Below are positions 1-64,000 of a stretch of 64,000 bases of DNA, piece by piece (within the stretch, counting starts at the first letter, position 1; each line of letters starts with the position of its first letter). The notes below the pieces were generated by a model that worked only from the letters and a program-made list of their open reading frames with translations, was not told where the DNA came from and ran no database searches. The position numbers were made by a program, and so were the translations under genes. Source of the stretch: a virus (lineage: Duplodnaviria > Caudoviricetes); IMG/VR virus record IMGVR_UViG_3300021387_000272, positions 17,374 to 81,373 of that record. One strand, 5' to 3'.

Positions 1-143
1 TCTTGGAGTTTCATGCTACTCATAAGAATCTAAGAGATATAACAAGGGCAATGAGTCAAGAAGGACTTGTTCTCCCCAATAGAGGAACATCAGTAAAAGC
101 CATTAAAGATAATAGTTATGATAGAGAACGTACAATATATTGA
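1..143 (+). CDS. C-terminal end of an upstream gene (partial, hypothetical)
   Basis: Frame 3 is open from the window start to TGA at 141-143 and overlaps the next ATG at 118. Confidence 0.4.
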   Translation, partial: LEFHATHKNLRDITRAMSQEGLVLPNRGTSVKAIKDNSYDRERTIY

Positions 144-804
144 TTTAAGGGAAATACTGGCAAGAGTTCTTGACCACCCTATGCTCCAAGATGTAAACTT
201 GGAGAGTGCCATAAGGTATTCTTTGGATTTTATCCGTAAAATGGGACTTCCTGAAGTTTACCTTGATAAGACAGAGACAGTTGAAATTGAAGATTACAGA
301 GGAAAACTCCCCTGTGACTTAATCATCATTAAGCAAGTAAGAGACCATAGAACTCATGTGTGCCTCAGAGCTATGACTGATAACTTCAATGAATTGCCCT
401 CTAGGAACATTTCTCAGCCCTCCTTTAAGACTCAGGGACAGATTATCTACACTTCTTTCTGTCATGGCTGTGTGGACATTTCTTACAAGGCAATTAATAC
501 TGATGAGGATGGTTTCCCAATGCTTCCTGAGAATCCAGTATTCTTAGATGCACTGGAAAATTACATTAAGGTTAAGAGGTTCAGAATTCTCTTTGACCAA
601 GGTAAGGTAGCCTTCAACGTATATCAGACTGCCAGATATGAATACTTTGAGTCTGCTAGAGCTTGCCATGGTATGTTTGCTACTCCTTCTGAAAGTGAAA
701 TGGAATCTATCACTTCTATGATGCATCAGCTTATACCTAGAATTAATGAATTCCAAGCAGGGTTTAAGAATTTGGGTGATAAGGAATATACTAAATTTAA
801 ATAA
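118..804 (+). CDS. Tail ring (tubular/adaptor) protein, crAss-type
   Basis: 228 aa directly upstream of the muzzle gene, as in the Crassvirales ring-muzzle-cargo order; C-terminal IP...EF..GFKNLG resembles crAss ring proteins. Confidence 0.7.
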   Translation: MIENVQYIDLREILARVLDHPMLQDVNLESAIRYSLDFIRKMGLPEVYLDKTETVEIEDYRGKLPCDLIIIKQVRDHRTHVCLRAMTDNFNELPSRNISQPSFKTQGQIIYTSFCHGCVDISYKAINTDEDGFPMLPENPVFLDALENYIKVKRFRILFDQGKVAFNVYQTARYEYFESARACHGMFATPSESEMESITSMMHQLIPRINEFQAGFKNLGDKEYTKFK

Positions 805-812
805 GTATTGCT

Positions 813-3800
813 ATGAATGTAAAGGAACCTCACGTAGTAACAGGTATGTCAAGGGACTCTGCTGTAAGTAAGCAGAATCCTAACTTAGTATATGATGCTC
901 ATAATATTCGTATTACAACGAAGGATGGTAAGAATTCTGTCTTAGCAGTAACAAATGAAAAAGGCACCAAAAGACTGTATATTACAAGTGGCACTATATC
1001 AGGAACTCCAATAGGAAGTGCTATTATTGATGACTATATAATTCTCTTTACACATTCTGATACAGACACTACTAAAGACCATATATATAGGTGCGAGATA
1101 TCAGGAGATAATGTAACGGTGAACACTGTCTTCTCAGGCAATGCAGGGTTTGCTTTAGACCATCCAATAGAAACCTTGCCTGCTTATGAAAATGCAGAAA
1201 TTCAGAAGGTGTACTGGGTAGATGGCTTAAACCAGCCTAGGGTAGTTAATATAATGAAAACGGGCATCACAAACACTAATGTTATTAACTTCAGCAAAGA
1301 GGTAGACTTGGGGCACACTTTTAGTGTTCAGAAGTTCTCTACTGGAGGTGAGTTTCCTGTAGGAACTGTGCAGTATACGTTTTCTTATTATACCAAGTTT
1401 GGACAAGAATCTAGGCTTATTGATGTGAGTCCTATGTACTACTTATCTCCACAAGAGACAGGTTTGGATGCCACAGAAATAGCACACTGTTCTTTTAAGA
1501 TAACTATAAACAGTCCTGATGCAACCAATTTTGAATATGTTAGGATATATGCTATAGTAAGAACTTCTGCCAATTCTATTCCTCAAGGCAGAATAGTGGG
1601 AGATTATCCAATTGCTAGTAAAGTAGTAGTAACTGATGATGGTATTAAGGGAAGGACATATCCTGCTGCTTCTATGTATTTTATCGGAGGTGAAGAACTG
1701 ATTGCTGGCACTCTGGCAGAAAAAGATAATACGTTATTTCTTGGTAATATAGCTCTGACTAAACCAAATGTAGGAGATATCATACTTGACGGAGAAGGTG
1801 CTAATGCACATTCAATCAGATATTACGTAAACGGTTACGCTGCTGGGACAATTGACCAACCCACCTTTGGTAGTAAGGTGGGCAATATCGTTGCTAGTAA
1901 TTTAGGCTATAGTCCTAACGACAACAGAGTACCTACCAGTGCTACAAAGTACTATGATTACAATCCAAACAACAATAGGTCATCTTATTATATCAAGCGG
2001 TTTAAGTATCTTGAGACATACAGATTTGGTTTTATCGCTCAGTACAAAAATGGCCAATGGTCTGAGCCTGTTTGGGTAGGTGATTTTACTAATAATACTG
2101 TGCCACGTGTAGATGCAGGATATTACAGAACAGGGTGCTTCCATTTAAATATGCCTCAGAATATTATCACTAAACTTCAGGCAGCTGGCTTTAAGCGCCT
2201 TGCCCCAGTAGTGGTATATCCTCAGGCCCACGAACGTAGATGCGTTATGCAAGGTCTGCTTTGCCCTACTGTTTATGCAGTAAAGGACAGGAATGACAAT
2301 TCTCCTTATGCACAATCTTCATGGTTTTTCAGGCTTTATCATAATGTTGCGGCAAATCAAGGTAGCTTATATTACCATCATGCTCCTTTAGGAGGATGTG
2401 GTGCTCCACAAGGAGAAATACAATGTGTTGAAATTTCTGCTGATGGAGGTTACTATATGGATGGTAATATAGTTACTTTTCATTCTCCTGATATTGAATG
2501 TGCCGATTTAAATCAAAGTACAGACTTTGAAGGACTGAACTTAAGTGTAGTTGGTTTTGCTTCAGCTTCTATAACCAATCCCCTTGACTTAGGAGATATT
2601 GCTAGAGTTACAGACCATTTCCTTGAAACTGAGAATGTAGGTATCAATACCAATATATCCCAGATAATTACAATGAAAAGAACTGGATATACTGGATATA
2701 GTATAGATGACTTTTGTTATCCTCTATATTTTGATGGTGTTGTTGCCAATGAAAATACTGATGAGGTATTACTTAAAGATAATATATGGCATGGAGAAGA
2801 CACAACACTGCTTAATCCAGCTTGTGGTTGGATTGTCTATCCTTGGCATAGGCAAGGTTCCTTAAATAATCAACAGGCTCTTACAACTAAGCAACGCAGT
2901 AATGGTTTCAATACTAGAACTGCTATGCTTAAACGCAATATTACGGCAAATGCTTGGTTTACTAACAGTACATATTTCTCTAGTCCATTATCATTAAAGT
3001 CTGGAGTTACAATGTCTATTCCAAAGCTGTTCAATTATGACCAACTGGCAAGTGTAAAAGTAGCTGTAGGTAATGAATCCGTTATCTATTATGGTAATAT
3101 TGATAAGGTAATAACTAATGTTACTGGTAAATATCCAATTTACTATGGGTGGATGATTACCGCAGATGATGAAACGCAATCAACTAGTATTAGTGATTTG
3201 TCTGAGAGTTGCATGAATACCCAGCGGTGGGAGAGATGCTACTATAATAATAGTGAGTGCTATACTGGTACAGACCCTGTATCTATGAAATACAAGTCTT
3301 CTCCACATGCAGTACTTAAGTTCAATGGCAATACTATACATATACCAATGTACTCATCTGATAATTATAATCTGGCATTCAACAATTCAGGTGCTACTGG
3401 CTCAGGTCTTTGGATAGCAGAATTTATCAGAACTGTTGACTCTAATACTAGATTTGGAGGTAAGTCTGAACAGGCATTTGTCAGCAATGATTGGATTAGA
3501 TGTGGAGAATCAAGAGAGCTTGCTACGTGGTATTATAATACCAGTTATCTAGAGTACCAGCAAGGAGATTGCTATATTCAAAGGTATGACTGTCTTAAGA
3601 CCTATCCATTTACCCACGAGGATATGAATAGTGTTATTGAGACTCTATCTGCTACTCTTGAGACTTATGTCAACTTGGATTTCAGATATGACCATAATAG
3701 AGGTAGTGGTAAAAACGTAGCTCTGTCTCCTGTTAATTTTAATCTATATAATCATCCTGCCTACGAACAAGTGAATAACTTCTTCACCTATCATGGCTTA

Positions 3801-5384
3801 GATTATGAAAGATTTTCTTCTCAAGCATTTCCCAACTGCATTACCTGGACTACTGAAAAACATGCAGGAGAGGATGTAGACTCGTGGACTTCAATAGATA
3901 TTGGAAGTTCTTTGTGGGAACTTGATGGAGCTAAGGGAGAAGTAACTGCTTTAAGAAGGTTTAGAAATGATATCTATTCATTCCAAAAAGAAGGATTTGC
4001 CCAGCTGCTCTTCAATTCAAGGGTGCAGATTCCTACATCTGACAATAATCCAATTGAGATTACCAATGGCATGAAGATGCAGGGAGTGAGGTACATCTCA
4101 GAAAAGATAGGCTGTATAAACAAATGGTCTATAGTAGAAACTCCTGTAGGATTGTACTTTAATGATGACCTCCTTAAGACTACCTATATATTCACTGGAC
4201 AGCTTCAGGATTTATCAGCTGCCAAAGGAATGAAGTCTTGGATGAATGAGAGGTGTAATACAAATGTATGGAATCCAAGTAATTTTGCAAACTGCAGAGC
4301 GTACTATGATAAAGCTGGGCATGATATTTATTGGGTATATGATGATACTGCCCTTGTTTATTCAGAAGTACTTGGACAATACATGTCCTTTATGGACTAT
4401 GGAAATGTTCCTCTCTTGGAGTCTCTGAATAACAGTACATACGCTATTACAAACAGTGTTACGAGGAGAACTTCTGCAGAAGTAATGGTTAACATCAGAA
4501 CATCCTCTCCTGGAGGTTCTTCAAAAGCTCCTATTCATTTTGAGTTTACTCTAAGTGGTAGTTATAGCTCCTCTAAGGTGGTACATCTACAGGTGGTGTG
4601 GCTAGATAGAACTCATTATGATGAACATCCTTCTACTTATGCTACGTATTCTAGTTCAGATAATGAAGACACTGTAGTGCTTTATATATACGTAAGACCT
4701 AATGTAAGAGTGGACCCAACACAGGCATATACAACTGCACAAATTCTAAGTGCTGTCTCCTCTGCACTTAGTAGTGCTGGAGTAACTTTCCTGACTGCCT
4801 CTTTCTGGTCAGGTGACCATGTTCCTGTAACAACAGGCATAATGGCAGAGGACTATGCCCGTGATTATGAGCCTCTAAATGCCTATCTGACTAATGGCAC
4901 AAACTCTCCTTTCTGGGAGCTGGGTAAAGGAGAATACAATATGTTCTTCGGCTTATTCAGACCTTATTGGATAACTCTTATCAGCAATTCATATCCTACT
5001 GAAAATAAGATATTCAATAACCTAGCTTGGAGAGACATGGATGTTACGGTAGCAACTACCCCTTATGGAACTTCAGAAATTCCAAGACCCTTCAACACCT
5101 TTGACCATATTAGAGTGTGGACAGAGCATCAGGATACTGGAGAAGTGAGATTTAGTAACTCTTTGTCTGAAAATACTTCAAGGCAACCTATATCCTACAA
5201 TGCAGCTGTAAGTAACCTCAGAAAGAAGTTTAATGTATGGCACTGTCAGATACCCAGAGCTTATGCTAGCAACACCTCTAGGGCACGTATAAGCAATCCT
5301 TGGGCATACATCAAGCTATCAAGGCAAGACTCCCAGACTGAGAGACATGAAATTGAAGACATAGAAGTGGACTACTTCATGTAA
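813..5384 (+). CDS. Muzzle / tail stabilization protein (P22 gp10-like)
   Basis: 1523 aa, beta-rich; motifs YWVDGLNQPR and GYQYYGDC-like YQQGDCYIQRYDCLKT; SRVQI..GTG-like region near the C-terminus; position in the tail module. Confidence 0.8.
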   Translation: MNVKEPHVVTGMSRDSAVSKQNPNLVYDAHNIRITTKDGKNSVLAVTNEKGTKRLYITSGTISGTPIGSAIIDDYIILFTHSDTDTTKDHIYRCEISGDNVTVNTVFSGNAGFALDHPIETLPAYENAEIQKVYWVDGLNQPRVVNIMKTGITNTNVINFSKEVDLGHTFSVQKFSTGGEFPVGTVQYTFSYYTKFGQESRLIDVSPMYYLSPQETGLDATEIAHCSFKITINSPDATNFEYVRIYAIVRTSANSIPQGRIVGDYPIASKVVVTDDGIKGRTYPAASMYFIGGEELIAGTLAEKDNTLFLGNIALTKPNVGDIILDGEGANAHSIRYYVNGYAAGTIDQPTFGSKVGNIVASNLGYSPNDNRVPTSATKYYDYNPNNNRSSYYIKRFKYLETYRFGFIAQYKNGQWSEPVWVGDFTNNTVPRVDAGYYRTGCFHLNMPQNIITKLQAAGFKRLAPVVVYPQAHERRCVMQGLLCPTVYAVKDRNDNSPYAQSSWFFRLYHNVAANQGSLYYHHAPLGGCGAPQGEIQCVEISADGGYYMDGNIVTFHSPDIECADLNQSTDFEGLNLSVVGFASASITNPLDLGDIARVTDHFLETENVGINTNISQIITMKRTGYTGYSIDDFCYPLYFDGVVANENTDEVLLKDNIWHGEDTTLLNPACGWIVYPWHRQGSLNNQQALTTKQRSNGFNTRTAMLKRNITANAWFTNSTYFSSPLSLKSGVTMSIPKLFNYDQLASVKVAVGNESVIYYGNIDKVITNVTGKYPIYYGWMITADDETQSTSISDLSESCMNTQRWERCYYNNSECYTGTDPVSMKYKSSPHAVLKFNGNTIHIPMYSSDNYNLAFNNSGATGSGLWIAEFIRTVDSNTRFGGKSEQAFVSNDWIRCGESRELATWYYNTSYLEYQQGDCYIQRYDCLKTYPFTHEDMNSVIETLSATLETYVNLDFRYDHNRGSGKNVALSPVNFNLYNHPAYEQVNNFFTYHGLDYERFSSQAFPNCITWTTEKHAGEDVDSWTSIDIGSSLWELDGAKGEVTALRRFRNDIYSFQKEGFAQLLFNSRVQIPTSDNNPIEITNGMKMQGVRYISEKIGCINKWSIVETPVGLYFNDDLLKTTYIFTGQLQDLSAAKGMKSWMNERCNTNVWNPSNFANCRAYYDKAGHDIYWVYDDTALVYSEVLGQYMSFMDYGNVPLLESLNNSTYAITNSVTRRTSAEVMVNIRTSSPGGSSKAPIHFEFTLSGSYSSSKVVHLQVVWLDRTHYDEHPSTYATYSSSDNEDTVVLYIYVRPNVRVDPTQAYTTAQILSAVSSALSSAGVTFLTASFWSGDHVPVTTGIMAEDYARDYEPLNAYLTNGTNSPFWELGKGEYNMFFGLFRPYWITLISNSYPTENKIFNNLAWRDMDVTVATTPYGTSEIPRPFNTFDHIRVWTEHQDTGEVRFSNSLSENTSRQPISYNAAVSNLRKKFNVWHCQIPRAYASNTSRARISNPWAYIKLSRQDSQTERHEIEDIEVDYFM

Positions 5385-5393
5385 TACTAACTT

Positions 5394-5438
5394 AGTAATA
5401 GACCTGTGAGAGAAATACTTATAGGTCTATTACTTTTT
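5394..5438 (+). terminator. Intrinsic terminator after the muzzle gene
   Basis: 17-bp stem AGTAATAGACCTGTGAG / CTTATAGGTCTATTACT (2 G-U pairs), 7-nt loop, followed by a T run. Confidence 0.8.
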
Positions 5439-5449
5439 ATGTTATAATT

Positions 5450-5483
5450 CTTTTATTTATCGAAGATAAATACTATCTTTGCA
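5450..5483 (+). promoter_or_regulatory. Bacteroidota primary-sigma promoter upstream of the cargo genes
   Basis: -7 element TATCTTTG at 5474-5481 (consensus TANNTTTG), TTTA-like -33 about 18-20 nt upstream, 26 nt before ATG 5508. Confidence 0.6.
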
Positions 5484-5507
5484 GCAATAAACGTTTATTA
5501 TAAGACA

Positions 5508-8500
5508 ATGGTTACTAATATAAGTACAACCAATACTGTAAATACCAATATAGGTGCCCATGAAAACATGGCACATGCAGGTCAGACAGGTGGTGGCAAC
5601 TGGCTACAACAAGCTGGAAGTTGGCTAGGGTCTGACTCTATGAGTCAAGGCATGGGAGGCATGGGGGGAATGTCTAATGGCCAAATGATTCTTGCAGCTG
5701 ACCAGACAGGTGGCCAGATATTTGGAATGCTTGCAGGACAAAATGAGACTACAGCAGGAAACATAATAAAGAGCATACCTGGGTTATCTACAGTAGGCAA
5801 TTTGGTCAATGCAGCCTTTGGTTCACACATCAATGAGGGATTTGTAAAACAGACAGAGTTTGGAATTAATTCAGCAGGGTCTCAAGCTTTTAATAGCAAT
5901 ACCAATGCAGATGTGCTAAATGACTGGCGAAATTTAACACAATTATCTCATGTAGAAAAGTCTGAAGTAGGTTCTGATGGTTGGTTTTCCAAGAAAGCAA
6001 AGCGTAAGACTAATGCTCTTAATGAAGCTATAGATGAGGCAAATGCATTACAAATGACTAACTTTGGTCACGCTGTCACTAATGCAGACCAAAACACAGA
6101 CCTTAGGATTGCACAAGGAATGATTGCTGCCTATGGAGGCCCCATTAATTCCTTTAGAAAGTACTACAATGATGGAGGTAACTTATTTAACACTCCACAA
6201 TTCTTCACCTTTGAGCCTCAAATACATGATGACGGAGGTTACTTATCAAAGGCTAAAGCTCTTATAAGACAAAATGAGGGCTGGAGAGCCAAGCCTTATA
6301 AAGATGCTCCAAAGGGTAAAGCTTGGAGAAGTGTTGGCTATGGCTTTAATGATAGTGGCTTTAGGGAGAAGTATCCAGAAGGAATCTCCAAGCACTATGA
6401 GCATGGTATTACTAAAGAACAAGCAGAACAAGAGCTTGAGTACTACTTAAGAAAGTCTGAAAAAACTCTTAAGAACATCTATGGTAAACAATGGAATAGC
6501 TTCACAGATAACCAGAAAGCTGCCATTCTGGATACTTACTATCAGAGTCCTGCCTCTGTTGGTAAGAAATCAAGATTCTATAAAGCTGTAACTGCAGGAG
6601 AAGATGCTGGAAAGTATTTAGGAGTTGCAGGATATTCTAAAAGAAATAATGTAAGACAAGGAGTATTTGGTGGAGGAGCTGTTCCTAAATCCTCAGGAGC
6701 CTCTTATTCATCAGGCTATTCAAATGTAGACATGGCCTCCAGTAGTGGAACTGGTCAAATAGACACAGAAGAGCTTTCTTATCCTTCTCCTATATTGGAG
6801 GGAAGAAGTCCTGTTGTAGATTTTGACCTCTCAGGAATTGAGCCTACTAAAGTAATAGACCCCAAGATTAATTTAAGTCGCCCAGCAATGGACTTGAATT
6901 TCATGTCTTCTCCTATTGCCCAAGCTCCACAAGTACAAGCTCCTACAGTAGGAACTGTGGAAGATTTCCTTGCTAGTTATGGAGACGTAGATACTCCAAC
7001 AATAGATGCTTCTGAGAATAATTTATTCGGTGATGGAGGCAGCACTAGTGGCTGGCTAGACTTCTTCAAATCTTGGAATCAGTCTCAGGGAGGCAATAAC
7101 TATTTCAACATGGATAATAGTTGGAAACCTTCTGATGGACTGCAAAGAAATACTAGTAATGGTTCTGTCCAAGATTGGATAGGTGTAGCTCAAACTGTAG
7201 GAAATACCATTGCTAATTGGGGAGAGGAAGACCCCTCACTTGGTAGAGGAGGTGGCTATAGTATGTTTGGTATGGCTGCCTATGATTTACTTAAAGGTAT
7301 TAGGGATGCCACTAAGAGTAAGAGAGAGTCTATTGACCAAAAGTTAGGAATTCCTATTTATGCTTGTGGTGGTAGGCTATATCCTGATGGAGGTGCTCTA
7401 GGTGGCATGGGAGCTGGAGGAGGTGAGTCTGTTGGAGCTATGGGTTATGCTCAAGCAGGAACAGCTGCTCTTAAGCTTGCAAGTAATGCTGTTCATCAGG
7501 CAAAACTTACAGTTGATGAAGATAAAATAGATAGAAGCATTAATAGATATGGATTTGGCTTTGATGACTATGCAAAGAATGTAAATACCAATGGTGACTT
7601 ACTTGACCTTTGGCAAAACAATGCTACAGTAAATCCAAATCTTACTGCAAGAGACTTTAGGGATAAGTCTGAATTTGATGATTTCCTTAATAGTTATGCA
7701 GCTTCTTGGGAAGGCTTCAATGCAGGTCAGAATTGGGGGCCCTGGGGTGCGGCTATTGGAGCTGTTGTTGGAGGAATTTCTTCTCGTATAGGTTCTCAGA
7801 TAGGTAAGAATAAGGCTAAGCATGCTGCAGAAGAAGCTAATGAAGAAATAGAAAGAGCAAATGAAAGAAGACAGGCAACTCTTGAGTATTTAGCAGAAAG
7901 AGTAGACCATGAAAATGATTTAAGAATATTACAAAATATGGATAAAAGGAACATTAACAGTGGAGCCTCTGGCGGTGATTTAAACATGGGATTTGGTCTC
8001 AGGAATCCTTTCATCATGCCAGATGGAGTAGCCAATCCTCTCTATAGGTCATTTGGAGGAGGTCTAACTCACGGAGTAAACTGGGACACAGGAGTTAACT
8101 GGGTTGATGAAGGAGGCTCTCATGGAGAAAATCCTTTAGGTGGTGTACCAATGGGAGTAGATGACCAAGGTATACCTAACTTAGTTGAGGAAGGAGAAGC
8201 CATTTGGAATGGTGACTATGTATTCTCTAAAAGAATGAAAGTTCCAAAGAAGTTAGCTAAGAAGTATGGTCTTGGAGGTGATATAACTTTTGCAGATGCA
8301 ATTAAAAAGCTGACTAAGGACTCTGAGGAAAGACCTCTTAGTATGATTGATAGAGATACTAATGACCATATTCTTGGAGAGTTTGCAGATGTTCAGGAAG
8401 AACGTAGAATGGCCAAAGCACAACGTGCTATGGAAAGAGAGCAGCAACTCCAAGAAGACTTTATAGCTGGCTTCCAATATGGTCTTGGTGGACACCTTAG

Positions 8501-11081
8501 TCCTTTTGGAATTGTTCCTGATAGTGACAATCTTTCTCCATTTGAAAAAGCAGAACAACAATTTGCAGATGGTGGAAACATCAATGATGCTGACTTGGTA
8601 GATTGGATTATTAGAGAAGAAGGATTTAATAAGAAACCTAAAGATATTGGGGATGGCAAAATTACTTTAGGTTCTGGACTCACTGATAAGAAGTGGCATG
8701 ACCTTTATAGGAAAAGAGGTAACAAGTGGTCAGAAGCTGATAACAGAATGGCTGTAGCTGAAGAGGTAGCAAATAGAAGAAGGTGGGCTGAGAAGACTAT
8801 TCCTAATTGGGAAGCTCTTCCAGACAGTTCTCAGAAGGCTTTACTTTCCTACAAGTATAACTATGATTTTACTCCAACTAATTCTCCAAGGCTCTTTAAG
8901 GCTTTAGCTGACAGTAATTTCAGGGAAGCTGCCAGACAAATGGATGCCACCAGTAAGGACCCCAAATTTAAGGAAGGCTTGATGAAGAGGAGACAGAGAG
9001 AACAAGAATGGTTCTTGTCAGACCTTGCTAATCAAAATATTCCTGAGCCTACTCCAGCTCCAGCACCTGTTATAAATACTTCTTTGCCTAACAATGTAGC
9101 TCCTGCAGTAAGCACTGCTGTTGCAAATAATTATGTTCCTTCTTCTGTACATCCTTATACAAGAAGAGAGAATGCAAGGAGAGCTTTTGAATCAGCAGTT
9201 GCTTTTAATAGGATGATGAATACTACAAGTATTCCAAATAATCCTTTGCCTGGGTATCAATTTCCCATAGAATATGCTGATGGTGGAGACATTCACATAG
9301 ACCCATCTAAGAGAGGCACATTCAAAGCCCAAGCATCTAAGATGGGTATGGGAGTACAGGAAGCTGCCAGTCACATCTTAGCTAATAAGGAGAACTACTC
9401 TCCAGCTATGGTAAAGAAAGCTGTATTTGCTCATAACTTTGCCAAGGCTTATGGAGGAGATTTATTCACTAATCCTTTTGCCTACGGAGGTGAGATGGGT
9501 AATATCTTTGAAGGTGAAGGAGACAGACCTAACAGTTTTACTTGGGGAACTGACTTTTCAAGTGCTCCTTGGGTAAGAAATATGCAGAGATTAACTTCTA
9601 ATCCTAGGTCTTACCTTACATTTGAGGAGCTGCAAGCTATCCAAAAAGCAAGAGAAGCTGCCCAAAAGTATCAAGAAGCGGTTAAACAGCAGAAGGCTCA
9701 GGAAGTTGCCTCCAATAAGGGGCAAGGCAATGGAAAGAAAGCTAAGGCTACTTCTACTCCGAGAAATACAGATGCGGCTAATGCAGCAGCCTTATCCGCA
9801 GCAATAGGTCCTACAGGACTAAATCTCTATGATTGGTACAGAAATGGCTCCGATGGCATTTCAGAACCTACAGGATTTACTGTTGGTGAGAATGGACTCA
9901 TTGATAGAAAGACTGGATATACTCAGGGGTATAGAGACTTAGTGGGAAAGCGCACAGCTGATGATATAAGAAAGTGGGCTGAAGCTAGAGGTTGGAAACC
10001 TGGTATGACTGACTTCAGTACTATTACAGACCCAAGTCTTAGGTCATTCTTAGAGAGAGGAAACAAGCTCGAAGACCTTAAAACAGAACAGTGGAGAACA
10101 GGTGCCCTTGATGGTAAATATGGATTCATGCATCATGTAGCTGACAGCATGCTAAAGGAAAAAGCACCTGCAAAGAAGGCCGCTTCAGTTGCCCCTGCAG
10201 GAGTCTCTGAAGTAGAGTTGCCACAACAGGAGTTATTACTAGTAGACCCAAAGATTGCAGAAGACCCTGCAAGAATAGCTAAGGGAACAAGGACTACTAC
10301 TATTGACGAGAATGGTACTAAGGTAACTAGAATTACTGACCCAGATGCTAAAGTAAGTGACACTACTGGTAATGGCAAGTTCAAGCCGAGGGATACCTGG
10401 ATGAGGCAGGTTCCTATCTGGATGAGTGGACTTGCTGCTCTTAGAGGGGAGTTGACTCCTCCTGACTATACTAATGCAGATGCTATTCTGAGTGCAGCCT
10501 ATGCAGCTGGAAGACCTGTAAGTGTAGGCACTGAGTATGTAGGAGATTATAGGGTACGTGACCCATTTGATGAGAGGTATTTGATGAATATTATCAATCA
10601 GAATGCTGCAGCCACTAGAGAGAACCTGATGAATTTCAGCGGTGGAAATAGAGCTGTTGCAATGTCTGGAATGAGCAACAATGACCTCACAAGACAAATG
10701 GCATTGGCTGAAGCTGCTAGACAGGCTTACTTGGCTAACAGGGCTGATGACGTTCAAGTATCTGACTTTAACTACCGCACTAATAAAGGTAATGCTGATG
10801 CTCAGAATACTAGGAACTTGGCTCTTGCCCAGCTTAATAGTGGTAGACAGAATGCAATGCTTAGTGGAGTAGCTCAAGGTGCAAGACTAAGACAAGCTAT
10901 TAAGGACCAGCGTGATGCAGCTATTTCTGCTAACTGGACTGCCTTTGCTCAGAACATGGGTGACTGGGGTAAAGAAAACGGTTACTACAATATGCTTGGT
11001 GGCCTGAATGAGGAAGGAGTTCTTAAGTACTTCTTTGGAGATGATTGGAAGACAAAGTTTAATAACAATTCAACTGTTTAA
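5508..11081 (+). CDS. Cargo/ejection protein with two GH24-like (phage lysozyme) domains
   Basis: 1857 aa, first gene after the muzzle; lysozyme-like LIRQNEGWRAKPYKD..SVGYG (about 6240-6670) and IIREEGF..DIGDGKITLGSG..GLMKRRQRE (about 8586-9015); Gly/Ala-rich membrane-like segments; crAss-type GGSHGENPLGGV motif. Confidence 0.75.
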   Translation: MVTNISTTNTVNTNIGAHENMAHAGQTGGGNWLQQAGSWLGSDSMSQGMGGMGGMSNGQMILAADQTGGQIFGMLAGQNETTAGNIIKSIPGLSTVGNLVNAAFGSHINEGFVKQTEFGINSAGSQAFNSNTNADVLNDWRNLTQLSHVEKSEVGSDGWFSKKAKRKTNALNEAIDEANALQMTNFGHAVTNADQNTDLRIAQGMIAAYGGPINSFRKYYNDGGNLFNTPQFFTFEPQIHDDGGYLSKAKALIRQNEGWRAKPYKDAPKGKAWRSVGYGFNDSGFREKYPEGISKHYEHGITKEQAEQELEYYLRKSEKTLKNIYGKQWNSFTDNQKAAILDTYYQSPASVGKKSRFYKAVTAGEDAGKYLGVAGYSKRNNVRQGVFGGGAVPKSSGASYSSGYSNVDMASSSGTGQIDTEELSYPSPILEGRSPVVDFDLSGIEPTKVIDPKINLSRPAMDLNFMSSPIAQAPQVQAPTVGTVEDFLASYGDVDTPTIDASENNLFGDGGSTSGWLDFFKSWNQSQGGNNYFNMDNSWKPSDGLQRNTSNGSVQDWIGVAQTVGNTIANWGEEDPSLGRGGGYSMFGMAAYDLLKGIRDATKSKRESIDQKLGIPIYACGGRLYPDGGALGGMGAGGGESVGAMGYAQAGTAALKLASNAVHQAKLTVDEDKIDRSINRYGFGFDDYAKNVNTNGDLLDLWQNNATVNPNLTARDFRDKSEFDDFLNSYAASWEGFNAGQNWGPWGAAIGAVVGGISSRIGSQIGKNKAKHAAEEANEEIERANERRQATLEYLAERVDHENDLRILQNMDKRNINSGASGGDLNMGFGLRNPFIMPDGVANPLYRSFGGGLTHGVNWDTGVNWVDEGGSHGENPLGGVPMGVDDQGIPNLVEEGEAIWNGDYVFSKRMKVPKKLAKKYGLGGDITFADAIKKLTKDSEERPLSMIDRDTNDHILGEFADVQEERRMAKAQRAMEREQQLQEDFIAGFQYGLGGHLSPFGIVPDSDNLSPFEKAEQQFADGGNINDADLVDWIIREEGFNKKPKDIGDGKITLGSGLTDKKWHDLYRKRGNKWSEADNRMAVAEEVANRRRWAEKTIPNWEALPDSSQKALLSYKYNYDFTPTNSPRLFKALADSNFREAARQMDATSKDPKFKEGLMKRRQREQEWFLSDLANQNIPEPTPAPAPVINTSLPNNVAPAVSTAVANNYVPSSVHPYTRRENARRAFESAVAFNRMMNTTSIPNNPLPGYQFPIEYADGGDIHIDPSKRGTFKAQASKMGMGVQEAASHILANKENYSPAMVKKAVFAHNFAKAYGGDLFTNPFAYGGEMGNIFEGEGDRPNSFTWGTDFSSAPWVRNMQRLTSNPRSYLTFEELQAIQKAREAAQKYQEAVKQQKAQEVASNKGQGNGKKAKATSTPRNTDAANAAALSAAIGPTGLNLYDWYRNGSDGISEPTGFTVGENGLIDRKTGYTQGYRDLVGKRTADDIRKWAEARGWKPGMTDFSTITDPSLRSFLERGNKLEDLKTEQWRTGALDGKYGFMHHVADSMLKEKAPAKKAASVAPAGVSEVELPQQELLLVDPKIAEDPARIAKGTRTTTIDENGTKVTRITDPDAKVSDTTGNGKFKPRDTWMRQVPIWMSGLAALRGELTPPDYTNADAILSAAYAAGRPVSVGTEYVGDYRVRDPFDERYLMNIINQNAAATRENLMNFSGGNRAVAMSGMSNNDLTRQMALAEAARQAYLANRADDVQVSDFNYRTNKGNADAQNTRNLALAQLNSGRQNAMLSGVAQGARLRQAIKDQRDAAISANWTAFAQNMGDWGKENGYYNMLGGLNEEGVLKYFFGDDWKTKFNNNSTV

Positions 11082-11084
11082 AAT

Positions 11085-12932
11085 ATGCCAGTAGTAATAG
11101 GAGCACGCTATAATCCTTATAGCTTTGATGATATGTTGAAGCCTCTTGCTATGGCTCAACAAGAGTATAACACTGTACAAGAGGGTCTGTCTGCACTGAC
11201 AGACTCCTCTAACCAGTTTAGTAGATACTTAGAAGGTACTCAGGCAGGTGAAAGAGTGAAGCAATATAATGCAGCTATTGATACAGCTGTAACTGATATG
11301 GCTAAAAATGGTCTCAGAAAAACCAATAGAGATACTCTATTGGGGTTAAAGAGGCAATATAATAATGATATAGCCAAGATTAATCAGTCAGCTGCACAAT
11401 TAGATACTCTCTATAAAGGAGTCCAGGCAGCAAGACTTAAAGCCCAAGCAAGTGGAGATACCTTGTTTGTAGCTAATATGCCTAATGTAGATACCTTGTT
11501 AACTGACCCATCAGCTTCTCCAACAATGATAAGTGGAATGGGCCTTCAGAAACAGGGTATGCAAGCTGCCCAAGCTGCTAGTCTACGTAATGTAATTAAC
11601 AGTACTGCGGAAGGCCAAGGTGCCTTACGAATGTACATTCAAGCAGTGCAAGGTTATGGATATGGAAGTGCAGAAGCTCAGAAATTCTTAGAGAATGCGG
11701 CTTCTATACCTGAACTTAAGCAAGCCTTAGATACAATCAGTCAGATGTATAATGTAGATTCTTTGGGAGCAGATAGTGGCAGAGCAAGACAGTTTATTAT
11801 GCAAGGTATAATGGATGGCCTTACTACTCAGCAGAAGACTTCTTATATGGAAGACCCAGAGAAGAAAGCTGCTCTTGACTTAAGTATGTACAAACAAAAG
11901 GTTGATTACCAAACTGAAGCTGCTATAAAGCAGGAATACGCTAAGCAAAATGCCAAAGCACAAGCAGCAGCTGCAAATGGAGGTTTAGGTAGTGGAAGTG
12001 TAGAAGGTATTTATTCTCAAAACTTTGTTACTACCAATGGAAATAGTATAGCTCAGGTACAACAAGCTATAAATGGTCTCCATGCTTCTAGTGGAGGTCT
12101 GTCTTCAGCTGTCTTTGGTAAGACTTGGGGTAATGTAAATCCAATGAAGGTTTATGAGGAATATCAAGCAAGAACTTCTAAGAATGACCGAGGTACAGCC
12201 ATGTATGCTGTGGGAACTGAAGGAAGGGTAGGAAAGAATTTCTGGGATAAAGATACTCCAGAAAGTGCTCTTAATAGTCTAAAGAAGAAGTATGGTATTG
12301 GACGAATTCTTACATCACAAGAATATAAAGCTCTCAAAGACCTGGGTTACACCTCAGATAACTTCTTCAAAAAGGCAGGTTCTTACCACAATTTCAAGCA
12401 GTCTTTGAATACTCAGATAGATGAGCTGGCACACAACACAGCTATTTATAACATTAATGGTGGTGAGACCAATAAGAGAATAACTGCAAGGGTACTGGAA
12501 AATGCTGACCTCTTTGGGGAGAATAACCCAGACGCTACCCTAGTTCAAGAATTTGAGAGAGGTAAGAAGAAGGGAAATGTAAATCCCACCAAGCTCAGAA
12601 AAGACATGGAAAAGGGAGCACAGTTCACTTTAGGATTGAGCAAGGAAGGTCTTGTTCTCACTTCCTCTATTGGAGGTAAGCAGTATATAATTGCCCCTGA
12701 GCTTATTTCAACGGAAGCCAAGAATGCAATAGATGCTTTGCCTACCAACATTCAGAAGGCATTAGTTGCACAAGAGAAAACCTTTATGGAGTGGTATGGT
12801 AGAAAGCCTACAAAAGCAGAGAAGCAGAGATTAGAGAGTGATGCATATCAGGCTACTGTAAAGGGCATAGCTTCTTCAGTAGGAGCTGATATTGTTCAGT
12901 CATTACCCGCAACAAGTAAAGATGCAGAATAA
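11085..12932 (+). CDS. Cargo/ejection protein (helical)
   Basis: 615 aa, Ala/Gln-rich, tightly packed in the cargo operon. Confidence 0.6.
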   Translation: MPVVIGARYNPYSFDDMLKPLAMAQQEYNTVQEGLSALTDSSNQFSRYLEGTQAGERVKQYNAAIDTAVTDMAKNGLRKTNRDTLLGLKRQYNNDIAKINQSAAQLDTLYKGVQAARLKAQASGDTLFVANMPNVDTLLTDPSASPTMISGMGLQKQGMQAAQAASLRNVINSTAEGQGALRMYIQAVQGYGYGSAEAQKFLENAASIPELKQALDTISQMYNVDSLGADSGRARQFIMQGIMDGLTTQQKTSYMEDPEKKAALDLSMYKQKVDYQTEAAIKQEYAKQNAKAQAAAANGGLGSGSVEGIYSQNFVTTNGNSIAQVQQAINGLHASSGGLSSAVFGKTWGNVNPMKVYEEYQARTSKNDRGTAMYAVGTEGRVGKNFWDKDTPESALNSLKKKYGIGRILTSQEYKALKDLGYTSDNFFKKAGSYHNFKQSLNTQIDELAHNTAIYNINGGETNKRITARVLENADLFGENNPDATLVQEFERGKKKGNVNPTKLRKDMEKGAQFTLGLSKEGLVLTSSIGGKQYIIAPELISTEAKNAIDALPTNIQKALVAQEKTFMEWYGRKPTKAEKQRLESDAYQATVKGIASSVGADIVQSLPATSKDAE

Positions 12933-12934
12933 TT

Positions 12935-15900
12935 ATGGCAGTAGAAGATTATAGCAGAAACGGATTAAAAGGATTACCTGGTCTTAATATGCGTAGGGAG
13001 CCCACTAATATGGACTTCCTGCGTATGGCAGGAATAACTCCTAGTGGTAGAGAATTAAATGCTCAGAACCGTCCTCTAATGGATGAGCCAGTAGGTATAG
13101 AACTTGGTCGTCTTGGTGTAGGAGAAAGTACCTATGACCAAGATATCCAAACTATGTCTGAAGCTCAAAACATTGGCAACTTCAGAGGAGAAAACCAATC
13201 AGGGTTAGTTCAAGTAGGTAATGGTCTTTTAAAGATGACCACTACAGCCCTTACTACTCTTGCAGATGGTACTATAGGTACTCTTTGGGGATTAGGACAA
13301 GGCATAGCTAACTTAGCTGATGATGATGAAAAGACTGGCTTTTGGCAAGGCATGTGGAATAATGATTTCAACAAGGCCATGTCAAATATCCAAGAGAATA
13401 TGGAGAAGATTGCTCCTAACTATTATACGGATGAGCAACTAAATTCCCCCTGGTATTCTGCTGCAAATGTTCTATCTGCTAATTTCTTAGGAGATAAACT
13501 CCTTAAGAATGCTGGTTTTACAATAGGTGCTTTGGCTGCTCTTGCAGTGCCTGGCTTTGATATGGCATGGCTAGCCAAGGGAGTCTCTGCAGGAGCAAAG
13601 GCTCTTGGTATGGGTTCTAAGGCTGCTGGTAATACAGGTGCTATTGCTAATTACTTAGCACGTACTTTTATGTCCGCCAACTCTGAAGCAAGCATAGAAG
13701 CTATTAATGCAGTTAAGGATAATCAAAAGTCCATGTATGAAGGAATTGAGCAAAGAGCAAGAGAAGATGCTGCTGCTTCAGAGCAAATAATGGCTCAGGA
13801 AATCCTTAATGGTGTTGATGAGCAGACTGCCCAGAGCAACCACATGAATAGGTTAAGGACTATTGACCAAGAAGTAAAGAATGCAAAAGCCTATGCGGAT
13901 GACCAATTACGTGATGTAGGTAACTCTGTGTGGCTAATGAATGTAGGTCTTCTTTCCTTAACCAATAGTATTGAGTTTGGTAATATACTTAAAGGTGGTT
14001 ATAATCTTAGAAAGTCGCTCAAAGACTTTGGAGTAAAGCTTACTGCAGAAGGTAAGGAAGTGGGAATAAGGGAGTTTGGCCAAGCTATGGCTAAAGGCTT
14101 AAAGACTTCTATAACTCCTGCAATGAGTAAAGTAAGTGCAGCTGGTGTAGCTGCTGGTACGGCTAAAAGATTTGCGGCTGAAGGCTTTGAAGAGGGTGCC
14201 CAGAGAATAATCTCTGACTCAAATGAAATGCAGGCTCAGGCTAAATTACAAGAGTGGGCAACTGACCGTTATAATAAAGATTCTGATAAGTATAGTCTTT
14301 GGGAAAAGCAGATTAATCCTTCAGTTACTGCAGACCTTGTGGACTACACTAAAGCTCTTGGTAATGCTTGGAAAGAAGGCTTTGGCTCCTTTAGTTCCTC
14401 TGGTTGGGAAGAAGTATTCCTTGGAGGTCTGACGGGTATGTTCGGTACTGCTGGTATGAGAAGGAAGGCCGATGGTAAAATGGGCATTGGTTGGCAAGGA
14501 GGTTTTATGGAATCTATCAGGGACCAACAAGCTAAATATACTGAGGCCGATAGAATGATTCAGCAGTTTAATGACCAGGTATCCAAAGATGAATTCAAGA
14601 ACAGAATGCAATGGGCAGCAGCTAAGTTAGCAGCAGCCTATGATATGGAGGAAGCCCTTAACAATGGAGACATTATGGGCTATAAGAATGGTGAAATGCT
14701 TTCTGTAGCCAATGATGCTATTTACTTCCGTGATAATGGAATGCTTGACTTCTTTAAAGGATATTATGAAGAGACTGCTAAGAATGTTTCTGATGAAACT
14801 ATCAATAACTTACGTGCTCAAACAAAGGATGTTAATACTGGAAAGTCCTTCTATGATAGTAAGTCTGATGATGAAATTCGTCAGATGATTCAAGATAAGT
14901 CTAAGTCAACCTTGGAGAAGATTGAAAATACTGTTTCTATCTATGAAGATATGGAGAGACAGTATACAGATAAGTTTAGGGGAGTAGATGTCACTCCATA
15001 CTTAGAGGATGTTAAAGACCCCGTGGTAAGAGCAATGATGCTTGCTATGCCCTCAGACTATGCACAGAAGGGTATTCAGCAGCTTACTTATTTGTCTACT
15101 CTCTATGATGATTTAGTACGCCGTAGAGGAGAACTTGAGCAAGAAAGAGATGCTGCAGAAGGTTCTATTGATGGTGCTGATAAAGTCAAGAAGATTAATA
15201 AAGATATTCTGGAAATAGACAACACTTTAAGTGATATCAAAGACCGCTTCAATAAAGCTAAGAATCACCCTGAAGAGCTTATTGAAGAGATGATTAAGGC
15301 ACAAGTAGTAAGTGCTAAGCAAGCTATAGGAAGAGAGGCTCAGGCTACAAAGCAGAGATACTTCCAAGCAAAAACTCTTCAGGATGTAGCAGACACTTTC
15401 TATTATGGAAACTTTAACCAGTCAGTATTAGAAGAAGCAATTCAAGAAGCTGCTGATGAGGACAATAAGAATTTACTAAATTCATTCTATCCTTTCTCTG
15501 TAGAAGTAAATGCCACACAGGATGCTATTGAAAAAGTAGTTGCTGAGCATACCAAAGATGAAGATAATGAAGTAAGAAATAGAACAATCGCAACTTTGGG
15601 AAGATATGCACAGGATGCTATCTCAGAAACCCTTGCTGACCAAAGGGAATCTGGTATATCTACTACAGTTGCTGATACATTAAGAGAGTATGGAGAGCGT
15701 ATAGTTGAGCATGCTTCTCAGGAGGAGAGAGCAGTGCAGATAATGGCAGAAAATACCGCTGCTTTCCTAGATAAGATAGCCGAAGAACTTGATAAGGCAA
15801 GAGCTACAGCAAAAGTCCCTGAGGTTAAGCCAGTTGAAGAGCCTAAAAAGAAGACTGAGGAGAAACAAGAGGATGCACCTGAAGCAGGTAAAAAAGGAGA

Positions 15901-18900
15901 ACCACAAGATGCAGCTTCTCAGCCTGAAACTCCTATAAAGCCTGAGGTTACTTCTCCCAAGAAGACAGAGACTCCAGAAGCTGAAATTAAACCAGTGGAA
16001 GCTCCTGCTACACCAACAACTTCTGCTAAAAAAGTCGGGGATAAAGTAACTCTTACTGATGGATTTACAGGCACTATTAAGTCTATTCCAAAAGCAGGAG
16101 TGTATGAGATTACACTTGAAAATGGAAAAACAGGAATTTATACTGACGAAAATATTGTAGATAGCCCAGCAGCAAGTGCCCAGCCTGAGCCCAATTCCTC
16201 ATCTTCTACAGAAAATAAAATACTTGTGGATAGAGACACTACCGAGTCTGAATTTGGCTTTGCCAATAGTTCTCAAGGTTTCATTAAAAATAAACATGGT
16301 ATATGGGTTCCTGTAGTTGCTGGTATGCGTAGTGGCTATAAGTTTGCAGATGGAACTATGGCTCTTGGTGGTAAGGCAGTTAAAGCAGAGGCAATGCTTG
16401 AAAGAGGTGTTGTTGCAATCCAAGATGGCGCAGGGGGTATGTTAGAAGTATCTGTTGATAATGTTATAGGATTATATAAATCTATTGATGGAAACAGAGC
16501 TACAGGAACTCCTGCAAAAAGAATTGATATCACAGAGGAAATTCAAAAATACGTAGAAAATCTCCAATCCTCAATATCTACTCCTACTGGAGGTAACAAG
16601 CAAAACACTCAAGTTACCCCCAATAGAGAAGAAGAACAAGGGGCAGAGCAAGGTACTACTACAACTCCTACAGAAACTTCTCAAGCTACGCCAACAGAAG
16701 CTCAGGTAGAAACTCCAACTACAAATCAGAATGAGGCTCCAATAAATAATCCTGTAGAAGTTCCTGCCCAAGCTCAGACTGAACAAAATAAAGAAGAGCA
16801 AGCTGGAACATCTGCACAGGATACTAGAGTTATTCAACCTGAGACTGAAGAGCAAGAAGAAAAGAAGGAAGAAATAAGAAGTGGTAAGTCCTTCACAGGA
16901 ACTGCTTTCCTAACTTACTCTCAGACTATACTGGGAAGAAGGAATGCTAAAGATAAGGGAGTAGCTATACGTAGAAAGGGCCCTTCTTTAGAGGCATTCC
17001 AAGCTCTTTTGACTGCTAATAACATAGATATTGACCATGTAGTGAATAACTATATATATGAGTTTATGGAAGATGGAAAACTTCCTGTACGCTACATGGT
17101 AATGAAGGATTCTGAAAACAAGGTAACTCCAAAAGAGGGGCATGAGCATATATTCCTTGTAACTAAGATTACTGACAAAATTCAGAAGTTTATAGACAAG
17201 GATACCAAACTCCGAGGCAATGTTAAGGGAATGTCTAATGGAGAGGATATGCTTATTGTAGGCGTTCTTGGATATGGAACCAATGATAATGACTTAATTC
17301 AGGGAGCTGAAAGAATCCGTGAGGCATATAGGAATATGGATGATGCTAGTAAAGCTGGTACATATACTCTTATTCCTAGTGCTGAGAATAGTATCTTTGC
17401 TATGAATGGAGGTCAGATGGTTCTTCAGTTTGAAGGACAGGAGAAAGGTAATACAGACCTTAAGACCTTGCTTGATTCTCAAGATAGCTTGGTCAATCCA
17501 AGACAGCTTAAGATTGGTGATATAAGATTTGCTACAGCTCTTGGTAAAGAAGGTAGTGTTAAATTGAGATTCTTCCAAAAGAGAGAGGGGGATGACCAAT
17601 ATGGTTTCTTAGACCCATTAAGTCTTCAGAGTGCTCCAGGTAATGTATGGATGTTCGTTAGAAGTGCTGATGGTAGATTCATTCCTACGGCAATTGAGCC
17701 AACTACTTGGAATGATGCTAATATGAATTGGGATAGTACCTTAGGTACTAAGATAAAAGAACTTGTTGATAACTTAGCCACAGTTACTGATAAGGAAAGT
17801 ATTCCTGCATTACTCAAGGAGCTTAATCAGAGACTCATATTCTCCGTTAATGACAGAAACAGAGGTAATAGGATATTCTATGATGAGAAGACTGGTGAAC
17901 TTTCTTTCAGAAGATTTAATCTGGATGCCGCAAGTGACAATGCTAAGATAATAATGGATGATAAGGATTCTGACTTTTTAGTAGTTGATAGGTCAGAAAG
18001 TCTTGTCATTAATCTGCATAACCCTGATAGGTCTATGGATGAGAGCAGGGAAATTCTCAATAAGATGATTGAGGCTCTTGACCCTGTTATCAATATCCAG
18101 AACTCTGTAATGAGCTCTCAGGGTGGTATAAAGATGTATTTGGATGCTGGATTATTCAAGGTAGCTATTAAGTCTTTAGGAATGGTAAATGCTAAGACTT
18201 ATGTCTATCCTATAAATAGTCGCTTAGAGCCTATTAATAGCTTTGTGGTGGCTCCAGTAGCAATGAACACTACTACGGGAGTAAATACATTCTATTATAA
18301 TGGAGAAAGGTTTATAATTTCTGATAATGTCGTATATGATAGCAGCTTTAAAGAAGTCACTGACAGAGACACCATAGATGACATTAGAGCCGCTGCTGAT
18401 ATACAGTCAGGAAAGGTAAGACCTGTAAGAACTAATAATACAAAATATTGGGAGATAAATGGAAAAGTATATAGCCAGTATCGTAATGGAGGTTATGCTA
18501 GGCTTAGTCCTACTGAAGAGGTTGAATACAAACAAAGAAAAGCTGCTGAGGCTGAAAAGAAAGCTAGAGAAAAAGCTGCAAAAGAGGAAGCAGACAGATT
18601 AGAGAAACAAAAGAGTACTCAAGCTAAGTATAGTGTAGGACAGAACTTAAATGGTAGGGAAATTACTGAGGTCAATATTGTGGATAATGAGGTTATATAT
18701 ACCTTCAATGATGCCCAAAATGGAATTAAGAATGGCACAATATCCCAAACTGAATTGGATAGTCTTTTGTCAGAGGAAGCTAAGCGTGCAGCAGAAACTC
18801 CACAACAGGAAGCACCTCAAAGTGAAACTGATTCAAACAAAGAAGTTAAAAAGACTGAACAGGACTCAGAAACATTGGCTAAAAAGGTAAGAAAGTCAAG

Positions 18901-19129
18901 AAATAATTCTACCTTTGTATCGTTGTTTAAGGGCTCTGATGGTAGGTCTTTACTCAATAATTTGATATCAGCCATAAACAATGCGTTGGATAAGGCTGGT
19001 GAAGACAGTAAGCAGTTCAAAGGAACTAAATCTGTAGAGGAAGAACTTTTGGCAAGAGGCAAAAATATTCCGACTTCTATCTCAGAACTTCAGGCTCTTA
19101 TTGAGGAGCTGAACTCATGTGGATTTTAA
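12935..19129 (+). CDS. Large cargo/ejection protein with N-terminal membrane-like segments
   Basis: 2064 aa; hydrophobic Gly/Ala helices in the first 520 aa; Pro/Glu/Thr-rich linkers; KOW/SH3-like insert KVGDKVTLTDGFTGTIKSI. Confidence 0.65.
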   Translation: MAVEDYSRNGLKGLPGLNMRREPTNMDFLRMAGITPSGRELNAQNRPLMDEPVGIELGRLGVGESTYDQDIQTMSEAQNIGNFRGENQSGLVQVGNGLLKMTTTALTTLADGTIGTLWGLGQGIANLADDDEKTGFWQGMWNNDFNKAMSNIQENMEKIAPNYYTDEQLNSPWYSAANVLSANFLGDKLLKNAGFTIGALAALAVPGFDMAWLAKGVSAGAKALGMGSKAAGNTGAIANYLARTFMSANSEASIEAINAVKDNQKSMYEGIEQRAREDAAASEQIMAQEILNGVDEQTAQSNHMNRLRTIDQEVKNAKAYADDQLRDVGNSVWLMNVGLLSLTNSIEFGNILKGGYNLRKSLKDFGVKLTAEGKEVGIREFGQAMAKGLKTSITPAMSKVSAAGVAAGTAKRFAAEGFEEGAQRIISDSNEMQAQAKLQEWATDRYNKDSDKYSLWEKQINPSVTADLVDYTKALGNAWKEGFGSFSSSGWEEVFLGGLTGMFGTAGMRRKADGKMGIGWQGGFMESIRDQQAKYTEADRMIQQFNDQVSKDEFKNRMQWAAAKLAAAYDMEEALNNGDIMGYKNGEMLSVANDAIYFRDNGMLDFFKGYYEETAKNVSDETINNLRAQTKDVNTGKSFYDSKSDDEIRQMIQDKSKSTLEKIENTVSIYEDMERQYTDKFRGVDVTPYLEDVKDPVVRAMMLAMPSDYAQKGIQQLTYLSTLYDDLVRRRGELEQERDAAEGSIDGADKVKKINKDILEIDNTLSDIKDRFNKAKNHPEELIEEMIKAQVVSAKQAIGREAQATKQRYFQAKTLQDVADTFYYGNFNQSVLEEAIQEAADEDNKNLLNSFYPFSVEVNATQDAIEKVVAEHTKDEDNEVRNRTIATLGRYAQDAISETLADQRESGISTTVADTLREYGERIVEHASQEERAVQIMAENTAAFLDKIAEELDKARATAKVPEVKPVEEPKKKTEEKQEDAPEAGKKGEPQDAASQPETPIKPEVTSPKKTETPEAEIKPVEAPATPTTSAKKVGDKVTLTDGFTGTIKSIPKAGVYEITLENGKTGIYTDENIVDSPAASAQPEPNSSSSTENKILVDRDTTESEFGFANSSQGFIKNKHGIWVPVVAGMRSGYKFADGTMALGGKAVKAEAMLERGVVAIQDGAGGMLEVSVDNVIGLYKSIDGNRATGTPAKRIDITEEIQKYVENLQSSISTPTGGNKQNTQVTPNREEEQGAEQGTTTTPTETSQATPTEAQVETPTTNQNEAPINNPVEVPAQAQTEQNKEEQAGTSAQDTRVIQPETEEQEEKKEEIRSGKSFTGTAFLTYSQTILGRRNAKDKGVAIRRKGPSLEAFQALLTANNIDIDHVVNNYIYEFMEDGKLPVRYMVMKDSENKVTPKEGHEHIFLVTKITDKIQKFIDKDTKLRGNVKGMSNGEDMLIVGVLGYGTNDNDLIQGAERIREAYRNMDDASKAGTYTLIPSAENSIFAMNGGQMVLQFEGQEKGNTDLKTLLDSQDSLVNPRQLKIGDIRFATALGKEGSVKLRFFQKREGDDQYGFLDPLSLQSAPGNVWMFVRSADGRFIPTAIEPTTWNDANMNWDSTLGTKIKELVDNLATVTDKESIPALLKELNQRLIFSVNDRNRGNRIFYDEKTGELSFRRFNLDAASDNAKIIMDDKDSDFLVVDRSESLVINLHNPDRSMDESREILNKMIEALDPVINIQNSVMSSQGGIKMYLDAGLFKVAIKSLGMVNAKTYVYPINSRLEPINSFVVAPVAMNTTTGVNTFYYNGERFIISDNVVYDSSFKEVTDRDTIDDIRAAADIQSGKVRPVRTNNTKYWEINGKVYSQYRNGGYARLSPTEEVEYKQRKAAEAEKKAREKAAKEEADRLEKQKSTQAKYSVGQNLNGREITEVNIVDNEVIYTFNDAQNGIKNGTISQTELDSLLSEEAKRAAETPQQEAPQSETDSNKEVKKTEQDSETLAKKVRKSRNNSTFVSLFKGSDGRSLLNNLISAINNALDKAGEDSKQFKGTKSVEEELLARGKNIPTSISELQALIEELNSCGF

Positions 19130-19150
19130 ATAATATAAATAACAATTTCT

Positions 19151-22100
19151 ATGGCTGTATCATGCGTAGTAACAATTTCTCCAGGATTTAAGAAACTCCT
19201 GGAGAAAACTCATTTTTCTAGAGGAACCCTTAAATCAATTATTCATGAGTATCAAAACACTCCTAGTCTATGGGAACTAGGAAGTCAGGGAGAACCCTCA
19301 GAAAAGTATGTATTGAATTATTTTAATAGGAGAACTGTCGGTACCCCAGAGCAGATTGCTGTGTGGAAAGGCAGATATAGAGCTCCTCATGTGTATGAAA
19401 CCTATCAGGATGCTGTTGCTGCTCGCAATGTAGCTTCTCAGTGGTTTGAGGATGAGGATATCATGGTCTATGAAAATGACAAGCATAAGTGGGTATTAAT
19501 GATAGCAAGACCTTTAGATGTCTTTACTATCAGAAAGAACTCAGATGCTTGGCTTCAGGACCTTCAAAAAGATGTAGATACTACAGTTAATTCAGGAGCT
19601 GTTGGTAGGTATATTCCTGATAAGAGAAATAAAGGGAAGACTGCCGTAGCAATGGACTTCTTAGGTAAGAGATTAGACAATTTCTATAGGCAAAGAGGTC
19701 TTAAAGTAAGGTCTAAGTGGTCTGAACGTAATAAGAAATGGTTGGTAGAATATGCTCCAGAAGAGAGAGGCTATGTGGATGACCTTACTGGAGGTATCAC
19801 TGATTGGACTGAAGGGCAGAAGAATGCCATTGATACTCTAGTAAATTTTCTCCAAAATCCTGGAGGAGGTAGATATATGCTTCTTGAAGGAGCTGCTGGT
19901 ACTGGTAAAACCACATTGATTAATGAGGTATTACAACGCTTAGAAGTAACTGGCAAGCCATCAGTTCTTGTTGGAGCTTTGAGTCATAAGGCAAAGGGAG
20001 TATTAGGAAGTAAAATATCCAAAGCTAATAGGAAGAAGTACACAATAAATGCAAAGTCTCTTGCAGGTATGCTTGGCATGAAGATGACAATGAAGAATAT
20101 TAATGGGTCATGGCAAGAGGTCTTTGAGGTAGATAAACATGCTCGTAGAATGGGTATTCCAATACAAGCAGCTAGTATTGTGTTCATTGATGAGGCTTCC
20201 ATGGTGTCTGAGGAAGCTATGTCCTATATAGAAGATTTAGCTAGTGCAGGCACTAAGATTGTGTTCTTAGGAGACCAAAGACAGCTTCCTCCAATACGCA
20301 CAGGAGGTACAGAATTCTGGAATCAGCATCCAGAGTTTTTAGTCAATCCTGAAGCAGACTCTCCTGTATTCACACGCACAGATATACCAAGAGTCAGCTT
20401 AACTGAAAGAGTTAGGCAAGGAGAGGATAGTCCTATACATTTAGTTACCGACCAATTTGGCAATTATACTCTTCAGGGAGGAGAGTTCCCTAATCTTAGC
20501 AATGTAGAATCTAGCAAAGACCTAAGACTTGTTATAGAGAATCCTGCAACAAACCTTGCAGAGCAGATGCTTCCTCTGTTCCAAGAGGGTATGAAGATTC
20601 AAAATCCTAACTTTGCTAAAATAGTAGCTTTCACCAATGCAAAGGTAAATCAGTACAATAGGGAACTTCACTTTCTGCTACATCCAGAAATGGCAGCCAG
20701 CCAAGACATGAACTTTGCAGAAGGTGACTTAATTACTATGTATGACTCCTTTACTTATGGTAATGATACAGAGCCTACAGTCTACAATGCAGAAGAAGGA
20801 ATTGTAGTGTCCTCCTCAAATACTAGGCACATGTCCACCACAACAGGTGCAGATATTAGGTATAGAGACTATACCATCAAGATGCAAGATGATAGAACAG
20901 TCACTATTCCAGTACTTGAGCAAGATGCTACCAATATACAGAACTTTAATTCTGCCCTAGAGCAACTTAAGAAAGAAGCTATTAATGTTGGAGGCAGAGC
21001 TTGGATACCTTATTTTAACTTAAAAGGTTCCATGGCTAATATGAAGATGGGATATGCTTCCACTATTCATAAGTCTCAGGGAAGTACTTATCAAGTAGTA
21101 GGTGTTGATACTACTGATAATTTCGGTAGTGCAAGATTTAAGTCTCAAGGTATTTATACGGCTCTTACTAGAGCTGCAAATATTTCTATCCTTAAGGGAA
21201 TGGGAAGTACCAATGCAGCTCCCACAGCTGAAAGTATTTCCAAAGCTAATGCAAGAGAAATAGCTAGGAGACAAGGTATGCAAATTGCAGGAACTCCTTT
21301 GTCAGCTGAGCAGGTAGCTTTCATCAAGAGTGAAGTAGATGGAGTAGCTAAGATTATCAAGGATGCTTCTGTTACTATTACAGCAATGAATCTGTCAAAA
21401 GCTTCTCCTGTAACAGTAAAGGGAGTTAATGACTTTAAGGATGGAGATACTTCTACTGCTTCTGCAGTATGTAAGTCTATTATAAACAGCCCAAATGCCA
21501 CAGCACAGCAAAAGGCCTATGCTAAGGCACTGCTTCCTCTATTAGCTAAGATGGACTTTGACATCCTCTTTGCTACTGAAGAGAATCCTATAATCCAAGA
21601 GCGTCTTAGAAAAACTAGGATGGAGCATTGGAATGCTGCAGGTAGCACCTTCAATAGTAAGGAGGCTGGTCTTGGCTATGATATTCATATTAAGGTTGGT
21701 GTTAGGAAGAATCAGGTTATTCCTGAAAAGGTATTACTCCATGAAATTACCCACGCACTCACGTCTAATAGACTTAGGAATGATGCTGAGTTTAGAAGAG
21801 GTATAGACCAACTTTCCCAATATGTACAGGAGTGGGTAAGACAAAATAAGGACGAGTCTCAAATGGTTATGCAGAACTACGGAGGTGCTGATATACCATT
21901 TGATATTTATGGATTTAGGAATTACCAAGATAGTGGGTATGCAGACTTTGTTGCAGAGGCAATGAGCAATGCTTCTTTCCAGGAATTGCTTAAGCAAATC
22001 CCTGCTCCAAGAGAGTCTGAACTGAATACTTGGCAGAAGCTTTGTAAGTTAGTGTCAGATGCATTTAAGAAGCTGTTCAATATTTCTTATAAGCAGAATA

Positions 22101-25100
22101 CCACTGTTTATGATATGCTGATTCCTGTAATAGCAGACACAATGTCTCTGACTTCTGAACAGGAGCAGCGTGATAGTCCTTACACTGAGTGGAACATAGA
22201 GAGAACTACTCAGATGATGGCTAATGCTACAGAATTAGTGAAAGCTATGAATGTGGCAGTTGAAGACAAAGATGTTCATTGGACTACTGAACAGGTGATG
22301 CAACTATTTGGAGAGCCTTTACCTCAAGAGACACCCAGTATTGCCAATCTGAACTTCTATTCAGGAGGTGCTGAAGGTGCTGATACTGAATGGGGAAATG
22401 CTATACAAGCTATCGGAGGCACTGTTACTCACTATACCATTGACTTCTATGATGGACTATCCAAGGATGAAAAAGACAGACTTGAGAAGAGGTATCAAGA
22501 AGTAAGGCAAGCTTTAGGATATCATGAGGCTAATGACCCCAAAACAAAGAAGCTTCTTCGTAGGGACATGCTTCAGGCAGATAATGCTAAAGAAGTATTT
22601 GCTATAGGAACCATTAATCAGGAAACTCAGAGAGTTAATGGAGGCACTTTGTACGCAGTTACAAGAGCCCAGCTTTCTGGAAAGCCTATTCATGTGTTTA
22701 ACCAAGCTGATAATAAATGGTACTTCTATGATTATCAAGCAGGTGCTTGGTGGCAAGAAGATACTCCTACCATTACTCAGGATGCTGCTCTTATAGGAAC
22801 TAGGGGAATTAATGCTGCAGGAAAACAAGCCATTAAGGATGTCCTAGCAAAAAGCACAGGTCAGCAACCTACTACACAACAAGGCCCTATTCAATCTCCT
22901 TCTACTGGAGGTAACGAAGGACTGCCAAATCTGAGTAACCTAAAGGGGAAAACTGTGCAGTATGGTGTAGAGATTGACCCTAACCTTATTCAGAATTACA
23001 GGGAGTGGCTAAATACTCATCCAAATGGTATTGTAGCATATAGAGTAAATAAAGCCACTTTTAATACTCCCCAGGCTGTAGAGCAGGGAATTATTGGAAA
23101 TCCGTTTGACTGGCAGAAATATGGAGCTGGAAAAGCTGTAGAAATGTTCTATGATTGGCTTGTTAATAACAATAATTATGATGAGCCTCTAGCTACTGAT
23201 GAATTCAGAAGAGCTATTATAGAGCGTATACATAGTGCTCCTGAGGATACCCCTGTTCTTTATTATAAAGAATTAGGATATCCTTCTCATGCAACAGTTA
23301 TAGGTTGGGCTATTAGTGAGTTTAATAGAATAAAGAAGGAAAAGGCTGCTAGAGACCAAGCTAGAGGTTATACTGATGAACAGGCAAAAAGAGCTATAGA
23401 ATTGCTTAATAACAATATATCCCATACTGAGGGTGTTATTGCCTGGCTTAATAATAAAATTAAGTATAACCAAGCTACAAGTGAGACATACACAGAGCTT
23501 GAAGAGCGCAGGCGGCAGCTGTCTGCAGCTCAATCTCTGTTGGACGGTCTTAACACTGGTAAATCCCAGATTATCATTAATCAGTATGGAGTACCACAAG
23601 TTGTAGAAAGAGCACAAGCAGAGAAGCCTGCTGAGAAAAATATTGTAATTAATGACACCTACGAGTTATCTCCAGTAGAGACAGAGAAAGAAGGATACAG
23701 TCAGGGTTATATCATAAAAAAGAAGAATGCCGAGGGCACTCCTAAACAAGGTGCTGCCCAGATTCAAAGAATGATTGACCATGATGAGTTACCTTTAGGA
23801 GCTCATATTATGTGGCAAGGACTTACTGCTGAAGAGCTGTCTGAGCTTAATAAGGTTAAAGGCCTTAATAAGAATACAGATGGTTCTTGGACTGTGGGAT
23901 ACACAGAAAGAGAAGTGATACTCAGAAAGCAAAATGACACACTTTTGAATAGTCCCTTGTTTGGTAGTCATGAGCTTCATAAGTTGGCAGCTCTTACCAT
24001 GTTTAAGTTGAGTGAGGTTATTACTCAGCTTCAGGAAGGCACTGTCAACATTGAAGATATTTTGATGGAAGAGTCTCTTGACGATGACCTTAGGAATACA
24101 GAGTTCAAGGGCATGGATAGAATTGATATTATTAATGCCATTGGACTTGATAAGCTCTTTAAGGATGTAATAAGAGAAGAGGTATTTAATGCAGATATTA
24201 ATGAGAGGCTCCAAGAAGACTTTGACTTAGCAGAAAAAGCTCAGGTAATATATGATAATTTTGACGCCTTTATAAGGTTAGGTTATCAAGCACTGATTGA
24301 CTTAGAGAATATTTCTATAGATACTGAGAAGGCAGTAGATACAGGCACTGACCAAAAGAAAGGTGAGAATGGCGAAGACCTTACTGATGAGGAAGTAGTA
24401 GCACTCTTTGGTAGCACTGTTGAGCACTGGCAAGTAGGCTTTAGACAAGTAAGTACTTTTGCTTCTCTGAGTAACCTTATAAGAAAGCATCTGAATAGGC
24501 TTTATGTGCTTGATAAGAATGGTGAAAAAGTCTTAGATGAGTATGGTATTGAGAGAAACATAGATTCTCATGAGGCCGTTAGTAAGATTCTGAAGTGGAC
24601 CCAGGGAGCTAGGAACCTTGAGGATATGATAATTAAGCTTGAGGGAAAGATTGCCCAAGAGCCTTGGGTTAAACAGCTTACAGATGTTCTTAGAGGAGAT
24701 GGCAATGAGCAATTCAAGAGCCAGTTCTACAGTAACTTCAAAAAGTATTTCCAAAAGTATAATATTATATATAAGGAAAAACAAAAGGATGGTTCTACTG
24801 TAACCAAAGTGAAGACTATCAATAGAGACCCATTTGTGATTAACACAATGGATATGATAACTTCTCTGGACAACAGTAAGCATATTGGAAGCTTTAATCT
24901 GTGGAATCCTCGTACTAATAGTATTGATACCAATGCACTAGCTAATGTTAAGCAAGGTGCTGAGGCTCTCACTAAACTTATAGAAGTCAGAAAGAGCGGT
25001 AATCCAATAACTACTCAATCTAATGGTTCAGAGATAGCTGAGGTAGAGGCAGCATTGAATGCTCTCAACATTCCAATGCCTAGTAAGGAATTGCTTATAA

Positions 25101-28100
25101 AGACTTTGGACAGTGTAAATGTTCTGCAGACACTCCAAGGTGCTTTAAGCGGACTCTTTGAGACTTTCATGAGAGCTCCTTCAGGAAAGGCTGACTACAA
25201 GTTCATTAATAATAAAACACAGTCCAACTATAGGCGCATAGTAGAAGCCTTTGCTCCTGTAATGGGAGATGGTTTAGATAGTGTGAGTTACGAGGCAGGA
25301 AAACTGCATTACAGCTATGTTACTCCTTCTTACTTAAGTAAGTTTGTTGAGAACATGAAGGGTATGAGAGGTGATGTAAGGGCTTTCATAGAAAGTGAGT
25401 ATGGCAATATTGAAGGATGGTTCAGAAATAAAGCTAATAATGCTAACCAAGCAGGTGGAGAAGGCTGGCTGAATTACATCTTGGATAGAATGATGGACAC
25501 TACTGAGGAAGCTAGGAAGACTAGAGCTAAGTTTGACCATGTAGTTGTTCTTAGTGATGATAGTATTGCCTATGCTGAAAAGTCTCCTGTGCAGTATGCA
25601 GCAAGTATGCTGAGTATGTACTTCTATGATGACCACAGGCAAAGTGCTTACTTCCGTATTCCTATGATGTCTAATAAGCAGAGTGAGGAGTATATTAAAT
25701 TTGATAGAATAGCTGATAACTTCAAAGAGGTTATTACTGACTGGCTTCTTGATAAGACTTATGCCCAAGAGCTTAATAGAATACGTGCTGTCAACTTTAG
25801 GAATAATGCACCAGCAGAACTTGAAAGGCTGAGACAAAAAGACAATCTTACTGCAGAAGAGCAGCAGAGACTTAATATTCTTGAGGAATATCTCAAAGAC
25901 GGTAACCCTGCAAAGATTTCAAGCTTTGATGAAAATGGTGCTACCTTTATGTTCATGGAGTACCTCAATGACTATGTGAATGACAAGAATAGTGAGTTGG
26001 GTAAATTACTCCGTAAGCAGATTAATGGTGAGAAATTTGATGAAACTCAGAATGAGTCCACAAGATTCAGGGAGTTGCTCAGGGAAGCTATTGTAAGTAA
26101 CTTGGATGCTAGATTTGACGAGTTCCTCAGAAATCTTAGCAGAGAAGGTTTCCTGCAGCTCAGTCCTTCTATGGAGGTCATCAAGGTAAATGCTTTAAAA
26201 GATAAGTTACCACAAGGAAAAGCCAAAGGTCTCTTAGAGGAGTTCTTCTGGAATGATATGTTCATGAGCATTAATATGATGCAATTACTCTGTACTGATA
26301 TTGCTTACTACAAAAATACAGAGGACTTGCAGAAGCGTTTTGCTCAGTGGCATTCACCAGGTCTTAGGGGCAACACCGAGGCCACCATTAATGGAGAGAA
26401 AGTTACTGATGGCAATGCCCGTAGCATGATTATTGCAGATAAAATTGAAAAGAGTGATGTCGTAGAGACCTTAGGAAGAGTTAAGAAGAAAGTTCTTTCT
26501 CAAGCTAGGTTTGCTGATAATCCCGCTGCCAGAGACTTAATGGAAGCTCAGATTGATAAAATCATAGATGCCTTCAAGGAAGTTAATGTAACAGACGCTC
26601 AGGCATATACTTCTCCTACTGGATATAGGAAGAAGATGGCAATCTTTGGACAATGGAGTGAAAGAGATGAGGAGGTATACCAGAAAATATTAAATGGTAC
26701 ATTTACTGCTGAAGACTTAGACGTTTTATGGCAACCCCTCAAGCCTTTTGTATATAGTCAGATAACCAAGAACGGCTATAATCCATATATCCCTCTTCTT
26801 AAGATGGGCATACAGCAGAAGAACTCTGAATACTGTCTCATCTTGGCAGATGCTTTAATGAGGTCTGCAGGAGAAGAGAGTACTCTGACTGCCTTGTTTG
26901 ACTTTATGGAAGAGTCTCACGGACTTACAAGGAGTGGAAATCATTGGACTGGAACTCCACATGACCATGGTATTGATACTATAATGTTCAATTCAGCTGT
27001 TAAGACTGGTCTTATGGGAGTTTTGGATATCAACTCAATGTCCCATGATGATATAGTAAAAGGTCTTAAGAAGTTTGCTGGAGTAGGACAGAATGAATAT
27101 GATGACCGCTATGTGGATACTATTCCGTTTGAAGACTATAGTATACAGCAGTACAACCCTGCACACCTTGAAGGAGAACAGCAACTAGGTAGCCAGAATA
27201 GGGTACTAGTATTTGCTGATATGCCTAATGAGATTGATGGAGTGGAGCAATTCATAGAAATCAATGGAGAGAAGGTAAGTGTCAAGCAGGCTAAGATTAA
27301 TTACTTCAAAGCTATTGCTGAAAATATAGCTATTTCTGAGGCAGGTGTAAGAGAAAGATTTGCTCTGGATTCTCCCAGTAGAAAGATTAGGAATGTAGCT
27401 CTCATGCGTGTCCTCCAAGAGGAGATTGCTAAGGATGCCAGGTATGGTACTGACCTTCAATGGGCTTGCTTACTTGATGAGTCAGGTAACTTCAATGTTC
27501 CTTTGAGTGACGCTATTCAGTCAGACAGAATTCAGCAGCTGCTTAACTCTATTATTAAGAATAGAATTAATAAGCAAGAGATTTCTGGAGGTCCTGTAGT
27601 TCAGGTAAGTAACTATGGTACTTCAAAGAATCTGAGAATTGTCCGTAATGCAGATGGTACTATAAAGTATTATGAATGCTATATTACTGCCTATGACCAA
27701 CAGCTTTATGAAGACTTTGGTGATGGTAAAGGTGGTATAGACATGGAGAAAATTCAAAAGACTAATCCTAAGCTTCTTGAGATGATTGGCTATCGTATTC
27801 CCACTGAGGCTAAATACTCCATGGCTCCTCTTAAGATTGTAGGATTCCTGCCTAGGACAGCTGGTGAAGGTATTATGCTTCCTAAGGAAATTACTACTCT
27901 GTCAGGTTCTGACTTTGACGTAGATAAGATGTATATCATGCGTTATAGACTGAACAGGACAGACAACTCCGCAGAATTCATTAAGAAGGAAATGGAGGAC
28001 TACTACTTAGGAAACAAGATGAGCGGAGCTAGAGTAAGTAGAGAAGATAGTGCAGCCTATAGAGCAAGACTTACGGGACTTGTAAGGGGCACTATTAAAC

Positions 28101-30466
28101 CTACTACTGATACTGACCATCGAATTATGTCCTACTGGAGGCAACAAAGGGAAGTTAAATATGAAGATTTTGCAGAAGGTAGATATCATAATGACAACTT
28201 GATTATAGCTACTCAGTGGGGTATTCTGACAAGTGGTATGGCAGAAGACCAAGTACTTGCCAGTGGTAATTTTGATGATGTTAAGCAGGTAGGTTATATG
28301 CTTGCAGCCATGGACAATGGTGTGCAGTATGACACTGCTTCTACAATGTCAGGTAAGGCTCTTAAGAAAGCTGCTTACACTAATAAGTATCTTCAGTATG
28401 CAGACACTCAGATACAATTCCATAAGCAGAACATGGTTGCTGCCAAGCTGATTGGTGTATTTGCTCAGGCAAATGTCAGCCATGCTATTGTAGGAATGTC
28501 TGATGTAGAAGCTAAAATCCAAATTCCTGAGGGAGGTGGATTCAGTATTAATGGTGTAAACTACAAGGAAGGAGCAACCTTTAAAGTAGATGAAGAGTAT
28601 GGGCTAGACAATGCTACACGTATTAGTACAGTGCTTGCCCAATTACTTGCTAGCTCTGTGGATGCTGTAAAAGACCCTGTACTCAACCTGCTTAATATTA
28701 ATATGGATACTGTTAATATTGCAGTAACCTTAGTAAGGCTTGGTCATGACCTTGAGTTTATTGGCTTATTCCTAACTCATCCTATTATCAAGCAGCTCAT
28801 TAACAGGTACAATGTAGAAAAAGCTAGTGGTAGCTCCAATAGCTTGATGCAGACCTTGATTACCATGCAGAATGAGCTTATGGGAGAAGACAGGAAAGGT
28901 GCTGCTCTGCAACTTAAGTATAATTATAACAAGGATTTCTTTGTCAGAGAACACCAGTTATCCAATAGGCAGGATGCAGAGTATCTGCAGTACAGAAGAA
29001 ATATGGATTTGACTGTGCTGGAAATCTTCAAGAAACTCAATAATATGGCTGAGATGTTCAGAGGAGTAGTACATACAACACGTTATAACTCTATTACTTC
29101 TGCTGTAGGACCTTATGCTTCAGACACTATGAATAATAGGTTGAAGGATGAGCAGTTTGCTAGCAATAGCTACGTAACTGATGACTTGAAGAAGGCTGCT
29201 GAGGGCATCATATATGATGAAAATGGTAATGAGGTTTCTATCATTCAAGCCTTCCGTGATACTAGTTCTGAACTTGAGAGGGAATTACTTGGTAAGAATA
29301 TTATTCAAGCAAATGATGAGGCTTACAAGGTTTATTCTGCACTCAAGAGCAGGATGGGCTATATGTCAAATAAGATGGCTAGAGAGTTTGGCAGATTCTA
29401 TATGTCTTACTACATGAACATGGAGTCTCCACTATTTGATTTAAGCTATGAGAACCGTAAGGAGATGCTTGATGAATTCCCCAACAAGTTCATGGCTGCA
29501 AAGAATCAGTATAGAGACAATGCATTTGTTCAAGCTGTAATGATGGACCAGGATAAGGCAGGTAACAGCATACTTGCTTTAAATACCAGAGGATTGACAG
29601 ACACAGAACTTCAGTCCTTGAGAAGTGCTTGGTCAGACCTTTATACCTCCGAGAGAGAAAAAGGAATTGAGGACAAGGATAATCTCGCTTTGAAGCTGGT
29701 TGAGTATAATTTCTTCTTAGGTTCATTTGGATTTAGTCCTAAGACCTTTATGTCACTAACTCCTAATACAGTGAAGCTTGCTATTCCAGGATATAAGGAA
29801 AGTCTGCTCAAGGAGCTTGTAATGACTCCTGACAGAATAGACAATCTGCTTATGCAGTTCATGCTCAACTTAGGTTATGCTAACTTAGGTACGGTAAAGG
29901 AAGAGGATTTGAATTGGGGAAGTGATGACTTACTGCCAATAGAAACCTTTGGTGATGTAAATGTCTCTGGTCTTGCCAAGGTACAAATGAAGGATGGTTC
30001 TACCAAGTGGCTTTATGTGGAGCCTATAGGTAATTCCAGCTTAGCTCATGCGTACTTCGTAGATAAGCTCGGTGGAGAAAATCAGCAATGCTTTGAAATA
30101 GACCCAAGTAAAAAGGTGTATGAAATGAAATCTGTGGTGGAGAATGCAGAGCCCCAGAGTGCTCCTGCTCCTGACCCAGATTCAGGAGAGTCTGTAGCCC
30201 CACTAGTGGAAGATAATAGACCTATTTATCAAAGGTTAATGGTTCTATTGACCACTTATTCTATGGATGACCCGAAGTTGAATATGCGGAATCTGCAAGA
30301 CAGGTTTAATAAGCTCTATAATGCAGGACAAGAAAGATATCTCAGTGAAACAACAGGTATTGACTTACCTACATTGGCTAAAATAGCAGAAGTCCTTGGA
30401 GTAACTCCTGAGGAACTTACTAAGGATGTAAATGATTCTGAAAACAAACTAAATCTATGTAAGTAA
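19151..30466 (+). CDS. Virion RNA polymerase (single-chain, two-barrel) fused to RecD-like helicase, zincin, SLOG and DUF4326-like domains
   Basis: 3771 aa; catalytic loop LSGSDFDVDK (about 27899-27928) preceded by YRIPTE; helicase motifs GAAGTGKT, DEASM, GDQRQLPP, YASTIHKSQGST; HEITH zincin motif; SGGAEGAD SLOG motif. Confidence 0.9.
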   Translation: MAVSCVVTISPGFKKLLEKTHFSRGTLKSIIHEYQNTPSLWELGSQGEPSEKYVLNYFNRRTVGTPEQIAVWKGRYRAPHVYETYQDAVAARNVASQWFEDEDIMVYENDKHKWVLMIARPLDVFTIRKNSDAWLQDLQKDVDTTVNSGAVGRYIPDKRNKGKTAVAMDFLGKRLDNFYRQRGLKVRSKWSERNKKWLVEYAPEERGYVDDLTGGITDWTEGQKNAIDTLVNFLQNPGGGRYMLLEGAAGTGKTTLINEVLQRLEVTGKPSVLVGALSHKAKGVLGSKISKANRKKYTINAKSLAGMLGMKMTMKNINGSWQEVFEVDKHARRMGIPIQAASIVFIDEASMVSEEAMSYIEDLASAGTKIVFLGDQRQLPPIRTGGTEFWNQHPEFLVNPEADSPVFTRTDIPRVSLTERVRQGEDSPIHLVTDQFGNYTLQGGEFPNLSNVESSKDLRLVIENPATNLAEQMLPLFQEGMKIQNPNFAKIVAFTNAKVNQYNRELHFLLHPEMAASQDMNFAEGDLITMYDSFTYGNDTEPTVYNAEEGIVVSSSNTRHMSTTTGADIRYRDYTIKMQDDRTVTIPVLEQDATNIQNFNSALEQLKKEAINVGGRAWIPYFNLKGSMANMKMGYASTIHKSQGSTYQVVGVDTTDNFGSARFKSQGIYTALTRAANISILKGMGSTNAAPTAESISKANAREIARRQGMQIAGTPLSAEQVAFIKSEVDGVAKIIKDASVTITAMNLSKASPVTVKGVNDFKDGDTSTASAVCKSIINSPNATAQQKAYAKALLPLLAKMDFDILFATEENPIIQERLRKTRMEHWNAAGSTFNSKEAGLGYDIHIKVGVRKNQVIPEKVLLHEITHALTSNRLRNDAEFRRGIDQLSQYVQEWVRQNKDESQMVMQNYGGADIPFDIYGFRNYQDSGYADFVAEAMSNASFQELLKQIPAPRESELNTWQKLCKLVSDAFKKLFNISYKQNTTVYDMLIPVIADTMSLTSEQEQRDSPYTEWNIERTTQMMANATELVKAMNVAVEDKDVHWTTEQVMQLFGEPLPQETPSIANLNFYSGGAEGADTEWGNAIQAIGGTVTHYTIDFYDGLSKDEKDRLEKRYQEVRQALGYHEANDPKTKKLLRRDMLQADNAKEVFAIGTINQETQRVNGGTLYAVTRAQLSGKPIHVFNQADNKWYFYDYQAGAWWQEDTPTITQDAALIGTRGINAAGKQAIKDVLAKSTGQQPTTQQGPIQSPSTGGNEGLPNLSNLKGKTVQYGVEIDPNLIQNYREWLNTHPNGIVAYRVNKATFNTPQAVEQGIIGNPFDWQKYGAGKAVEMFYDWLVNNNNYDEPLATDEFRRAIIERIHSAPEDTPVLYYKELGYPSHATVIGWAISEFNRIKKEKAARDQARGYTDEQAKRAIELLNNNISHTEGVIAWLNNKIKYNQATSETYTELEERRRQLSAAQSLLDGLNTGKSQIIINQYGVPQVVERAQAEKPAEKNIVINDTYELSPVETEKEGYSQGYIIKKKNAEGTPKQGAAQIQRMIDHDELPLGAHIMWQGLTAEELSELNKVKGLNKNTDGSWTVGYTEREVILRKQNDTLLNSPLFGSHELHKLAALTMFKLSEVITQLQEGTVNIEDILMEESLDDDLRNTEFKGMDRIDIINAIGLDKLFKDVIREEVFNADINERLQEDFDLAEKAQVIYDNFDAFIRLGYQALIDLENISIDTEKAVDTGTDQKKGENGEDLTDEEVVALFGSTVEHWQVGFRQVSTFASLSNLIRKHLNRLYVLDKNGEKVLDEYGIERNIDSHEAVSKILKWTQGARNLEDMIIKLEGKIAQEPWVKQLTDVLRGDGNEQFKSQFYSNFKKYFQKYNIIYKEKQKDGSTVTKVKTINRDPFVINTMDMITSLDNSKHIGSFNLWNPRTNSIDTNALANVKQGAEALTKLIEVRKSGNPITTQSNGSEIAEVEAALNALNIPMPSKELLIKTLDSVNVLQTLQGALSGLFETFMRAPSGKADYKFINNKTQSNYRRIVEAFAPVMGDGLDSVSYEAGKLHYSYVTPSYLSKFVENMKGMRGDVRAFIESEYGNIEGWFRNKANNANQAGGEGWLNYILDRMMDTTEEARKTRAKFDHVVVLSDDSIAYAEKSPVQYAASMLSMYFYDDHRQSAYFRIPMMSNKQSEEYIKFDRIADNFKEVITDWLLDKTYAQELNRIRAVNFRNNAPAELERLRQKDNLTAEEQQRLNILEEYLKDGNPAKISSFDENGATFMFMEYLNDYVNDKNSELGKLLRKQINGEKFDETQNESTRFRELLREAIVSNLDARFDEFLRNLSREGFLQLSPSMEVIKVNALKDKLPQGKAKGLLEEFFWNDMFMSINMMQLLCTDIAYYKNTEDLQKRFAQWHSPGLRGNTEATINGEKVTDGNARSMIIADKIEKSDVVETLGRVKKKVLSQARFADNPAARDLMEAQIDKIIDAFKEVNVTDAQAYTSPTGYRKKMAIFGQWSERDEEVYQKILNGTFTAEDLDVLWQPLKPFVYSQITKNGYNPYIPLLKMGIQQKNSEYCLILADALMRSAGEESTLTALFDFMEESHGLTRSGNHWTGTPHDHGIDTIMFNSAVKTGLMGVLDINSMSHDDIVKGLKKFAGVGQNEYDDRYVDTIPFEDYSIQQYNPAHLEGEQQLGSQNRVLVFADMPNEIDGVEQFIEINGEKVSVKQAKINYFKAIAENIAISEAGVRERFALDSPSRKIRNVALMRVLQEEIAKDARYGTDLQWACLLDESGNFNVPLSDAIQSDRIQQLLNSIIKNRINKQEISGGPVVQVSNYGTSKNLRIVRNADGTIKYYECYITAYDQQLYEDFGDGKGGIDMEKIQKTNPKLLEMIGYRIPTEAKYSMAPLKIVGFLPRTAGEGIMLPKEITTLSGSDFDVDKMYIMRYRLNRTDNSAEFIKKEMEDYYLGNKMSGARVSREDSAAYRARLTGLVRGTIKPTTDTDHRIMSYWRQQREVKYEDFAEGRYHNDNLIIATQWGILTSGMAEDQVLASGNFDDVKQVGYMLAAMDNGVQYDTASTMSGKALKKAAYTNKYLQYADTQIQFHKQNMVAAKLIGVFAQANVSHAIVGMSDVEAKIQIPEGGGFSINGVNYKEGATFKVDEEYGLDNATRISTVLAQLLASSVDAVKDPVLNLLNINMDTVNIAVTLVRLGHDLEFIGLFLTHPIIKQLINRYNVEKASGSSNSLMQTLITMQNELMGEDRKGAALQLKYNYNKDFFVREHQLSNRQDAEYLQYRRNMDLTVLEIFKKLNNMAEMFRGVVHTTRYNSITSAVGPYASDTMNNRLKDEQFASNSYVTDDLKKAAEGIIYDENGNEVSIIQAFRDTSSELERELLGKNIIQANDEAYKVYSALKSRMGYMSNKMAREFGRFYMSYYMNMESPLFDLSYENRKEMLDEFPNKFMAAKNQYRDNAFVQAVMMDQDKAGNSILALNTRGLTDTELQSLRSAWSDLYTSEREKGIEDKDNLALKLVEYNFFLGSFGFSPKTFMSLTPNTVKLAIPGYKESLLKELVMTPDRIDNLLMQFMLNLGYANLGTVKEEDLNWGSDDLLPIETFGDVNVSGLAKVQMKDGSTKWLYVEPIGNSSLAHAYFVDKLGGENQQCFEIDPSKKVYEMKSVVENAEPQSAPAPDPDSGESVAPLVEDNRPIYQRLMVLLTTYSMDDPKLNMRNLQDRFNKLYNAGQERYLSETTGIDLPTLAKIAEVLGVTPEELTKDVNDSENKLNLCK

Positions 30467-30467
30467 T

Positions 30468-33400
30468 ATGGAAGGTGCAATGTGTACAGTGTATCCCACA
30501 GCTAAGGGCAAAAAGAGTAAGCTCTATGGGGATATGTATAATAAGACAGGACATGACAGGAAGTTAACCAACTTCCTGTATGCCATGTCCAAGTTAGACA
30601 ATGTGAGAGCCCAGTTCAACAAGAAGCAATTTGACAGGCTTGGAGAGATTAAGAGTGATGCTTTTATGGACTGGGTACACATTGAAGATTTAATTAAAGA
30701 CCAAAATGCTCTTCAACAAGCTAAGAATACTCTGGGAGCAGAAAATCCTGATGGTACCCAAAAGGGATATGACACCCCAGAAGAGGTGCTAGATAGGGTG
30801 ATAGACTTCAATAACAATAACACACGAATGAAAGCAATGATACGCTTCTCTAATGGTCAATTTGTTATTGATGTAGAAAATCTCAATGCTGAGAATTATG
30901 GAGCTAACAGGTCTCTTATCAGAAGAAAGATTATTCTGGATGCTATTACAGGCTGGTTAAATACTCAGGGATTAAAGACTGACTTTAGTCCTGAAGTAAA
31001 AACCAGATATGCCAATACATTGTCAGCACTTGGATTTGAGCGTACTATTAAAGATATGATAGATGCCTTTGGCAGAGATAGGTATAGAGCAAATCCTGAT
31101 GCTGCCAGGCTTATCATGGATATGTTTGAAGGAAGTCCTCTGCTTGACACTATCAAGAATGGTTTTGGGGATGACTTAGCTAATGCTATATCTTACAGAA
31201 CAGGTAATGACCAAGCTCCTATTACTCCTGAAACCTTGGATTTATTGCGAGATAGGTATTGGAGTGACCAATTAAACCTATTCCTTCAGGAAGTTAAAAG
31301 GAAAATGAGCAGGCTAGATGCCTCTAGTCTTGAAGCTAAAAAAGAACATGAGCTGTCTAGATTTAGTGATGATACTGAATACTTCAATATTCCTGCTTCT
31401 GAAATTCATGAAGCTTTAACAGAGCTATATAAGGTAAGTCATGTGGATAAGGAAGAAGTTCTTACTGATATAGAGCAGGCTACTAAATTAAGTGAAGCTG
31501 CCAGAGCATTCCTTAACAATAAGTATATTGAACTTGAGACCTTCAGACGTAAGACAGGAGGCAAAAAAAGAGGAGATGATAAGGAGCTTAGAAAGATAGA
31601 ACAGGAAATAGAAAGAGGACGATATGGGGACTCTATAATCAGTATGCTTAGTGACTTAGCAGGAGAAATCAACACTACGACAGATTTGATTGCTGCTTTG
31701 GATACTTCCTTTGCAGCTGCTCCTGATACCCTAACAGCAGTTAATGACGCTAGTAAAGTCATTATTAGAAGCTCTGAACTGGCAGATGTTTATAGGCCAA
31801 TACTGGAAAGACTACTCAGCCTTGATGGTTTAGAGCTAGATGAATTGGGCCTTACTGAAGATATGATAGAAGCTATCCAGCAGCTTGCTTCCTCTCTAAA
31901 TGAGAAATTAACTACCCTAAGAAGAGATGCCAAGAGAAAACAATTTGATGTAGTATATGCATATTACAGTATCTATTGGGGTAACTCTGACCAGAGGAAT
32001 AATGGGGAAGAAATGGTTTCTCTTAGAGAGATTCTGGAAACTGCTAGGAAAGATATTAATTTCTTTGATAGGTATATCTATGCAATGGGAGAGTCCAATG
32101 ATGAAGCACTTGCTCTTTTTGCTGCAGCTGTCAGAGACAGAAACCAGGCAAGAGATAAAATAGCTAGAAAGGGAGACACTATTATACGAAGACTTACCAA
32201 TGACCTCTTTGAGGCAGGAAGTGATGCAGTCTTTATGTATGAAAGAAAAGATGGTTCTCCTACAGGCAAAATAATATCTGACGTAGATTGGGATGCCTTT
32301 GAAGCTAAGAGAAAGCAAATGAAGGAGTACTATGAGAATCAGGGATATTCTCAAAGGGAAGTACAGAGAAGACTTGAGTCTTGGGAAAATAATAATACTG
32401 AATGGGTTACTCCCTTCACTCATCCTACATTCAGGAATGCCTATGCAGAATACTTGAAAGTATTCCATGGAGATTCTGCTACTCCCTCAGAATATGATTT
32501 CAAAATACGTATTCCACTAAGGGAGAAATTTGGTAAAGCATTGCCTAATATGACACAGGCTCAGCAGGATTATTACTATAAGATGATGGCATTAAAAGCC
32601 GCTGTCACTTATGGCCTTCCAACAGCTGAATTTGGGTTCTTTGATGCTCCTCAAATTTCTACTGATGTAACCACTGCATTAAAAGAATCTGGAGGAGACC
32701 CTTCAAAGGTTCTTCAGATTATTAAAAATAAGATAGTAGATGCTCTGGTTAAGAGAGAAGATGATACAGACTATGGAGACTTCATGGATACCCTAGGAGC
32801 CAATAATATCTCTCTAAGACACTCTGACCTCTCTGGACAAGAAGCTCAGACACTTCCACTATTCTTTACTCATAAGATTAAAGACCCCTCAAGGCTTAGC
32901 TTAGACTTTAGCCGTGGTATGGAAGCTATTATGACTTCCTCTGTTCAGTATAATGAAATGAATAAGGCTCTTGATGCCCTGATGCTTGCAAAAGACTGGC
33001 TTATAAACCGTAGAAATATTGCAGCAGTTGAAGGAGACAAGACTCTTATGGATATCTATACCTGGGGCAGGGATGTGATGATTAGGACAATTAAAAAGAC
33101 TCCTGCAACAGCTCTTTCTGCAGGTCTGGTTGCAGACTTTACTGAAGCTAATATCTTTGGAAAGAGACATAAAGATGGTAAAGGGCATGTATCTGTATTT
33201 GGTCTAGATGTAAGCTATGATAAACTGACTGGATTAGTAACAGGCTATACCTCATATACAGGACTGTCTCTTAACTTACTTGGTGCTCAAGCCAATGCTT
33301 TAGTAGGTAAATTACAGATGTGTATTGAGGGAGCTTGTGGAGAGTTCTATAATATTGCTGACTGGGGTTATGCTGAGTGGGAGTACTTCCAAGAAATATG

Positions 33401-34487
33401 GCCTATGCTTGCAGAACTTGCTAGTAATAAGAAGACTTCTGACTTAGCTCTTCTGATGGACTACTTTGATGTAAAGGATGAGTTCATAGAGAATCTTAAA
33501 GCAGATGGTTTCTACAATAATATAGTAGGCAAAGTAATTGGAAATGCCAATATACTGTTCATGTATGGCATGGGTGAGCACATGCTCCATGCAGAAACAA
33601 TGCTAGCTATTCTACACAGAAAGAAAGTAGTCAATAGGCAGACTGGCCAAACAGTTTCTCTTAGAAAAGTCTTTGAAAAGAAAGTTGAAAGTGGTACAGG
33701 AGAGTTAGTAGTTGACTATAGTAAGTGGGATATTATTGATGCAGAAGGTAATAGAAGAGCCCTTACTGAGAGAGACTTAGATATTATCAAGGGACAAGTA
33801 TCTTATTGTAATAAGACTATGCATGGTGCCTTTGGACAACTTGATAAGGGTATGGTTCATAGATATTGCTTTGGAAGACTCATAATGAACTTCAGACAAT
33901 GGATGCCTGGCCACTATGAAAGACGTTTCAGAGGTTTGCATTATAACTATGACCTTAATGAATGGAGAGAGGGTTATTATACCACTTCTCTCAAATTCTT
34001 GGCAGATACTGTAAAAGAATGGAATGATGGAGGTTGGCAGTTAATAACTAGATGGCATCAACTTAATGATATGCAGCAAGCCAATATAAAGAGAGCAGTT
34101 GCTGAAATAGCTCTACTTGTCGGACTTTGTGCATCTACAGCATCTCTTGGAAGGTATAAGGATAAGAAGGGCAACTGGGCATACAGAAACCTTATGTATC
34201 AGCTTATGCGTATGAGAATGGAAACTAGAGCTTCTGTACCATTTAGCCCAGGTTTTGTAACCAACATTATTACCATACTCAACTCTCCTGCTGCTTGTAT
34301 AACACAATTCAGTAAGTTAGCAAAGCTTCTTTCCCTTACTGATTTAGCAGTAACTATTGAGAGTGGTAAATATGAAGGGGAAAATCTTTGGGTACACAAT
34401 GCTGTAAAGGCTGTGCCATTCCTCAAGCAAGTTCAGAATCAACTAGAACTAGCAACTGAGGATGACTTATTCCAGGTATTCAAATAG
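30468..34487 (+). CDS. Large cargo/ejection protein (last gene of the RNAP block)
   Basis: 1339 aa, helical; C-terminal FRQWMP..YERRF..EGYYTT resembles the crAss protein that follows the RNAP. Confidence 0.6.
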   Translation: MEGAMCTVYPTAKGKKSKLYGDMYNKTGHDRKLTNFLYAMSKLDNVRAQFNKKQFDRLGEIKSDAFMDWVHIEDLIKDQNALQQAKNTLGAENPDGTQKGYDTPEEVLDRVIDFNNNNTRMKAMIRFSNGQFVIDVENLNAENYGANRSLIRRKIILDAITGWLNTQGLKTDFSPEVKTRYANTLSALGFERTIKDMIDAFGRDRYRANPDAARLIMDMFEGSPLLDTIKNGFGDDLANAISYRTGNDQAPITPETLDLLRDRYWSDQLNLFLQEVKRKMSRLDASSLEAKKEHELSRFSDDTEYFNIPASEIHEALTELYKVSHVDKEEVLTDIEQATKLSEAARAFLNNKYIELETFRRKTGGKKRGDDKELRKIEQEIERGRYGDSIISMLSDLAGEINTTTDLIAALDTSFAAAPDTLTAVNDASKVIIRSSELADVYRPILERLLSLDGLELDELGLTEDMIEAIQQLASSLNEKLTTLRRDAKRKQFDVVYAYYSIYWGNSDQRNNGEEMVSLREILETARKDINFFDRYIYAMGESNDEALALFAAAVRDRNQARDKIARKGDTIIRRLTNDLFEAGSDAVFMYERKDGSPTGKIISDVDWDAFEAKRKQMKEYYENQGYSQREVQRRLESWENNNTEWVTPFTHPTFRNAYAEYLKVFHGDSATPSEYDFKIRIPLREKFGKALPNMTQAQQDYYYKMMALKAAVTYGLPTAEFGFFDAPQISTDVTTALKESGGDPSKVLQIIKNKIVDALVKREDDTDYGDFMDTLGANNISLRHSDLSGQEAQTLPLFFTHKIKDPSRLSLDFSRGMEAIMTSSVQYNEMNKALDALMLAKDWLINRRNIAAVEGDKTLMDIYTWGRDVMIRTIKKTPATALSAGLVADFTEANIFGKRHKDGKGHVSVFGLDVSYDKLTGLVTGYTSYTGLSLNLLGAQANALVGKLQMCIEGACGEFYNIADWGYAEWEYFQEIWPMLAELASNKKTSDLALLMDYFDVKDEFIENLKADGFYNNIVGKVIGNANILFMYGMGEHMLHAETMLAILHRKKVVNRQTGQTVSLRKVFEKKVESGTGELVVDYSKWDIIDAEGNRRALTERDLDIIKGQVSYCNKTMHGAFGQLDKGMVHRYCFGRLIMNFRQWMPGHYERRFRGLHYNYDLNEWREGYYTTSLKFLADTVKEWNDGGWQLITRWHQLNDMQQANIKRAVAEIALLVGLCASTASLGRYKDKKGNWAYRNLMYQLMRMRMETRASVPFSPGFVTNIITILNSPAACITQFSKLAKLLSLTDLAVTIESGKYEGENLWVHNAVKAVPFLKQVQNQLELATEDDLFQVFK

Positions 34488-34506
34488 ACTACCACCAACT
34501 GAACGT

Positions 34507-34547
34507 AAAAAAGGCTCTAGGGAAGTAAAACCCAAGAGTCTTTTTTT
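34507..34547. terminator. Bidirectional intrinsic terminator between the convergent blocks
   Basis: A6-GGCTCT-A-GGG-loop-CCC-A-AGAGTC-T7. Confidence 0.8.
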
Positions 34548-34647
34548 ATTATTCATTTTCTTTATCCTTATGTGCTCCTAGTAATCTAGCAATACACACC
34601 AATATAAAAGCAAATAATAGCCCGAATATTTCCATAGCAAATTAAAG

Positions 34648-34760
34648 TAACCTCCAATAGAGAGAATTTTGCAGGCCCACGATTTACATACACTAACATC
34701 ATGAAGTTCAGAAAAGAAAGTCTATCCTTGGCCTATTCTTATTCTTCTATTGGAGGTAAG
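34648..34760. repeat. Inverted repeat pair of the CCTCCAATAGAG motif (intergenic)
   Basis: TAACCTCCAATAGAGAGAAT (34648) ... ATTCTTCTATTGGAGGTAAG (34741-34760). Confidence 0.8.
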
Positions 34761-34763
34761 AGT

Positions 34764-35516
34764 TTAGAGGTTAAATGTTTCCTCAAAGAGACTATGAGTC
34801 ACCACATGGTCATTTACATAAGTTGTGGGGTGACTTGTCTTAAGAGATTCTGTGATATGGTTATATAAGTCATAAGCAGTGAATTTAAGGTCACCAAGAT
34901 GCCTAAAATTCTGACTGAAAGCAAGCTCCTTCTTAATGATAGACATTTGAGTAATGTTTATTACTTGCTTAGTGAAGAATAAGGTACCCAAAATCTTAAA
35001 GACTTCTTCTGGGCTAACCTCAAAATGCTTAAGCTCATTGAGTTGCTCAGAAGTATGCTCAAAGGAGTTCTGCAGTACTGTAAAGCCCCCTTCCACACTT
35101 GCAATTACTTCTTTCTCAGTAGTGCTAGTACCTTCTAGAAATGCTCCTCTGTGAATTCTTCTATATTGATAGTCTCCAGAGATACATCCATTGGAACATA
35201 TCCAAACTACCATACCACACACAAAGGCAAAGCTCATAGATTTATCATAAGAGTTCCTAAACATAACTCTTTGTCCATAGTCACCGTCAGGAGTACTAAT
35301 ATCATAGGAGCCAATAACTCCCTTGATTAATCCATCACTAGTTCTAGTTACCTTGTAATGCTCATCCTTTACTACCAGTCCTAAGTTATTGATTTTAGTA
35401 TCAACTAAATCCATAACCATACTATTAGCAAGAGGAGTATAAGTACCATTATTCCAAGGAATGATAGGGGCATTATACACTTCTTCCCTATCAGCAACTA
35501 CCATTCTTCTGTTCAT
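34764..35516 (-). CDS. DUF932-family protein
   Basis: 250 aa; TYTP..NS, FRNSYDKSMSFAFVCG..VWICSNG, HRG, TAYDLYNHITESLK; typical of crAss-like phages. Confidence 0.75.
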   Translation of the reverse strand: MNRRMVVADREEVYNAPIIPWNNGTYTPLANSMVMDLVDTKINNLGLVVKDEHYKVTRTSDGLIKGVIGSYDISTPDGDYGQRVMFRNSYDKSMSFAFVCGMVVWICSNGCISGDYQYRRIHRGAFLEGTSTTEKEVIASVEGGFTVLQNSFEHTSEQLNELKHFEVSPEEVFKILGTLFFTKQVINITQMSIIKKELAFSQNFRHLGDLKFTAYDLYNHITESLKTSHPTTYVNDHVVTHSLFEETFNL

Positions 35517-35563
35517 AGTTATTTATTTGATTGTTCATTTTTTATATCAACATATTTTCCATA

Positions 35564-35854
35564 CTATCTTAACTTCACTTTCTTAAGAATATATCTATAG
35601 TACTCTTCCATTTCTTCACCAGAGTTTTCATGTTGCCATGTTACTCCAGTATAAGCCCAAATATAACTAGGTTTGTCTCCTTTATGATAGTCTCTGTGAA
35701 CTACCTTGCATCTTCTGCGGGCAACATCCCCCTCCATGAAGTTTTTTGCAGCAGTTCTTGTTTTAAAATTCTCCTGCCTGATTAACTCCAGCTTGTCTTC
35801 CAAATCACCCCTAACCCAATCTTTGTCATGGTGATGAATTGTTACTTGGTACAT
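35564..35854 (-). CDS. Hypothetical protein
   Basis: 96-aa ORF in a tightly packed operon. Confidence 0.6.
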   Translation of the reverse strand: MYQVTIHHHDKDWVRGDLEDKLELIRQENFKTRTAAKNFMEGDVARRRCKVVHRDYHKGDKPSYIWAYTGVTWQHENSGEEMEEYYRYILKKVKLR

Positions 35855-35856
35855 AA

Positions 35857-36066
35857 TTACTTAATTGATTTAACTTGATAAAAATAACACCAATGTCCAC
35901 AGCCTAAACTTATAGTTCCATTACTATGTTTTCGTAAGTCGCAGCTCTTAACAACTCTTCCATATTTAGAATCTCTGGCACAAATCTCAATACTTTCTAC
36001 CTTTCCAGTAACCCTCTGACCTCCAAATAGGACAGCGGTTACTACATCCCCCAATTTAATCTTCAC
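35857..36066 (-). CDS. Small SH3/KOW-like hypothetical protein
   Basis: IKLGDVV..GQRVTGKVESIE pattern; GTG start. Confidence 0.5.
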   Translation of the reverse strand: MKIKLGDVVTAVLFGGQRVTGKVESIEICARDSKYGRVVKSCDLRKHSNGTISLGCGHWCYFYQVKSIK

Positions 36067-36086
36067 AGCCTTAGTGATAATTACAC

Positions 36087-36527
36087 TTATGCACTCTCTT
36101 CCTTTTTACCGAAATTCACCAAATTATCAACGATATTCTGGCGACTATTAATCCAATAATATTCTCCGTCACAGTTAATACCAAAGAGAACAATATCATT
36201 ATCATCATAGGCTTTCTCAATGACGTCAAATATCTCTTTAGTCCTTACTTCTCCATACCAAGAGCATTCCATCATGAAGAATTGCTTGACATACTCAAGG
36301 TCTCTTCCATTCTGCATCTTGATGCCTACAACCTCATGGTCATCACTTCCTGCTAACAAGTCCCATTCAGTAGCTTTACCTACAGTAAGCTTGGCAATTC
36401 TTGCCCTGATTACACCCTTAGCAGATTCTTCATATTTCAGGCATTCTGTCTTGTCATGGAACTGTGTACCATCAAGGGCTTCATACATAGTGTACTTCTG
36501 TACTTTTTCTTTTGTTACTTCTTTCAT
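36087..36527 (-). CDS. Hypothetical protein
   Basis: 146 aa; YEALDGTQF..K.ECLKYE N-terminus common in phage proteins. Confidence 0.65.
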   Translation of the reverse strand: MKEVTKEKVQKYTMYEALDGTQFHDKTECLKYEESAKGVIRARIAKLTVGKATEWDLLAGSDDHEVVGIKMQNGRDLEYVKQFFMMECSWYGEVRTKEIFDVIEKAYDDNDIVLFGINCDGEYYWINSRQNIVDNLVNFGKKEESA

Positions 36528-36545
36528 AATTGTTGAATTTAAAAG

Positions 36546-36932
36546 TTATTCTCTTGGTTCTTTAAATAATTTACACATGAATTGGTAATATTCTTCAGCC
36601 CAACGTTCTACTTCTTCAATGGTATCATTATCATGCCAGGCAAAGCAGAGTTCCAATCTCTCATCAATGGTTCTTGCCATATCTACATGGACTTCAATTC
36701 CCACATGGTTCCTCATGTCTTTAGGAATTCTATCCCAAAACATAGTCCTTTCTGAGTAATCATAGATAGAGAGAATTATCTGATAGGCATTCCTGTCTTC
36801 TTCCCATTGGTTATCAGTTTTATGGAAGCCTTTGCCTATGATATAATCCTCATGATGCCATTGCTGATTATATTTCTTATAGCCTCTCTCATAAAGCAGG
36901 TTGGCAAGTTTGTCAAATTGTTCTTTATTCAT
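36546..36932 (-). CDS. Hypothetical protein
   Basis: 128-aa ORF, operon packing. Confidence 0.6.
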   Translation of the reverse strand: MNKEQFDKLANLLYERGYKKYNQQWHHEDYIIGKGFHKTDNQWEEDRNAYQIILSIYDYSERTMFWDRIPKDMRNHVGIEVHVDMARTIDERLELCFAWHDNDTIEEVERWAEEYYQFMCKLFKEPRE

Positions 36933-36933
36933 T

Positions 36934-37155
36934 TTACAACTTTTCTTTTATTCTTTGATACTCTGCATTAGACATGGTTCTCCAACTCTTTTCTGAGACT
37001 TGAATAAGCCAGTCATTCTCTCTTGCATAGTGTGCCTTGGATTCAAAGGTTCCCTTGAATCTGAAATGCCCTGAGACTGTCTTAAAACACATCTCAACAC
37101 ATGGTAACTGCATGACAGTACCTAAGTTCTCCCTATTGATTTGAATTGCCTTCAT
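36934..37155 (-). CDS. Hypothetical protein
   Basis: 73-aa ORF, ATGA overlap with the upstream ORF. Confidence 0.55.
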   Translation of the reverse strand: MKAIQINRENLGTVMQLPCVEMCFKTVSGHFRFKGTFESKAHYARENDWLIQVSEKSWRTMSNAEYQRIKEKL

Positions 37156-37246
37156 CTCTCTCCTTTTTCCAAATATGAGATAAAATTATAAAGTTTACTA
37201 ATACTACTACAGCACCTAATGCTGCTCCTAATAAAAATGCTATCAT
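37152..37246 (-). CDS. Small membrane peptide (31 aa)
   Basis: MIAFLLGAALGAVVVLVNFIILSHIWKKER; starts 2 nt after the upstream stop and is the likely real part of the listed 37152..37421 ORF. Confidence 0.5.
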
Positions 37247-37248
37247 AA

Positions 37249-37437
37249 TTAATCAAAATAATCTTTTTTAATAAAATATGAGCAACCATCAGTAACAGGT
37301 TCCTTTGGATGGTAGAAACTTGCATACTGATAGTCTGTGTTCTTAATCTCTTGACCAAGCCAGTATCTGTAGCATTGGTCTTTCTTCGTGCATTGTTCTT
37401 GTGAACAATGCATATAATCATGGAAATATTGGGGCAT
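37249..37437 (-). CDS. Small Cys-rich hypothetical protein
   Basis: HCSQEQCTKKDQCYRY...C pattern. Confidence 0.55.
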   Translation of the reverse strand: MPQYFHDYMHCSQEQCTKKDQCYRYWLGQEIKNTDYQYASFYHPKEPVTDGCSYFIKKDYFD

Positions 37438-37440
37438 AAC

Positions 37441-37608
37441 TTATTCCTTCATAAATAATTCTTCTCGTTCAAATTCGGTGTGCATTATCTCATATTTTCC
37501 ATCACATGAGGTTAAGACATAATGGTCATTGGCTGTGCCTTCCCACATATCTATTTCCCATAGACGGTTAGCATAACGCACTTTGTCTCCTTTTTTAAAT
37601 TTTGGCAT
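37441..37608 (-). CDS. Small KOW-like hypothetical protein (55 aa)
   Basis: Hand translation MPKFKKGDKVRY...; below the ORF-track size cutoff. Confidence 0.5.
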   Translation of the reverse strand: MPKFKKGDKVRYANRLWEIDMWEGTANDHYVLTSCDGKYEIMHTEFEREELFMKE

Positions 37609-37620
37609 AATTATTGCATT

Positions 37621-37851
37621 TTAAATTTTGATATCAGTCCACTCAGTAACCTTATGAATTCCTGAAGTTGTTGCTTCATAACAATCCATCCACTTTTTTG
37701 TTGCAAAGCTGTAACGTGAATAACCAAGAATAGATACACCATCTTTTTCTCCACATCTTACCAAATACAGCGGACTTAATGCGTAATTATTTGCACAATG
37801 TTTAGTTGGGATTTCAGTAATTGACTTCCAAGAAAAATTGATTTTTTTCAT
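37621..37851 (-). CDS. Hypothetical protein (DUF551-like)
   Basis: 76 aa; WKSITEIP ... VTEWTDI pattern. Confidence 0.5.
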   Translation of the reverse strand: MKKINFSWKSITEIPTKHCANNYALSPLYLVRCGEKDGVSILGYSRYSFATKKWMDCYEATTSGIHKVTEWTDIKI

Positions 37852-37865
37852 AACTTATTCTCCTA

Positions 37866-38045
37866 TTATTCCTTTTTTAAATAATTAGGCCACGCACTTG
37901 TACCAGAAGTTGTGGTTGTAGTGATTTCAACATATTGTTTGTCAGAACAACTACATGTTTCACAACTACACGGAAATTTTCCATTCATACAAAATCTTGA
38001 AAGACCATCTGTCGCAAGATAGGGGCATTGTATAACTATACTCAT
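37866..38045 (-). CDS. Small Cys-rich hypothetical protein (59 aa)
   Basis: Hand translation MSIVIQCPY...FCMNGKFPCSCETCSC. Confidence 0.45.
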   Translation of the reverse strand: MSIVIQCPYLATDGLSRFCMNGKFPCSCETCSCSDKQYVEITTTTTSGTSAWPNYLKKE

Positions 38046-38559
38046 AACTTTATTCTCCTTTCATATAGTTTTTGAAATCCTCAAAAAATCTACTATCTAC
38101 ATACATGGTTTCCATATGAATATCATACCTCCATATCGTTGTTTCCAGCTACATAAGCATCACATAGCATTTTATGAACTTCAAGACTTGTATAAATTCT
38201 GTTACTCTCATAGTGATTGATAGCATAATCACTGGCTTTCAATTCTTGTTTTTCTTTTTTTGTCATAGTTTTATATTATTTTGATTACAATATTTTATTG
38301 CTTTATTGTATGCTTCTTGTCTTGTATTTCCTTCACAAGTGACTTGTTTAGTCCACTTATCATAATGGATATATGCATAAAATCCTTTATCTTTTCTTGT
38401 GGAAGGAAATGGCCTTATCATTATTTCTGTTGCCATAATCACATATTTTTAAGTCTTTCTTTAATCTTTTCTTCCAATACTTCAACCTTGTCTTGATAAG
38501 TCAAAGATTCATCGTGTAAGATGTATAAATAGTATTCTAATTCGTGCTTAAAATCCATA

Positions 38560-39978
38560 TTATTCTCCTTTTAGTTTCTTTAAATCGTTATACAAATTAA
38601 TCAATTCTTGTCCTTGTCCTGCATAGGATATATTTCCAGTAAGATTTAAGTCGTGCAATGCTTTCATTTGTTCTTCGCTTGGTCTCCACCCTATTCTTTG
38701 TTTTAGGCTTTTGAGCCAATCTATATCTTGATTTACTGCGAATCGAGTTGTGATGAATGTTGAACCTTTCTTACACATCCCTTCAAGTCTGTCAAGAAGG
38801 CTGTGTATATGTTCTTCATCCTCTTTACTCCAAGGCTTTTGCTCATATAATTTCTTGACGGCAGTAATAGCACATTTATGTGATAAGATACCATCGTCTG
38901 TCTGGTAACCATCAACACTTCCAAGAGTCTTTTCAAGGATTCTTTGGGCATGAAAAAGGCTATCAATGCCATAATCCTCGCCATTATATTCTTCATCCTC
39001 AATCTTCTTCAATTCTTTTTTCTCAGCATCCCATTCATAGCCTGCTTCCTTTATTTTTGCAAAGAGAGTATCGCGCTGTTCTTTGGTGGCTGGTTTCAAG
39101 TAGTTTATACAGATACAACAAGTGCCTTTATCATAAAACTCATCATTAACAAGAAGCGCATGATAATGGACGTGCCCTTCATAAGGTTCATACAAAGACC
39201 AATAAATCATTATCCACAAATCTTCTTCGTCTGTTACATAAGCAAGTACGTCGCCATCCTTGGCATCATCAATAGTCCAAAGGTGGTAATTGTCTTGTAA
39301 ACTAAACGGGATGCTTGTATTGATGCCTCCCATAAAGTCTGCGATTTTATAGCAAGGATAGCTATATTCTATGCTTGTTATCTGGCCACCAACATATCCA
39401 TCAGTAATCCAATCACCAACCTTAAACTTTGGTTTATTTTCACCAAATATGCAATCATTGACAATCTCGTTGTATGTTTCAGAATCTATACCAAGACTTT
39501 CTTCTGCTGATTTCATTTCTATGGTAGGCTTCTGCTCATCCTTTCCAATGTTTGAAGAATTGGAAAGAATTGGAGAGGTTTCACCTTGCTTTAAATGTAA
39601 TTCATCCAAAGTATTTTCAACTCCATGCTTAAAGGCTGCCACACACATATTAACGATTGGACTATTTTTTACACCATTACCTTGGTTTATAAGTCTCTGT
39701 TCATACGCTTCTATCATAGATTCAATATCCACAGTTAAGGATTTCTCACCTTGCTTTTCAAGCCAATCAATATACCTTTTAGCATCTTCTTCTGAAGTGT
39801 ATGAAGTTTCACCTTTGAAAACGGCAATAATTTCTTTCCTCACCTTCTCATCCTCGGATTCTTTGAGTTCGGGGAAGATTTGAATAGCAGCGTCTTCATA
39901 AACCAATCCTGCGTCAATTAAATTTTTAATCACCCTTAAAGCCTTATCATAGGCTTTTGCTTTTTCTTTTTGAGTCAT
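38560..39978 (-). CDS. Modular hypothetical protein of Bacteroidales/Prevotella phages
   Basis: 472 aa made of recurrent modules ELKESEDEKVRKE, PKFKVGDWI, HLWTIDDAKDGDVL, PATKEQRD.LF.K.KEAGYEWD, WSKEDE, WRPSEEQM.AL. Confidence 0.75.
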   Translation of the reverse strand: MTQKEKAKAYDKALRVIKNLIDAGLVYEDAAIQIFPELKESEDEKVRKEIIAVFKGETSYTSEEDAKRYIDWLEKQGEKSLTVDIESMIEAYEQRLINQGNGVKNSPIVNMCVAAFKHGVENTLDELHLKQGETSPILSNSSNIGKDEQKPTIEMKSAEESLGIDSETYNEIVNDCIFGENKPKFKVGDWITDGYVGGQITSIEYSYPCYKIADFMGGINTSIPFSLQDNYHLWTIDDAKDGDVLAYVTDEEDLWIMIYWSLYEPYEGHVHYHALLVNDEFYDKGTCCICINYLKPATKEQRDTLFAKIKEAGYEWDAEKKELKKIEDEEYNGEDYGIDSLFHAQRILEKTLGSVDGYQTDDGILSHKCAITAVKKLYEQKPWSKEDEEHIHSLLDRLEGMCKKGSTFITTRFAVNQDIDWLKSLKQRIGWRPSEEQMKALHDLNLTGNISYAGQGQELINLYNDLKKLKGE

Positions 39979-40144
39979 AATTTTATTCTATTTTTATACA
40001 AATTTCATTATCAAGATATATCCAAGTTACTTCATGTGTATTTTCATTATCATCATAAACATTTAACAAACCATCTTCATCTGCTTTTTTTAACAATGAT
40101 AATAATAGTTCTTTTTCTTCCTGTGTCATAACTATTTATTTAAA

Positions 40145-40372
40145 TTATAATTCATTATTTTTGTGTGCCTCTTCTAAAGCATCCCAAAAATTTACTGATG
40201 CATCACATCGTAATTCCCAAAAGCCGCAACTTGTTGAGTCTTCGATATATGTAATTGGATAACTTGAAGCTGTATGACCACCCAAATTAATCATAATGAA
40301 ATCATCATCAGGAATATGTTTAAGTTCTTCCATCAAATCGTGTTTTCTAAATTTATAATATCCCATAATCAC
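40145..40372 (-). CDS. Hypothetical protein
   Basis: 75-aa ORF, overlapping-stop packing. Confidence 0.5.
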   Translation of the reverse strand: MIMGYYKFRKHDLMEELKHIPDDDFIMINLGGHTASSYPITYIEDSTSCGFWELRCDASVNFWDALEEAHKNNEL

Positions 40373-40743
40373 AACATTTTAAGTTCATTGAGTTTAATAA
40401 TCATTTCATAGCAAGCATCAATAGGATTATTGAAACACTCTGTTTTATAATTATTTGGCTTCATAAATTCATCATAGTATTGAATCCAATAGTATCCCAT
40501 ATAATTAGAATCTAATGATGGACGACCTATATTTAGATTTTTAGGCAAAACACTAAGCAATGCTGCAAGACTCCAACAAGGAATATCAATACCTGACGGT
40601 TTACTAAAATCTATTGTATAAACTATTTCATCACAAGGATATAGATTATATTGAGATATTGTATGATACCTCATATCCGCACTCTCAATAGGCAGTATTT
40701 CTGCCAACCTTTTGCTTTGCTCTATGTCTGTGTAACTTCTCAT
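40369..40743 (-). CDS. Hypothetical protein of a Bacteroidales phage family
   Basis: YT.IEQSK.L..ILP.ESADM ... PCWSLAALL..LP ... NPIDACYEMI pattern. Confidence 0.65.
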   Translation of the reverse strand: MRSYTDIEQSKRLAEILPIESADMRYHTISQYNLYPCDEIVYTIDFSKPSGIDIPCWSLAALLSVLPKNLNIGRPSLDSNYMGYYWIQYYDEFMKPNNYKTECFNNPIDACYEMIIKLNELKML

Positions 40744-41042
40744 TTTCTTTTCTTTTTGTATATTTTGTCTCCTATCTTAAATGCTAATTTCATAAGAATT
40801 ATAGTTAGTACTGGATAAATTATTATACAATTAACGAGTATCAATATAAAATGAACATTTGTACTTATTATGCCATTTAATCTAAGATTCAATATAAAAT
40901 GCATAAGCCATACAAAAATTGCTGATGCTATTATATATCCGCACACGCCACAAACGCACCCTATTGCTTCCTCATCATCATGAGGATTTAAGTCGGGAAT
41001 ATCATCTGAATCATAAAATGCCCAAGGATTGATAAATATCAT
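40740..41042 (-). CDS. Membrane protein (2 predicted TM helices)
   Basis: Two hydrophobic stretches and a basic C-terminus. Confidence 0.6.
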   Translation of the reverse strand: MIFINPWAFYDSDDIPDLNPHDDEEAIGCVCGVCGYIIASAIFVWLMHFILNLRLNGIISTNVHFILILVNCIIIYPVLTIILMKLAFKIGDKIYKKKRK

Positions 41043-41531
41043 CTAACTTTCCTCCTTAATTTTAAATGTGAGTATATTTTCAAGCGAATACTTCAATGAT
41101 GCTTCAACAGCTTCTTCATAGTTTTTTGCTGACACAACAAATGCCTTTTGTTGAGGATTATATTTGTCATTCATCCACCCACCGCTTGCCATGTAGTGCC
41201 AGTAGAGCAAGCCACAAGTGTTCCTGCCTTTTTCATCTTTGACTTTGCCATATATAGGGCTTACACCAACACTTATATACAGTTGATGCACTTCTCTCAA
41301 CCACTTCATTGCCATTTGATGAGTTGGAGCAGAAATTCTTGGCACAGAATCATCTTCATAATCTTCTAAACCACCTTCACGATTAAAATGAAGAGATTTT
41401 GAAAACAGTGCACACAACTCATATTCCTCACTATTCCAAATATATGCACTTCTACAAGGCTCATCAAAACCTTTCTCTTTGAGCAGCTTGGCTACTTCTA
41501 ATGAACAATACGCTTCTTTAATCATAATCAT
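41043..41531 (-). CDS. Hypothetical protein of a Bacteroidales phage family
   Basis: EAYCSLEVAKLLKEKGFD ... SAPTHQMAMKWLRE pattern. Confidence 0.65.
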   Translation of the reverse strand: MIMIKEAYCSLEVAKLLKEKGFDEPCRSAYIWNSEEYELCALFSKSLHFNREGGLEDYEDDSVPRISAPTHQMAMKWLREVHQLYISVGVSPIYGKVKDEKGRNTCGLLYWHYMASGGWMNDKYNPQQKAFVVSAKNYEEAVEASLKYSLENILTFKIKEES

Positions 41532-41767
41532 TTCTCCTTTAATTGTTCGACAAGTTCTTTCAATTCCTTCTGCCTACGTTCCTTGCAGAAGCGACAGTTG
41601 CCTTTGTGAGAATAAACATAAGAATTAATGCCATATGTATAGCATTTAATATATTCGCAACTATCTATATTTACTATTTTTAATCCTTCTTTAACATCAA
41701 TAGTTACTGGTTCTTTGCACCCCGCCATCATCAAGGCGGCAAGTGCTAATAGGATAATCTTTTTCAT
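41528..41767 (-). CDS. Small lipoprotein
   Basis: Signal peptide with lipobox MKKIILLALAALMMAG-C. Confidence 0.65.
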   Translation of the reverse strand: MKKIILLALAALMMAGCKEPVTIDVKEGLKIVNIDSCEYIKCYTYGINSYVYSHKGNCRFCKERRQKELKELVEQLKEK

Positions 41768-41952
41768 ATACTAATCTTCTAATTTAATATCTTTGATTTC
41801 TAACCATTCTTCAAAGGTTGTTGTATTAATAGCGCAGTATTGCTCAAATAAAGCAACTTCTGTGTGATATTGGTTTATTGCATCTTGTCTTTTCATAACT
41901 TTATTCTTTATAAGGGTTATTTTCTTCTGTTACTTCAATAGCAAGATTCGAG

Positions 41953-42384
41953 TCATTTACAGGCTTCTTCAACCATCTGCTCTTTCTGCCATTGAGCACC
42001 TGCCTTGAAGATTTCATAGAAACTATTCTTGTCTGAATCTACAATTCGTTTAAAGGCTTCTACTGCTGCTTCTTCCAAATCATTGCTTACAGGCTCTTCA
42101 CCTTTCTTGATGATAACTTTATTACCATCAATAACTGCGTGATAGCCTTGTGGGATGAAATATGTAGCTTCCATCAGTTCACTGTTTGAAGCTCCAAAAG
42201 GGATTACGGATTCTTTGATGCCGAAATCTTTTTCGGTATCTGAGAGGGAGTCAATAAATAAAATAAGGTTATTATAACAGTTATTTACTGCTATAATTTC
42301 CCTAAGATTCAATATTTCTTTGTTATAAGAAAGTTCATTTTTAAGCCTTTCAATCTCAGCTTTGATTTTTTCTGCTTTGTTCAT
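41953..42384 (-). CDS. Hypothetical protein
   Basis: 143 aa; KIKAEIERLK and SNDLEEAA...FKAGAQWQKEQM modules typical of Prevotella phages. Confidence 0.6.
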   Translation of the reverse strand: MNKAEKIKAEIERLKNELSYNKEILNLREIIAVNNCYNNLILFIDSLSDTEKDFGIKESVIPFGASNSELMEATYFIPQGYHAVIDGNKVIIKKGEEPVSNDLEEAAVEAFKRIVDSDKNSFYEIFKAGAQWQKEQMVEEACK

Positions 42385-42386
42385 AG

Positions 42387-42632
42387 TTATAAATCAATTT
42401 CTCTTATATTTTTAATACTGCATTTAGGTATAGTAATGATATTACATACCTGCTCTGGCTTAATTCCGTAGTTCTGTGCAATAGTAACACAGTTGTCCAT
42501 CTCTTTCAATAAGAACCCTACAGATATACAATCTAAAGATTTTTCATCTACGTCTTCCAAAAGAGTCCAGTCAAATGCTCTGACTGAATCTACCCATTCA
42601 ATTACTATTATATTTTTTTCTACTTTGTTCAT
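42387..42632 (-). CDS. Conserved small phage protein
   Basis: VIEWVDS ... CISVGFLL ... IPKCSI pattern. Confidence 0.6.
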   Translation of the reverse strand: MNKVEKNIIVIEWVDSVRAFDWTLLEDVDEKSLDCISVGFLLKEMDNCVTIAQNYGIKPEQVCNIITIPKCSIKNIREIDL

Positions 42633-42633
42633 A

Positions 42634-42789
42634 TTACCAAATACTTACATAATAGTTTCCATTATTGTCCTGACTGAGTTCAAGACGTGTAATGTTATCA
42701 CCTACTCCCTGGTATACAACAGGGATTTCACAAGAGGTTATCTGCCTTCCTATGGAAGTAGATTGGTCAATTAATTGTTGTAGTGTCAT
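42634..42789 (-). CDS. Small hypothetical protein (51 aa)
   Basis: Hand translation MTLQQLIDQ...YYVSIW; A-rich initiation region AAAACAATTATG. Confidence 0.5.
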   Translation of the reverse strand: MTLQQLIDQSTSIGRQITSCEIPVVYQGVGDNITRLELSQDNNGNYYVSIW

Positions 42790-42817
42790 AATTGTTTTGT
42801 TTTTAGTTAATAATTAG

Positions 42818-42918
42818 TGGGGAAGACAGGAGTTGCACCCATTACACCAGTATATTATCCTAAGATAATAAGTGGTTTAACTACTCGGACTCTTTTGTGC
42901 TTTGAGAATCCCATCCCC
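42818..42918 (-). tRNA. Non-canonical tRNA-like RNA (Leu-like, 101 nt)
   Basis: Acceptor GGGGATG/CTTCCCC (one mismatch) plus A73; T-arm ATGGG-TGCAACT-CCTGT; variable arm TAC-TGGT-GTA; extra 7-bp hairpin after the acceptor; 3' trailer CTA as in the other tRNAs here. Confidence 0.55.
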
Positions 42919-43002
42919 AAATGCCCCTACACTTAGGGGCAAAAACCAACACATGAGATTTTTAAGTACAAGAATTCATTATAAATACTAACCTTCACAG
43001 GC

Positions 43003-43572
43003 TTATTTCTTCAACATAGCTATCTTATCTTCTATATAAAAGATTGCTTTTTGCAAATCTTCAATAGCTTTGTCTGTATCTGATATACCTTTCTCAGTTT
43101 TATGCCCCTGCCTTAAGATATACTTAATAGCATTGCCTAAGTCGAAATCCATGTGACGAGTAATATCAATTACCTCAATACCACACAAATCCTTTAGCCA
43201 AGTATAATGACTTGGATGATACACTCTGTCATCTTTTTTAAGTACCTTTCTCTTAGTAGTTTTTGCAGGAGCCATGTTCATAATAGGTATATAACCTATT
43301 GCCTTAGGAGAACTTCCTTCCATAGTCCTTGTAATAGGTAAAGCCAGCTTAGCAAGTATCTTACCTGCCAATTCTCTATTCTTTTCAGGAACAGTATCAT
43401 AATAGTTTACAAGGGCTTCTTGTAGAGGTTCTAAAACTTCCTGATATTCTCCTGTCATTCCCATTTTCTGATTTTGAAGAAAGGGCTTCGTTTCATTCTC
43501 TATTGGAGGCAAGTTATCTCCAGTAGAGGAGGAGAAATTGGTGGAGAAATTCTTAGAATTTAGATTGCTCAT
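43003..43572 (-). CDS. DUF3310-domain protein with an N-terminal extension
   Basis: VYHPSHY...IEVIDI...FDLGNAIKYILR.GHK...EDLQKAIFYI. Confidence 0.8.
   Translation of the reverse strand: MSNLNSKNFSTNFSSSTGDNLPPIENETKPFLQNQKMGMTGEYQEVLEPLQEALVNYYDTVPEKNRELAGKILAKLALPITRTMEGSSPKAIGYIPIMNMAPAKTTKRKVLKKDDRVYHPSHYTWLKDLCGIEVIDITRHMDFDLGNAIKYILRQGHKTEKGISDTDKAIEDLQKAIFYIEDKIAMLKK
43498..43528. repeat. Short inverted pair of the dispersed motif
   Basis: CTCTATTGGAG-9nt-CTCCAGTAGAG inside the N-terminal extension of the DUF3310 gene. Confidence 0.65.
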
Positions 43573-43831
43573 AACTATCTGTCTTGATAAAATTTTCCAT
43601 AAGGAGTTTTGGTCCCTTGGTGAAATTAACTTCTACAATATTTTTAATACGAAGCTTATCTTGAACTCCATTGAATTGGGATTCAGACATAAAACAGCTC
43701 TGAGCTTTATTAAGAGTTTCTGCCTGTACTACTGCAGTTCCTGCATACTCAATAGTCTGGGCCACTTCTTTAACCTCATAGGTAATAGCAAATAGCCTCA
43801 TCCTTTCCTTCTTACAATTGTTGTTTGCCAT
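43553..43831 (-). CDS. Hypothetical protein
   Basis: 92-aa ORF downstream of the putative promoter at 43881. Confidence 0.55.
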   Translation of the reverse strand: MANNNCKKERMRLFAITYEVKEVAQTIEYAGTAVVQAETLNKAQSCFMSESQFNGVQDKLRIKNIVEVNFTKGPKLLMENFIKTDSYEQSKF

Positions 43832-43873
43832 ATCAATACTCTATTTTTGTTTTTAATTTCATAACTCTAGGAG

Positions 43874-43917
43874 TATGGTGCAAAGATAAGGAAAATTTCC
43901 TAAACCTCTGCACCATA
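43874..43917 (-). promoter_or_regulatory. Hairpin containing a Bacteroidota -7 element
   Basis: TATGGTGCA...TGCACCATA inverted repeat (13 bp with G-U on the - strand); TATCTTTG on the - strand at 43881-43888; no clear -33 TTTG. Confidence 0.5.
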
Positions 43918-43923
43918 ATACTA

Positions 43924-44286
43924 TTATTGTGTAAATTCCACTTCACCAAATACTTGGTTAAATAGAGATTGTTCCATATAAACTATAGGGGAGTTTACAT
44001 CCTTAAACATTCTCTCCTTAGCTTCCTTGGTAATACCTATTATTCTACCTGTTCTATAGGGATTATTGCCAGATTCTCCATCTCGGACCTCGATTATCAT
44101 TAAGCCTTTTTGGTTAATGACTTTCTGACAGTCATCACAAAAGCCTTGCCTCATATCCTTAGGAGCTTCTGCATCTCCCTTTAGCTTACCAAGTAGAGCT
44201 AACCCATATTCTTTACCACAGCATTCGCAATGGAGAATTGACGGATTAACACCATGTTTCTTAGATATTGTTATACTTCTACCCAT
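43924..44286 (-). CDS. Hypothetical Zn-binding protein
   Basis: CxxC (CECC) and FCDDC motifs, 120 aa. Confidence 0.6.
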   Translation of the reverse strand: MGRSITISKKHGVNPSILHCECCGKEYGLALLGKLKGDAEAPKDMRQGFCDDCQKVINQKGLMIIEVRDGESGNNPYRTGRIIGITKEAKERMFKDVNSPIVYMEQSLFNQVFGEVEFTQ

Positions 44287-44288
44287 AG

Positions 44289-44687
44289 TTATTCTCCTTC
44301 ATAAACTTCTTCATCTACTGTCCAATTATCACACTCACTTAAAATATGCTCATACTTTCTCTTAAGGAACTTTTCATTAATATTACGTTCTTTGGAAACC
44401 TCATGAACTTTATTAAGGTCCTTTTGCACATACTGCTTAAGCATCTCAAGTAATTGAGGGATAGTATAATGATTGTCTGTATACACAGAACTCCAATTAG
44501 TGTCACTAGTATCTAATTCAATGTGGTGAGTAGCATCATCATACTCAATGCCATAATCATTTGTATTACAAACTACAGTCTTACTTAAAGATATAGACAC
44601 TGTGACATCAAACTCCATGTCAGGAATTATCTGCTCATTGTATGGAGCATCTGCGTCATTAGCTGCTCCTGGAGGGTAATTATCCAT
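44289..44687 (-). CDS. Hypothetical protein
   Basis: 132 aa; YPPGA...APYN N-terminus. Confidence 0.6.
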   Translation of the reverse strand: MDNYPPGAANDADAPYNEQIIPDMEFDVTVSISLSKTVVCNTNDYGIEYDDATHHIELDTSDTNWSSVYTDNHYTIPQLLEMLKQYVQKDLNKVHEVSKERNINEKFLKRKYEHILSECDNWTVDEEVYEGE

Positions 44688-45099
44688 TGTTCTGCTGCTT
44701 TTCTATTGATTCTTTATCTAAGTCATAATCACTGCCAGGTTTTCCCTCTGTAGTAGGAGGCACTGTATCCTCTTCCTGCTCCTCTATTAACTGTGCTTGG
44801 ATGTCAAGCCATCTCTTCCAGTTACCATCTATGACAGAGGCAATAGGCAACTCAAAGGAAGCCATAATAGGCTGAGTATCATCTCCTTCAACGTAAGAGT
44901 AAAGTAGAGAAAGGACTTTTCCGTCTATTCTCCAAGACCTGAGAGTTTCTTCCTGAGCATTCTCATTCTTTTTAGGAATAACCTTGAGGATATAATCAAA
45001 TATCCTCTTGGTTTCTTCCTCAAGAAAGTTCCTAACAAGTAGGTACTTTATAACATCTTTTCTACTAATTGCCATAATAATTGTTTTTAATGAATCCAA
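44680..45099 (-). CDS. Hypothetical protein
   Basis: 139 aa directly downstream of polA. Confidence 0.55.
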   Translation of the reverse strand: MDSLKTIIMAISRKDVIKYLLVRNFLEEETKRIFDYILKVIPKKNENAQEETLRSWRIDGKVLSLLYSYVEGDDTQPIMASFELPIASVIDGNWKRWLDIQAQLIEEQEEDTVPPTTEGKPGSDYDLDKESIEKQQNNG

Positions 45100-47153
45100 T
45101 GGTCTGGCAGGCTTCCATCCTTATTTCTGGATATATCTGCATCAAGTTTACACTTAGTGCAGAATATTTTACCAGCTTCAACCATACAGGTATAAACTAC
45201 CTTAGCTATTTTCTCTGCCATCTCTTCAGGAGCTTCCAGATTAATTTCATCATAGGGAGCCACACATATCTTAACTATTCCCTGAAGATTATGCATGGTA
45301 ATATACTTCCAAAGATATATCATAGAATAACGGAGGCACATTGACCCTGTGGCTTGAATAGGATAGTTGATACTCTGCTTTTCAGAGGCAGACTTTCTTT
45401 TAAAGAAGTGCCTAACCATCTGAACAGTATCACAGTCAGGGTGATTTTTCTTCATCTCCCTATAGTAATCCCAGAATCCATCCTCAGACATTCTGCGTTT
45501 TTCTGATAAGAGTTCTTCATAGTCATAAATAAACGCCTTGTGCCCAGTGAGAGGATTTAATAAGATATAACCTTTCTCAAACCAATCCTTGCGTCTGAAA
45601 TCCTGATATCTCTTAAGACCATTGAAACCACTCATATAGTTATTATAAACCTTCTGAGCTTCTTCCAATGGAATACCTTTATTCTGATGAATGGTATTTG
45701 CATCACCACCGTAATTAATGGAAAATTCTATACCTTTGGCTTCCTGTCTATAATCAAGACCTCCATTCTTATGAGACTTCTTGGAGAAATCCTTGATTTC
45801 AGAAATAGGCATATCTCTAGGTATCTCAGGATAAGCCATGTAAGCAGTCAAGCTGTGGATATCTCCAGACCCCTCAGTAAGCTCCTTGATAATGGCTTCA
45901 TCATTCGCAATAGAAGCCATAAGATAAGTTTCTTGGCCTGAATAGTCAATAGAAATCCACTTATTACCCTCCTCAGCTACGAAGCAGGCTCTAGTTACCT
46001 CATCAGAGGGAAGATTAAGTAGGTTGACATATTCTGTCTTACTACTTTTATCCTTACCTCCAGAAGTAATTCTAGTGGTATCTGCACCCATCTGAGAATA
46101 GCTTGTATGAATCCTGCCACTTACAGGATTAATCTGGTCTAGGAAATTCTGTCCATAAGTACCCACCACTTTGGCAGCTGCCTTATAGTTAAGATAAATA
46201 GGAGCAATACTACTAAGTCCCTTCTGAGGTTCTATAATCTTAGCATCAACACTGTCTTTCTCTTGTCCTGTAGCTTTATCCTTGGTCTTTAAATTAAAAC
46301 CAAGCTCTTTAAATAGAGGTATTACTTGCTTAGGACTTGCCCAGTTAATAGTACACTTAGGAGTAGTATCAAAGCCTTCCCATAAATCACCCTGAAGATT
46401 TATCCTGGTGAACCTGGTGTCCTTAGGATAGTGCTTACATACCCACTCATTCAAGGCATTGATTGTATTGTTGTATTCCTTCTCATCATTCTGCATCTTA
46501 GCTTTCCATTTATCAACATCCAGCTTGATGCCACAATGTTCCATATAAGCAAGGGGAAGCACAAACTTGTTCTCAACCTTTATGGCATTTGTAAGGCCCT
46601 TCTTCTGAAGTTCCTTATATTGCTCTCTTATAATATCCTCCAGATACTTCACATCATTGGCTCCATACTGAATAACATCAGCATTAAGACCTAAGTAATG
46701 AATCTTACCTCTAGTAGTCTTGTCCAGCTCTACTCCTACATAAGTTTCACCTGCTGTCTTTAGAGATAAACTATGAATTCCTGAAGGATATCCTAGCCAC
46801 AAAAGTTTCTCTGCTAAATAGCCATCATATACCTTTTTAGGATATATACCATGTTTATAAAGAAATCTCAAGTCAAACTTAAGATTCCATCCAAGGAATG
46901 TTCTGTCTGACTCAAGATATTCTTTATATAAGGCTACATCTACTGTAGAGGTGTCAATGACTACTTGAAAGTCTCTGTTACCTAATTGAAGAGAAAGAAG
47001 TTTTTTAGTATAAGGGTCAAAGCCTTCAGTCTCAGTATCCAGACCAACTATATTTATAGTGTCTAATATCTTAAGGGACTCTTCAACCGAGATACACTTA
47101 TATACTTCATTCTCTTCAAAGATTTCAGAGGCACGACTAACAAAGTAAATCAT
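45087..47153 (-). CDS. polA: DNA polymerase family A with a 3'-5' exonuclease domain
   Basis: Exo I GLDTETEG; Exo II GWNLKFD; motif A SIDYSGQE; motif B RQEAKGIEFSINYG; motif C PYDEI; no 5'-3' exonuclease. Confidence 0.93.
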   Translation of the reverse strand: MIYFVSRASEIFEENEVYKCISVEESLKILDTINIVGLDTETEGFDPYTKKLLSLQLGNRDFQVVIDTSTVDVALYKEYLESDRTFLGWNLKFDLRFLYKHGIYPKKVYDGYLAEKLLWLGYPSGIHSLSLKTAGETYVGVELDKTTRGKIHYLGLNADVIQYGANDVKYLEDIIREQYKELQKKGLTNAIKVENKFVLPLAYMEHCGIKLDVDKWKAKMQNDEKEYNNTINALNEWVCKHYPKDTRFTRINLQGDLWEGFDTTPKCTINWASPKQVIPLFKELGFNLKTKDKATGQEKDSVDAKIIEPQKGLSSIAPIYLNYKAAAKVVGTYGQNFLDQINPVSGRIHTSYSQMGADTTRITSGGKDKSSKTEYVNLLNLPSDEVTRACFVAEEGNKWISIDYSGQETYLMASIANDEAIIKELTEGSGDIHSLTAYMAYPEIPRDMPISEIKDFSKKSHKNGGLDYRQEAKGIEFSINYGGDANTIHQNKGIPLEEAQKVYNNYMSGFNGLKRYQDFRRKDWFEKGYILLNPLTGHKAFIYDYEELLSEKRRMSEDGFWDYYREMKKNHPDCDTVQMVRHFFKRKSASEKQSINYPIQATGSMCLRYSMIYLWKYITMHNLQGIVKICVAPYDEINLEAPEEMAEKIAKVVYTCMVEAGKIFCTKCKLDADISRNKDGSLPDHWIH

Positions 47154-47431
47154 ACTCTCTTAAACTTTAATACAAATCCTCCAGCCTTCTTACTGTGGAA
47201 AATCTCTATCAGTTCTAAGTCATTTACCCTATAACCTATCTTCATCATAGGACCTCCTGAGGGGTCAATCCAAGTAATTTTGTCAGAGTCCTCTGCATCT
47301 ACTCCACACCTAAGTGCATTAGAATATGGAGTGATTAGTTTATACTGAACAAATTCCTTATCTGAAGAAATAAGTATCAAGGTATTTTTACTAGTAGAAT
47401 GTCCCAATAATGTAATAATAGGCTTTTCCAT
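47150..47431 (-). CDS. Hypothetical protein
   Basis: Likely start MEKPII at 47431, right after the upstream stop; WIDPSGGPM motif. Confidence 0.55.
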   Translation of the reverse strand: MEKPIITLLGHSTSKNTLILISSDKEFVQYKLITPYSNALRCGVDAEDSDKITWIDPSGGPMMKIGYRVNDLELIEIFHSKKAGGFVLKFKRV

Positions 47432-47432
47432 A

Positions 47433-47879
47433 TTATTGTTTGTTGATATATGCAACCATATCATCAAAGTCTAAAACACATCTGTATTTCTCAAGGAAGT
47501 CTGAGCCTAACATGCCATGAATCCTAATACCATACTCCTCTTTCACCATGTCTAGCGCATTACCTAAGTTATGTGCTACAATGTCAAAAGAGAATTCAGT
47601 ATCTCGGTACTTAAAGTTCATGTGAATCTTAGAAGACTTGTCTACATCACCTGTTATACCATATATCTGAACATTAGCATTTACTGGTTCATGTGGTAAA
47701 TTCAGTAATTGAACAACTCTAGAATCAATGAAGCTTTTCATACCTCCTGAATCAAGCATAAAGTTAATATCTTCGTCACCTACTTTAAAAGTGACAATGG
47801 GCAGGCCACAGGCTTCCATAGACTCATGGAATGGAATAGACTCTGCAGATTCTATTTTCTCATTTTGTTTCTTGTTCAT
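47433..47879 (-). CDS. Retropepsin-like aspartic protease
   Basis: FMLDSGG catalytic motif; GITG flap; HGMLGSDFL. Confidence 0.8.
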   Translation of the reverse strand: MNKKQNEKIESAESIPFHESMEACGLPIVTFKVGDEDINFMLDSGGMKSFIDSRVVQLLNLPHEPVNANVQIYGITGDVDKSSKIHMNFKYRDTEFSFDIVAHNLGNALDMVKEEYGIRIHGMLGSDFLEKYRCVLDFDDMVAYINKQ

Positions 47880-48378
47880 CCTTTACTAAGTTTTTAGGGT
47901 TATTTTCGGTAGTACCGAATCCGCCCCTACTAACTTCTTCAAGGTCATCAACATATTCAAATTTATATCCACTGGTGAATAGCCACTTAAGCTTCTGCCA
48001 CACAGTAGCACGTTGGGACAGACAAATTTCAAATTGACAAATTCTAGTACCAGCAGGTACTCTCACTTGCTTGGTGCCTCCCTTGCATACTTTGGCACTA
48101 TATCTCCAGATATCATTTCTTCCTTGATATGACCAATCAATGTAGCCTACGGAATGGGCTAGATGTACACCCACTTTTCTGGGAGTAGAGCTGCGGTCAT
48201 AAATCTTAGCCACACATCCCTTAGGAAGTCTCATAGCTAAGCCAAGAGAAATGAGTGTAGGAGTACCTGCCTTTACAATGGCATCTTCACAAGTAAACAA
48301 ATCAAAGCAGTCGCCATTATCCTTAATGGCAATCTGAGCATACTTACTGTACAATAAAACCTTTACTGTTCTTTTCAT
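47860..48378 (-). CDS. dut: Trimeric dUTPase
   Basis: Motifs CFDL, RSSTP, GYIDWSYQG, GTRICQ, SRGGFGTT. Confidence 0.88.
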   Translation of the reverse strand: MKRTVKVLLYSKYAQIAIKDNGDCFDLFTCEDAIVKAGTPTLISLGLAMRLPKGCVAKIYDRSSTPRKVGVHLAHSVGYIDWSYQGRNDIWRYSAKVCKGGTKQVRVPAGTRICQFEICLSQRATVWQKLKWLFTSGYKFEYVDDLEEVSRGGFGTTENNPKNLVKDEQETK

Positions 48379-49490
48379 TAGATGTAATCTGTTAAAAATG
48401 ATACTATATCGTTTGACTTTTGCATTTCTCTAGGAACTTTACATTCGGGATTACTTAAATAATAGGAAAGCTCTTCTCCAATGACATAGGGGTCTCTAAA
48501 CAGATATACTCCATTTCTTATGGTTTCCATTCTTAGTAACCCTTCAGCCTCAGTCAGAGAGAAATCCCATACCTGTGGCTGTAAAGTAACTCTATTAACC
48601 ACAATGAATTTGTAGGGAAGTAATGTAAACTCCTTAAAGTAATCATCCTTCTCTATATTCTGCTTAATATTACGCCAATAAAGCCTTGCTTGGATATCAT
48701 ACCTCCAATCTACAAAAGACTTATGAAATTCCCATTCTTTATGAGAAGAAGTCTTTAGGTCAACAGGCTGTATAGTCTTGGTATTGTAGTTCACAACTAT
48801 CAAATCAGCCATATTACGATACATAATATGAGTATTGGGGTCTTCTCCTTTGAACTTTAATTGATAAAGCCTCTCTATGCCATCATTTTCTGTGTTATTG
48901 GGAGCAAAGTAAAAGGCAGTATTATCGGAAGTTCTGAGGGCTTCTATGGCAGCATAGGCATCATCAACATCTTTCTGATTGACTACCTCTTTATCATCTG
49001 CCAAGACAAGGAGTTTATAATACTCACTTATACCACCTTCCTTAATCTTCTTAGCACGAACATTATCCCACTTAGGATTCTCCCAAAAACCACACTGCTT
49101 ACCTACTTCTGAAATAACAGTGTCAGGCATATCCTCTATAGTAGCATAGAACTGAGGCTCACCAAACAACTCGTCTTCTTCAGTAGCTCTGCCATACTTG
49201 GCAAATAAGTGCTCTGCAATCAGAATAATGCTATCACTTAGCTTAGGAAATTCTGCTACTAAGAACTGGTTAGCAAAATCTTCCTCACTTCCTGTAAGGA
49301 GACAGTCTACTAATGAACCAAAGGTAAGTGAAGGAGAGCTGTCTTTATCAAATAGAGTAGGTAGGGCATTAAATCTTCCCTTACGTTCAAACTTAGCAAG
49401 TGTAGAATAGCTAAGAGCAGGGTCTGCCCTGTACTCTCGCTCGGTTACTTGCCATGATATATCATATAAAGATTTTCTTTCAGTTGCCAT
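48378..49490 (-). CDS. PD-(D/E)XK exonuclease (RecB/Cas4-like, RecE-type)
   Basis: LSYSTL, FGSLVDCL, ADLIVV...VDLKT, YDIQARLY. Confidence 0.75.
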   Translation of the reverse strand: MATERKSLYDISWQVTEREYRADPALSYSTLAKFERKGRFNALPTLFDKDSSPSLTFGSLVDCLLTGSEEDFANQFLVAEFPKLSDSIILIAEHLFAKYGRATEEDELFGEPQFYATIEDMPDTVISEVGKQCGFWENPKWDNVRAKKIKEGGISEYYKLLVLADDKEVVNQKDVDDAYAAIEALRTSDNTAFYFAPNNTENDGIERLYQLKFKGEDPNTHIMYRNMADLIVVNYNTKTIQPVDLKTSSHKEWEFHKSFVDWRYDIQARLYWRNIKQNIEKDDYFKEFTLLPYKFIVVNRVTLQPQVWDFSLTEAEGLLRMETIRNGVYLFRDPYVIGEELSYYLSNPECKVPREMQKSNDIVSFLTDYI

Positions 49491-49725
49491 GATTGTTTAC
49501 TATTTTAAAGTCAATATCTTCTCCACATTCGTCAAGCCAAGTTTCAAGTGCTGCGCTAAAGATAACACAAGCATGCTTAAACTTAACTAAACGTATTATA
49601 GCAGTGTTCAAGGGAGCTTTACCCTCTATCATAACAGCCATAGCTGTAGTAGCTGACTTGCTTAGGTCATTTACTGCACTCAATAAGCTTTTCAACAACT
49701 CAGTAGCTTCTTCATTCTCATTCAT
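49480..49725 (-). CDS. Hypothetical protein
   Basis: 81-aa helical ORF, overlapping packing. Confidence 0.5.
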   Translation of the reverse strand: MNENEEATELLKSLLSAVNDLSKSATTAMAVMIEGKAPLNTAIIRLVKFKHACVIFSAALETWLDECGEDIDFKIVNNHGN

Positions 49726-50297
49726 ATATTAATCTTTTCAAGTTTCCAATTATAACCAAAAACATACTCTGTTTTCCCAGTCAGAGACCTCATAATAGCT
49801 CCTAAGGGCTTACCTTTCAAGTTAAGGTCAGCTAAGGCTTCCTCTACCGAATCATACAACTTGGAAAACCCTTCCCCTTTCTTTTTCCTCCTCTTGGAGG
49901 TAACACGTATGGCACACCCTAGCATACTCCAATGAGGGTCCAAAGCTTTTAGAAGGGCTTTCCTGCTATCATGAATTTGGTAAAAAAGTAAATCAGGTTC
50001 ATTCTCCACAAGATATTTGAACACAAGTTTTCTCTTCTGAAGCCACTCAGGAGTTTCAAAGCCTTTACACTCAAGGATGATGTTTCCTACCCAGAAATCT
50101 GGAGTATAGTAAATAGCTCTTACCTTGTCCTTCTGAAATGGGCATCTAAATCCCTCAAGAACTGTAAACCGTCTTTCTTCGTACCTGATGGGTAACCCCA
50201 TACAATCCAACGCTTCAGCGGTTTCAGCCTCCAAGGTACTCTTGTACTGGACTCCTTTATATTCCTTCGGGTGGACATTCTGAATTCTGGTATTCAT
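49722..50297 (-). CDS. T7 endonuclease I-like PD-(D/E)XK nuclease with a C-terminal NUMOD1-like DNA-binding domain
   Basis: YKSTLEA, YTPDFWV...LECKGF; C-terminal LYDSVEEA...GYNWK. Confidence 0.7.
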   Translation of the reverse strand: MNTRIQNVHPKEYKGVQYKSTLEAETAEALDCMGLPIRYEERRFTVLEGFRCPFQKDKVRAIYYTPDFWVGNIILECKGFETPEWLQKRKLVFKYLVENEPDLLFYQIHDSRKALLKALDPHWSMLGCAIRVTSKRRKKKGEGFSKLYDSVEEALADLNLKGKPLGAIMRSLTGKTEYVFGYNWKLEKINI

Positions 50298-50952
50298 GAT
50301 TGATGAAATTTATCTTATCTCCATTGAGACTGTAGAGGGTATTATTAGCTTCCTCTAATATATTTGGCATAGGTATCTGCTTTCTACAATAATATGCAGG
50401 ATGCTCACAAGTTAGCACATGGTTAGTTGAAGCATTAATATATTCTGCCAATTCTTTTGCCTGGGTACCCATTAGCACATACACCATTCCAGTTCTCTTC
50501 TCTGACAAGTTCCTAAATAAACTTACCATAAATTGCCTCCAATAGAGATAATGAGATAGAGGCCTGTTTGGTGCTACTGTAAGAGTGGCATTAAGGAGAA
50601 GTGCTCCTTGAGCAGCCCAGCTTTCCAAAGTTTGGTCAAAGGTAATACTTTTCCATGAGATTCTGTCTCTGGTAAGAGAATCTTTAACCTTTTCTAACGA
50701 AGGAGATAATTTATCCTCTGGAATACTTTTGGAATTAGCAAAAGCCAAGCCCGTAGCTCTGCCATTAGAGTACGGGTCCTGGCCAACTACAATAAGCCTA
50801 CAATTATCATAGTCACACAGATGAAATGCCCTAAAGACATTCTTCTTACTAGGGTAAATGACCTTCTGACCTTTTATAAAGTTGTATACTTTACTAAGCT
50901 CATTCTTGTCAATTACCTGCATCCATCTACCAAAATACTGGTCTGTAGTCAT
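50257..50952 (-). CDS. ung: Uracil-DNA glycosylase (family 1)
   Basis: GQDPY, GLAF, WAAQGALLLNATLTV, HPA motifs. Confidence 0.9.
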   Translation of the reverse strand: MTTDQYFGRWMQVIDKNELSKVYNFIKGQKVIYPSKKNVFRAFHLCDYDNCRLIVVGQDPYSNGRATGLAFANSKSIPEDKLSPSLEKVKDSLTRDRISWKSITFDQTLESWAAQGALLLNATLTVAPNRPLSHYLYWRQFMVSLFRNLSEKRTGMVYVLMGTQAKELAEYINASTNHVLTCEHPAYYCRKQIPMPNILEEANNTLYSLNGDKINFINHEYQNSECPPEGI

Positions 50953-51938
50953 TCTCTATCCTTCATGAATTGTCTGGCTATATTAAGCACCTTTTCAGAT
51001 ACTGTCCTACTATCCTGACGGTCTTTAGGAATAGGAATAGAATAAGCAGCCACCTCCTCAGTAGCAGTCACACCATCATAAAGAATGGTTGGAACAAAGG
51101 GTTCTTCAAAACCAGAGTCTGTCCTAAATGGTATAATATGGTTGTTTTCATCCCACTCTGCTTCAGCAATAGGGAGATATGCACAACACCTAAGCTTACC
51201 ATAGTCATCATTGGCCATCCAAGGAACAGCAACTACATCAACAGGATTAACTAAGCATACCAATCCATAGTCTCCATAGTAATACCTGTTTAACCAACTG
51301 GTTCCTCCTATATGCAATCCTCTACTACAAGAAATGGAGCTATCACAGTCACACTTCTTTCTATCTAAGGTAACCATACGGCCAATCATAATTCTAGTAG
51401 TTCCAGAATGATGGTCAGTATAAATAGTTCCCTCATATTTATTACCTTTTCTATAGAGGTCTGCATTACGATAGCCTACAAATAAGCCAGACTTGGTGAT
51501 GCACATACCCCACTTCTCTAGGAATTTAAAGAGATTCTGCCTAACTTCTGGGTCTGGATTAAGAGACAAGAGAGTCCAGAAATTTCTATAGGCATTAAGC
51601 TTAGCCTCGTCTTTATTCTTCTCTGCCTTCATTATCTTCTCAGCAAAGCTCATAGGCAAAGAGAGTTCAGATACAGACTTCCAATATACAGAGTCTCCTT
51701 CTTTAGTGAGTTCAGAGGTTTCCTTAATATCCTGCCAGAATCTGATGAGGCGGGTATTATTAATACCAGCAGTCTCATTCTGCTCAGGAATAAGAAGATT
51801 AATTAAGTCAAACTCATTATCTTCTTCTCTAAGAGCTTTGACTTGCTCAAACATTTCGTCAGTACATTGGCTAGTCTGAATAATTCGTCCTTCAGATAGC
51901 ACTACTGTAAGACTGTTTTTACATCGGATGATTCTCAT
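50949..51938 (-). CDS. rIIB: rIIB-like protein
   Basis: NPDP.V..NLF.FL, ITKSG.FVGYR, DHHSG, CS.GLH, VNP.DVV.VP, GKLRCC.Y; directly downstream of rIIA. Confidence 0.8.
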   Translation of the reverse strand: MRIIRCKNSLTVVLSEGRIIQTSQCTDEMFEQVKALREEDNEFDLINLLIPEQNETAGINNTRLIRFWQDIKETSELTKEGDSVYWKSVSELSLPMSFAEKIMKAEKNKDEAKLNAYRNFWTLLSLNPDPEVRQNLFKFLEKWGMCITKSGLFVGYRNADLYRKGNKYEGTIYTDHHSGTTRIMIGRMVTLDRKKCDCDSSISCSRGLHIGGTSWLNRYYYGDYGLVCLVNPVDVVAVPWMANDDYGKLRCCAYLPIAEAEWDENNHIIPFRTDSGFEEPFVPTILYDGVTATEEVAAYSIPIPKDRQDSRTVSEKVLNIARQFMKDRE

Positions 51939-54160
51939 AATGAATTTATTAATAGATTAACACGTTCTTTCATGCTCTTGTAGTACTCAAAGCTTAGTCT
52001 TAGTTTTTTAGCTTTCATAAGTACATAATACTTAAGCTCCTGCCACCCTCCATAGGATGATACACTAAAGAGCTTGTGTGAAAGTTTCAGATAAGGAAGA
52101 AGCTCATTGAATTCTCCAAGTGCATAGAGGTCATAGGTTCCCTCTGGGACAACATCAAGAATACTATCTTGGCAATTTCCTAGAGCATACTTATTCCTGT
52201 ACTTATTTAGCCAAGACATCCTAGGCTGCAATGAAGGAGGCATTACCGAGTAATACTCAAAGGATACATCTTCCTGTTCCCACATCCATTGTGCAGTCTT
52301 ATACCTAATCAGTACTTTGTTATCAGCAGTATAAAGGTCTTCAATAGGCTTTACCCATTCAGGCAATCCCTCTTCCAAATACTTCATATTATTCTTAGCT
52401 GCACTAAGTATAATAAGATTAGGATATCTCATATTATTAAAGGCTTCTAAGAAAGGATTATCCAAAGAAGAATATACAATACGCTTATGCTTATCCCAAC
52501 TCTTCCTAATATAAGGAATAATTTCAGCAAGAGTCATAGTAATCTTCTGTGAAACACTTTGTGTATTAGTGATAGTGAAAGTTATCTTGCCTGTATGCCT
52601 TGCTATATTTGCCTTCGGGTCTTGATGCTCCTTTTTATATTTTATATATTCAGGAGAACTCATGATATCCATATAAGTAACCCTTGAGGCAACTGCTTTA
52701 TAGCACTCTTTGAGAACTCCCACCATAAAGCCTAAGTTAGGGTCTGAAAAAGCAGTTACTCCCCACAATTTCTTTATGAAGGAATGAAGCTCATGAATAG
52801 AAACCTTTTGTTTACGAGCAAATAGTATTATCTTATCAGGAAACTTAAGTCCCAAGAAATCCTTAAAGTACTTACCGCTGAAACCACTCTTAGAAGGAAC
52901 TACTAGAACCATCCTGCCTGCTTTGGCTATGTCATATACCCAGTCTTCAAGAAAACGACTCATCCACACATGGGTATCCTTTCTTCCTTGATATAGGGTA
53001 CCATCTTCAAGTTGTCCAAGACACTCGCAAGACATATTCATTAGGGTACTGACAATACGTTTCTTTTCCTCAGGCTCCACTTTGTCCCACTCAGGATGAC
53101 TCTTAAGCTTAGCGTTGAAAGGTAATCTAGAGGATATACTCAGAGTAATTCCTCCAAGCTCCAGTTCATTCCTTCTCCACTTAGTTATCTCATGAGCCCA
53201 TAGGAAAAAGTCTTCATACTCTTCTGCACACTTTTCATTCCAATACTTTGTAATTTCAAGTATACAGTTATCATACACCTCTCTCAGCTTGGCCTTTGTT
53301 CTGTCTGAGTAAATCAGACTTTCTCTATTTGGAGTAATATCTACGTCACCAATGTTGATACATGGATATATATCCACCATAGTATCTTTCCAAGACCTAT
53401 GCCAATCATCAGAATAATCCCATAATCCCAAATAATCAACAGCATAGGGAATCTTACCTAAGAGTATTTCAGTTTTATCATTTCTTGAACGCAGCTCATA
53501 GGAAATGGTCTTGAAATAGTCAAAGCTATGTACCTTACGCTTGTTAAACTCCGAAATAGTGTAGGAATTATCATAGTCTCCATCACACTCTACATAGACA
53601 TTACCTATAAAGCTGAGACAGTCCAAATCTTTGGCATTGAACTTCTCAAGAGGAATTTTTACCTCTACTCCATTAGGTTCCGTAGTATCAAGCTCATAGA
53701 TTTTATCAATATGAAGCTGGTCAATATCCATATTCATTACATAATAGTATGCCTTACCATTATAAAATGAAGTAATATTAGCCAGTTTACTTACTGAAAG
53801 GCAAGAAAATCTGCCTATACCAAATGAACCTATATAGTCATTAGATTCTCTTTTAGTTGAAGAGCCTATATTCAGATAAATATCTCTAAACCTCTCAGGG
53901 GAAATGCCTGTACCAAAATCACGAATAGCAATGTCATCCTTAGTCCTTGTTATAATGATGGGCTCATTTACTCCTGCCTCTACATGAGAATCAACTGCAT
54001 TTGATACAGTTTCCCTTAGGAAGGAAATCATAGGATAAGAATAGAGATTAGATGACAAGATAGTGACAATGTGATTAATGTTCTTTGCATCAATAGAGAC
54101 ACTATGCTTCTCAACTTCACCTAAGACAGCTACTTCACTTTCATCTCTTTTGTATATCAT
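51935..54160 (-). CDS. rIIA: rIIA-like protein (N-terminal GHKL/Hsp90-type ATPase)
   Basis: LYS...RETVSNAVDSH, IRDFGTGIS, SSTK.ESNDYIGSFGIGRFS. Confidence 0.85.
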   Translation of the reverse strand: MIYKRDESEVAVLGEVEKHSVSIDAKNINHIVTILSSNLYSYPMISFLRETVSNAVDSHVEAGVNEPIIITRTKDDIAIRDFGTGISPERFRDIYLNIGSSTKRESNDYIGSFGIGRFSCLSVSKLANITSFYNGKAYYYVMNMDIDQLHIDKIYELDTTEPNGVEVKIPLEKFNAKDLDCLSFIGNVYVECDGDYDNSYTISEFNKRKVHSFDYFKTISYELRSRNDKTEILLGKIPYAVDYLGLWDYSDDWHRSWKDTMVDIYPCINIGDVDITPNRESLIYSDRTKAKLREVYDNCILEITKYWNEKCAEEYEDFFLWAHEITKWRRNELELGGITLSISSRLPFNAKLKSHPEWDKVEPEEKKRIVSTLMNMSCECLGQLEDGTLYQGRKDTHVWMSRFLEDWVYDIAKAGRMVLVVPSKSGFSGKYFKDFLGLKFPDKIILFARKQKVSIHELHSFIKKLWGVTAFSDPNLGFMVGVLKECYKAVASRVTYMDIMSSPEYIKYKKEHQDPKANIARHTGKITFTITNTQSVSQKITMTLAEIIPYIRKSWDKHKRIVYSSLDNPFLEAFNNMRYPNLIILSAAKNNMKYLEEGLPEWVKPIEDLYTADNKVLIRYKTAQWMWEQEDVSFEYYSVMPPSLQPRMSWLNKYRNKYALGNCQDSILDVVPEGTYDLYALGEFNELLPYLKLSHKLFSVSSYGGWQELKYYVLMKAKKLRLSFEYYKSMKERVNLLINSL

Positions 54161-54190
54161 TACTTATATTATTTCTTTCCTTTGTTGAAT

Positions 54191-54240
54191 AAAAATTAAG
54201 GCAGAGAGGAAGATAATTTCCTCCCTCTCCACCATTGCCT
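54191..54240 (-). terminator. Intrinsic terminator (- strand)
   Basis: GGGAGGAA-ATTATC-TTCCTCTC stem extended by AGGCA/TGCCT, followed by TTAATTTTT. Confidence 0.6.
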
Positions 54241-54496
54241 ACAACTTCTTGAGTACATCATCAAGTGCTCCAGTATCCTTAAGCAGGCCCACAAACACAA
54301 TGCAGGCTGCCTCATAAGGATTAGTCACAACTTTGTCTTCCTCACTGAGGTCAACTACTTTATGCTGCTGAACGGAGTTAATAAGCTCACAAAGCTTATC
54401 TGTTGTCACTCTGGTGTAGTTATCACCGTAACGCTTTACTACCTCATCCTGAAGATTTAACTCCTTAATCTTCTGGTAAGCCTCTTTTCTGTTCAT
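54239..54496 (-). CDS. Hypothetical protein
   Basis: 85 aa; IKELNLQDEV...GDNYTRV pattern seen in crAss-like replication modules. Confidence 0.6.
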   Translation of the reverse strand: MNRKEAYQKIKELNLQDEVVKRYGDNYTRVTTDKLCELINSVQQHKVVDLSEEDKVVTNPYEAACIVFVGLLKDTGALDDVLKKL

Positions 54497-55518
54497 AATT
54501 TGTTTATTAATTGTTTAAACACTTTCAAGAAAATCTCCTTTCCATACTTCTTATATAAGTCGGAAGAATCTTTTGCTCGGTATTCCGTAGGTATTTCAAT
54601 CTGAGTAATGCCAAAAGCTGTTGCAATTGACTTAGCAGCTTCCCTGCCTGGGTTATCTCCAGTTCTTTCCTCATTCCTAAAGTCATTGTCATACAGTATA
54701 TAGACAGTCTTAAACCTATCCTTTAGTTGCTGCATAACCTGGGGTTTAATATTTGTGGTCTCACTCTGAAGACTCACTGAAGGAATTCCTGTGTTAGCCC
54801 AAATGCAAAGAGCATCCTTGCGTGAAGAGGTTATTATTAACTTCTCTCCTCTTGGAGGTAACTTTGTCCATAAATCCCACACGGATTTATCATGAGAATT
54901 TCTCCATTTAAATCCATTCTCATTGAAGGGTTGATATATTTTTTCAGTAGGTTTTCCATCCTTCATTTCAACGAAGGTATAGGCATATTTATCTGCCTTG
55001 GTAACTTTCTGCCAACCACTCTTAGTAATAGTAATGATGTGGGATATGGGATATGTACCACTATATTTTATCCAATTCCTTGGTATGCCATAGGATTCCC
55101 AATATTGGAAATCATATTCTTGCCATTTACGCTGCACACTTCTAACCTGTACAGGTAGTCTATGGGCAAGTGTATGCTCTGATATAGTATTGGATTTAAC
55201 CACAGTCATGTGGCAGGAGCTGATGTCTTTTATATGACTACTTACATCCCCCAGAGTCTCCGTAAAGCTCTTATTCAGCTTTTGGGAAAGCAAATCAAAT
55301 ATACCTCCCTTTACATCTTTCTTAGCAAAGTCATAGTATCTCACTCGCTTGCCATCAGGACTATATAACCAAAATGAAGGATGGTTATCTGTCCTAAGTG
55401 GAGAAGATATAATAACTGGCAGTTCCTTGATATCGAGGTAATATGCTGCAATCTGAGGTTCAGTAACTTGTTCTAATATGTAGTTCTTGTCTACATTACA
55501 TCTGCTCTTGCCTATCAT
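54493..55518 (-). CDS. DNA primase (DnaG-like, crAss type)
   Basis: SPLRTDNHPSF, YYDF; TOPRIM-like ITSSRKDAL and ILYDND. Confidence 0.8.
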   Translation of the reverse strand: MIGKSRCNVDKNYILEQVTEPQIAAYYLDIKELPVIISSPLRTDNHPSFWLYSPDGKRVRYYDFAKKDVKGGIFDLLSQKLNKSFTETLGDVSSHIKDISSCHMTVVKSNTISEHTLAHRLPVQVRSVQRKWQEYDFQYWESYGIPRNWIKYSGTYPISHIITITKSGWQKVTKADKYAYTFVEMKDGKPTEKIYQPFNENGFKWRNSHDKSVWDLWTKLPPRGEKLIITSSRKDALCIWANTGIPSVSLQSETTNIKPQVMQQLKDRFKTVYILYDNDFRNEERTGDNPGREAAKSIATAFGITQIEIPTEYRAKDSSDLYKKYGKEIFLKVFKQLINKL

Positions 55519-55539
55519 AACTGTTGTTTTTATAAAATA

Positions 55540-56571
55540 TTAGTCGTCCTCAAAGGGCATTTTATCCCCATCATCCTGACCTGGGAATGGGTTAGCTTCC
55601 TGAGGAGGGAATGGGTCCTTATCTTCTTCACCAGAAGGAGCTGCAGGTTCTTGTGCTGCATAGTTAGTAGCAGTCAGAGCAACCTCCTCAAGAGGGCCTA
55701 CCATATACTGAGTGCTAGGCTCACGTCCTGCTTCACGGGCACTCTTTTCCTCATCATTGATAGCCTTGATGACACTCTTGTAGCTAGTAGCACCAAGCTT
55801 AATCCACTGCTTAGTGTAGGCTGCCTGATACTGATTGCCATTGCTGTTTGTGCGAATACCTAAGACTACCTTCACCCTATTGTTGGCTTGATAGTTGAGA
55901 ATATTACGAATCTCAGAAACATCACCCTTGAAGTAATCATCCAGATGGTCAAGAGTACACTCAGACTGTGCAAGTTCCTTGGGGTCAGTCTTCATCACAT
56001 ACCTATTGGTGCCATCATCCCACACATCAGGACGAGGAAGTCCCAAATAAGCAATGATAAGAGAAACCAGGTCATCCTCACCAATCAGACATGGATGATA
56101 GTCAGCATCAATAGAAGCAGGACCATTAGCATACTGAGGAATTGCATGGTTCTTAACCTCTTCCTGAGTAGCCCAGCCTGTGCGACCATACTTATCAATT
56201 ACCTTTACCTTGGTAACACCATTCTTATGAGAATAAGAATAGCCCTTAGCCAAGAAGATAGGAATAGTTATAGTAGCAGAAATACCATTATTGGTGCTAA
56301 TAGCAGGGTCAATCTTGTAGATGAAGGACAGACGTACCTGAGGAACTTCAACATCTACTTCCTTAGAGTTCTTGACAGTTGTAGTTCCTAAATACTCAGG
56401 TTCTTTGGTAGACTGAGAGTTAGGAAACAGCTCCTTAAGCTTCTTAGAGTCAGGATTAACTGCCAGAATAGAACCAGCAGCCACACCTTGAAGTCTCTTG
56501 GCAACTACTTCCTCTGTAGCTTCACGGCCTTTAGCTACGGCCATAAAAGACAAAACTTTTGTTGGTTTCAT
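55540..56571 (-). CDS. Single-stranded DNA-binding protein (crAss type)
   Basis: 343 aa; acidic tail ending DDGDKMPFEDD; KVIDKYGRTGW motif; next to the primase. Confidence 0.65.
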   Translation of the reverse strand: MKPTKVLSFMAVAKGREATEEVVAKRLQGVAAGSILAVNPDSKKLKELFPNSQSTKEPEYLGTTTVKNSKEVDVEVPQVRLSFIYKIDPAISTNNGISATITIPIFLAKGYSYSHKNGVTKVKVIDKYGRTGWATQEEVKNHAIPQYANGPASIDADYHPCLIGEDDLVSLIIAYLGLPRPDVWDDGTNRYVMKTDPKELAQSECTLDHLDDYFKGDVSEIRNILNYQANNRVKVVLGIRTNSNGNQYQAAYTKQWIKLGATSYKSVIKAINDEEKSAREAGREPSTQYMVGPLEEVALTATNYAAQEPAAPSGEEDKDPFPPQEANPFPGQDDGDKMPFEDD

Positions 56572-56600
56572 TTTACGTAAAATTATTGGTTAATAAAAAC

Positions 56601-56999
56601 TTATTGCTCAAAGGGGTCATTCACAGGTGCAGGAGCAGCCTCTTCCTGTGTCTCCTGTACCTCCTGAGGAGCCTCCTGAGGCACTGCAGTAAGGTCCTGA
56701 GATACAGCTTCCTGCTCAGCCTTGAACTTCTCAAATTCCTCAGGATGGTCAATGAAGAAGATAGCCTGCTCTGAAGTGAGGGTAAAGCCGCAAGTGCTCT
56801 TTGTAATCCTGCCAGTGTGTTGGTCATTGTCAAGGATTTCTGCTCTCATAACCTCTAACTCTCTCTGAAGCTCATCTAATTTCTCCTCAAGCTTCTTGCG
56901 CTTGGCAATGTAAGGCTTCACATTAAGATAGTTACGCTTCACGGCTGCTGTCTGGAATACATCCATTCCAAGGACATTGATTTTCTTTTCTTTTGCCAT
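56601..56999 (-). CDS. Coiled-coil hypothetical protein
   Basis: 132 aa; heptad-rich, with an acidic Pro/Glu tail. Confidence 0.6.
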   Translation of the reverse strand: MAKEKKINVLGMDVFQTAAVKRNYLNVKPYIAKRKKLEEKLDELQRELEVMRAEILDNDQHTGRITKSTCGFTLTSEQAIFFIDHPEEFEKFKAEQEAVSQDLTAVPQEAPQEVQETQEEAAPAPVNDPFEQ

Positions 57000-57029
57000 A
57001 ATTGTTTTAAACGTTTAAATAATTAATTA

Positions 57030-57227
57030 CTATACTATGGAATCCATAGCATCTTTCTTTCTTTTTAGTTCTACTACTTTATAAAAACGGTGTTTTGAAA
57101 TACATAATGGGTCAGTAGTATTCTTTTCTTCTGCCTCAGTCCAAGCTTTTTCTATAGACCTATACTTAGTACGGCTAGTTTCCTCCCCATCATTATATTC
57201 AATCACCACAGCTTTGAATTTTTTCAT
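57030..57227 (-). CDS. Hypothetical protein
   Basis: 65-aa ORF, ATGA overlap. Confidence 0.5.
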   Translation of the reverse strand: MKKFKAVVIEYNDGEETSRTKYRSIEKAWTEAEEKNTTDPLCISKHRFYKVVELKRKKDAMDSIV

Positions 57228-58105
57228 TCTTTGCCTGATTCTGTTTCCTCCAATAGAGGTGCAGATTGTAGAGTAAGAGCTTCTTTAGTTAGTTTCTCCA
57301 AAGTTTCTGAGTCTGGAAATACTTGGGATAAGTCTACTCTCATGTGCCCAGCTCCATCAGATTTAATAACCTCAAATTTTCTTCCTCTTAGGTGGAGAGG
57401 TCTTGCTTCATTAGTAGCTATTCCACTATTCTCAAAAGACATATAAGTGGAATTGCCCTTACGATAAATAAGACCTATGGCATCTGCCTCACCACAAATA
57501 ATAGTAGATGACTTTCCTGCAAGGTCAAGCTGCATTTCAGAAATTTCTTCTCCTTCTTTCTTAATCTGCTTATCTTTTACATGCCCTACAAGAATGAGAG
57601 TCTCACAATAAGGCCTGAACATATTGACCATTTCCTTAATGGCATCTCTAATATAGCCCCAACCTGCTCCATTGGGAAGCTGTCTTACATCTGCATTAGG
57701 GTCTGGTTTCTTGCTTACCTTACCTGTCTTAGGGTCCTTAGTCTCAATAACCTTCCAGTTCATGCCCATAGGAGTCTGGCGGTATAAATAAGCTGCATAA
57801 GGCAGGCATACTTCCTCCAGCCTTGTGGCATTGTCCATAGTAATGAACTTATAAGGAACTTTACCTAAGCTACTCATTTTGTTTGCAAGAAGCTTTTTCA
57901 CCTGAAATAGGTCTTGGGCAGTCCTTACTTGCACTTTCATTACACTTAAGGCCCTATAGCCATCTTCAAAATCCAGTATCAGATTGTCATCTAAATGAGC
58001 CATAAGAGTAGATTTACCACACTTAGGTACACCATAGAGAACAATAAGACTTGGGTTGTAGCTAGCAATTTTGCTACGCTCTGTCGGTAACTCTGTAATT
58101 GGCAT
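57224..58105 (-). CDS. Sak4-like (AAA_24) ATPase, single-strand annealing recombinase
   Basis: LYGVPKCGKST Walker A; ILDFEDG; ITMDNAT; ILVGHVKD; ADAIG. Confidence 0.75.
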   Translation of the reverse strand: MPITELPTERSKIASYNPSLIVLYGVPKCGKSTLMAHLDDNLILDFEDGYRALSVMKVQVRTAQDLFQVKKLLANKMSSLGKVPYKFITMDNATRLEEVCLPYAAYLYRQTPMGMNWKVIETKDPKTGKVSKKPDPNADVRQLPNGAGWGYIRDAIKEMVNMFRPYCETLILVGHVKDKQIKKEGEEISEMQLDLAGKSSTIICGEADAIGLIYRKGNSTYMSFENSGIATNEARPLHLRGRKFEVIKSDGAGHMRVDLSQVFPDSETLEKLTKEALTLQSAPLLEETESGKE

Positions 58106-58123
58106 CTAAATTCTTGTTTATAG

Positions 58124-59242
58124 TTAATGATTCTTTCTTATACTGTTCAGATATTCATAGTACTTGTTGAGCTTAGCAGTTTCATTATACTCAGGCAACT
58201 GACTAAAGAAACAGGTAGCACCATCAAAGAATAGTGGAGCTATTCCCTTGGATATACCACCACGCTGTACCACCACCTCAAGAAACCTGATATTATCTTG
58301 GAACTTCTCAATACTATATTTAAGATAAGTAGGTTGCTCAAACTTAAAGGGATTGACTATTCCAAGCATAGTATTACAATCTCTTGCAGTATACTTACTA
58401 TCTGACAAACCAGGAGTATTAGGTCTGATTTTATTTGCCTTGAAAGCCTCTAAGTCTGCAGTCTCTGTTGATTGCTGCTGAACTATAACTGGAATATAGC
58501 TAAACTTATTTCTAAGATTGACCATATATTCAGACAGTTTGTTAATAGTCTCCCTAAGTGTCTTACCTCTCTCTTGAGAAAGCAAAGAAACATGGTCTAC
58601 TACTATCATCACATATTCATCAGGGTCATCAGGCTCATAATGGTCAAACCTCTTATGTTTCTTAAGTTCTCCAGTATCTCTGTTGACATACTCTTCTTCC
58701 TTAAATATGCTCTTGCCATGAGAATCAGCATAGTAATTCAGGTCAAACCACACACCCGAAGGATTAGTGGATTCCATAAACTCTATACTGTCCTCAAAGA
58801 ACTTGAATCTCTTGGCATATTCCTCAGTCTTCAGTAAGTCAAGAATGCTTTCAGGAAGAACCTTTTTCTCATTAGTAGATTCAAGGTCTGAAGGAGATAT
58901 CCTAATAGTCTTATTACTAAGTACATACAAGAGGTATGACATATACCTAAGAACTATGCTCTGAACATCCTCCTCAAGAGGATAATAGAATATTTTCAGT
59001 CTTACTTTGTCTGGATTGTTATATGCATAATCCAAGGCAGTGTATAAGAACAAAAAGGAGAACATCTGAGTCTTACCACTCTTTTCATGAGCAGTTATCA
59101 GATAATACTTCTTTTGTTCTATACCTACAAAGTCACTACGAAATCTGCTAAATGGAGAGGGTATACAGTTTACTCCTCCATTCAGCACTTTCTCTCTCCT
59201 AGCTTTCAGATGCTCCAGAGTTCTGTCAATCAGATTCTCCAT
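58124..59242 (-). CDS. DnaB-like (SF4) replicative helicase
   Basis: TAHEKSGKT, YPLEE, IVVDHVSLL, VQQQ, LSDSK, VVVQRGG. Confidence 0.8.
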   Translation of the reverse strand: MENLIDRTLEHLKARREKVLNGGVNCIPSPFSRFRSDFVGIEQKKYYLITAHEKSGKTQMFSFLFLYTALDYAYNNPDKVRLKIFYYPLEEDVQSIVLRYMSYLLYVLSNKTIRISPSDLESTNEKKVLPESILDLLKTEEYAKRFKFFEDSIEFMESTNPSGVWFDLNYYADSHGKSIFKEEEYVNRDTGELKKHKRFDHYEPDDPDEYVMIVVDHVSLLSQERGKTLRETINKLSEYMVNLRNKFSYIPVIVQQQSTETADLEAFKANKIRPNTPGLSDSKYTARDCNTMLGIVNPFKFEQPTYLKYSIEKFQDNIRFLEVVVQRGGISKGIAPLFFDGATCFFSQLPEYNETAKLNKYYEYLNSIRKNH

Positions 59243-59435
59243 ATCCTAAGAAACTTTCTAGTTCACTATGTTTGACATCTTGTATTTCAAGGCAATACCT
59301 AGGCTCATCACTTGAGAATCCTATAGGACGCTCTACCTGATAGACTATGGCTTCTATGCCCTTGTATGTAACCTTTGCTCCTCTTTTTATGACTTGTTTA
59401 TGCGATATCATAGACCTTATGTATGCAACATCCAA
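59226..59435 (-). CDS. Hypothetical protein
   Basis: 69-aa ORF between replication genes. Confidence 0.45.
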   Translation of the reverse strand: MDVAYIRSMISHKQVIKRGAKVTYKGIEAIVYQVERPIGFSSDEPRYCLEIQDVKHSELESFLGYGESD

Positions 59436-60007
59436 TCAGAAGAACGTACTTCCTCACCCTTGTTCTCCATCCAAGTAATCAAGTCTGAGGTATAAATAAT
59501 TTCTCCATTCTCCCTCTTGTCCTTATAGATGAAATACTTAAGAAGCCTCATATCCTCCTTATCTTTCATCTCATCTACATACCTCTGAGTGGCATCTATA
59601 ATATCCTCTGAAGGATACCTTCCATATTTGACAAAGAAGTTCTGGAGCCTTTTCTTAATAAGAGGAATTCCCTCTGCCCAATGCCACCTGTCTTCCTTCT
59701 TTCCTGTTGGATAAATTTCCTTTAGCTTTCTAGCTAAGGCATCCAATTCTGAGTCAGGAATCTTAGCCTGGGGAGAAGACTTAACAACTATTTCATTGTA
59801 CTTCTTCTTGCCAGCAGGCATAGGAGCTACTCCTAATGGAGGATACTGGTCAGCAGGACAGTGGTCAGTCATAAACTCTTTTCTAATAAGGAGCCTCTTT
59901 GCTGCCTCTAAGTCTACCTTATTAATAGAACAGAGCATAAGGAGGAATTCACCTAAGGTCCATCCCTCCTTTTCAATGATTTCACGATTTATTGTTATTA
60001 CTGCCAT
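59417..60007 (-). CDS. Putative replication initiator / helicase loader-like protein
   Basis: 196 aa upstream of DnaB; IYP.GKK, II.AT..YV, LKYFI.K pattern; the function is inferred from position. Confidence 0.4.
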   Translation of the reverse strand: MAVITINREIIEKEGWTLGEFLLMLCSINKVDLEAAKRLLIRKEFMTDHCPADQYPPLGVAPMPAGKKKYNEIVVKSSPQAKIPDSELDALARKLKEIYPTGKKEDRWHWAEGIPLIKKRLQNFFVKYGRYPSEDIIDATQRYVDEMKDKEDMRLLKYFIYKDKRENGEIIYTSDLITWMENKGEEVRSSDWMLHT

Positions 60008-60008
60008 A

Positions 60009-61193
60009 TTATAACTTAATATCTTTGGGAGAAGTAACTACTTGAATCAATTCAGGATTATAGTCCTGTTTCATCTTTCCAATAATCTCTTCTTCCCTGG
60101 TTGCTACAAAGTAAGGAATGACTATTACAGGCTCTTTGTGCCTCAGCAGCCTTCCTAGTTTCTGTTTCTGTAATATTTCCGAAGAATTCAGAGCTGCGAA
60201 CATGCCTAACTTACAATTAACTAAGTTCACTCCCTCATTAAGCATCTGACAAGCTGCTATCTGATTAATCTTACCTTCGTTAAACTTAGCTAAGATATCC
60301 ATTGAGGTGCCTGAGTCCTTACTGTTAATTGCATTTGGGCATAATTGCTCAGTCTGCTCCACATCACTACAGAAGATGAGAGTTCTCATGTCCTTAAAGG
60401 TGTTAGCCATAAGCCAATTTATATACCTATTCTTATGCCTAGCAAGCCACTTAAGTCTCTCTCCTGCCTTTTGTAGCCACAAGTCCTTCAGAAAACCCCT
60501 CTTTGACCTGAAATATTGTCTTTTAAGAGTATTTATCTTAGCAGTAACGTAGTTATAATACTGCCACTCAGTGCAATTAATCCTTATTTCAGGATACTTT
60601 GCCTCTATATAACTCTTTCTATTGTCCCAATCCACTGTAATAGGCTTACCTCTTCCCTTATTAAGGACAATACACTCAGTATTATTCTTAGTATTAAGGA
60701 ACAGCTTTATAAGCACTACTTTAGGGTCTGGTAGAATATTATCATCAATTGCTTTTCTAGCACTGATTCTATATTCAACAATATTAGGTACAATATCCCT
60801 TATTCTTTGCTTCACTGCTTTGGGTACAGTAGCACTCAGAGCAACAAAATGGTCAAATTTAATGGTTTCAAAGAATTCCTGGCAACGTTCAGTGATATGA
60901 TGTCCTTCGTCACATATTACAGCATCCCACTTGGTTTCAGCAAACTTGTGTATAGAAGCGTAGCATTGAATTTCAATGGTTTTACCCTTTGTATCAAACT
61001 TCCACTTCTTCATTTCTTCCTTCCAAGACAACATAATAGAATGCAGGGGCACCAGTATAAATATTTTCTTGGCATCCCATTTCTTAAGAAGTTCAAGAGC
61101 TATTCTAGTTTTGCCTATACCAGTGCCTATCTGCAATAGCAGAGGTTTATCTGCCATGCTTAGGATAGCCTGTAAATGCTCATCTCTAGTCAT
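60009..61193 (-). CDS. SF2 (DExH, ResIII/UvsW-like) helicase
   Basis: GTGIGKT, DEGHH, LSAT, LNEGVNL, QKLGRLLR. Confidence 0.85.
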   Translation of the reverse strand: MTRDEHLQAILSMADKPLLLQIGTGIGKTRIALELLKKWDAKKIFILVPLHSIMLSWKEEMKKWKFDTKGKTIEIQCYASIHKFAETKWDAVICDEGHHITERCQEFFETIKFDHFVALSATVPKAVKQRIRDIVPNIVEYRISARKAIDDNILPDPKVVLIKLFLNTKNNTECIVLNKGRGKPITVDWDNRKSYIEAKYPEIRINCTEWQYYNYVTAKINTLKRQYFRSKRGFLKDLWLQKAGERLKWLARHKNRYINWLMANTFKDMRTLIFCSDVEQTEQLCPNAINSKDSGTSMDILAKFNEGKINQIAACQMLNEGVNLVNCKLGMFAALNSSEILQKQKLGRLLRHKEPVIVIPYFVATREEEIIGKMKQDYNPELIQVVTSPKDIKL

Positions 61194-61236
61194 ATTCCTG
61201 TAAAATTTACTGTAAAATTAATCCCAGACAACCCTA

Positions 61237-61268
61237 CAAAGTTATACAAAACTATTAAGAATACCAAA
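61237..61268 (-). promoter_or_regulatory. Bacteroidota primary-sigma promoter for the replication operon
   Basis: TTTG (61268-61265), 20-nt spacer, TAACTTTG (61244-61237): full match to TTTG-N19-21-TANNTTTG, 44 nt before the helicase ATG. Confidence 0.75.
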
Positions 61269-61428
61269 TTTCTGGGGGTAGTAAATTATCGGAATCCCTC
61301 ATAATTTAGAATCTTTAAGGTTTTGCATTTTTTCTTCCTCAGCTTCGTCTTTTTCGGCAAGTGCCTGGTAGTATTTATCCCATTCTTGGCCAGTCCAAGT
61401 TTCTCTAGGGTCATGAGTAGTGTCCATA

Positions 61429-61791
61429 TTATCCAAAGGTTAGAGTCTGTGTATATTCTGCCTTAATCTTGTAGCCTAAAGACTGCAAATACTCAAACAA
61501 TTCCCTCGGATGATATGCAGACAACGGATTATCAGAACGCATAGTACTTAAGAGAGCCTTCTTTTCACTAGCCGTGAGTTTTCTATAAGATTTAGGTTTT
61601 GTAGAATCACCCTCATCTCTCTTTCTCTCTCTGGCCTTCTTCATAGACTCTCTACTTAATTGCTTTGCGCACTCAATACAATGTGGCCTGTAGCCATCCT
61701 TTGTGTAAGCACTCTTGTAAAACTCTTCCAATGGCTTTTCTTGGCCACAGCGAGTGCATACCTTAGTTCCCTTTTCTAAGTCTGCTTGCAT
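61429..61791 (-). CDS. Zinc-finger protein without a recognisable nuclease domain
   Basis: KVCTRCGQEKPLEEFY...DGYRPHCIEC; the likely start is MQADLE at 61791 because the longer start lies inside a hairpin. Confidence 0.7.
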   Translation of the reverse strand: MQADLEKGTKVCTRCGQEKPLEEFYKSAYTKDGYRPHCIECAKQLSRESMKKARERKRDEGDSTKPKSYRKLTASEKKALLSTMRSDNPLSAYHPRELFEYLQSLGYKIKAEYTQTLTFG

Positions 61792-61810
61792 AATTTTAAT
61801 GATTAGTGGA

Positions 61811-61854
61811 TATAAAAATAAAACCAAGGCAGAGTGTCTATTCCCTGCCTTGGT
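61811..61854 (-). terminator. Intrinsic terminator (- strand)
   Basis: Perfect 10-bp stem ACCAAGGCAG/CTGCCTTGGT followed by TTTATTTTTAT on the - strand. Confidence 0.75.
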
Positions 61855-61928
61855 AAAAACAACAGTTAACTGGTTATTAGCCAGTATACCGTTCTACTAC
61901 TATATAATATAGTAATCAGAGTCTTTGA

Positions 61929-62204
61929 CTAACTATCAAATAGCCTTATTACATCCTCAAAGGAATATTCTCCCCCAGGAGGTATTTGATAATCGCCTTT
62001 TACCTCCAATAGAGAGGAATGAATAGGACTCAGACTGGGATTCTTCGAAGCACATGGTTGTTTAATAACTGAATTCTGGTCCATTCCTTTATTCTCTACT
62101 GGAGGTAGCGAGCGAGCAGTAAAATCTTTCAGTATGTCAAAAATATCAGTATCCCATGAGATATGGTTATCCTTAACAAACTGAACAATGTGAGCATACT
62201 TCAT
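61929..62204 (-). CDS. Hypothetical protein containing an inverted motif pair
   Basis: 91 aa; the middle segment LPPVEN...SLLEVK is bounded by two inverted motif copies. Confidence 0.5.
   Translation of the reverse strand: MKYAHIVQFVKDNHISWDTDIFDILKDFTARSLPPVENKGMDQNSVIKQPCASKNPSLSPIHSSLLEVKGDYQIPPGGEYSFEDVIRLFDS
62000..62108. repeat. Inverted repeat pair of the CCTCCA(A/G)TAGAG motif
   Basis: TTACCTCCAATAGAGAGGAAT (62000) ... ATTCTCTACTGGAGGTAG (62091-62108). Confidence 0.8.
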
Positions 62205-62205
62205 A

Positions 62206-62799
62206 TTACTTCAAATGTAGTCCTAAATCCTCTAAGAACTTACAAATTTCAGTGAAAGTAGTCTTACCACAACTTGATACTCTCAGTAAGGCTGCTTTGG
62301 TATAGTTATCTGCCAAAGCTTTTGCTGTGAGGCCAAAGAAGTATAAGCCATTTTCTTCACAGAACTTTGTAAGCACCTGTTTAGCACGTATGGATAAGTC
62401 TGAATTACATAAGAGCAAATTCTGCTTGTTCTTATTTAATTCAGCTCTCCTTGAGAGTAACATATTCAGCTGCTTAGTGTGATAGGAAATCTCTCCGTCA
62501 ATCTCCTTTCCTTCCCAAGATTCTAGTAGGGCAGGGTTTATTGGAGTATCTTCCTCTGGCAACATAATTTCCCACGTATTATGGTGTATTATCACCCTTG
62601 GCCCTCCTTCAATTGGGATAATAGCTGTGCTAACATTCCCGTCAAGGTCTCTATAGAGGGTAGAAATGGGATATTCTGCCGTGTGAATATACTCAGTAAG
62701 AGCTTCCCTAAACTTTGTAAAGGAAGCTACCACATTCATGTATAGCTCCCTATTCAGATTTTCCTTGTTCATTTTCCAATTCTTTATAATGGTTATCAT
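62206..62799 (-). CDS. Protein with a C-terminal RNA polymerase alpha-CTD-like domain
   Basis: SDLSIRAKQVL...TKAALLRVSSCGKTTFTEICKFLEDLGLHL parallels the alpha-CTD pattern LSVR..N.L...DLL...N.G.KS..EI...L...GL.L; likely start at 62772. Confidence 0.65.
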   Translation of the reverse strand: MITIIKNWKMNKENLNRELYMNVVASFTKFREALTEYIHTAEYPISTLYRDLDGNVSTAIIPIEGGPRVIIHHNTWEIMLPEEDTPINPALLESWEGKEIDGEISYHTKQLNMLLSRRAELNKNKQNLLLCNSDLSIRAKQVLTKFCEENGLYFFGLTAKALADNYTKAALLRVSSCGKTTFTEICKFLEDLGLHLK

Positions 62800-63019
62800 C
62801 TATAAGTACATCAACTATCTTAATAAACGTATCTAAGTCACTGATAACAAGACCATCCTTATAGCGAATATCTCTATAGTGACTAATGATACGTTTTATG
62901 TACTCTTTCTTGGTGAATGGATTGAGAACTTTTTTCAGCTCTTCCTTACTCATTCTCCTAAGTTGGAGAACTGCACAAGGAGTCCAGAGGTCTTTCTCAA
63001 CGCTAGCCATAATAGTCAC
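62750..63019 (-). CDS. Hypothetical protein
   Basis: 89-aa ORF, operon packing. Confidence 0.55.
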   Translation of the reverse strand: MTIMASVEKDLWTPCAVLQLRRMSKEELKKVLNPFTKKEYIKRIISHYRDIRYKDGLVISDLDTFIKIVDVLIDDNHYKELENEQGKSE

Positions 63020-63255
63020 TTTTTTATAACCATATCACTTGGATAACGAGAAGCACGTTCTTCAGAAACCTCAACAAGGAAATCCCAACACTTTACATAG
63101 TACCTGGGAGTGTGAACTTTAACAGCAGCAAAGAATGATGCAGCAGAAGTGTGATTCTCCTCTAACATTTTCTTGTGGCTGTGCATAACATAGGCACCTC
63201 TTGAAGATGCCACACATTTACGGTCAAACCGTTCTCTTAAATGTTTAATTTCCAT
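63016..63255 (-). CDS. Hypothetical protein
   Basis: 79-aa ORF with AAAACAACAGTTATTATG initiation region. Confidence 0.55.
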   Translation of the reverse strand: MEIKHLRERFDRKCVASSRGAYVMHSHKKMLEENHTSAASFFAAVKVHTPRYYVKCWDFLVEVSEERASRYPSDMVIKK

Positions 63256-63286
63256 AATAACTGTTGTTTTAAAGATTAATAAATAG

Positions 63287-63357
63287 TTGGAGTAGCAGGA
63301 GTCGAACCCACAACTACAGAACCAAAATCTGTCGTATTACCGCTATACTATACTCCA
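63287..63357 (-). tRNA. tRNA-Gln(UUG)
   Basis: Acceptor TGGAGTA/TACTCCA; D-arm GTAT/ATAC; anticodon arm ACAGA-TT-TTG-GT-TCTGT; T-loop TTCGACT; CCA not encoded. Confidence 0.92.
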
Positions 63358-63365
63358 ATACCAAA

Positions 63366-63394
63366 TACTGCCCATCCATCTCAGACAGGCAGTA
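63366..63394 (-). other. Hairpin in the tRNA spacer
   Basis: TACTGCCTGTC-TGAGATG-GATGGGCAGTA (11 bp with G-U) 8 nt upstream of tRNA-Gln. Confidence 0.55.
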
Positions 63395-63455
63395 CCCATT
63401 ACCAATAACTAAAAAGACTACATAGACACATTTATATTCAAGGGAATTGGTCTAG

Positions 63456-63493
63456 TGTTCCCAACGAGAATCGAACTCATATCTACTCTTTAG
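63456..63493 (-). tRNA. 3' exon of an intron-split tRNA (most likely Arg-UCU)
   Basis: CT-AA-AGAGT-AGAT-ATGAG-TTCGATT-CTCGT-TGGGAAC-A then CTA; the 5' half is absent and replaced by intron sequence. Confidence 0.7.
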
Positions 63494-64000
63494 CCTACCA
63501 CTCTATGTTGCCATAGCCAAACAATTAGTGATGCAGGGACGTAAGTAATTCTGAATTATTTCATCAGGCACCATTTTTTAATGTCCCATATAGTCTTTTG
63601 TTTGTTGTGGTCTGGACTGTCTCTTTACCATATTGAAATTCTTGCAAGATTAAATTTGCTTATATAGTCTTTTCTTTTATTTTTCCGTACTTGTCCTACA
63701 GCTTAACGTATTCACCATAGGGGTGCGCAGTTTATTTCACCTGAAAATACTTAGACTAACTTCACAAAATTAAAATTTCAACTTAGGTATCTCCCGTTCA
63801 GTCTCTACACGATTATGTGAAGTAGAAGTTAACTTCTTTATTCCTTTATAGAACTTACCATTTTCGCTCGGTATTGTCCTTACACATTATTGATTAGTGC
63901 TCTGTGCCAATCTATCCACAGAATTTTCGCATGAAAGGATTTCCACCGAATTTAGGAGATTCTACATAGGGATTTCTCGCCTATGCACTTCTTGTTTTGG
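63494..64000 (-). mobile_element. Group I self-splicing intron (5' end outside the window)
   Basis: P3 ATCTCC/GGAGAT; P element AAATTCGGTGGAA; Q AATACCGAGC; R GTGTAGAGACTG; S AAAGAGACAGTC (P7 GACTG/CAGTC); P8 TACC..TTGAAATT/AATTTCAA..GGTA; ACCAC/GTGGT pairing; CTATG-GCAA-CATAG hairpin; terminal G. Confidence 0.88.

Follow-up and report, generated by a model that had tools for sequence, protein, structure and literature searches.

A probable tRNA-Arg gene of a presumed crAss-like phage split by an IC3-like group I intron

Positions 63456-64000 (minus strand) of the window, the whole 64,000-nucleotide stretch of viral DNA analyzed here, probably hold (we put the chance at roughly 80%) the 3′ portion of a tRNA-Arg gene, likely tRNA-Arg(CCU), from a presumably crAss-like phage, in which an ORF-less, IC3-like group I intron of 506 nt separates tRNA positions 34 and 35. 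What is new here is an oversized IC3-type intron, its probable location at 34/35 of a phage tRNA-Arg, a predicted C.A pair at the splice site, and evidence for the swapping of peripheral inserts. An earlier note made from the sequence had proposed that a group I intron interrupts a phage tRNA gene here, and this proposal was borne out by the order of the core elements, by covariation across 67 modelled pairs, and by the tRNA 3′ half. For the window copy, the missing exon, the identity of C34, the catalytic competence, and any regulatory role are inferred.

The window covers positions 17374-81373 of a linear IMG/VR record that is 81,373 bases long and has an estimated completeness of 80%. As the end of the window is also the end of the contig, the 5′ exon and the 5′ splice site are absent from the record. 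Placement using the homologue L038 indicates that the contig end cuts the split gene one base into its 5′ exon. No tRNA half was found at the other contig end of the 81-kb record, and the intron was present in single copy only, with no second copy found in that record. The phage nature of the contig is indicated by a row of giant virion proteins (1523-3771 aa). The same contig also encodes a family A-type DNA polymerase, an rIIA-like protein, helicases, and a Sak4-like protein.

Anatomy of the tRNA 3′ half and the intron

The 3′ exon was read directly from the sequence at 63456-63493 (-) and corresponds to tRNA positions 35-73. It consists, in order, of the loop bases C35 U36 A37 A38 (CUAA), the anticodon-stem strand AGAGU, a 4-nt variable loop (AGAU), the T arm AUGAG-UUCGAUU-CUCGU, the acceptor strand UGGGAAC, and the discriminator A73. 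The variable loop length and the discriminator are those the earlier note had described. The CCA end is not encoded after this half. Its downstream neighbor is an intact tRNA-Gln(UUG) at 63286-63357 (-), identified by ARAGORN and by the Rfam tRNA model (62.9 bits); the 81-kb record yielded no other complete tRNA. The split tRNA itself was missed by ARAGORN in default mode and at the Rfam curated thresholds, both of which reported only tRNA-Gln(UUG). At 61429-61827 (-), 1.6 kb downstream of the tRNA pair, is a free-standing gene for an endonuclease VII/HNH-like protein of 132 aa (phrog_1035, E=3e-13).

The intron spans 63494-63999 (-) and was delineated by an RF00028 match together with family alignment and covariation. 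It ends in GUGGUAGG, preceded by CUAUGGCAACAUAG-A-, and its last base, the omega-G at 63494, abuts C35 of the 3′ exon. This placement of the terminal G and of the exon start, also the one originally suggested, agrees with the register of the tRNA half and with the GUGG(U/C)ANG| ends of the relatives. Reading 5′ to 3′ along the minus strand, the elements are the guide GAAG, P2 with a GAAA loop, P3, J3/4 (UAAA), P4, P5, P6, GUAGAGACUGAACGGGAGAUACCUAAG (J6/7, P7, P3′, and the start of P8), a long P8, CAGUC (P7′), and a branched P9.

All coordinates that follow refer to the minus strand. The internal guide GAAG, forming the 3′ strand of P1, lies at 63988-63991 and was assigned from covariation of guide and exon triplets across the family. 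It is followed by the P2 hairpin (63964-63986) with its GAAA tetraloop at 63973-63976. The 7+2 pairs of P2 were canonical in 25/25 aligned family sequences, with two-sided changes in 6 pairs. The P3 5′ strand AUCUCCU (63954-63960) was aligned with its partner GGGAGAU (63789-63795). The first six P3 pairs were invariant and canonical in 25/25 sequences, while the seventh (U36 with G) was variable and canonical in 23/25. The order of pairing in P3 is presumably that of the Azoarcus intron. In P4, also placed by alignment, UUCGGU (63945-63950) pairs with ACCGAG (63867-63872), and one U-A pair becomes A-U in L025 and L038. P5 (63877-63939) consists of UCCUU/AAGGA, a variable insert, and a conserved CAC-11 nt-GUG hairpin, and the helices from the alignment were also present in the minimum free energy (MFE) fold. 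P6/P6a (63810-63866) likewise has an insert that varies, with covariation (G-C / A-U / G-U) at the P6a base.

The P7 5′ strand GACUG (63799-63803) was aligned with CAGUC (63615-63619), with two-sided changes in 3/5 pairs (e.g. GAGUA/UAUUC in L025 and L038). By homology, P7 would hold the guanosine-binding G-C pair. Aligned positions 63628-63787 form P8, which contains a CCUAAG...UAUGG 11-nt receptor motif, an 8-bp P8a, and a lineage-specific insert of 133 nt (63641-63773), in line with the extension of about 130 nt noticed earlier. In relatives, the length of this insert ranges from about 30 to 130 nt. A conserved palindrome, CUUGCAAG, at 63641-63660 is situated at the 3′ base of the variable P8 insert in nearly all family members. 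The P9 region (63498-63610) is a three-way junction of P9 (CCAC/GUGG), P9a with an insert, and P9b, and the MFE fold reproduced this junction. All 7 pairs of P9a covary, and P9b is the hairpin CUAUG-GCAA-CAUAG at 63503-63516.

All conserved core segments of the window intron equal the family consensus. The IC3 features found were the anticodon-loop location, the combination of an L2 GAAA loop with a P8 11-nt receptor, and the absence of P5abc. On this sequence evidence, 63494-63999 was confirmed as an Azoarcus-like (IC3-type) group I intron. The thermodynamics of single peripheral inserts gave z-scores of -0.5 to -1.7, no better than shuffles, and such scores are uninformative for an AU-rich RNA like this one. 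No ORF of 40 aa or more was present in 63456-64000, which agrees with the earlier finding that no homing endonuclease ORF is visible.

A comparison with RF00028, which the earlier note had put forward as a check, gave a match below the gathering score. At a permissive threshold, 63715-63992 (-) matched with 22.7 bits (E=0.0019 in an 801-base search), while the gathering score of 50 was reached by nothing in a scan of the whole window or in 13 relatives. The large peripheral inserts disrupt the fit to the model. For tRNA introns, 18-20 bits have been used by Williams 2020 (bioRxiv 10.1101/2020.01.27.920355).

A family of introns in phage contigs

An exact 27-nt core word was found in 18 IMG/VR stretches and an exact 18-nt P3-P4 word in 27, many of these on contigs of 100-410 kb. 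We extracted 27 distinct family copies and aligned the 25 that were shorter than 700 nt. Fourteen helices were mapped from the window onto this alignment, with the 3′ partner slid by 1-3 columns as the control. Across the 67 modelled pairs, 97.2% of cells in the 25 sequences were canonical, compared to 32-43% in the slid controls. Two-sided changes were present in 24 pairs, compared to 7-15 in the controls. Covariation support was strongest for P2, its GAAA-capped tip, P7, P9a, and the bases of P6a and P8a. P3 and P9 were nearly invariant within the family and hence uninformative on pairing. The ORF-less members are 390-590 nt long, larger than the classical tRNA introns, with the extra length contributed by lineage-specific inserts in P5, P6, P8, and P9.

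ARAGORN -i reported split tRNAs in 13/18 relatives, placing the intron by eukaryotic/archaeal rules and miscalling the anticodons. The junctions of the relatives were therefore re-derived for each copy by enumerating candidate 5′ and 3′ junctions and keeping those that gave a tRNA with a 7-nt loop. Most relatives turned out to interrupt tRNA genes (Leu-UAA, Ser-UGA, Arg-UCU, Arg-CCU, Gly-UCC, and CAU). The exon/guide pairing CUU/GAG accompanied insertion after position 34 in Leu(UAA) (L007, L011, L014, L016, L027, L032), in Ser(UGA) (the second copy in L003), and in Arg(UCU) (L006, L015, L020). Insertion after position 36 was accompanied by UCU/GGA in Arg(UCU) (L003, L018/L019) and by CAU/GUG in CAU tRNAs (L004, L010). 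The pairing CUC/GAA(G) was found after position 34 in Arg(CCU) (L038/L039) and after position 35 in Gly(UCC) (L025). Whatever the class, all three exon bases pair with the guide triplet that immediately precedes (U)GC-P2, and both P1 and the junctions gain independent support from this. Where the junction of a tRNA-borne relative is unambiguous, the intron ends in GUGG(U/C)ANG|, the exceptions being L009/L033 and L017 (GUGGUAG|).

Several copies depart from this arrangement. In L008, L026, L031, and L030 (two copies), no tRNA exons surround the ribozyme; these copies have GUUCUUUGAAA... upstream and are followed by either a terminator-like hairpin (GGGUUUCACAAACCC and a U run) or the next tRNA. 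Three exon-less copies lack the terminal G. The flanks of the copy in L013 are not tRNA-like and are apparently coding (exon end ...ACUUCUU, guide GAG). In the CAU-tRNA copies of L009 and L033, the intron ends in GUGGUAG and the exon restarts directly at the stem strand, such that any G-ended splice leaves a 5-nt anticodon loop with positions 37-38 absent; the gene may be defective. In L014, a tandem duplication ahead of the intron repeats the final ~20 bases of the tRNA-Leu 5′ exon. At about 2400-2860 of L029 (a 410-kb contig), the ribozyme lies between the tRNA-like stem strands ACAAC ... GUUGU with zero loop bases left, and this locus represents a tRNA-shaped scaffold enclosing the ribozyme or, alternatively, a dead gene.

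A blastn search of 50,697 GenBank phage records with the 621-base region gave no match. Two family-specific words gave 0 exact matches in 185,579 bacterial and archaeal species genomes, an exact-word scan that diverged copies would escape. No closer IMG/VR relative was retrieved by an exact exon word, a guide word, or the neighboring helicase protein. Within the material examined, the sequences thus far place the family in phage contigs only. The best explanation for these data is a family that has colonized at least six kinds of tRNA and exchanges its peripheral inserts.

Identity of the tRNA and the pair at its splice site

The terminal base of the window, at 64000 (-), is a C, which is probably the last 5′-exon base C34, as judged from its position and from identity to L038/L039. 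The first 16 minus-strand bases of the window, CCAAAACAAGAAGUGC, are identical to L038/L039 from the last exon base onward, and the 23-nt intron/exon junction word is present in three independent metagenome contigs besides the window. L038/L039 contain the complete gene, with the stem strand ACUCU, CUC|CAAAACAAGAAGUGC..., a 435-nt intron, ...GUGGUAGG|CUAA, AGAGU, and AGAU. The 5′ anticodon-stem strand ACTCT, predicted in the earlier note, is thus seen in a complete homologue. The exon of L038 reads ACUCU-CUC|CAAAAC, and its anticodon arm and variable loop are the same as in the window. When spliced in silico, L038 yielded a canonical 73-nt cloverleaf with an A-containing D loop, which ARAGORN called as tRNA-Arg(CCU), and its intron lay between 34 and 35, the position anticipated for the window.

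The terminal C, the 16-base identity to L038, and the guide GAAG together lead to tRNA-Arg(CCU), split after C34, as the most likely identity of the window tRNA, a reading drawn from one terminal base and homology. An Arg isoacceptor had been expected from the start; the anticodon UCU assigned to it then gives way to the likelier CCU.

The pair at the splice site bears on this assignment. The window guide is GAAG, whereas Arg(UCU) relatives have GGAG. The exon strand of the window P1 lies beyond the record, and the homologue L038 supplies CUC|C/GAAG, with C.A in place of U.G. Relative to the Arg(UCU) members (CUU|C, guide GGAG), the exon base has changed from U to C and the guide base from G to A, turning U.G into C.A. 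The same CUC/GAAG pairing is present in L025 (Gly(UCC)), such that the C.A arrangement recurs in two tRNA contexts. The coupled changes are predicted to keep a wobble-shaped pair. PMC5769748, citing Doudna, Cormack and Szostak 1989, describes the C.A+ pair as isosteric with G.U and able to replace it in group I P1. Against the favored reading, C at -1 is rare, and the Tetrahymena intron loses its activity when the related pair C-G occupies this site (Williams 2020), so the window copy could splice poorly; the P1 predicted for the window/L038 type is also only 4 bp. These coupled U-to-C and G-to-A changes provide a natural test of whether wobble shape, rather than a particular sequence, marks the 5′ splice site.

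Codon usage was tabulated for the 27 long ORFs of the window. AGG occurs 229 times there (13 per 1000 codons) and AGA 442 times, and together they account for 83% of Arg codons. A supply of AGG-reading tRNA makes sense for a phage with such heavy AGG use.

The atypical C at -1 could also be a sign of decay. Such a copy would be dead for splicing because of the C.A pair or other changes, and the split tRNA would be a pseudogene kept as selfish DNA. An intron without an endonuclease, together with relatives that look defective (L009/L033, which lack loop positions 37-38, and L014 with its duplicated exon piece), would fit this explanation as well. We nevertheless regard a dead copy as unlikely, given core segments that all equal the family consensus, exon and guide changes that are coupled and recur in L038 and L025, a 3′ exon that is an intact canonical half, and the heavy AGG use of the phage.

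Alternatively, the same intron at the same site could split tRNA-Arg(UCU), with a 5′ exon ending in U34 paired to the guide. L006, L015, and L020 are precisely such genes, interrupted after U34 and sharing the 3′ exon start CUAA; moreover, U is the usual -1 base and AGA the commonest Arg codon. However, the window base before CAAAAC is C, as in L038, while the Arg(UCU) members have U before CAAA. With the guide GAAG instead of GGAG, U34 would also form a Watson-Crick U-A pair and no wobble. These differences make tRNA-Arg(UCU) quite improbable.

That the window holds a free-standing ribozyme beside a tRNA fragment, comparable to the members found in tRNA leaders without exons, is very improbable. 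There is precedent in the copies of L008, L026, L030 (two), and L031 that lack surrounding tRNA halves, and the P9 insert of the window is 90% identical to that of L008. Yet the omega-G of the window abuts a tRNA 3′ half in exact register, and the 23-nt junction word is shared with three other contigs, one of which has the full 5′ half. Two anticodons that had been listed as alternatives were rejected: GCU (Ser) would need splicing after U33 without guide pairing and a long variable arm that is absent, and a CUA amber suppressor would need a 3-nt variable loop and conflicts with the 5′ stem strand ACUCU of L038.

Proposed splicing, known relatives, and insert turnover

For the favored split tRNA-Arg(CCU), a splicing pathway can be outlined by homology. 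A P1 of 4 bp would arise when the guide GAAG pairs with exon bases C32-U33-C34 and intron base C+1, placing C34 opposite A as a C.A wobble. Exogenous guanosine bound at the P7 G-C pair would attack after C34. The omega-G (63494) would then occupy the same P7 site and the exons would be joined, giving the anticodon loop CUCCUAA. The L2 GAAA loop and the P8 11-nt receptor would brace the fold, as in Azoarcus. That splicing gates the tRNA supply is speculation.

The J6/7-P7-P3′-P8 region of the window is near-identical to what we take to be the corresponding region of the Azoarcus sp. BH72 pre-tRNA-Ile(CAU) intron (GUAGAGACU..ACGG....ACCUAAG, in the same order). The GAAA loop of P2 and the CCUAAG...UAUGG at the base of P8 presumably equal the Azoarcus IC3 tetraloop/11-nt-receptor pairing. 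The two also share a location in a tRNA anticodon loop and the lack of both P5abc and an ORF, and the P1 predicted for the window is short (3-4 bp), as in Azoarcus. In contrast, the Azoarcus intron is about 205 nt long, is inserted at 36/37, has U.G at -1, and resides in a bacterial host. The window intron is 506 nt (~2.5 times longer through inserts in P5, P6, P8, and P9), is probably inserted at 34/35, is predicted to have C opposite A, and resides in a phage. The cyanobacterial tRNA-Leu(UAA) introns resemble the window copy in being IC3 and inserted after 34, and they have the CUU/GAG P1 of the Leu(UAA) family members. The window copy differs from them in residing in tRNA-Arg, in its predicted CUC/GAA(G) pairing, and in being about twice the size.

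Among bacterial tRNAs, Williams 2020 distinguished four classical settings (Leu.3Ug, Arg.5Ug, fMet.2Ug, Ile2.5Ug) and 17 new ones. The Agrobacterium-type Arg.5Ug intron also splits tRNA-Arg(CCU), but does so after position 36 with U-1. The proteobacterial Leu.3Cg intron also has C-1, but in a Watson-Crick C-1:G pair, while C-1 of the window would face A. The T4 td/nrdB/sunY, Twort, and SPO1 introns are phage-borne, like the present family, and self-splicing, as is predicted for it, but they belong to other subgroups and interrupt protein-coding genes. According to a 2014 review, every phage intron known at that time lay in a protein gene, although phages carry many tRNA genes (PMC3984707). No report of group I introns in phage tRNA genes was found in the literature searched, a search of incomplete coverage that leaves absence unproven.

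A homing endonuclease gene, as in the phage protein-gene introns, also occurs within the family. L027:2427-3032 (+) encodes a 201-aa LAGLIDADG protein (PF03161, E=4.5e-22) inside a tRNA-Leu(UAA) intron copy, and this gene marks a mobile intron family. It lies between P7 and P3′, not in P8, with its stop codon in the CCUAAG of P8. The suggestion that the P8 insert of the window is an endonuclease remnant found no support, as the insert has no ORF, shows no similarity to the L027 LAGLIDADG protein (tblastn against the window intron gave only E=10), and folds with z=-0.5 relative to shuffles.

Over 967 nt (62554-63520), the window and L037 share 98.3% identity, in a segment that includes the P9b hairpin, the 3′ exon, tRNA-Gln, and the next genes. 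Within the rest of the intron, only conserved core pieces match, and the P5, P6, P8, and P9 inserts are unrelated. In comparison, the P9 insert of the window is 90% identical to that of L008, the exon-less copy in a 339-kb phage. Either near-identical phages carry different intron variants at one site, through replacement or recombination, or one of the two assemblies is a chimera joined in the repeat. The contigs of the window and of L037 both break inside P1/P2, which fits a repeat common to many genomes in the sample, and the shared intron core probably breaks metagenome assemblies at such places. As the window copy is truncated, L038/L039 are the better objects for experiments.

We tentatively propose that the oversized IC3 introns form a phage-restricted mobile pool. 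Its members may hop between tRNA isoacceptors of crAss-like and jumbo phages of the rumen and gut by retargeting a 3-nt guide, and co-infecting phages may exchange peripheral modules. The Arg(CCU)/Gly(UCC) members might employ a natural C.A+ wobble at the 5′ splice site, which would make splicing, and with it the supply of AGG-reading tRNA, sensitive to pH or ionic conditions while the phage infects. This scenario is unlikely as a whole.

Split genes of this kind are invisible to standard tRNA finders. Phage tRNA repertoires are therefore undercounted, as are the arguments about codon compensation or recoding that are built on them. A large tRNA cluster with a split tRNA-Leu, in the phage contig L011, lies beside a tmRNA gene at L011:6555-6905 (-) (RF00023, 70 bits).
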